Shown here piece by piece: positions 1-25,632 of a DNA stretch of 25,632 bases. The position numbers were made by a program, and so were the translations under genes. The notes beneath the pieces were generated by a model. It was not told the origin of the DNA. It saw only the letters and a list, made by a program, of their open reading frames with translations, and made no database searches. Location of the stretch: the IMG/VR virus record IMGVR_UViG_3300033153_015493; one strand, given 5' to 3'. Numbering within the stretch: position 1 is the first letter of the stretch; every line of letters starts with the position of its first letter. Source of the DNA: a virus.

Positions 1-35
1 TCCAGTACCCACCTTATGTGTTCTGATTCATTCAT
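1..35 (-). CDS. N-terminal part (MNESEHIRWVL...) of a small ORF running off the left end; joins in frame to 25482-25632 if circular
   Basis: ATG at 35 lies just inside the end of the RHH gene. 35 nt plus 13 nt from the right end give GAC TGG GGT GCT AAA, then ATG 25619, without a stop. Confidence 0.5.
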   Translation of the reverse strand, partial: MNESEHIRWVL

Positions 36-159
36 TTGGTTCACCTCTTTTTATTAATCTGTTGATTATCTCATCATAGCTTTCCCTTTTTGCTATCTTT
101 AATGTTCTGAGCTTCTCTAATGTTGTATACTCAATCTGTATTGTTGTTCTTTGTTTCAT
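28..159 (-). CDS. Ribbon-helix-helix / antitoxin-like DNA-binding protein (43 aa)
   Basis: MKQRTTIQIEYTTLEKLRTLKIAKRESYDEIINRLI has the RHH pattern (TTIQI strand, then two helices ending ESYDEII.RL). Start moved from 237 to ATG 159 (or 168) to fit the TATA box at 186-193. Confidence 0.75.
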   Translation of the reverse strand: MKQRTTIQIEYTTLEKLRTLKIAKRESYDEIINRLIKRGEPNE

Positions 160-170
160 AGTATACATAA

Positions 171-200
171 GTAAAACATAACTACTATATAAACCTTTCG
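171..200 (-). promoter_or_regulatory. Archaeal BRE-TATA promoter for the RHH gene
   Basis: Minus strand CGAAAGG-TTTATATA-GTAGTTATG, TATA at 193-186, about 30 nt upstream of ATG 159. Confidence 0.6.
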
Positions 201-239
201 TTTTCAGGCAGCCTTTCTGCACAAAAAACCCTTTCAAAA

Positions 240-258
240 AGGTTCTGTTTAAATAGTT
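240..258 (+). promoter_or_regulatory. Divergent TATA promoter for the structural operon
   Basis: TTTAAATAGTT at 248-258, preceded by an A/G-rich BRE-like stretch, about 40 nt before ATG 296. Confidence 0.5.
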
Positions 259-295
259 TGAATATAATTAGGTAAATTGGGAGCAAGATTAATGA

Positions 296-1411
296 ATGAC
301 AGCTGAAGGTGTTGCATCGTACAGGGCAAGCAAAGCCAGGACAGCAGCAGCAAGAGCAGCAGGAACTGGCTACTTTGCCACTCATAGAGGTGGGGGAAGA
401 GCTGCACCACCAAAAAAAGTTCAATATTTCTATAATGTAAAGACAGGCCATACAACTTACAGGGTTGGCGGCGGAACTCCATCTGGACCTGGCTGGGTTT
501 CAACAGGTTCTCAAAAGCCGTCAGGTTATATTGGCGGTCAAGTAAGAGGAGTTGCAACAGAAGTTGATAAAGCAAAAGCTATACAGCAGGCAGAACAAAA
601 AGAACTTGCAGAAAAGAAAGCAGCAACAACTAAAAAAGAAAAGCAGGTCATGGCATTAGAATATGCCCTGCAGCAGGGTATGTTGTCAAAGAAAGCGGCA
701 GAAAAAGCAAGAGCACAGCAGCAGGAACTGATGAAAAGCCTGCCAGAAAAAAAGCCAGTTGAGACAGCTTTTGAGCTTGGCGGCAAAACCTTTGTGGGAA
801 CTTATGGATTGAAGAAAGTTTATGCAGAGCCAGAGCCAAAAAAGAAAGCTCCAAAGATATCAACAAAAGCTTATCTTGATTTTATTGAAAAGCAAAAGAA
901 AAAAGAATTAAAAAGAACAGTAAAGCCACCAACAACTTACTCAAGAATGGCTACAAAAGCATACAAAGAGGGGGATATTGCAAGAGATTATCAGGTTTAT
1001 TATGACAAGCAGGGGAATATTGTTGGATTAATACCAACAAGCTCTACAATTCCTATTGAAAAAGTAACCAGAAAAATTAAGTCAATCTCTGATGTGGAAG
1101 TAAAGGGAGAATTAATTGGAGATTTCTTTATTCCATCAAGGCAGAAAGAATGGGAAGAAACTGTTGATATTATAACTCCTTCTCCAGTGATTTATACAGG
1201 TATTGGAAAAGGTCTTTTAACAGAATATAAACCTAAAACTTATGAATTTTCTAAAAAACAATTTATGGCAACCCAAGCCTTAGGCTCAATACCTACTCCT
1301 TTCTCTCCATTTATTTCAATGTATGGTGTATCAGCTTACACACAAGCACAAGTTCCCAAAACAAGAAAATGGCTTGAAACAAAAGAGATTGAGGTTTTGG
1401 CTCTGCTGTAA
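296..1411 (+). CDS. Lys/Ala-rich putative virion (internal) protein, N-terminal part; probably continuous with 1393-3132 via a -1 frameshift
   Basis: 371-aa ORF with basic Gly/Arg N-terminus and coiled-coil-like EKKAA stretch, first gene after the promoter. Confidence 0.75.
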   Translation: MTAEGVASYRASKARTAAARAAGTGYFATHRGGGRAAPPKKVQYFYNVKTGHTTYRVGGGTPSGPGWVSTGSQKPSGYIGGQVRGVATEVDKAKAIQQAEQKELAEKKAATTKKEKQVMALEYALQQGMLSKKAAEKARAQQQELMKSLPEKKPVETAFELGGKTFVGTYGLKKVYAEPEPKKKAPKISTKAYLDFIEKQKKKELKRTVKPPTTYSRMATKAYKEGDIARDYQVYYDKQGNIVGLIPTSSTIPIEKVTRKIKSISDVEVKGELIGDFFIPSRQKEWEETVDIITPSPVIYTGIGKGLLTEYKPKTYEFSKKQFMATQALGSIPTPFSPFISMYGVSAYTQAQVPKTRKWLETKEIEVLALL

Positions 1412-3132
1412 CATACCCTCTTAGGTCTCCGGAATCAACAGGACAATTATTTGCAACCTTTGGAAAAGGAGTTGGTATTGGTGCTGGGATTGCAGCGTTA
1501 GGTGTAGCAACAGGTCCAGTGGCTCCGGCAGTTTTGTTGTATGGTGGAACTATTTATGGGGCAACACAAGTTCCTAAATTGCAGGAGCAGATAGCTGAAT
1601 CAAAGTTTTATAGTCCAGTTGCTTACAGGGAAAAGCTTGCAGAAACAGGAGAGCATGCGGCGGCAGCAGTTGGTGGTGCTTATGTTGGCTCTTTATTAGT
1701 TCCTGCAACTATTGCAGGTTATAAAGAGTGGCACCACAAATTGGTAACTGGGAAAGGTGCAACTGTTGAAAAGGGGGATTATGTCTGGAAAGAAGGCTAT
1801 TATTCCAGAGAACCCCTTAAAGACTGGGAAAAGACTATTGTAAAAAGCAAGTTTATTTCAGAAGCACAGAAGCAGGCTGTGTTGAAAGGCAAAGGGGATT
1901 ATATCTGGAACAAAGGATTCTTAGAAAAAGGGCATGGCAAGGTTTTACCTTACAAACAGCAAGATTTCTTTAAGATAAGGCAGGAACAGTTAGGGCTTCC
2001 AAGCCAAGCAAGACAGACACAGTTGGGTTTTGAGAGGTTTAATATTGAGCCAGTTGCAAGAGCAGATTTGCAGTTAAGCGAAGCTGCAAGGATTCAGGCA
2101 GCAATAAAATCACATCAATATTTAGGCAAGTGGGTGACAAAACCAAGCTTAAAGCCAAAAGCAGGTGTAGATATGTCTTTTCCAAAGTTTAAAGGGCACA
2201 TGGAGCAATACCAATTATATGATACGACTGGTGCAAGTTTCTTTGAAAGCTCATATTTCAAGACTGGTTATTATAAGCCAGTTCCAAAACTTTTGTTGGA
2301 GTACAAGCCAGTTGGAAAAGTAGAAATGTTTACACAAAGGGTGGCTAATATTGAATATCCTTCTGCACCAAAAGTCTTTGTTGGAAAGAAAGGTCATCTG
2401 ATTCATCTTGAGCCTTCCCATGTGTGGGAAAAGGGAGATATTTATACTGGATTAATTCCAGAGAAAAAACCTGTTGTGATTGCAAAGCCTTCAGTTGTTG
2501 AAGAGCCATCATTTAAGTTTGGCTTTACTCCTTTTATTTTTGAAGGTATAAAAGAGAAGGAAAAAACGGAAACAGAAACAAGGTTGGGATTGGGAATTGC
2601 TGGATTGCCTATTGTTAAAACAAAACCTTCTCTTATGTTAGAGCCAGAAATAACTTTTAAGTTTGACCAGAAACTTTTTGAGCCAACAAAGCCAGTAACA
2701 GAACCAGTACCAAAGGTAACAACAAAAGTAACTCAAAGACAAAAAGTGGTTGTAACACCAATAGTTGAAGTTCCTGCTGTAATAGTTCCAGACACAAAAA
2801 TTCCAGAGTTTGAGTTTGAAATAAAGCCTGAACCAGAACCACCAGAACCAGCTTACCCATTCGGCTTTGGCTTCGGCATACCATCTTTTCCTAAGGCAAG
2901 AAAACTGAGGGTTCCAAAGCCAAGAGCAAGACCAAGACCTCGCAGAAGAAAATATACTGTTGATCCTTTTGCTGGGCTTTTTGATGTTCATGTTTCTGAG
3001 TTCATGTTTGGCAGGGCAACACATCCTGCCAGAACAAAGAAAGAAAAAAAGAAGTTCAAAAGGAGAATAAGGGAATCAGCAATGTTCTTTCCGACAGTTG
3101 AGCTGGAAAAGTTTGCTGTTCCTAAAATGTAA
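1393..3132 (+). CDS. Putative virion protein, C-terminal part: Gly-rich hydrophobic segments, Pro/Glu-rich linker, Arg-rich tail
   Basis: Frame is open from 1393 (GFGSAVTYPLRSPESTGQLFATFGKGVGIGAGIAALGVATGP...), upstream of the track's GTG 1519, which has no RBS. Tail RKLRVPKPRARPRPRRRKY. Confidence 0.75.
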   Translation, partial: GFGSAVTYPLRSPESTGQLFATFGKGVGIGAGIAALGVATGPVAPAVLLYGGTIYGATQVPKLQEQIAESKFYSPVAYREKLAETGEHAAAAVGGAYVGSLLVPATIAGYKEWHHKLVTGKGATVEKGDYVWKEGYYSREPLKDWEKTIVKSKFISEAQKQAVLKGKGDYIWNKGFLEKGHGKVLPYKQQDFFKIRQEQLGLPSQARQTQLGFERFNIEPVARADLQLSEAARIQAAIKSHQYLGKWVTKPSLKPKAGVDMSFPKFKGHMEQYQLYDTTGASFFESSYFKTGYYKPVPKLLLEYKPVGKVEMFTQRVANIEYPSAPKVFVGKKGHLIHLEPSHVWEKGDIYTGLIPEKKPVVIAKPSVVEEPSFKFGFTPFIFEGIKEKEKTETETRLGLGIAGLPIVKTKPSLMLEPEITFKFDQKLFEPTKPVTEPVPKVTTKVTQRQKVVVTPIVEVPAVIVPDTKIPEFEFEIKPEPEPPEPAYPFGFGFGIPSFPKARKLRVPKPRARPRPRRRKYTVDPFAGLFDVHVSEFMFGRATHPARTKKEKKKFKRRIRESAMFFPTVELEKFAVPKM

Positions 3133-3145
3133 TGGAGGAATAAAA

Positions 3146-3265
3146 ATGCCAAGAAAAGGATATGGAAGAAAAGATGGCTCACAGCGGGGCTATAAGCAGG
3201 GAGGTCGGGGCAGGAACAGGACAAGCACTTGCAGGCATCCAAGTATAAAGAGGAAAAGAAAATGA
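3146..3265 (+). CDS. 39-aa Arg/Gly-rich basic peptide (not in ORF track)
   Basis: GGAGG RBS then ATG 3146: MPRKGYGRKDGSQRGYKQGGRGRNRTSTCRHPSIKRKRK*. Its TGA overlaps the next ATG (ATGA). Confidence 0.7.
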   Translation: MPRKGYGRKDGSQRGYKQGGRGRNRTSTCRHPSIKRKRK

Positions 3266-3423
3266 AATACCCTAAAAGAAGCAAAAGAAAAATGTCTTAT
3301 CATGGCAGAGTTGGGCGACCAATTCTCCACAAAGCAAAGTCAGGCAGGACTTTTGTTATGGTTAGAGCTAAAGGAAATGGAGGAACTAAGCGTTTATACA
3401 AATACAAAAAATATATGAGGTAA
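3262..3423 (+). CDS. 53-aa highly basic putative nucleic-acid-binding protein
   Basis: MKYPKRSKRKMSYHGRVGRPILHKAKSGRTFVMVRAKGNGGTKRLYKYKKYMR. Start at the ATGA overlap rather than the track's 3229. Confidence 0.7.
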   Translation: MKYPKRSKRKMSYHGRVGRPILHKAKSGRTFVMVRAKGNGGTKRLYKYKKYMR

Positions 3424-3427
3424 TAAA

Positions 3428-3847
3428 ATGGGATTTTTTGCAAAAGCAAAACAAGCATTTAAGGAAAAGCAGGCTGAAAGGGCAGAGCTGAAGAAGGTAT
3501 ACAAAGAAGAGTATGAGAAAGAGAAAGCAATGCAGGAATCTGGCAGAAGGCTTGCAGCAAGGGAAGAGGCAAGAGAAAGGGCAAGAGCCAAAGCAAGGTT
3601 GCCACCAATTTCTGAAAGGCTTGCAGTAGGGGTAGGCAGAGCAGCAAAAGCAACAGTAAAGACTGTCGGAAGAATAGAGAAAAAGGGGGGTATTGACTTT
3701 TTGGGAGTTGGCGGCGGCGGTACTGATTTCTTTGGGATGCAGCCAGCAAGACCAAGAGCAAGAGCAAAAAGAAAAACAACAAAGAAAAAGAAAAGAAAAA
3801 GTAAGCCAAGAAGCCAACCAGCCATAGGGCAATTTGATTGGTTTTAG
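3428..3847 (+). CDS. 139-aa basic protein with coiled-coil N-terminus and Lys/Arg-rich tail
   Basis: GAGG RBS, operonic position, tail RPRARAKRKTTKKKKRKSKPR. Confidence 0.75.
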   Translation: MGFFAKAKQAFKEKQAERAELKKVYKEEYEKEKAMQESGRRLAAREEARERARAKARLPPISERLAVGVGRAAKATVKTVGRIEKKGGIDFLGVGGGGTDFFGMQPARPRARAKRKTTKKKKRKSKPRSQPAIGQFDWF

Positions 3848-3850
3848 ATT

Positions 3851-4048
3851 ATGACACAGACAAAAGAATTCAGGAATATCCTAAAAAGGTTTAGGAGAAA
3901 CTTTGGCACGGAGCTTGGCACAAGAAAAGCCGAGCAGTTTGCAAGAGAGAGTGGAATACAAATCATTCAGCCAAGAAGGCCTTACACCAAGAAGTTCAAA
4001 CGGCAGAAATCTGCTTTTGATTTTTCAGAGTTTGAAAGCTTTGAATAA
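3851..4048 (+). CDS. 65-aa basic hypothetical protein
   Basis: Starts 3 nt after the previous stop, Arg/Lys/Phe-rich. Confidence 0.7.
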   Translation: MTQTKEFRNILKRFRRNFGTELGTRKAEQFARESGIQIIQPRRPYTKKFKRQKSAFDFSEFESFE

Positions 4049-4075
4049 AATAACTCATGGAGGTGAGAAAACAAA

Positions 4076-4513
4076 ATGAAAAGCAAAGGACAAGCACAAT
4101 TTACTGTGTTTCTTGTTCCCATAATTGCTGTGATACTGTTAGGTATCATCTGGAGCACAGTGCGTACTGCAACAACACCGACATCAGTAACAAATGAAAG
4201 TTTTACAGGCGTTGAAAACACTTATGTTGCTTTGACTTATGATGATTGGGCAGCCTGTTCAGCAGTAAGGAACGCAACAGGTGATGCACTGACTGTAACA
4301 ACTGATTATGTTGCTGACCTAACTAACGGACAGATAAACATAACAACAGCAGGCGGTGGAAACGGAACATACTATGCAGACTACACATACAAGGCAGACA
4401 GCTATATGACAAGTTCAACAAGCAGGATGATAACTGGTTACATCCCAGTAATATTTGCAGTTGTACTGTTGGTATTTGTAACAGGGTTCATAGCATTGAA
4501 GAAAAAGAGTTGA
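4076..4513 (+). CDS. Capsid-like two-helix membrane protein with class III signal peptide and inserted glycosylated domain (putative minor capsid protein)
   Basis: GGAGGTGA RBS. MKSKG|QAQFTVFLVPIIAVILLGIIW, four sequons (NES, NAT, NIT, NGT), C-terminal helix SRMITGYIPVIFAVVLLVFVTGFI resembling that of 17657-17875. Confidence 0.7.
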   Translation: MKSKGQAQFTVFLVPIIAVILLGIIWSTVRTATTPTSVTNESFTGVENTYVALTYDDWAACSAVRNATGDALTVTTDYVADLTNGQINITTAGGGNGTYYADYTYKADSYMTSSTSRMITGYIPVIFAVVLLVFVTGFIALKKKS

Positions 4514-4519
4514 ATAAGG

Positions 4520-4768
4520 ATGATGACAAAAACAACAAAGGGGCAGATAACAATACTCTCACTGTTAACATTTTTCATGTTAATGGCAGTGTTTGTTATC
4601 CTATTAAAGCCCCTTCAAAGCTTCATAGACATTGGAATCAACGCAACACAGAACATGAGTGAGGGCTCAACAATAGCCTTGATTTTGAACTCAACGCCGG
4701 TGTTGATGGCACTTGCAGTTGTCATATCCTTGTTTATAAGCATAAGTATATACAGAGCACAGGGATAA
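4520..4768 (+). CDS. 82-aa capsid-like two-helix protein with class III signal peptide
   Basis: MMTKTTKG|QITILSLLTFFMLMAVFVILL, loop with NAT and NMS sequons, second helix IALILNSTPVLMALAVVISLF. Confidence 0.7.
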   Translation: MMTKTTKGQITILSLLTFFMLMAVFVILLKPLQSFIDIGINATQNMSEGSTIALILNSTPVLMALAVVISLFISISIYRAQG

Positions 4769-4778
4769 AGGGGGCTCA

Positions 4779-7700
4779 ATGAGAAAGAGTGCCTTTTTAC
4801 TCATGTTTGCAGTTTTGTTAGTTTTAGTTAGCTCTGGCTCTGTTTCTGCAACTTGGTGGAATGAATCTTATACAAAGAAGATACTAATTAATTGCACAAA
4901 CCTTGATGACAATACTCCTATTGTTATAAATGGTTCATCTGGTTTTACAATAGATGGAAAAAAGCAAATAGTCTGGACTTACTGCTCTGGAACAGGAACA
5001 GCAGTTTATTATAATGATTATTCTGACTATGTTGTTGCTAATGATACAACACAGCTACCTATGGAAGTAGAGTTTGGCAATGGGACTTCTTATAATCCTA
5101 CCCAAGTTTGGGATAGTAATTATTTAGCTGTTTACCATATGACAGATACAACTACTTCAACTATTACAGATTCTACTTCAAATGATTATGATTGCACAAA
5201 AAAAGGTGCTAATGAACCAATAGAATCAACAGGGGAAATAGGTCAGGCACAAGATTTTGATGGAAGTGATGATTATATTGCTTGTGGGGATATTAATGAA
5301 TTAGATACCGCAAATGAGATTACTTATGAAACATACTCTAAATTAGATGATTTTGATACAACCTATCCACGATTAATATGCAAAGCTTCTGGAACAGGGG
5401 ATGCCCAAAGAAATGATATACTATTTAACTCACCAGATAGAATAGAATTGGGTCTTGGGGGCTCGAGGATAGCTATTGGTGAGGCAGTAACAACAGGAAC
5501 TTGGTATTATACAGCAGGAACAGCAAAAATGGATATTGGTGCTGGTTCTGATAAACTGGAAATATTCAAGAATGGGTATTCTATTGGAAGTGATAATACT
5601 CTCACTTTAGCACCAGTAGATATGGGAACTCATCAAGTATATATTGGCTCTTTTGACCCAGGGGTCTTGGACACAAGAGAATGGGATGGTCTTATAGACG
5701 AAGTGAGAATATCTGATATAGTTCGTTCAGATTCTTATTTTAATCAAACGTATGAAAATATAATAGGAACAGCTGGTTATGGTAATTTATTAGCAGAAGA
5801 ATCAGCACCTTCAGCAGATGCACCAATAATAACAGCACATACAACTTCTCCTTCAACAGTTTACACAAACACAGACTTTAAATTTAATATGACTGCAACT
5901 GATACTGATAATGCAACCTTTACTGGGTGGGTTCAGTTCTATGTAAATGATTCTGCAACTGGTTCAGTTCAAACTAACTCTATGAATAATAACACAAATA
6001 CTCTTATTGGAACATTGGCAAATGCAAACTTCATAAAAGGTTCTGAACTGATAGCTGAATACTGGGCCAGTGATGGAGAGAACAATTCAACAAAGGCAAA
6101 CCAAAGCACTGTAACTGTAAGCAATACTGCTCCTGTTTTTAATCCTGCTCTGGCAAACCAAAATGCTTATTCTGATATTGAATTTACTTATGACATCAAT
6201 GCAACGGACTTGGATTCAGATACACTAACTTATTATGATAATACAACTTTGTTTAATATAAATTCAGAAACAGGAATAATAACAGATACTCCAACAGAAA
6301 GTGAGAAAGGAACTTACACAATTTTAATAACAATAGGCGATGGAACAGACAATACAACTTCTACTTTTGATTATACTATAATTGACAAGACCCCACCAGC
6401 AATAACATGGATACAACAGCCAGACTTAAACCTTACAGTTGAAACAAATCCAACTTATTTATATAATATATCAGATACAAGCGGAGTGAACTGGACTTCT
6501 GTTATCTTTTATCACGGACTGAATGACACTTATTTAAACAGCATGAACTGGAGCTACAGATATCCTGCAAGTGCAAAGCAGCCTGACAGATTGAGAGCTT
6601 GCAATAGGAATAAATCACTGCTTTTAATAGAAGATAACGCAATTAAATTATACGAAGGCGACATAGCAAGCTATGGAGGGCATTTGTATGGGGCTTGTCT
6701 AAAGCCAGTTGTTTACTCTTCAGGCTCTGATTGGGTTGCATTCAATATGACCTTTGACTATCATCATTTGATGGAGAGTCATATCCCTGTTGACAAGACT
6801 GCTTTGCATAATGAAGTAAAAACAGACCAATATATCAATATTTACAAGAGCCATCCTGCAATAGTCCAATTGGAGACATTCCCTACAGAAATAAACAGGA
6901 CAGTTCATATTAATTTAAACATAGATGACAAGAATGGAACTTATCCTTTACTTATTTATGGATGCAACAATTCAGTTAATCCTTACACAGTGGATTATAC
7001 TTCTGATTCAAACTGTGCTTTCTATGGGACAAGAACAGACTTCGACACAAAGGACAGAATATCAAACCAGTCAAGTTATGTGCATTTTCTTTCTGGAATA
7101 GATGAAAATGGAAAGATTGGCGGAACAAGTTTAACTCCTTCTGATACAATGTTTATGTATTTAGATTCAGATGCACCAAATGTGGCAAAAGGATTTAAGC
7201 TTTACTATGCAGATGATGTAGTTCCAGACAATACTAATTTCAATGAAACTTATTATTTGCATACCTATTCTCCTTCTTCATGGACTAACAGAAGCGAAAC
7301 TCCTGATGTGCAGTTAGAGGTAACAGCAGATGAGTTTGACATCCAATATTATGTTTTTGCCTGCGACAACAATTCAAACTGCGTAAACTTTACAATGCAG
7401 GCAGATGCTTTGGGTGAAAGACCAAATGAAGCTCCAAATGCACCTTATCTTATTCAGCCTTTAGTAAATTACAATATTACAGGAACTTATAATATTACTT
7501 GGCTTGATGGAATAGACCCAGAAGGAGACCCTTTTAACATAACTTTGGTTTTAATAAACCACACAGACAGTTCAGAATATGTCTTGACAAGCACAATTTC
7601 AAAAGGGACTGAGTATTACTCTTGGGACACTACTGCTTACATAGATTTAGATTCTTACCAGATAGTAATTTATGCAACTGATTCAGGCGGATTAAAAAGC

Positions 7701-10700
7701 CTAAATGACACATCAGAAGGGAACTTTACAATAGATAATACTGCTCCAGTGCCTTCAAACATAGGCAAGAATGATTCTCATATAGAAAGGAATGATGTTG
7801 TTAAGTTCTATGCAAACTGGTCTGATAATATTGTTGGACTGAGCCATTACATATTCAGCTGGAACAATTCAGGCTCTTGGGTAAATGATTCTGCGGTTGA
7901 ACTGACAAGCTGGAGCAACATAACAAAAACTGTAACAGCAGAAAGAGATACTTTTGTAAGCTGGATAATATATGCAAATGATTCTCTTAATAATATTGGC
8001 AACACTGGAATACAAAACTTTACTGTTCAAAATGCAGCTCCAGACCAACCAGTCTTAAATGCCCCAACAGACGGGGCAACAGACCAACTGCTTAACACAA
8101 CACTTAATATAACTGTGACTGATGCAGATGGGGATTTAATGAATGTGAGTTTTTATGGTGTTTCTGTATCAAATTACATAGAACAAGAAAATGCTAATAT
8201 AACTTCATGCACAGGAAATTGGGATGGCACTCACCCTTGCGGTTTTGTTTCTGATGGTGATTGGGCTACATATGGGTCAGGTGCAGTTGGAGGTAACCCA
8301 GCTTATCTTGAACTAATTTATTTTAAGTTAGATAATTCATTTGAAATGATATGGCAGATAAAAGATTATAGTGGAACATTTAATTTAACTATCCCTGATA
8401 GTTGTTTTTCATATAATGAGGACAATGTTTCATTTAAAATTACTTCGGATTATGATGACCCATTTTGGGTTTATTATGATTGTTGGGATGGTTCTTGGAA
8501 TCGCTTAAAATCATACAATGATGACTCTTGGATTTATGAAGAAAAAGTTTTCTGGATAATAGAAACATTAGATATCATAGCAAACACAACAGACATACCA
8601 AGTGGTTCAGATGCAACCTTTGACTGGTCTGGCTTGGATTTCAACACAACTTATGAATGGTATGCAGTAGTTACAGATGGCACAAATACAACAACAACAC
8701 CAACATACAACTTTACAACCTTTGCATTCCCATTGTCAATTACAGCAGGACCTTATCCTGAAGATGATACTGGAGTTAATACTTTGCCAGTTAATTTTAA
8801 CTTAACAATGCTTGCTCTTGAGGATTTCAACTGCACTCTAATGATAAACAGCACAGAGAATGCAACAGGGGATTATACTGCTGGAGCAGATGTTCTGGTA
8901 AGCTTTGATGAATCACTGCCAGATGGCTATTGGGAATATTACATAACCTGTGAAGATAAAGTGCATGGAACTTTGCTTAACTCAACAACAAACACTATCT
9001 TTGTAGATACTCAAAACCCAACAATAACTATTAACCCAAGCAATGCCTTCACAGCAACAAATACCTCAACAATAAGTAATTATGACAGCACAGAGTTTCC
9101 ATTGAACATAACCTTTGAGGATGAGAGGGATTTGTTTGCTATGGAAATAAACATAACCAACTCAATAGGGCATACAGTGTTCAACAGAACAAACACAAGC
9201 CTTTCAGGACTTACATATAATTACACAGAGATAGTAGACAACTCAGATTGGACTGCTGGGCTGTATAACATTGAGGTTATTGTTTCAGACAGCCATACAT
9301 CAGCCCTGATAGATGATTATAAGCCAATTAAACTTACAGACAAGCTTATATTTGATACAGCAGAAGATAATAAGATAACAATAGAGGCAGATGATGCAAT
9401 AAGCTCTGACACAACAAAAGTATATGATAGATATTTATTTGAGTTCAGTTATCCAAAAACAAAAACAACTGATATTGTTTATCATGTAAAGTCAGACAAT
9501 AAGATTTATTACAAGCCTGATTCAGGCTACAAAGCCCACTTTATTATATGGAATCCATCAACAAAAACAGGCAACTGGGTTGATTTTGAGGATGTAGCAT
9601 TAAAAGATTACACAGTTCGAAAAGTTAGTGATAATGATTATACAGTTACTTTCAAGATGCCAGCTGAAGGAATTGAAACAATCAAGTTCAACTCAATCGG
9701 CGGGCTTAATGTTGTAACAGAAAATTATGAGTGGTTCAGAGGCTCAACAGCACAGAGTTATACAACCCCTGTCTTAACTAACACAACAACAAGCTTTTAT
9801 CTGAATGTTACCAACACAAGCTCAATATCAGATATAAACGCAAGGTTTTTCTACAATTACACAGAATACAGCGTAACAAAAACAACTTCAGATGATTATG
9901 GCTTTAAGGCAACAATAACAGCCCCTGCCCTTACTATTGGCTCTCAAGTATTCAATTTTACTTGGAATGTAAGCATAAACCAGACAGATGGCACACAATA
10001 TAATTTCAGCGAACTAAACAACCAGACTGTTTCAACAGCACAAATAAATATCACAATGCTTGATGAGTTAAACCACAGCCTTATAACAGAAACCCTTGAT
10101 GTTTATTATGTAGGAGAAGGCAGGCATTACACAACAGACACAGGCTATATATTGATAGGCAATCTTTCCCCAAGCATACCTTATATTGAAATAGAGAATG
10201 ATAACTACCCAAGAAGAGGGTATTACATTACAATATCAGAGAATATAACAACACACTTAACAGCTTATCTTCTGCGTTCAACTGCTTCAACCCAAGAAAC
10301 AACATTCACTGTCCAGGACTCTGATTTAAGCAGGATTGAAAATGCAAAGATGACTTTCTACAGAATGGTAAACATGACTTATGTTGAGGTTGGGCAGGTT
10401 GAGACAGACTATGCAGGGCAGGCTGCCCTTACATTAGACACAACAAATAAATACAGGATTGTTATTGAAGCAACAGATTACCCTATCAAAACACTTGAAT
10501 TAAGGCCTTTGCAGACAACCTACACAATTACCCTGCAAATAACAGGGGCAGGCTTTGAGAATGTTTTTGAAGGCATTGCATACACAATAACACCAACAAA
10601 CCGAAGCACAAATGTTTCACAGAACTATACAGATTTCAGGCTTGATATATACTCATCAAACTCAGACCTTGAACTATTTGGAGTAAGGACTTTTGACCAT

Positions 10701-11153
10701 GATTATGTTTGCATACCAGCAAGTTGCACTCAGAATATAACTGGCTCACCAGCTGGTGGCTCTGCAATAGTGAGAGTTAAGGGCAATACAACAGGAACTG
10801 TTAAGATAGATGTGTATTACAAAAGGACAGATTACCCTATTACTTACTTAAACTTCAATATATTTTCCTTTGTTGATGCCTTAGCGGCTCATGCAAGGAG
10901 CTTATGGGCATCTATGAATGCAGTTAAAGAGGATTACAGCCCTATAATGCTTGCCTTAATAGCAATAGTCGGAACTATAATGCTGCTTGGAACAGCTGCC
11001 GAGATAGGCATATACGGGCTTCCTTTGATAGTTATTGCAGCTTTTGGCTTAATATTCTTCGCATTAGTTGGCTTCATAAATCCACTTATTGTTGGCCTGA
11101 GTTTAATACTCGGTGGCATTGTTTACTTTAGGTTTAGCGGGGGTGCTGATTAA
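4779..11153 (+). CDS. 2124-aa secreted, membrane-anchored adhesin / receptor-binding protein (DUF2341-like + LamG, several Ig/cadherin/Fn3-like modules, C-terminal TM helices)
   Basis: Sec-type signal peptide ending VSA|TWWNESY. LamG motifs (AVYHM, GQAQDFDGSDDYI, WDGLIDEVRISD). Ig-like repeats starting NTAPV, NEAPNAP, NAAPDQP with D.D.D motifs. Dozens of N-x-S/T sequons. About three hydrophobic helices at the C-terminus. Confidence 0.85.
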   Translation: MRKSAFLLMFAVLLVLVSSGSVSATWWNESYTKKILINCTNLDDNTPIVINGSSGFTIDGKKQIVWTYCSGTGTAVYYNDYSDYVVANDTTQLPMEVEFGNGTSYNPTQVWDSNYLAVYHMTDTTTSTITDSTSNDYDCTKKGANEPIESTGEIGQAQDFDGSDDYIACGDINELDTANEITYETYSKLDDFDTTYPRLICKASGTGDAQRNDILFNSPDRIELGLGGSRIAIGEAVTTGTWYYTAGTAKMDIGAGSDKLEIFKNGYSIGSDNTLTLAPVDMGTHQVYIGSFDPGVLDTREWDGLIDEVRISDIVRSDSYFNQTYENIIGTAGYGNLLAEESAPSADAPIITAHTTSPSTVYTNTDFKFNMTATDTDNATFTGWVQFYVNDSATGSVQTNSMNNNTNTLIGTLANANFIKGSELIAEYWASDGENNSTKANQSTVTVSNTAPVFNPALANQNAYSDIEFTYDINATDLDSDTLTYYDNTTLFNINSETGIITDTPTESEKGTYTILITIGDGTDNTTSTFDYTIIDKTPPAITWIQQPDLNLTVETNPTYLYNISDTSGVNWTSVIFYHGLNDTYLNSMNWSYRYPASAKQPDRLRACNRNKSLLLIEDNAIKLYEGDIASYGGHLYGACLKPVVYSSGSDWVAFNMTFDYHHLMESHIPVDKTALHNEVKTDQYINIYKSHPAIVQLETFPTEINRTVHINLNIDDKNGTYPLLIYGCNNSVNPYTVDYTSDSNCAFYGTRTDFDTKDRISNQSSYVHFLSGIDENGKIGGTSLTPSDTMFMYLDSDAPNVAKGFKLYYADDVVPDNTNFNETYYLHTYSPSSWTNRSETPDVQLEVTADEFDIQYYVFACDNNSNCVNFTMQADALGERPNEAPNAPYLIQPLVNYNITGTYNITWLDGIDPEGDPFNITLVLINHTDSSEYVLTSTISKGTEYYSWDTTAYIDLDSYQIVIYATDSGGLKSLNDTSEGNFTIDNTAPVPSNIGKNDSHIERNDVVKFYANWSDNIVGLSHYIFSWNNSGSWVNDSAVELTSWSNITKTVTAERDTFVSWIIYANDSLNNIGNTGIQNFTVQNAAPDQPVLNAPTDGATDQLLNTTLNITVTDADGDLMNVSFYGVSVSNYIEQENANITSCTGNWDGTHPCGFVSDGDWATYGSGAVGGNPAYLELIYFKLDNSFEMIWQIKDYSGTFNLTIPDSCFSYNEDNVSFKITSDYDDPFWVYYDCWDGSWNRLKSYNDDSWIYEEKVFWIIETLDIIANTTDIPSGSDATFDWSGLDFNTTYEWYAVVTDGTNTTTTPTYNFTTFAFPLSITAGPYPEDDTGVNTLPVNFNLTMLALEDFNCTLMINSTENATGDYTAGADVLVSFDESLPDGYWEYYITCEDKVHGTLLNSTTNTIFVDTQNPTITINPSNAFTATNTSTISNYDSTEFPLNITFEDERDLFAMEINITNSIGHTVFNRTNTSLSGLTYNYTEIVDNSDWTAGLYNIEVIVSDSHTSALIDDYKPIKLTDKLIFDTAEDNKITIEADDAISSDTTKVYDRYLFEFSYPKTKTTDIVYHVKSDNKIYYKPDSGYKAHFIIWNPSTKTGNWVDFEDVALKDYTVRKVSDNDYTVTFKMPAEGIETIKFNSIGGLNVVTENYEWFRGSTAQSYTTPVLTNTTTSFYLNVTNTSSISDINARFFYNYTEYSVTKTTSDDYGFKATITAPALTIGSQVFNFTWNVSINQTDGTQYNFSELNNQTVSTAQINITMLDELNHSLITETLDVYYVGEGRHYTTDTGYILIGNLSPSIPYIEIENDNYPRRGYYITISENITTHLTAYLLRSTASTQETTFTVQDSDLSRIENAKMTFYRMVNMTYVEVGQVETDYAGQAALTLDTTNKYRIVIEATDYPIKTLELRPLQTTYTITLQITGAGFENVFEGIAYTITPTNRSTNVSQNYTDFRLDIYSSNSDLELFGVRTFDHDYVCIPASCTQNITGSPAGGSAIVRVKGNTTGTVKIDVYYKRTDYPITYLNFNIFSFVDALAAHARSLWASMNAVKEDYSPIMLALIAIVGTIMLLGTAAEIGIYGLPLIVIAAFGLIFFALVGFINPLIVGLSLILGGIVYFRFSGGAD

Positions 11154-11593
11154 TGCAGACTATGATGAAAGTGATAGTATTGCTGTTTTGCGTTAATATG
11201 TTTGTTTATATTGGCAGCAATTACCAGTATATGATAACTGGTGATTTGGATGACAAGCCAGTCAAGATAAGTGGCGACTTAATTGATGTCTTGATGAAAA
11301 ACAGACCAACAACTCTTAATTCAACTGCTGAATCCATTGCATTCAATGGCAACTTAAGCCAACCAAGAAAAGCAGGTGGTGAGTTAGTTGGAACTGGTGG
11401 TGGGGTAAGCTTTCTTGATGCACTAAAGATAGCATGGTCTATTATTCCAACATTATTTAATATAGCAACTGCTGGGGTTATGATATTCTTTATTGAAGGA
11501 ATGCCACCTATCATCGGCTTGCTGGTTGGAGTTCCACTCACATTAGTTCTCCTTTTAAGCATATTCGCATTCATAAGGGGTGTTTCAGATTGA
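11153..11593 (+). CDS. 146-aa membrane protein, putative virion component
   Basis: N-terminal and two C-terminal hydrophobic helices, NST and NLS sequons, start overlaps the adhesin stop. Confidence 0.75.
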   Translation: MQTMMKVIVLLFCVNMFVYIGSNYQYMITGDLDDKPVKISGDLIDVLMKNRPTTLNSTAESIAFNGNLSQPRKAGGELVGTGGGVSFLDALKIAWSIIPTLFNIATAGVMIFFIEGMPPIIGLLVGVPLTLVLLLSIFAFIRGVSD

Positions 11594-11862
11594 TAACTGA
11601 TACCATTGCATCAAGTATTTACCAGTATATTGCAGGCAATGGAGTAATAATGGCTTTGATGGCCATCGCAATAGTTGTAATCATGCTTTTTGCCATAAGA
11701 GCTGGTAAGATAGTTGTGATGATGCTTTTGATACCCTTAATTTCAACAATGATAGTTTCAACAGCTATGATTGAGATACCTAAATACAGCGTTGTCTTGA
11801 TGTGGCTTATTACAGGATTTATATTTGGCGGGGCAATAATTGCTTATGCGTTCAGAACTTAG
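11590..11862 (+). CDS. 90-aa polytopic membrane protein (about 3 TM)
   Basis: TTG start overlapping the previous stop, almost entirely hydrophobic, ends the + strand operon. Confidence 0.7.
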   Translation: MITDTIASSIYQYIAGNGVIMALMAIAIVVIMLFAIRAGKIVVMMLLIPLISTMIVSTAMIEIPKYSVVLMWLITGFIFGGAIIAYAFRT

Positions 11863-11941
11863 CTAAAAGGATGCCTTATTTAGCAAAATATCCCGGCGTT
11901 TAGTTCAATATATGGCAAAAGAATTGCTTAATTAACCCCTA

Positions 11942-12073
11942 TCACCAATCATCTACTAAAATAAAATATCTAAATGCAAACCAGATACAAAAAATAATAA
12001 AAACAAAAGAAATATACCAGTATGTTTTTGATAAATTAAATAATAATGCAAGTTCTTCAAACATTTTAATCAT
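11942..12073 (-). CDS. 43-aa single-TM peptide (not in ORF track)
   Basis: MIKMFEELALLFNLSKTYWYISFVFIIFCIWFAFRYFILVDDW*, start overlaps the end of the recombinase gene. Confidence 0.5.
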   Translation of the reverse strand: MIKMFEELALLFNLSKTYWYISFVFIIFCIWFAFRYFILVDDW

Positions 12074-12743
12074 GTATTAATGGCTTTTTTTCTATTTCTT
12101 CCCTTAAATCTTCAGATGACAAGTCAGAATACCACTCTAAGATTGTTTTAATTGTGTCACCTGTATTCTGCTGAACAAACTTAATATCTCGGCCTGCTTT
12201 TCTGCTTAACCTGATGAAAGTATGCCTCAGCCAATGAGAGCCAACTATGTGAGCATAAGGAAAATCTATCTTTTTACACCATCTTTTTAATATCCTGTTA
12301 GCTGTCTTTTCAGAAAAAGGAAACAATCTCTTATCTTTGATGCCTTCTATCTGCCTCTGCTTGAGCCACATCTTCAAGCTAGACCTTACAAACTCCGGCC
12401 AATATACAAATCTCCATTTGTCTTTCTTATGATCATAGGTGTATGTCCTGTTCTCTTTCCAGTCAATATGAACAATTTCTGTATGCACAACATCAGAAAC
12501 CCTTAAGCCTGTCTGGCTATGATACAAGATATATGTCCTGTCTCTTACACTATCAATAGTCTGATATAATAATTTTAAATATTGCTGTGGAATATACTTG
12601 TCCCCTTTGCTGATTTTATTAGACACCACTAAAGATTTTTCTTGTTTTGTATCATTTTTTTGCATCATTTTCATATACATTGTCCGATTCACTGGTAGAA
12701 ACGGACACCCTATTTTGCATTCAATCGCCAAGATTCTTGCCAA
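12066..12743 (-). CDS. Short tyrosine recombinase (catalytic domain only); true start uncertain
   Basis: R in QTGLRVSDV, K in DHKKDK, HxxR in SHWLRHTF, Tyr in ILEWYSDL. The usual LGH position reads TGD. Confidence 0.85.
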   Translation of the reverse strand: MARILAIECKIGCPFLPVNRTMYMKMMQKNDTKQEKSLVVSNKISKGDKYIPQQYLKLLYQTIDSVRDRTYILYHSQTGLRVSDVVHTEIVHIDWKENRTYTYDHKKDKWRFVYWPEFVRSSLKMWLKQRQIEGIKDKRLFPFSEKTANRILKRWCKKIDFPYAHIVGSHWLRHTFIRLSRKAGRDIKFVQQNTGDTIKTILEWYSDLSSEDLREEIEKKPLIHD

Positions 12744-12905
12744 GCTTTACATTATTGTTCTTATCAAGCTTAAATTTAAACATTGCATTACAGCTCTTGC
12801 ACCGCAGATTGCCTAACTTTGTTGTTGTAAACCCCTTTGCTCCGACTGCTCCGCATGCAGGGCAAGGGGGTATTTGTATCTTGGCCCTTTATTTCTTCTT
12901 GCCAC
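12721..12905 (-). CDS. Zn-ribbon protein (~61 aa) split by an apparent 1-nt deletion in a C5 run
   Basis: GTG 12905 gives MARRNKGPRYKYP. A -1 shift at 12866-12870 continues PCPACGAVGAKGFTTTKLGNLRCKSCNAMFKFKLDKNNNVKLGKNLGD* (CxxC...CxxC), a frame with no start of its own. Confidence 0.6.
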
Positions 12906-13347
12906 TTTTAACATCACTCTCATAAGTTATGCTTATGCCTGCCCTTGCAAAGAAGCTCATTACTGTGTCAGCCATCAAGGCAGTTCTTATTGCCTTGTCC
13001 CTCACTTTCTGCTTGAACAGCTTTGCCCTGCCAACAACCCTCTTAATCCATCTGTCATTCTTGTATTGCTGATATTCCTTATACTTTTCCTTGTTAAGCT
13101 CTGTGTCATCTGCAAACATAAATGCTTCCCAATCCCTGAGTTCCTTTGCAATGTATTCCTTGTCATTCTCTTCTTTTGCTATGAAGTAGCCCTTGCCTTC
13201 TTCTGTTATGTATTTGCTTAGGCTGAACCTTATCATGTTATACAGGCCTTTGAGCTTGATTTTATACAAGGCAAACTGCCACTTTGCTAATATCTTTCTT
13301 GCCAGCTCTTCATTTGTCCTTACTGTTATTTTTAAGTATGCCATCAT
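12889..13347 (-). CDS. 152-aa hypothetical protein
   Basis: Start moved to ATG 13347 (GGGGT RBS, ATGA overlap): MMAYLKITVRTNEELARKILAKW... Confidence 0.7.
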   Translation of the reverse strand: MMAYLKITVRTNEELARKILAKWQFALYKIKLKGLYNMIRFSLSKYITEEGKGYFIAKEENDKEYIAKELRDWEAFMFADDTELNKEKYKEYQQYKNDRWIKRVVGRAKLFKQKVRDKAIRTALMADTVMSFFARAGISITYESDVKSGKKK

Positions 13348-13448
13348 AATACCCCCAAAGCAACACACATGGCTACTCCTACTGCCCAACCAAGAATAAA
13401 CCAAACAATATTGTCCTTTGTAATCTCTGTTAATCTGTTCTTATCCAT
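13344..13448 (-). CDS. 34-aa single-TM peptide (not in ORF track)
   Basis: MDKNRLTEITKDNIVWFILGWAVGVAMCVALGVL*, starts right after the upstream TGA and ends in an ATGA overlap. Confidence 0.6.
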   Translation of the reverse strand: MDKNRLTEITKDNIVWFILGWAVGVAMCVALGVL

Positions 13449-13667
13449 TCAAATCATCCCTCTCCCCAATGCCAAAAGCCATACAAGCATCCATGCTGTT
13501 CCTATTATCCAGCCAAGCAGAAGCCAAGACATATCTCTCCATGTGAAATTACCCTTCCAGCTTTTGTGCTTTCCATACTTTTTGTTATAAAAATCTTTCC
13601 TGTAATCCAACCACCTAAAGAATTCCTTATCTTCTTCTTTGTTTAAATCCTTTACTTTAAATACCAT
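13449..13667 (-). CDS. 72-aa protein with C-terminal TM helix
   Basis: GAGGGGG RBS-like motif upstream, charged N-terminus, then WLLLGWIIGTAWMLVWLLALG. Confidence 0.7.
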   Translation of the reverse strand: MVFKVKDLNKEEDKEFFRWLDYRKDFYNKKYGKHKSWKGNFTWRDMSWLLLGWIIGTAWMLVWLLALGRGMI

Positions 13668-13731
13668 TGCAGAACCCCCTCACTATTATTATTGGTGATA
13701 TTAATATTGCATAAATAATATACATTACCAT

Positions 13732-14070
13732 TTAGTCTTCCTCCAGCTTGATTTTTTTAAAGCTATTAATCCAATGATCCTCTGGGCTTGCCTTGTATTC
13801 GCAATAAAAATATACTACAATCAGCAAAACACCCATGCCTAATATTAATCTTAAAGTATTCATCAGCTTTATTTTTATTATGGCCTCCTCTGGCAGTTCA
13901 GGATTGTATCTACCAATAGTATATTCTTTCTGCGGATAGATTTCAAAGTATTTGTACAGCATAGCCCCATGTATTACACTCAAAATAACTACAATTAACA
14001 TAAAAAACCATACTAGTTTACATAAGTTGGAGTAAATGTTAATATTTATGTTAATATTTTTGTTTTTCAT
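13732..14070 (-). CDS. 112-aa two-TM membrane protein
   Basis: Two hydrophobic segments separated by a polar loop, co-oriented with neighbours. Confidence 0.6.
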   Translation of the reverse strand: MKNKNINININIYSNLCKLVWFFMLIVVILSVIHGAMLYKYFEIYPQKEYTIGRYNPELPEEAIIKIKLMNTLRLILGMGVLLIVVYFYCEYKASPEDHWINSFKKIKLEED

Positions 14071-14094
14071 ATTCTAATATACCATTATATATAC

Positions 14095-15001
14095 TCAATC
14101 CTTAATCCCACCCATATCTTTCACTTTTTTCATTATTTTACGAACAGCCGAAGGAGTTAAACCAAAATAACCCCCAATTGTTTTTGATGTCATTCCTTCC
14201 TCATGCATTCTAATCATTGGCTTGATTCTTTTATCCTCAAGATATAATTCTTTTTTCAGTTTCTCAAAATTGTCATCCAAATCTTTCCATTTCTCTTCAT
14301 TATATTTTTTTTCTTCAGATTTACTCAATGGAACAACCTTTGAAAATACTCCTCTTGTATGAAATCCTTTTAGCATCCTTCTGAAAACATAATAACCATA
14401 CACTTTGTAATCCTTTCTTATTGTGTTTACAGGGTAATACCATTTCTTAGGGTCATTCCTAAAAAAATAAAATCTTGGAATAACAGGCATAAAAAATATA
14501 CCATTCAGTTTGTTATACATCATTGAAGGTAATGAGGTCATTTCAGTTGCACATAATCCTACAAACAAATTCTTCTGCCTTATTTTGCCTAAAATACTCT
14601 TAACTAACTTTCCTTTCTTTGATAAGATTTGAAGATACACTTTGATAATGTTCTGCTTTATCTAAAACATCCATAAATTTGTCTATGTCCTCACATATCC
14701 TTGTATAATTAAATGTTGGGTCAAGTGTCCATAAGACTTGTTTTAATATTGTAGATTTCCCGGTGCCACCCTGTCCGACAGCAGCCAGCCAATATTCACT
14801 ATTGTTTTTTTTAGTTCCAAAGTAAATATCAGCTATACTCCAAATAAGCTTTTTCTCAAAATATACCCTTTGTTTTCTATCATACACATGCGAGAACCAA
14901 TCCATAAATTTATTTACTCGGGATTCTGAATTACTGCTAAGAAGTTTAGTTCTAAAGTTCTCTTTAAATTCATCATAATGTTTTGTGCTATGAATTGCCA
15001 T
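14095..15001 (-). pseudogene. P-loop ATPase with C-terminal HTH, split into two frames at ~14640 with no recognisable Walker B
   Basis: 14600-15001 has Walker A AVGQGGTGKS then LDPTF..RIC. 14095-14640 continues LSKKGKLVKSILGKIRQKNLFVGLCA and ends in an HTH (HEEGMTSKTIGGYFGLTPSAVRKIMKK). No hhhhDE motif in either frame. Confidence 0.7.
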
Positions 15002-15002
15002 T

Positions 15003-15452
15003 TTAAAAGTTCTGCGGTTCTGGAAATTTCCCTATATCATTCTCAAGCTCATCTTTGTGATAGCCAGACAATGAAACAAATTTTGTTATAAGAAAATAAC
15101 CTCTTTTTAAATCATCAAAAGTACTATTATTTGTTTCGTACTCTTCCATCAATTTATCAAGTTCCTCAACCTCTTCTCCATAATTTTTTCTTAGGTCATC
15201 AAGCTTGTTGTGCCTCATAAAGTCATAAAGCCCTTTCAGTGTAGTCCAGCAGTCAAAAAATTCATAGCTTGAAGTTATTGTCTTGTTGTCAAGAAACCCT
15301 GCTTTCAGGCTTCTCAGCAGATGGCCATACTGCTGGATAAGTATCCCTTCCTGTTCCAAAATATTGAAGGAAAGTCTGTATTTATCCATAAACACAGATG
15401 CTTCTTTCTCTTCATTACTCCTACTGTCATATCCGCTTCGGTTGTATGCCAT
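15003..15452 (-). CDS. 149-aa helical hypothetical protein next to the ATPase
   Basis: Long ORF tightly packed with neighbours (0-1 nt gaps). Confidence 0.75.
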   Translation of the reverse strand: MAYNRSGYDSRSNEEKEASVFMDKYRLSFNILEQEGILIQQYGHLLRSLKAGFLDNKTITSSYEFFDCWTTLKGLYDFMRHNKLDDLRKNYGEEVEELDKLMEEYETNNSTFDDLKRGYFLITKFVSLSGYHKDELENDIGKFPEPQNF

Positions 15453-15671
15453 TTATTTCCCCAGCAACTTTTTGTCTATCTCAATAAAACCCCTGCCAAG
15501 AGCCTCAAAATCTTTTTTTAAAAATTCCAGGAATGATATGCTGCCTTCCTTCTGGATTACAAAAGCAATGGCTTTTGACAGGCCTTTCTTTGCCTCAACA
15601 TTATAGGCAGAGTAAACCTTCTGCCTGTTTCCCTGCTTGTCATCCTCAATTTCCAGCCTTCTGATAAACAT
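15453..15671 (-). CDS. 72-aa hypothetical protein
   Basis: Abuts the next gene, plausible composition. Confidence 0.65.
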   Translation of the reverse strand: MFIRRLEIEDDKQGNRQKVYSAYNVEAKKGLSKAIAFVIQKEGSISFLEFLKKDFEALGRGFIEIDKKLLGK

Positions 15672-15679
15672 TTTATTGC

Positions 15680-16462
15680 CTATATGCTTATTACAACTCC
15701 TGCGTTTGCAGCCAGTTCATTCAGTATTGTCTGGTTTCTGAAAGCAAGGAATGCCGCAATGCCTGCTGCAATGGCTGCTGCAATGGCAAGCCATTTCATA
15801 AGGTCAAGGTTTTTCTGCCCTGTAATATTAGCTGCACTTGATGCTGCCCTTGCCGCAAGGTTGTCAATTATCTTGCTGTCAAACTCTGAGTAAAGCTCAA
15901 AGAAATCCTTTGGCACAGGATCGCCCTCAATGAAAAAGAATGCCGGCCTTGATTTGTAATAATAATTTTCTGACTTGTCAATGTCTTTCAGCAGTGAGTT
16001 AAGCCTTTTTATTTCTGCTTCTATTGGTGCAACACTTTTTAACAGTTCAATCCTCTGCTCATCTGCAAGGGCAGCAAGGTTAAACCTTCCAATCCTCTGC
16101 TCTCTTTTTTGTTTGAGCCAGTCAATCCTTTTCAAAATTCTTGCTTCCTTTTCCTCAAGCTTCTTTTTTATTTTTTCCTTTTCCTTGTCTGTTATGTATT
16201 TTGTTTCAAGGTTTATGCATTTCTTTGGGTTGGTTGCATAAATATTGTTGTTGATTCTAAAGCTGTTTTCCTTTGGTGTAAGGAATGAAAGCCCTGCAAA
16301 CCTTGCTGAGTTTATTATAAAAACAAAGCATCCTTTCTTGTTGAAAAATCTTTTGAAGGCAAACATTATGTCCTTGCCTGCAATCATAATAACAAACATA
16401 ACTCCTGTTGCTGCCATTAGAAAACCAAAAACAATATAGATTATTGCCATTACACTTAACAT
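15680..16462 (-). CDS. 260-aa protein with N- and C-terminal TM helices and central coiled coil, putative morphogenesis protein
   Basis: GGTGGTG RBS, TM at both ends, PAFFFIEGDPVPKDF motif, charged coiled-coil segment in the middle. Confidence 0.75.
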   Translation of the reverse strand: MLSVMAIIYIVFGFLMAATGVMFVIMIAGKDIMFAFKRFFNKKGCFVFIINSARFAGLSFLTPKENSFRINNNIYATNPKKCINLETKYITDKEKEKIKKKLEEKEARILKRIDWLKQKREQRIGRFNLAALADEQRIELLKSVAPIEAEIKRLNSLLKDIDKSENYYYKSRPAFFFIEGDPVPKDFFELYSEFDSKIIDNLAARAASSAANITGQKNLDLMKWLAIAAAIAAGIAAFLAFRNQTILNELAANAGVVISI

Positions 16463-16480
16463 TTTACACCACCATTTAGT

Positions 16481-16723
16481 TTATTTTTTAATTTCATTTA
16501 TTATATCCCAAATTGTAATATTTCTTTCTTTGTTGCCTTCCTTAATTTTTCCTTCTTGTATAAATTCTATCAAACTTTGCTTAAAAGATTTTAATTTTTC
16601 AGTTACATAATCAGCAGCTATCTTATCCTTTAGAAAATATTTGTTAAAGAAGGCAAGTTTTTCTTCGGCACTTGCCCAAGTGACATTTTTCCATAATTTG
16701 TTAAATCCTTTTGGTGTGCTCAT
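16481..16723 (-). CDS. 80-aa hypothetical protein
   Basis: AT-rich ORF with AGGA RBS-like motif between two putative morphogenesis genes. Confidence 0.6.
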   Translation of the reverse strand: MSTPKGFNKLWKNVTWASAEEKLAFFNKYFLKDKIAADYVTEKLKSFKQSLIEFIQEGKIKEGNKERNITIWDIINEIKK

Positions 16724-16739
16724 TCTTATCCTTCTCTTA

Positions 16740-17150
16740 CTATTTCCTCTTGAACATGCCTAAAAAACTGAAAGGCTTTTTTTCTGCAACCTTTTCTGAA
16801 TATTCTGTCTTGCTTATCTGGGTTAGCTTTGTAAACAGCTCGCCTATCCAACCGCCTTTGCTTCTTGCAGTTGCCTCAACAGTTGCGAGGTTGCACAACA
16901 GAAGGTATTTTGTTTTCGGCAGGGAATACATATCGCAGATAGTAACAAGCTGGGAGATGTCAAGAATGAAAGAGCGGTCTTGAGGGTCAAAGTTGTTGAA
17001 AGCCATGTCCCTGTTTATCTGGTCAAAGCCTTCTGTAACTGGCTCAATAAGCTCTGCGTTAAGCTGTAACTGCCTTTCAAATAATTGTCTTGGCCTTACA
17101 GAAGTCTGCGGGTTTACTGTTGGTTTTTGTTCTGTATCTTCTTCTTCCAT
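16740..17150 (-). CDS. 136-aa hypothetical protein, putative morphogenesis module
   Basis: GAGGT RBS, ARSKGGWIGELFTK motif near the C-terminus. Confidence 0.75.
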   Translation of the reverse strand: MEEEDTEQKPTVNPQTSVRPRQLFERQLQLNAELIEPVTEGFDQINRDMAFNNFDPQDRSFILDISQLVTICDMYSLPKTKYLLLCNLATVEATARSKGGWIGELFTKLTQISKTEYSEKVAEKKPFSFLGMFKRK

Positions 17151-17167
17151 TGTTTACCTCTTAAATT

Positions 17168-17602
17168 TTATACTATTGTTACTGCTGCAATAATGAAATA
17201 CAAACCAATGACTACAAGGATAACTCCAAGTATCTTGTTTATTATTCCTGTTGTCTGGCTGTAAGTTATTGTTTCTGTTTCAGTTGTTGTTGAATTCATA
17301 AGCAGAAATTCTGTTGTAAGTAAATAGTCAGTTTCGTTGCAGGGGTCTGCATAATAACTTGAATTACAAACCTCAGTGAAATTTGCAATTTGAGTGTAGT
17401 TGTAAGGCAGGTATTCATTCTCTGTAAATATTGTTGTGTTAGTCCCAGAGGCATAATCAACATTGTTTACCGCTGCTGAAACTCCGAGAAGAATGAGGAT
17501 AATCCCAGCTATAAGTATTGCTGCCTTTTCTTTCTGCATATAGCCAAAAATAAGAAGTCCTACTGAAATCAGCAATGCAGTGATGAAAAATATTGGCAGC
17601 AT
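17168..17602 (-). CDS. 144-aa membrane protein with heavily glycosylated loop
   Basis: Two N-terminal TM segments, a loop with six sequons (NTT, NYT, NFT, NSS, NET, NST) and a Cys pair, and a C-terminal TM helix. Confidence 0.8.
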   Translation of the reverse strand: MLPIFFITALLISVGLLIFGYMQKEKAAILIAGIILILLGVSAAVNNVDYASGTNTTIFTENEYLPYNYTQIANFTEVCNSSYYADPCNETDYLLTTEFLLMNSTTTETETITYSQTTGIINKILGVILVVIGLYFIIAAVTIV

Positions 17603-17626
17603 TTTTATTTCCTTGTTCTAAAAGAC

Positions 17627-17644
17627 AAAAAAAAATAAAAAAAA
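17627..17644 (-). terminator. Archaeal oligo-T terminator after the major-capsid-like gene
   Basis: T8-A-T9 on the minus strand, 13 nt after the stop at 17657. Confidence 0.65.
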
Positions 17645-17656
17645 TATTCTCAGTCT

Positions 17657-17875
17657 TTACCTGTTCTTAGTGTATATCAGTGCGGCAACGCCGACAAATA
17701 ATACAACTGCGAGCATCAGTGGCAGGTAATCCAAGATTGTTTTGGTAGTTCCTGTTATGCTTGAGTTTGTTATTGTGTCCTTAATAACTGGGATAGCAAC
17801 TCCAACTCCAACAATAACTGCAATCATCAATCCAATAAATGCAGCAACAAGACCTGTCTGACCTTTTCTATTCAT
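17657..17875 (-). CDS. Putative major capsid protein (72 aa, two hydrophobic helices, class III signal peptide), spindle-shaped-virus type
   Basis: GGAGGTG RBS at 17891-17885. MNRKG|QTGLVAAFIGLMIAVIVGVGVAIPVIKDTITNSSITGTTKTILDYLPLMLAVVLFVGVAALIYTKNR. NSS sequon in the inter-helix turn. Own TATA box and terminator. Confidence 0.75.
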   Translation of the reverse strand: MNRKGQTGLVAAFIGLMIAVIVGVGVAIPVIKDTITNSSITGTTKTILDYLPLMLAVVLFVGVAALIYTKNR

Positions 17876-17919
17876 TAAACATGACACCTCCCGATGTAGG
17901 AGTATATAATATTGTGCCA

Positions 17920-17927
17920 TATTTAAA
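17920..17927 (-). promoter_or_regulatory. TATA box for the major-capsid-like gene
   Basis: TTTAAATA, positioned so that a TSS near 17897 leaves the RBS and ATG 17875 downstream. Confidence 0.5.
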
Positions 17928-18138
17928 CATCACCTTTTTTGAGCTGGTACAACACTATCCGCTGGAACTTTGGAATTTTGATTTCAACCCTGATAAGCAT
18001 GTCCCTTTTCATCAAGGACTTTATTTCTCTGGAAGCAGAGCGGCTGTTCTTAGAACCAATCAATAACAGCTGTATCTCTTTAGAAGTCAAAGGTCTTTCT
18101 GAATGCTCAAGTATATCAGATACTGATTTATTTTTCAA
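17923..18138 (-). CDS. 71-aa winged-helix DNA-binding protein
   Basis: GGTGA RBS and TTG start. ILEHSERPLTSKEIQ...SASREIKSLMKRDMLIRVEI...VLYQL fits a wHTH pattern. Confidence 0.7.
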   Translation of the reverse strand: MKNKSVSDILEHSERPLTSKEIQLLLIGSKNSRSASREIKSLMKRDMLIRVEIKIPKFQRIVLYQLKKGDV

Positions 18139-18217
18139 CTTATCACCACAAAATTTATATAATAGTTTTGCTACATCTTACTTTTTGTTCGATTTTACAT
18201 AGTTTGCGAACTATTTT

Positions 18218-18393
18218 TTACAATAATATCTTTTCAAATAATTTGTCATATTGTTTTTCTGTTAATTCAAAACCACATTCTGAGCAACGAAAAGCCAAAG
18301 AACCAACAGCTACACAAGATTGTTGTAAACAATTAGGACAAACATTTTTTTCAATACATTCCTGTTGTAGTTCTAATTTATTATAGCACTCAT
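18218..18393 (-). CDS. Zn-ribbon protein (~58 aa) with an apparent 1-nt deletion near the start
   Basis: ATG 18393 gives MSAII. A -1 shift at the A3 run (18377-18379) gives KLELQQECIEKNVCPNCLQQSCVAVGSLAFRCSECGFELTEKQYDKLFEKILL*. Confidence 0.55.
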
Positions 18394-18495
18394 TTGATTC
18401 TTATTTTCTTTCGTATATCCCAAGGGATTACATTACTTTTCAATATACTATCTAATTCCTCAATTGTTAATCCACTTAAGTTATTTATATCAAAA

Positions 18496-18726
18496 TTATT
18501 GTTTGTTCCTCTTGTTCCAAGCCAAGTAGCATTTGTATTCAAAAGGACATCTCTTGCAGATAAGGCTTTTGTCGCTGTGTTGTTCTGAACCAAAGCAGAG
18601 TGGGATTTCAGATGCCATTTTATCCCCCTCCGCTGTAAGCATCATAGTATCAATATCCTTATGATACTCTACCAAACTTTCATTGCTCCAATACCTTTTC
18701 TCCAAAAGGTCTTCATTGGCATTCAT
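18496..18726 (-). CDS. Small protein with Cys-rich C-terminal half; possible internal start at 18618
   Basis: GGAGG RBS before 18726 and a second GGAGGGG RBS before MASEIPLCFG...CKRCPFEYKCY. Confidence 0.6.
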   Translation of the reverse strand: MNANEDLLEKRYWSNESLVEYHKDIDTMMLTAEGDKMASEIPLCFGSEQHSDKSLICKRCPFEYKCYLAWNKRNKQ

Positions 18727-18744
18727 TTTTTTGCCTCCATTGTT

Positions 18745-18849
18745 TTAATCATTAAAATAATTAAATAGTGGTATCCAATCATGGATACTTTTAACTATCT
18801 CTTGTTTGAAATACGATTTTAACAGTCGATACTTATAAGGTAAATTCAT
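18745..18849 (-). CDS. 34-aa hypothetical peptide
   Basis: MNLPYKYRLLKSYFKQEIVKSIHDWIPLFNYFND*, weak GAAGTGA RBS. Confidence 0.35.
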   Translation of the reverse strand: MNLPYKYRLLKSYFKQEIVKSIHDWIPLFNYFND

Positions 18850-18885
18850 TTTTTCACTTCTTAAAGTTTTAATATATTATTCCCC

Positions 18886-18982
18886 CAGCCTCGACGGTGT
18901 GAACGGCAAGTCGAAGTTTATGCTTCTGGAAACCACCGCCGATTGCTAAAGTATGAGCATAATCCCAAGGTATAGCGGGCTG
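18886..18982. ncRNA. Candidate structured non-coding element (three-way junction)
   Basis: Locally GC-rich intergenic stretch with CAGCC/GGCTG (18886-90/18978-82), TCGAC/GTCGA (18891-95/18910-14) and TTATGCT/AGCATAA (18918-24/18956-62). Confidence 0.3.
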
Positions 18983-19024
18983 TTTAAGGAATTTGATTAT
19001 TTATTGTTTTGCCTCCATTTAATC

Positions 19025-19055
19025 AAAAAAATAAAGGGTTTTTAAGCCCTTTATT
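19025..19055 (-). terminator. Hairpin plus T-tract terminator
   Basis: AATAAAGGG-8 nt loop-CCCTTTATT followed by T-tract, overlapping the stop of 19051-19407. Confidence 0.7.
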
Positions 19056-19407
19056 CAATCAACAGCCTGAAAAATCCATCTGAATTTGTCAAAACACGAC
19101 ATTGATCTCCAGATTCAGGCAATTTTCCATAATATTTTTTGTACTTACCTAAGTTGCTGTTAGAGCTGAACACTGTCTTGTCGCCTTCATTCTTGTAGTT
19201 GAAGAGCTTTTGCAGCTCATATTTCTCATTGTTGTGCATAATCTCAATATGCACATTTATTGCAGGGCTGTTTAAGTCGCCTTTCCAATTCTCTGTGTTC
19301 TTCACAAAGTCTGAGGTCTTGCCGTCATCTATCTTCACAATTACGCCTGTTGCGGATACGCCTGGCCCAAGTCCTTGTTTTTCTATGCTTTGTTGTGGGT
19401 TATACAT
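19051..19407 (-). CDS. 118-aa beta-rich protein, possible OB-fold ssDNA-binding protein
   Basis: Strong GGTGAAGGAGG RBS and own terminator suggest high expression. Alternating beta-strand pattern (GVIVKID, INVHIEI, CRVLTNSDGFFRLLIE). Function is inferred only. Confidence 0.6.
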   Translation of the reverse strand: MYNPQQSIEKQGLGPGVSATGVIVKIDDGKTSDFVKNTENWKGDLNSPAINVHIEIMHNNEKYELQKLFNYKNEGDKTVFSSNSNLGKYKKYYGKLPESGDQCRVLTNSDGFFRLLIE

Positions 19408-19443
19408 TGTCTTTATTCCTCCTTCACCTTAGTGAATATAATT

Positions 19444-19554
19444 AAAATAAGAGTCAGAACATTGAAAGCAAATGAATAGGGTAAAAACATTAGCCCCCAC
19501 AACACGATTTTAGGAGAGTGTTGCGTAAATCTTTCCTATTCTGACTCTTATTTT
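19444..19554. repeat. Perfect 16-bp inverted repeat enclosing nested stems
   Basis: AAAATAAGAGTCAGAA (19444-19459) / TTCTGACTCTTATTTT (19539-19554). Inner GAATAGG/CCTATTC and CAACAC/GTGTTG. Confidence 0.85.
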
Positions 19555-19664
19555 TGTATGAAAGCAGTTAATTTTCTTAGTTCTATAACTTCTTTCTGTA
19601 TGTTATTAAGGATTTCTTCAATCCTAATATCTTCATCAATTACTTGTTTTGTTGTTTCATCCAT
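19548..19664 (-). CDS. 38-aa coiled-coil peptide (not in ORF track)
   Basis: GGAGG RBS, MDETTKQVIDEDIRIEEILNNIQKEVIELRKLTAFIQK*. Confidence 0.6.
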   Translation of the reverse strand: MDETTKQVIDEDIRIEEILNNIQKEVIELRKLTAFIQK

Positions 19665-19677
19665 TTTGATTCCTCCA

Positions 19678-20154
19678 TTATATATTTGGGTCTGGTAATC
19701 TTAGTGTAGTATTAATTTTCAATTGTTTTCTATCAAAATCAACTCTTTCATTATATTTCCATATATGATTAGCAACTCTTTCTTTTGCTTGTAAATCTAA
19801 TCTTTTGATATCATTAGGATTAGTATCTGCATTATATCTTAGAAATACCCACCCATCACCAATTGTTCTAAAAGACCTTAAAACTAATTCCTTGCTTTTT
19901 CTTCTATGATAATGGGTTTTACAAGATTCAATAAACTTTTTAGTATTTTTTAAGTGTTTTAATTTTAGATTTCTTAAATAACCAACTTCCTTACACAATG
20001 TCTGTAAACATAGTTCTGCAAATTCTTTATGTGTGTAATAACTACTCCTATCATTAAAGTCTGTTAATGGATTCATCCTTGCTATTGCTTGAACAACTAT
20101 ATCTGACATTTTGAAACTTTCAGTTTCAAAGCCATCTTTACATTTTATTCTCAT
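19678..20154 (-). CDS. 158-aa basic hypothetical protein translationally coupled to ParB
   Basis: ATGA overlap with the ParB stop. Confidence 0.7.
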   Translation of the reverse strand: MRIKCKDGFETESFKMSDIVVQAIARMNPLTDFNDRSSYYTHKEFAELCLQTLCKEVGYLRNLKLKHLKNTKKFIESCKTHYHRRKSKELVLRSFRTIGDGWVFLRYNADTNPNDIKRLDLQAKERVANHIWKYNERVDFDRKQLKINTTLRLPDPNI

Positions 20155-21062
20155 TCTGACATCATCTCCATAATTTTTTTAACAATATGAGAAAGCCTAT
20201 CAATTTCTTTGTTTAATGGCTTTAGACAATCCATTATTTGTAGTTTAGAATCAGACGATAACTTATTTACAAAAGCCTTATTGTTAATTACTTGGAGAGT
20301 ACCTGCAATAAACTTTATCCTATCTTTTGAGTCATAAGATTTATTGAGTAGTTTTGTAACAATTCTATCTTCACTAAATTGTTTTCTTTCATTACTTTCA
20401 CCAAGACTTTTAAGTTCCTTCGCTTTTTGTTCAAAGTTATGTCTTGCAACTTCTTGCCTTACTTCTGTTGTTGTTTTATGTTTTGCCATATCTGCAAGTT
20501 TGTTCTGAATTTCTTTGTCTGGAATAGAAGCAATTGTTGTGGCTGTCCTTCTGTCAATCTTATCCTCTTTTAATAATTTTTTAACTTTTAATGAAGCTTG
20601 TTTTTCTATTCTAAAAAAGTCTCTAATTTTATCAGCCATGGCGCAATGTATATTCCCTACTATATAGGTTGATAAAGCATTAGCATCAATATATCCTTTA
20701 TTGTAGTAAGGCTCACCTAAACTCTTAGCAAGAGAAAACACAAAGCTTTTGAACTCTTCATTGTTTAAGTTTTCCCTCATCTCATTCTCAATAAGAGAAT
20801 CCCTTTTGATATCAGCATCAGTTTTGTATTCTTTGATAATAGCATACATCTTGTCTTTCTTTGCTAACTTGTTTGCTCTCCATCTTCTTTCACCTGCAAC
20901 AATTACATAATTATCTCCTTTTGGTGTAACCACAATTGGTTCTATCATTCCATGTTTGCTTATGTTGTCTGCCATTTCTTGCAATGCTTCTTTGTCAAAC
21001 TCCATTCTTGGCTGGAATGGATTTGGTTTTATTTTGCTTATCTCAATTTGTTTTAGTTCCAT
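20151..21062 (-). CDS. parB: ParB/Spo0J-like protein (ParB N-terminal domain, helical C-terminus)
   Basis: IKPNPFQPRMEFD...GMIEPIVV...IVAGERRWRA, including the GERRxRA CTP-binding box. Start moved to ATG 21062 (GAGGT RBS). Confidence 0.9.
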   Translation of the reverse strand: MELKQIEISKIKPNPFQPRMEFDKEALQEMADNISKHGMIEPIVVTPKGDNYVIVAGERRWRANKLAKKDKMYAIIKEYKTDADIKRDSLIENEMRENLNNEEFKSFVFSLAKSLGEPYYNKGYIDANALSTYIVGNIHCAMADKIRDFFRIEKQASLKVKKLLKEDKIDRRTATTIASIPDKEIQNKLADMAKHKTTTEVRQEVARHNFEQKAKELKSLGESNERKQFSEDRIVTKLLNKSYDSKDRIKFIAGTLQVINNKAFVNKLSSDSKLQIMDCLKPLNKEIDRLSHIVKKIMEMMSE

Positions 21063-21063
21063 T

Positions 21064-21270
21064 TTATACCTCATCTTCTTTAATTTCTTCTTCATAACCA
21101 CAATTATAACATATCCATTTTTGTTTATCTGGTTGGTTTTTCCAAAGATTATTTTGTGTTTCTACATTAAAATCATTAACAAAATCATTAGAACCATCAT
21201 CTCTTAATTGAAACCAAGCTCCAATATATCCTTCTCTTGTTAGTTCTCCTTTACATTTTGGGCATTTCAT
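21064..21270 (-). CDS. 68-aa Zn-ribbon protein
   Basis: MKCPKCKG...WICYNCGY. Confidence 0.75.
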   Translation of the reverse strand: MKCPKCKGELTREGYIGAWFQLRDDGSNDFVNDFNVETQNNLWKNQPDKQKWICYNCGYEEEIKEDEV

Positions 21271-21386
21271 TTTTTCTCCTTATTCCAAAAATAACTCTTG
21301 CATCTTGGGCAAGTCTTTGGTGGATTTTCTACTGGTAACCTTGATTCCCATTCATAAAAACACCTTTTACATTTGTATTTAACCAT
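21267..21386 (-). CDS. 39-aa Zn-finger protein (not in ORF track)
   Basis: GGAGG RBS, MVKYKCKRCFYEWESRLPVENPPKTCPRCKSYFWNKEKK*, ATGA overlap with the next gene. Confidence 0.75.
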   Translation of the reverse strand: MVKYKCKRCFYEWESRLPVENPPKTCPRCKSYFWNKEKK

Positions 21387-21430
21387 CTTAAGCCTCCGAA
21401 TCATATACTTATAATATTAGTATGTATAAT

Positions 21431-21448
21431 AACTATTTAAATATTTCG
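21431..21448 (-). promoter_or_regulatory. BRE-TATA promoter for the Zn-finger/ParB operon
   Basis: CGAAATA-TTTAAATA-GTT on the minus strand, about 50 nt upstream of ATG 21386. Confidence 0.6.
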
Positions 21449-21450
21449 CT

Positions 21451-21472
21451 ACTGCAAAACAACCTTTGCAGT
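21451..21472. repeat. Perfect 8-6-8 inverted repeat
   Basis: ACTGCAAA-ACAACC-TTTGCAGT. Confidence 0.75.
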
Positions 21473-21700
21473 GTATAAGCAAAGTCCAAAGCAGACAGAA
21501 AAGGAAAAAAGAGGTGATATTTGGGGGAATTTGGCGATTCCTTCCAAAACCCTGACTGCCTGCTATTTTGGTTTGGTTTCATCTGTTGAACTTACAACTA
21601 TTTTGTTGATTTTGGCCATTTTGTTATTTTCAAGTTTTTTCTAATTTTCTCAAAATCTTGTTGTTTTTTGAAATTCATATATAAAACTGGTAAAAAATTA

Positions 21701-21797
21701 CCACACTTGCCACACTTGCCACCCCACCTTACCCCTATAGAAAACATTTTCTTTTATATAAGGGTGAAAAGGGGTGGCAGCTGTGCCATCTGTGGCA
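21701..21797. repeat. Iteron-like and inverted repeat cluster, candidate replication origin
   Basis: CCACACTTG x2 in tandem (21701-21718). TGCCACCCC/GGGGTGGCA (21717-25/21771-79) around an imperfect inner IR. Four TGCCAC/GTGGCA hexamers. Abuts the helicase stop. Confidence 0.7.
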
Positions 21798-24164
21798 TTA
21801 TAAAACCTCTTCAATTTCAGCAATATCCACTTTTCTTTGAACATCTAACCAAAACCAAGTTCTTTTACTTCCTTCCTGAATCCTATCTTGGTAAGCACCA
21901 TTATATTCCATTACTCCTATTACAGTCTTGTCTCCTTTTGGTTTTCCAAGTTTATTCTGCTTGCACCAATCAACATAATCTTTTCTTATCAAATCTTTTT
22001 CAGTGCGGCCTTCACCAAACACTAACATCTCATTACAATAGGCCTCAAAGCTGTTAGACTTCCTTATATACATCTTTTTTATCTGGTTAGTGCTTTTGTT
22101 ATAGCTGAAAAAACCTTGTTTCTCAAGCCGTTTAAAGCCTTCTATAGCCCAATTAAGCAAACCTGAAAGCTCTTGCTTTGTTGTGATTTTCTTTATTATG
22201 TCTGGGTCTCTTAACTTTATATTGTCATTTTTGCTATCCATATCCTTCTCATCAACAAATTTCATAGGGTAATTGATTAATATGATTCTATCATAAAAAG
22301 CATCACTTCTATCATAAGTTCTTGGAAGCTCATTAAGGCCAAATATTAATTTTGCATAGTTTGTGAACTTAATTGGCTCTAAGAACTTTCTGTTTGCTTC
22401 CTGCAAATCCCCACCGCTTAATGATTTGAGTATATTTGAGTTGGTTATTGCATTCTTTCCTATATCCCCGGAGATGTTAATCAGTTTTTTATGCAATGAA
22501 ACCTTTGAAAACTCATTGTTTGAAAGATCATCAATAGAAACTTCCGAACAATTTTCAATCCCTATAAGGCTTTTGAGCAAATTAAGTGTAACACTTTTGC
22601 CATTTCTCCCACAACCTTCTAAAATAAAGATATGGTGATATTTGTATTCTCTTAACAAAGCAAAACCAAATATTTCCTGCATTAACACAATATCCTCCTT
22701 TGAACTAAGTACCTCACTAAAGAATTTCTTACATTCAGGGCAATCTGCATTTTCATCAAAATAAACAGGAAACTTTGCAAAAAACTTATATTTTGGGTCA
22801 AAATCCATTATTTGACCACTTTTTAAGTTTAAAATACCATTTCTAACAGGAATTAAGTATTCTGGCTTTGTTTCCTTAAATAAATCCTCTTGTTTTATAT
22901 AGCTCCTTATTTTTATTTTCTCACTAACTTGGTTTATAAAATAAGTTGTGTAATTCTCATTAAGTATACCATCAACATATTCTTTTATAGTGGTTATTCC
23001 TTCAGGAACATATATACCCTCTTGGTATATCCAAACTTCAGGATTTTTGTCACTCCTTGTAGTGTAAACCTTATTCTCCTTTAAGAAAAGGTTTGCCAAG
23101 AGTTCAGCAGCTTTCTTTTTCTTATTTATAACCATTAGTTGGATTATATTCTGCTTTATCATTTCAGAATCATTATTTTGTTGTTGTGTCTCTTCCTTTT
23201 GGATAAGGCCTTTCTTAACAGCAAGATTATATGCAACCTCCAAAGCTTGTTTATCTCCCCTTATCTTGCTTAGCCCTCTGCCTTTATGTGGTGTTCCTGC
23301 ATCTTCGCAGTTAGCATATCCTGCTTCAACACATAAATATTGCACAGCATTAAGAGAAACCATATGTCGCCAGCAGTGGCCCAAGTAACCATCTGAACTC
23401 AATGAGAAATTTGACCTTGTTTCGCTTTCATGTAATGGATGGCTTACTCTTTTGCTCTGTGGAATTAATCCAACAATATCAGAAACCTTTAATTTGAACA
23501 ATTCATCATATTTTCCACCTGTATAACCCTTAAATTCCTCTTTCTGCTTTATTTTAGTCTCAATTTCAATGTTTTCTCTTTGTTTATCCTTAAAGAATTG
23601 TGGCAAGTCTTCAAAACTCATTAGTTTTGGTTGCAAAGTATCTTTAACTGTGTAATAACCAGCATCTTGGTTATTGTTGTTTTCAGTAGGCACAAAAGAA
23701 CCAGGCGATAATACATATTGGTTATTACTCCTCATTTCTCCAGAGTCTGTTGGTAAATTAATCTTTGCAGTGTCATCCTTGTTCCAACCAAAGAAATGCC
23801 AACCCTCTCTTTTCCTGCTTGTAACTGTTAATGTGTTTTTTGGTAACTGATCCAAATACTTTTTGTCATCAATATCTCCAATAATTAAAATATCATCTTT
23901 TCTTGCACTTATTCCAATATTATAGCCTTGCTTTATGTGTTCAATGCATTGCTCTTTGCTTAACCTTGCTGACGGATGATGCCAACTGCCATTACTTGAT
24001 TTATCTATTTTTAATATTGCTGCTGGGCTTGGGTCTTTCCTGTTTGGCTTGCATGGAAAAAACCAAGGAGTATAATCCTCTGGAGCATTCTGCATAAGCA
24101 AAGTATAGAACTTTTCAAATTCCTGGATGCATTTATTTATATCTTTCTCCATCTTACATTCCAT
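21798..24164 (-). CDS. Bifunctional primase-polymerase fused to a D5-like SF3 helicase
   Basis: PrimPol motifs IIGDIDD, GWHFF, GEMRSNNQYVLSPGS. D5_N-like IPVRNGILNL. Walker A GCGRNGKS, motif C LIFGLN, C-terminal winged helix. Confidence 0.9.
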   Translation of the reverse strand: MECKMEKDINKCIQEFEKFYTLLMQNAPEDYTPWFFPCKPNRKDPSPAAILKIDKSSNGSWHHPSARLSKEQCIEHIKQGYNIGISARKDDILIIGDIDDKKYLDQLPKNTLTVTSRKREGWHFFGWNKDDTAKINLPTDSGEMRSNNQYVLSPGSFVPTENNNNQDAGYYTVKDTLQPKLMSFEDLPQFFKDKQRENIEIETKIKQKEEFKGYTGGKYDELFKLKVSDIVGLIPQSKRVSHPLHESETRSNFSLSSDGYLGHCWRHMVSLNAVQYLCVEAGYANCEDAGTPHKGRGLSKIRGDKQALEVAYNLAVKKGLIQKEETQQQNNDSEMIKQNIIQLMVINKKKKAAELLANLFLKENKVYTTRSDKNPEVWIYQEGIYVPEGITTIKEYVDGILNENYTTYFINQVSEKIKIRSYIKQEDLFKETKPEYLIPVRNGILNLKSGQIMDFDPKYKFFAKFPVYFDENADCPECKKFFSEVLSSKEDIVLMQEIFGFALLREYKYHHIFILEGCGRNGKSVTLNLLKSLIGIENCSEVSIDDLSNNEFSKVSLHKKLINISGDIGKNAITNSNILKSLSGGDLQEANRKFLEPIKFTNYAKLIFGLNELPRTYDRSDAFYDRIILINYPMKFVDEKDMDSKNDNIKLRDPDIIKKITTKQELSGLLNWAIEGFKRLEKQGFFSYNKSTNQIKKMYIRKSNSFEAYCNEMLVFGEGRTEKDLIRKDYVDWCKQNKLGKPKGDKTVIGVMEYNGAYQDRIQEGSKRTWFWLDVQRKVDIAEIEEVL

Positions 24165-24766
24165 CTATTATTTTCATAAGTTTGATAAAATATCTTGGGC
24201 TTTGATTCAATACCATCTAAACAAGAAGATAACAATATTCCTATACCAGGTTCATCTTTTCCTCTTTCTTGTCTCCATATACTCCATAACTGTCTTAGAA
24301 ATGATTTGGATCTATTATACTCAATTGGTGGTTCATTTTTACATTTTGGTAATATTTCTTTACGCCATTTTTCATTATGAGGGCTTTCTTTTATCTCATT
24401 TTCAAATAAATGACCATTTACAGAATATTTTGTTGCAACTATAAAAAAATTAATATTAATTTCTTTCCCTTCAATATAGTATTTTGTTTTTCCTTCTTTG
24501 TATTCTTTTTGATATTTAATTATCTTTGAAGCATCATAAATGTTTTTATTAGTTATTCCAGATTTTATTTCAATAGCTCCATACTTATGTAACATTTGAG
24601 AATATATAATCATGTCTGGTTTTTTCCTTGATTCACCTTGTGTCTTAAATATAATTTGGTTATTTAATTCCTTTATTTTTCTATTGTGCCATATAGGAAT
24701 ATTATTAGTTTGTAACCAACTATTTAATATGATTTCTGTTTCTGTTTCAGGTTTTATTATTATCAC
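24137..24766 (-). CDS. PD-(D/E)xK family nuclease
   Basis: E...RKKPDMIIY...YGAIEIKSG pattern. Confidence 0.75.
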   Translation of the reverse strand: MIIIKPETETEIILNSWLQTNNIPIWHNRKIKELNNQIIFKTQGESRKKPDMIIYSQMLHKYGAIEIKSGITNKNIYDASKIIKYQKEYKEGKTKYYIEGKEININFFIVATKYSVNGHLFENEIKESPHNEKWRKEILPKCKNEPPIEYNRSKSFLRQLWSIWRQERGKDEPGIGILLSSCLDGIESKPKIFYQTYENNRWNVRWRKI

Positions 24767-24950
24767 CCCTCTTTTCGTATATTAAAGAAATCAAGTTGCA
24801 GTCAATAGTTACATTATTGCCATACTTATCAACAATAGAGAATACATGGCCTTCAAACTCAGGCATAGTAAATGTGAATTTAAAATTATTCTGGAGAACT
24901 ATTAAAACCTTTTTCCCAATATATTGTTTAACTTCTGTTTCCCAACTCAA
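24747..24950 (-). CDS. 67-aa protein with possible Sm/LSm-like fold
   Basis: YIGKKVLIVLQNNFKFT...IVDKYGNNVTIDCNLISLIYE matches the Sm1/Sm2 strand pattern by eye. Confidence 0.55.
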   Translation of the reverse strand: MSWETEVKQYIGKKVLIVLQNNFKFTFTMPEFEGHVFSIVDKYGNNVTIDCNLISLIYEKRGDNNKT

Positions 24951-24960
24951 GGAATAATTT

Positions 24961-24990
24961 GTAAAGCATAACTACTATTTATACTTTTCT
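24961..24990 (-). promoter_or_regulatory. BRE-TATA promoter sharing an 18-nt element with the RHH promoter
   Basis: AAAAG-TATAAATA-GTAGTTATGCTTTAC. 24961-24978 matches 171-188 at 17/18 nt. Confidence 0.65.
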
Positions 24991-25029
24991 TTTTCCTTCT
25001 GTTTTGCTTCATAAGCCCGCAGAGTTTTC

Positions 25030-25221
25030 CTAATCTCGCTTGGCTTTACGCTTAGTATTCTTGACCACATTTTTCAGTTCCTCTTCAAGTTCTCTTATTT
25101 TTCCCATTAGGTATGCAATTAAATCCTTGTCGCTCTTGCATCTCAGGTTTGCACCAACCAGCAGGTCAGCCATTTCTTCAGGCGTAAACTTTTCAAGTAT
25201 TTCTTCTTTTGTTATTTTCAT
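25030..25221 (-). CDS. 63-aa coiled-coil hypothetical protein
   Basis: Plausible helical, charged composition, co-oriented. Confidence 0.6.
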   Translation of the reverse strand: MKITKEEILEKFTPEEMADLLVGANLRCKSDKDLIAYLMGKIRELEEELKNVVKNTKRKAKRD

Positions 25222-25266
25222 TTTATTTTGTTGAATGTTTGCTGTTCAAATTTAGTTTTAATTGAA

Positions 25267-25474
25267 TTTAACCGCAATTATGTTTAGTGAGGTTTTCTAT
25301 ATATTCAATTTTGATAAAATTGTATCCATAATAACTCTATTAATCTTCACTAAATTTAAAAGCTTATCTTTTTGTTCTTTAGATAACTTTGATTTTCTTA
25401 TGGATACAATAAACTCTTTTTCTTCTTTATTTAACTTCATTTTAAAACCTCATTGAACATAATTAGCAGTTAAA
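25267..25474. repeat. Imperfect 30/31-bp inverted repeat bracketing a small ORF
   Basis: 25267-25296 TTTAACCGCAATTATGTTTAGTGAGGTTTT versus 25444-25474 AAAACCTCATTGAACATAATTAGCAGTTAAA: 27 matches, 3 transitions, one 1-nt gap. Confidence 0.9.
25297..25440 (-). CDS. 47-aa basic helical protein inside the inverted repeat (not in ORF track)
   Basis: MKLNKEEKEFIVSIRKSKLSKEQKDKLLNLVKINRVIMDTILSKLNI*, GAGGT RBS located inside the right repeat arm. Confidence 0.65.
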   Translation of the reverse strand: MKLNKEEKEFIVSIRKSKLSKEQKDKLLNLVKINRVIMDTILSKLNI

Positions 25475-25481
25475 CCTAATA

Positions 25482-25632
25482 TTACTTTTCAGTGGTTTCC
25501 TTTCTTGTAGCCTTAAATTGAATGTCATACAGCCCTGACTTCAGGCACTTGTATAATGTGAATGTCCTGCCGTCAAACAATTTGGCATTTTCCAGCACAA
25601 TTTCGAAGCTGTTGGGCATTTTAGCACCCCAG
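25482..25632 (-). CDS. Small hypothetical protein; 45 aa from ATG 25619, or 61 aa if joined to 1-35
   Basis: MPNSFEIVLENAKLFDGRTFTLYKCLKSGLYDIQFKATRKETTEK*. Frame is open to the window end. Confidence 0.6.
   Translation of the reverse strand, partial: WGAKMPNSFEIVLENAKLFDGRTFTLYKCLKSGLYDIQFKATRKETTEK

Follow-up and report, generated by a model that had tools for sequence, protein, structure and literature searches.

An arm pair bracketing interchangeable small genes in virus- and plasmid-like elements: a candidate cis fold-back translational lock

The ORF47 locus and its inserted module

The DNA under study (the window) is a stretch of 25,632 nt deposited as IMG/VR record IMGVR_UViG_3300033153_015493, whose gene content is that of a virus- or plasmid-like element, comprising a D5-type primase-helicase, a ParB-domain protein, a tyrosine recombinase of 225 aa belonging to the Phage_integrase family (12066-12743) and a protein of 2124 aa. 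Contig L002, being 97-98.5% identical to the window, connects the window's end to its start via 64 extra nucleotides, and the element was therefore concluded to be circular or circularly permuted, with those 64 nt being absent from the record. When used as tblastn query, the primase-helicase returned only distant matches from bacterial phages (<34%), and scans of IMG/VR with this protein and with a 21-mer returned nothing; likewise, phage records yielded no blastn match to the locus. One contig bearing the leader sequence described below was found binned with a bacterial MAG.

The small genes near the locus all lie on the minus strand. Here, a gene of 47 codons (ORF47, 25297..25440) is preceded by a 45-aa ORF (25482..25619) and followed by a 63-aa gene (25030..25221), the latter being kept in relatives with and without the module to which ORF47 belongs. 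ORF47 is bracketed by the arms of an inverted repeat, i.e., the 5' arm of the mRNA strand (25444..25474), referred to as leader, and the 3' arm (25267..25296), referred to as anti-leader, both given for the minus strand. Reading of the sequence and local alignment confirmed that the repeat bounds the 47-codon gene, as the first-pass annotation had reported, whereby 25267-25296 (30 nt) and the reverse complement of 25444-25474 (31 nt) align with 27 matches, three mismatches and one gap of 1 nt. The match of 27 out of 30 positions given in that annotation hence stands for the number of matches, but only if the 1-nt gap is allowed; the gapless core of the arm pair is 21 nt long, with 19/21 positions matched. 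Within the 5' arm the conserved core ATTATGTTCAATGAGGTTTT corresponds to plus-strand positions 25444-25463, from where an outer extension specific for the window reaches 25474, and the GAGGT motif taken as ribosome-binding site (RBS) locates to plus-strand 25447-25451, leaving a gap of 3 nt between the end of the arm and the ORF47 ATG. The core of the 3' arm, (G)AAAACCTCACTAAACATAAT, is the reverse complement of plus-strand 25277-25296(97), its outer extension reaching 25267, and the arm starts at the last base of the ORF47 stop codon, this base being the G of GAAAACC. Both arms read GAGGTTTT inward. Thus the annotated details, namely a left arm abutting the stop codon, a right arm ending 3 nt from the ATG and carrying GAGGT, an inward-facing GAGGT in each arm and a G-U count of two wobble-compatible substitutions on the plus strand and one on the mRNA strand, were all borne out. 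About half of the window's genes possess GGAGG, GAGGT or AGGTG at Shine-Dalgarno distance, which makes GAGGT a plausible RBS here.

Core copies at up to three mismatches are found exactly twice in the 25.6-kb window, with none being expected from 100 dinucleotide shuffles, and a third arm copy is absent from it. Of all 400-nt stretches of the window, the one comprising the repeat is top-scoring in self-complementarity (49 versus at most 42 in 15 Markov shuffles), and a 221-nt stretch folds far better than its shuffles, with z scores of -5.5 for the sense and -7.1 for the antisense strand. Part of this latter signal stems from an inner 16-nt inverted repeat inside ORF47 (25319-25334 / 25395-25410, minus strand). 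As this inner repeat is lineage-specific and was not found in the ORF47 homologues of L031, L032, L033, L034 and L036, it was rejected as part of the conserved element; among the cassettes folded, the window is the one whose cargo folds significantly on its own.

ORF47 is a real gene and a member of a small protein family. Among 1.84 billion cluster representatives searched exhaustively with HMMER, 11 were related to ORF47 at E<=1e-3, with identities of 45-63% for the ten proteins P0014-P0023, of which P0023 is a Zn-ribbon fusion, and of 98% for P0001, and the conserved columns of the family are K5, E6, E9, I11, S17, K24, L27, K32, N34, R35 and M38. Word-index searches with ORF47 and with the protein encoded by L010 retrieved near-identical sequences only (for ORF47 its 98% twin), and neither ORF47 nor the other cargo proteins matched Pfam or PHROGs. 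With the family alignment as input, AlphaFold2 modelled ORF47 as a basic two-helix hairpin (pLDDT 93.7), for which a Foldseek search against the PDB gave nothing below E=1. The assignment of ORF47 as a type I toxin was rejected, as the protein is hydrophilic (GRAVY -0.37, pI 10), has a maximum of 1.04 in any 15-residue Kyte-Doolittle window and is modelled as a soluble helical hairpin devoid of a membrane-like segment. Family members occur with both arms (the window and L031), with the 3' arm alone (L001), with decayed arms (L033) or without arms and with an ordinary GGAGG RBS (L032 and L034-L036), and gene and arms are hence separable modules.

By blastn and alignment, L004 and L006, both 84-90% identical to the window over the neighbouring genes, were found to be devoid of window positions ~25494..25225 (minus strand). 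This defines an inserted module of ~270 nt (25225..25494) that contributes a new C-terminus of the upstream ORF, the leader, ORF47, the anti-leader and a tail of 42 nt (25225..25266, minus strand) which stops just before the ATG of the next gene. Where the module is missing, the upstream ORF and the 63-aa gene either overlap by ATGA (L004) or are fused in frame (L006). The same empty junction is present in Logan contigs of run X1 (loose end at 25510), and run X2 possesses a different gene at this junction. The sequencing runs listed for the locus are five DNA runs and no RNA run; of these, the Logan contigs of X1, X2, X3 and X5 document relatives with an empty site, with X3 also giving arm-only matches. 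The different element L001 shares with the window only positions 25440..25225 (98%), that is ORF47, the 3' arm and the 42-nt tail accompanying them, whereby homology begins exactly at the ORF47 ATG, at which another gene overlaps ORF47. Thus the right edge of the module is reproducible at about 25225, 42 nt past the 3' arm, and the left edge differs between the L001 and the L004/L006 comparisons and is never found at an arm. Together with the missing target-site duplication at the L004/L006 indel, this speaks against the arms being sites of excision or transposition.

Were the arms the terminal inverted repeats of a miniature transposon or excisable cassette, this would account for inverted repeats that flank a small gene and for the presence/absence polymorphism. 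However, the L004/L006 indel runs 21 and about 42 nt past the arms without duplicating its target, L001 is one-armed with homology from the exact ATG, a third arm copy does not exist in the window, an attC-like R/L box was not found, and most internal sequences of the further copies described below are unrelated to each other (only ORF47 and L031, and at most L009a, share a family), rendering this explanation very improbable. An integron gene cassette was likewise rejected, as the arms are placed on both sides of the ORF instead of 3' of it and contain no RYYYAAC/GTTRRRY core sites. ORF47 is therefore best described as a recently acquired, self-contained module and not as an invertible cassette, the latter being judged on assembled contigs.

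Recurrence of the arm pair around unrelated genes

Scanning of JGI metagenome contigs with a two-arm pattern, combined with local analysis, identified further cassettes in L009 (two, L009a and L009b), L010 and L013; L031 was added via the ORF47 homologues and L024c via inspection of an IMG/VR virus. Hence an arm pair of 20-22 nt brackets at least four unrelated cargo families, with six further cassettes being located on five other contigs and seven cassettes being available when the window is included. In all seven the outer half ATTATGTTCAAT / ACTAAACATAAT is invariant, and the layout is that of a leader consisting of ATTATGTTCAAT and an inner half, followed within a few nucleotides by ATG, and a distal arm consisting of the inner complement and ACTAAACATAAT. 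The arms differ in their centre by two bases (CAA versus TAG), a difference identical in 7/7 pairs and also found in the leaderless copies L001 and L027. In L009 (twice), L010, L013, L012, L023 and L024, a start codon follows an identical leader core at a distance of 2-4 nt, and altogether the leader precedes eight or more different genes at 1-5 nt from the ATG. Correspondingly, L001, L009 (twice), L010 and L013 possess an anti-leader of identical core sequence, both substitutions included, and the anti-leaders of L031, L024c and L027 keep these substitutions with a variant inner half.

Apart from the pair ORF47/L031 and a borderline match between L009a and L031 (33% over 82 aa, E 1e-9), which may largely reflect their shared tail, the cargo proteins have in common only the peptide encoded by the arm and the tail that follows. 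In L009a, L009b, L010 and L031 the distal arm is read in frame as ENLTKHN (LDLTKHN in L031) and continues into Cys-rich, Zn-ribbon-like tails, so that the distal arm is coding sequence in four of the other cassettes. The ORF of L013 ends directly behind the arm, that of L024c inside it and that of the window at the arm's first base.

The outer half ATTATGTTCAAT is also found alone before other genes (L012, L023, L024a, L026 and L047). In L031 and L009a both arms are accompanied by an outer local hairpin and have the outer extension TTTTTTA(G)AACTGC in common. The arms possess sharp outer edges and are conserved across metagenomes from sediment, vent and groundwater. Scans of IMG/VR with a 20-mer and a 17-mer identified L024 only, next to chance matches, and a scan of genome contigs gave nine single matches, most of them due to chance (e.g., the rpoC coding sequence for IMFNEVL), with L023 alone being real. 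As L001 and L027 possess the anti-leader only and several genes possess the leader only, each arm also has a role of its own, and the distal arm resembles an accessory that only part of the genes possess.

Such an exchange of cargo between identical flanks might suggest that the arms are linkers at mosaic boundaries, without any pairing function, which provide landing pads for the swapping of N-terminal modules, their complementarity then being a frozen accident of an ancestral inverted duplication. In line with this, the similarity between the 3' gene of L001 and L009a begins within 3-4 nt of the arm's outer edge, the ORF47 module is gained or lost between close relatives, its junction is a hotspot, as documented by the different gene in X2, and the arrangement resembles the PeSL-mediated shuffling in T4-type phages (PMC2839356, PMC4122927). 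However, arms without a pairing function leave it unexplained that complementarity was restored after a change of the inner half, twice and independently (see below), and that the end of the helix is always located beside the AUG. Only a small chance was hence assigned to this explanation.

Alternatively, the arms may delimit a DNA inversion switch (inverton), in which a recombinase, e.g., the tyrosine recombinase of 225 aa, would flip the segment between the arms and thereby uncouple the ORF from its start signals. Inverted repeats of 20-30 bp that are 100-190 bp apart indeed show the geometry of invertible promoters and intragenic invertons (PMC10028968), Phage_integrase-family genes are encoded by the window, L024 and L036, and the outer edges of the arms are sharp and their sequence is conserved across elements. 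On the other hand, the sequence of the 20-31-nt arms shows no internal dyad symmetry as known from the core sites of tyrosine or serine recombinases, and all eight anti-leaders have the central difference CAA versus TAG, by which strand exchange would be blocked or marked at this point. The inner halves, in turn, are not the same from one cassette to the next and hence cannot be a recombinase-binding sequence. Furthermore, all seven cassettes and all contigs of the window lineage were found in the same 'on' orientation (assembled contigs only), the antisense strand of the cargo is non-coding, so that inversion could only switch the gene off, and the strict distance of 1-4 nt to the AUG is not required by an inversion model. 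An inverton was consequently considered improbable. A cassette inverted or excised by the tyrosine recombinase had been the first of two models proposed by the first-pass annotation; this model is not supported, considering that the indel edges are located 21 and about 42 nt outside the arms, that L001 is one-armed, that the arms lack a dyad and differ in their centres and that the assemblies reveal a single orientation. That annotation had also proposed to look for different cargo between the same arms, and this comparison gave a positive result which points to pairing of RNA and not to recombination.

Arm complementarity and predicted occlusion of the start region

In five cassettes the inner half is the usual GAGGTTTT(C) / (G)AAAACCTC. 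L031 differs from this by four consecutive two-sided changes, with its inner half reading GAGGTCAAG / CTTGACCTC as compared to the usual GAGGTTTTC / GAAAACCTC, and along with the nucleotides the encoded dipeptide shifts from EN to LD, which argues for a constraint on pairing and not on the protein. The inner half of L024c, AGTCAAAACC / GGTTTTGACT, is unlike the canonical one at ten positions and nevertheless perfectly complementary, for which the chance is about 4^-10; a Shine-Dalgarno sequence is not part of it. Two independent compensatory blocks (L031 and L024c) keep the arms complementary, although such blocks could in principle also arise from templated repair of a quasi-palindrome without selection. 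The viral genome to which L024c belongs (G001) contains three different inner halves, with two canonical leaders and another copy of the outer half being present in addition to L024c. As three inner halves exist in one genome, each of which matches only its own partner, the inner half is not a binding site for a shared factor or protein. In the leaderless L027 a synonymous change within the anti-leader would break pairing to GAGG.

The position of the arms relative to the cargo gene is constant, with the end of the helix being located 1-4 nt from the AUG in 7/7 cassettes. The cargo ORF ends at -3 relative to the 3' arm, inside it (+12), just after it (+21) or beyond, hence running up to or through the 3' arm in 7/7 cassettes, and a translating ribosome therefore always reaches this arm. 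The distance between the arms is 119-225 nt without helical phasing, for which reason DNA looping between them was rejected. Upon partition-function folding of the six cassettes with GAGGT (i.e., excluding L024c), the RBS was predicted to be unpaired with a probability of 0.00 in the presence of the 3' arm and of 0.17-0.66 without it, and for the Shine-Dalgarno sequence of ORF47 the in silico values are 0.00 in the full-length RNA versus 0.65 in the truncated one. The minimum free energy structure pairs the arms in 5/5 cassettes folded accordingly, and the energy of the arm duplex is about -17 to -21 kcal/mol. The internal loop fits neither a bulge-helix-bulge intron nor a K-turn, and both were rejected. 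An ATG within the leader was likewise rejected as the true start, since its reading frame agrees with that of the main ATG in only 6/9 cases and it gives a short uORF in the window. No conserved promoter box was seen at a fixed distance upstream. Covariance models of Rfam 15 gave no match at E<=1 in L009, L010, L013, L031 and L001, and none at the locus in the window.

A different explanation assumes two convergent copies of one regulatory unit, consisting of a hairpin and a promoter, operator or leader, in which case pairing of the arms would be incidental and the downstream copy would either give rise to an antisense RNA covering the cargo or be a further site for the regulator of the upstream copy. 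This idea draws on the finding that ATTATGTTCAAT alone precedes other genes and hence works as a unit by itself, on the outer hairpin and common outer extension of both arms in L031 and L009a, and on the more regular helix of the antisense strand, which is continuous with G-U pairs, as compared to the sense-strand helix, which is weakened by the two central mismatches. Conserved regulatory sequences before diverse small genes are moreover known from archaeal viruses (PMC11065993) and phages (PMC3203893, PMC2839356). However, inner halves which differ within one genome and yet match their partner are not predicted by a shared trans factor, and the fixed CAA/TAG difference means that the leader is never repeated exactly by the downstream copy. 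In addition, neither a start codon nor an ORF follows the downstream copy on the other strand, the spacing of 119-225 bp is without helical phasing, and the downstream copy resides within coding sequence in four cassettes. Taken together, convergent units were regarded as unlikely, though as the least unlikely of the alternatives to a fold-back lock.

A candidate fold-back lock and its relation to known systems

For the repeat as a whole, a cis fold-back translational lock that rides on a small inserted gene module was identified as the best explanation, its chance of being right being put at about even. The second model of the first-pass annotation, i.e., a fold-back mRNA which hides its own RBS by means of its 3' UTR in the manner of type I toxin mRNAs, is thereby kept in part: recurrence around unrelated cargo, the two compensatory blocks, the constant position next to the AUG and the predicted occlusion of the RBS speak for the fold-back, but the analogy to type I toxins fails on the protein, and the supposed 3' UTR arm is coding in four other cassettes. 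According to the suggested mechanism, the 5' arm would serve as translation leader, composed of ATTATGTTCAAT and a variable inner half which usually provides the GAGGT Shine-Dalgarno sequence. The arms are assumed to pair in RNA rather than in DNA, whereby the transcript would contain an outer helix of 8 bp, an internal loop of fixed 3x3 type (CAA/CUA) and an inner helix of 8-10 bp, the latter being expected to bury the ribosome-binding region. As a consequence, the start of the nascent mRNA would be exposed until the distal arm becomes transcribed 119-225 nt later, and from then on initiation would be possible only while a ribosome that translates the cargo ORF or terminates on it holds the 3' arm open. 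Opened in this manner, the lock would make expression transient or self-sustaining. Counting against the lock are the weakening of the sense-strand helix by the two central mismatches, with the antisense strand being capable of a continuous helix, and the solitary arms of L001, L027 and several leader-only genes. Should the transcription start be located within the leader or behind it, only read-through transcripts would be subject to the lock, as is the case for IS10. As the arm of L024c is devoid of a Shine-Dalgarno sequence, the lock in this cassette would have to occlude the start region in general.

The outer half is expected to have a function of its own, because it also occurs alone before other genes, and it may represent a promoter-proximal element, the 5' end or a factor site. 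For the fixed central mismatch it was considered that it may moderate the stability of the helix, preserve the T-K codons or stop an inverted copy from acting as leader for the opposite strand.

On a broader view, the arm pair may belong to a previously undescribed class of portable cis-regulatory RNA, a tentative proposal for which the odds were rated as clearly lower than those of the lock itself. Members of this class would combine a conserved outer helix and loop with a cassette-specific inner helix, would be passed between uncultivated viruses and plasmids along with small-gene or N-terminal modules that are interchangeable, and would limit translation to nascent or actively translated transcripts. 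A dedicated RNA-binding protein or nuclease may recognise their outer helix and loop. If confirmed, such a system would provide mobile elements with a modular lock on the expression of their accessory genes and would offer a sequence handle by which such genes can be found in viral dark matter. As a compact natural part, it would also illustrate how mistimed expression of moron-type insertions is prevented.

Hiding of an RBS by long-range pairing is a known principle, and to our knowledge the known cases are each tied to one gene (hok, the IS10 transposase and the MS2 maturation gene). In IS10 and IS50, fold-back pairing near the start of the gene shields the transposase from outside transcription, and in the leader of the MS2 maturation gene delayed folding limits translation to nascent chains. 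The likeness to these systems consists in an inverted repeat which is placed where a small mobile gene begins and which occludes, or here is predicted to occlude, the RBS in long or read-through transcripts; the difference is that their complementary segments reside near the 5' end and are element-specific, whereas here the partner is located 119-225 nt downstream, where the first coding module ends, and the arms serve many genes. Within the hok mRNA, a 5'-3' stem (tac/fbi) stabilises the closed fold and ucb pairs with the Shine-Dalgarno sequence of mok (PMC9841398). Both systems thus have in common that long-range 5'-3' pairing hides a Shine-Dalgarno sequence, with the full-length RNA being inert and shorter or nascent RNA being translatable, which for the present system is a prediction (PMC9841398). 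Unlike in hok, which uses the separate ucb box, the 3' arm described here would pair directly with the Shine-Dalgarno region, the cargo is no hydrophobic toxin, the 3' arm is often coding, and a gene for an antisense RNA is not evident; moreover, in hok structure and gene evolve together, whereas here the arms are conserved and the cargo is interchangeable.

Further parallels are provided by sequences which accompany small genes in phages and archaeal viruses. The SAS of Cluster K mycobacteriophages has the consensus GGGATAGGAGCCC, and the ESAS are inverted repeats located upstream with a distance of 4-13 bp between them (PMC3203893). SAS is a conserved, asymmetric and RBS-containing sequence which precedes the start codons of unrelated small non-structural genes by 3-7 bp and is shared by related phages (PMC3203893). 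The leader resembles SAS/ESAS in function only, as its sequence is unrelated to GGGATAGGAGCCC, and a downstream complementary copy is not described for SAS. The PeSLs of T4-type phages are cassettes of a short stem-loop and an expression signal that flank ORFans in plastic regions and mark the gain and loss of genes among close relatives (PMC2839356, PMC4122927), but they represent recombining direct repeats, in contrast to an inverted pair with maintained complementarity. Invertons likewise possess short inverted repeats 100-200 bp apart, one of which lies inside a coding region (PMC10028968), and from these the present arms differ by their single orientation in assemblies, their differing centres and their missing recombinase-site symmetry. 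Finally, a near-identical regulatory sequence also precedes many poorly conserved small genes expressed early by archaeal viruses (PMC11065993); that sequence, however, comprises a BRE/TATA promoter and a repressor site, whereas the leader lies directly at the start codon and is matched by a complement farther downstream. What sets the present arms apart is that the same 20 nt are kept to the nucleotide around genes that are exchanged for one another, and that complementarity is restored after the inner half has changed. A conserved RBS leader joined by a covarying downstream complement around interchangeable genes is thus found in none of the SAS, PeSL, archaeal-virus, hok and IS10 systems.

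The insertion junction and the ends of the element

The boundary separating the small upstream ORF from the 63-aa gene (window ~25222-25510; L004:3526-3730; L006:730-900) is a hotspot. In the window it is occupied by the ORF47 module; in two relatives without the module the genes either meet in an ATGA overlap (L004) or are joined as an in-frame 97-aa fusion (L006); and at the same point in a Logan contig from run X2 there is a further, different gene beginning MRKLTKK. On a 16-kb Logan contig (L036:1656-2800), a 275-aa tyrosine integrase is followed directly downstream by a member of the ORF47 family without arms (P0014, 96 aa).

The ends of the window do not join directly in frame. Contig L002, which is 97-98.5% identical to the window, spans from its end to its start (window 25482-25632 and 1-35) and carries 64 nt extra between them (L002:2745-2808), by which a 36-aa ORF, MNESEHIRWVLELCNQEGFKSPAELTREYNIEVLGC, terminating in TAAAATG, is made complete. 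These 64 nt are missing from the window record, and the element itself is circular or permuted.

Other inverted repeats in the window

Besides the ORF47 arms, a weaker inverted repeat of 27 nt (74%) with a similar layout was identified at 24865-24891 / 24952-24978. One of its arms is placed a short way upstream of the TTG start codon of the 67-aa gene at 24747-24950 on the minus strand, the second about 60 nt within that gene. A perfect 16-bp inverted repeat with a 79-nt spacer is located in an intergenic region (19444-19554) and has no sequence relation to the ORF47 arms. Directly following the primase-helicase gene, a large imperfect palindrome (21701-21795; 44-nt arms, 75%, 7-nt spacer) holds repeated CCACACTTG / TGCCAC motifs and possesses the second-highest self-complementarity within the window; it is a candidate origin.

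Arm-like and recurring sequences beyond the window

The 20-mer representing the arm core is also present in the bacterial rpoC of two genome contigs (L016, L018), where it encodes IMFNEVL; both matches are due to chance, and an isolated arm-sequence match in a cellular genome should be read with caution. The short, hairpin-forming AGCAGTTCTAAAAAAGACTGCT, which reads SSSKKDC, recurs where the Cys-rich, Zn-ribbon-like tails of different small proteins begin (L009:819-1103(-); L031:1138-1410; L001:816-1019). The anti-leader, i.e., the downstream complement of the leader, precedes it in some occurrences and is absent in others, and its reverse complement resembles the hairpin found ahead of leaders. 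Further intergenic motifs, e.g., CATAATTGCG(A/G)TT...AATTAAAACATT and GCG(A/G)TTAAATTCAAT, are common to several elements (L001:541-622 and 770-815; L005:~400-460; L023:~6250-6290(-)), and their recurrence suggests a regulatory-sequence vocabulary shared within this group of mobile elements.
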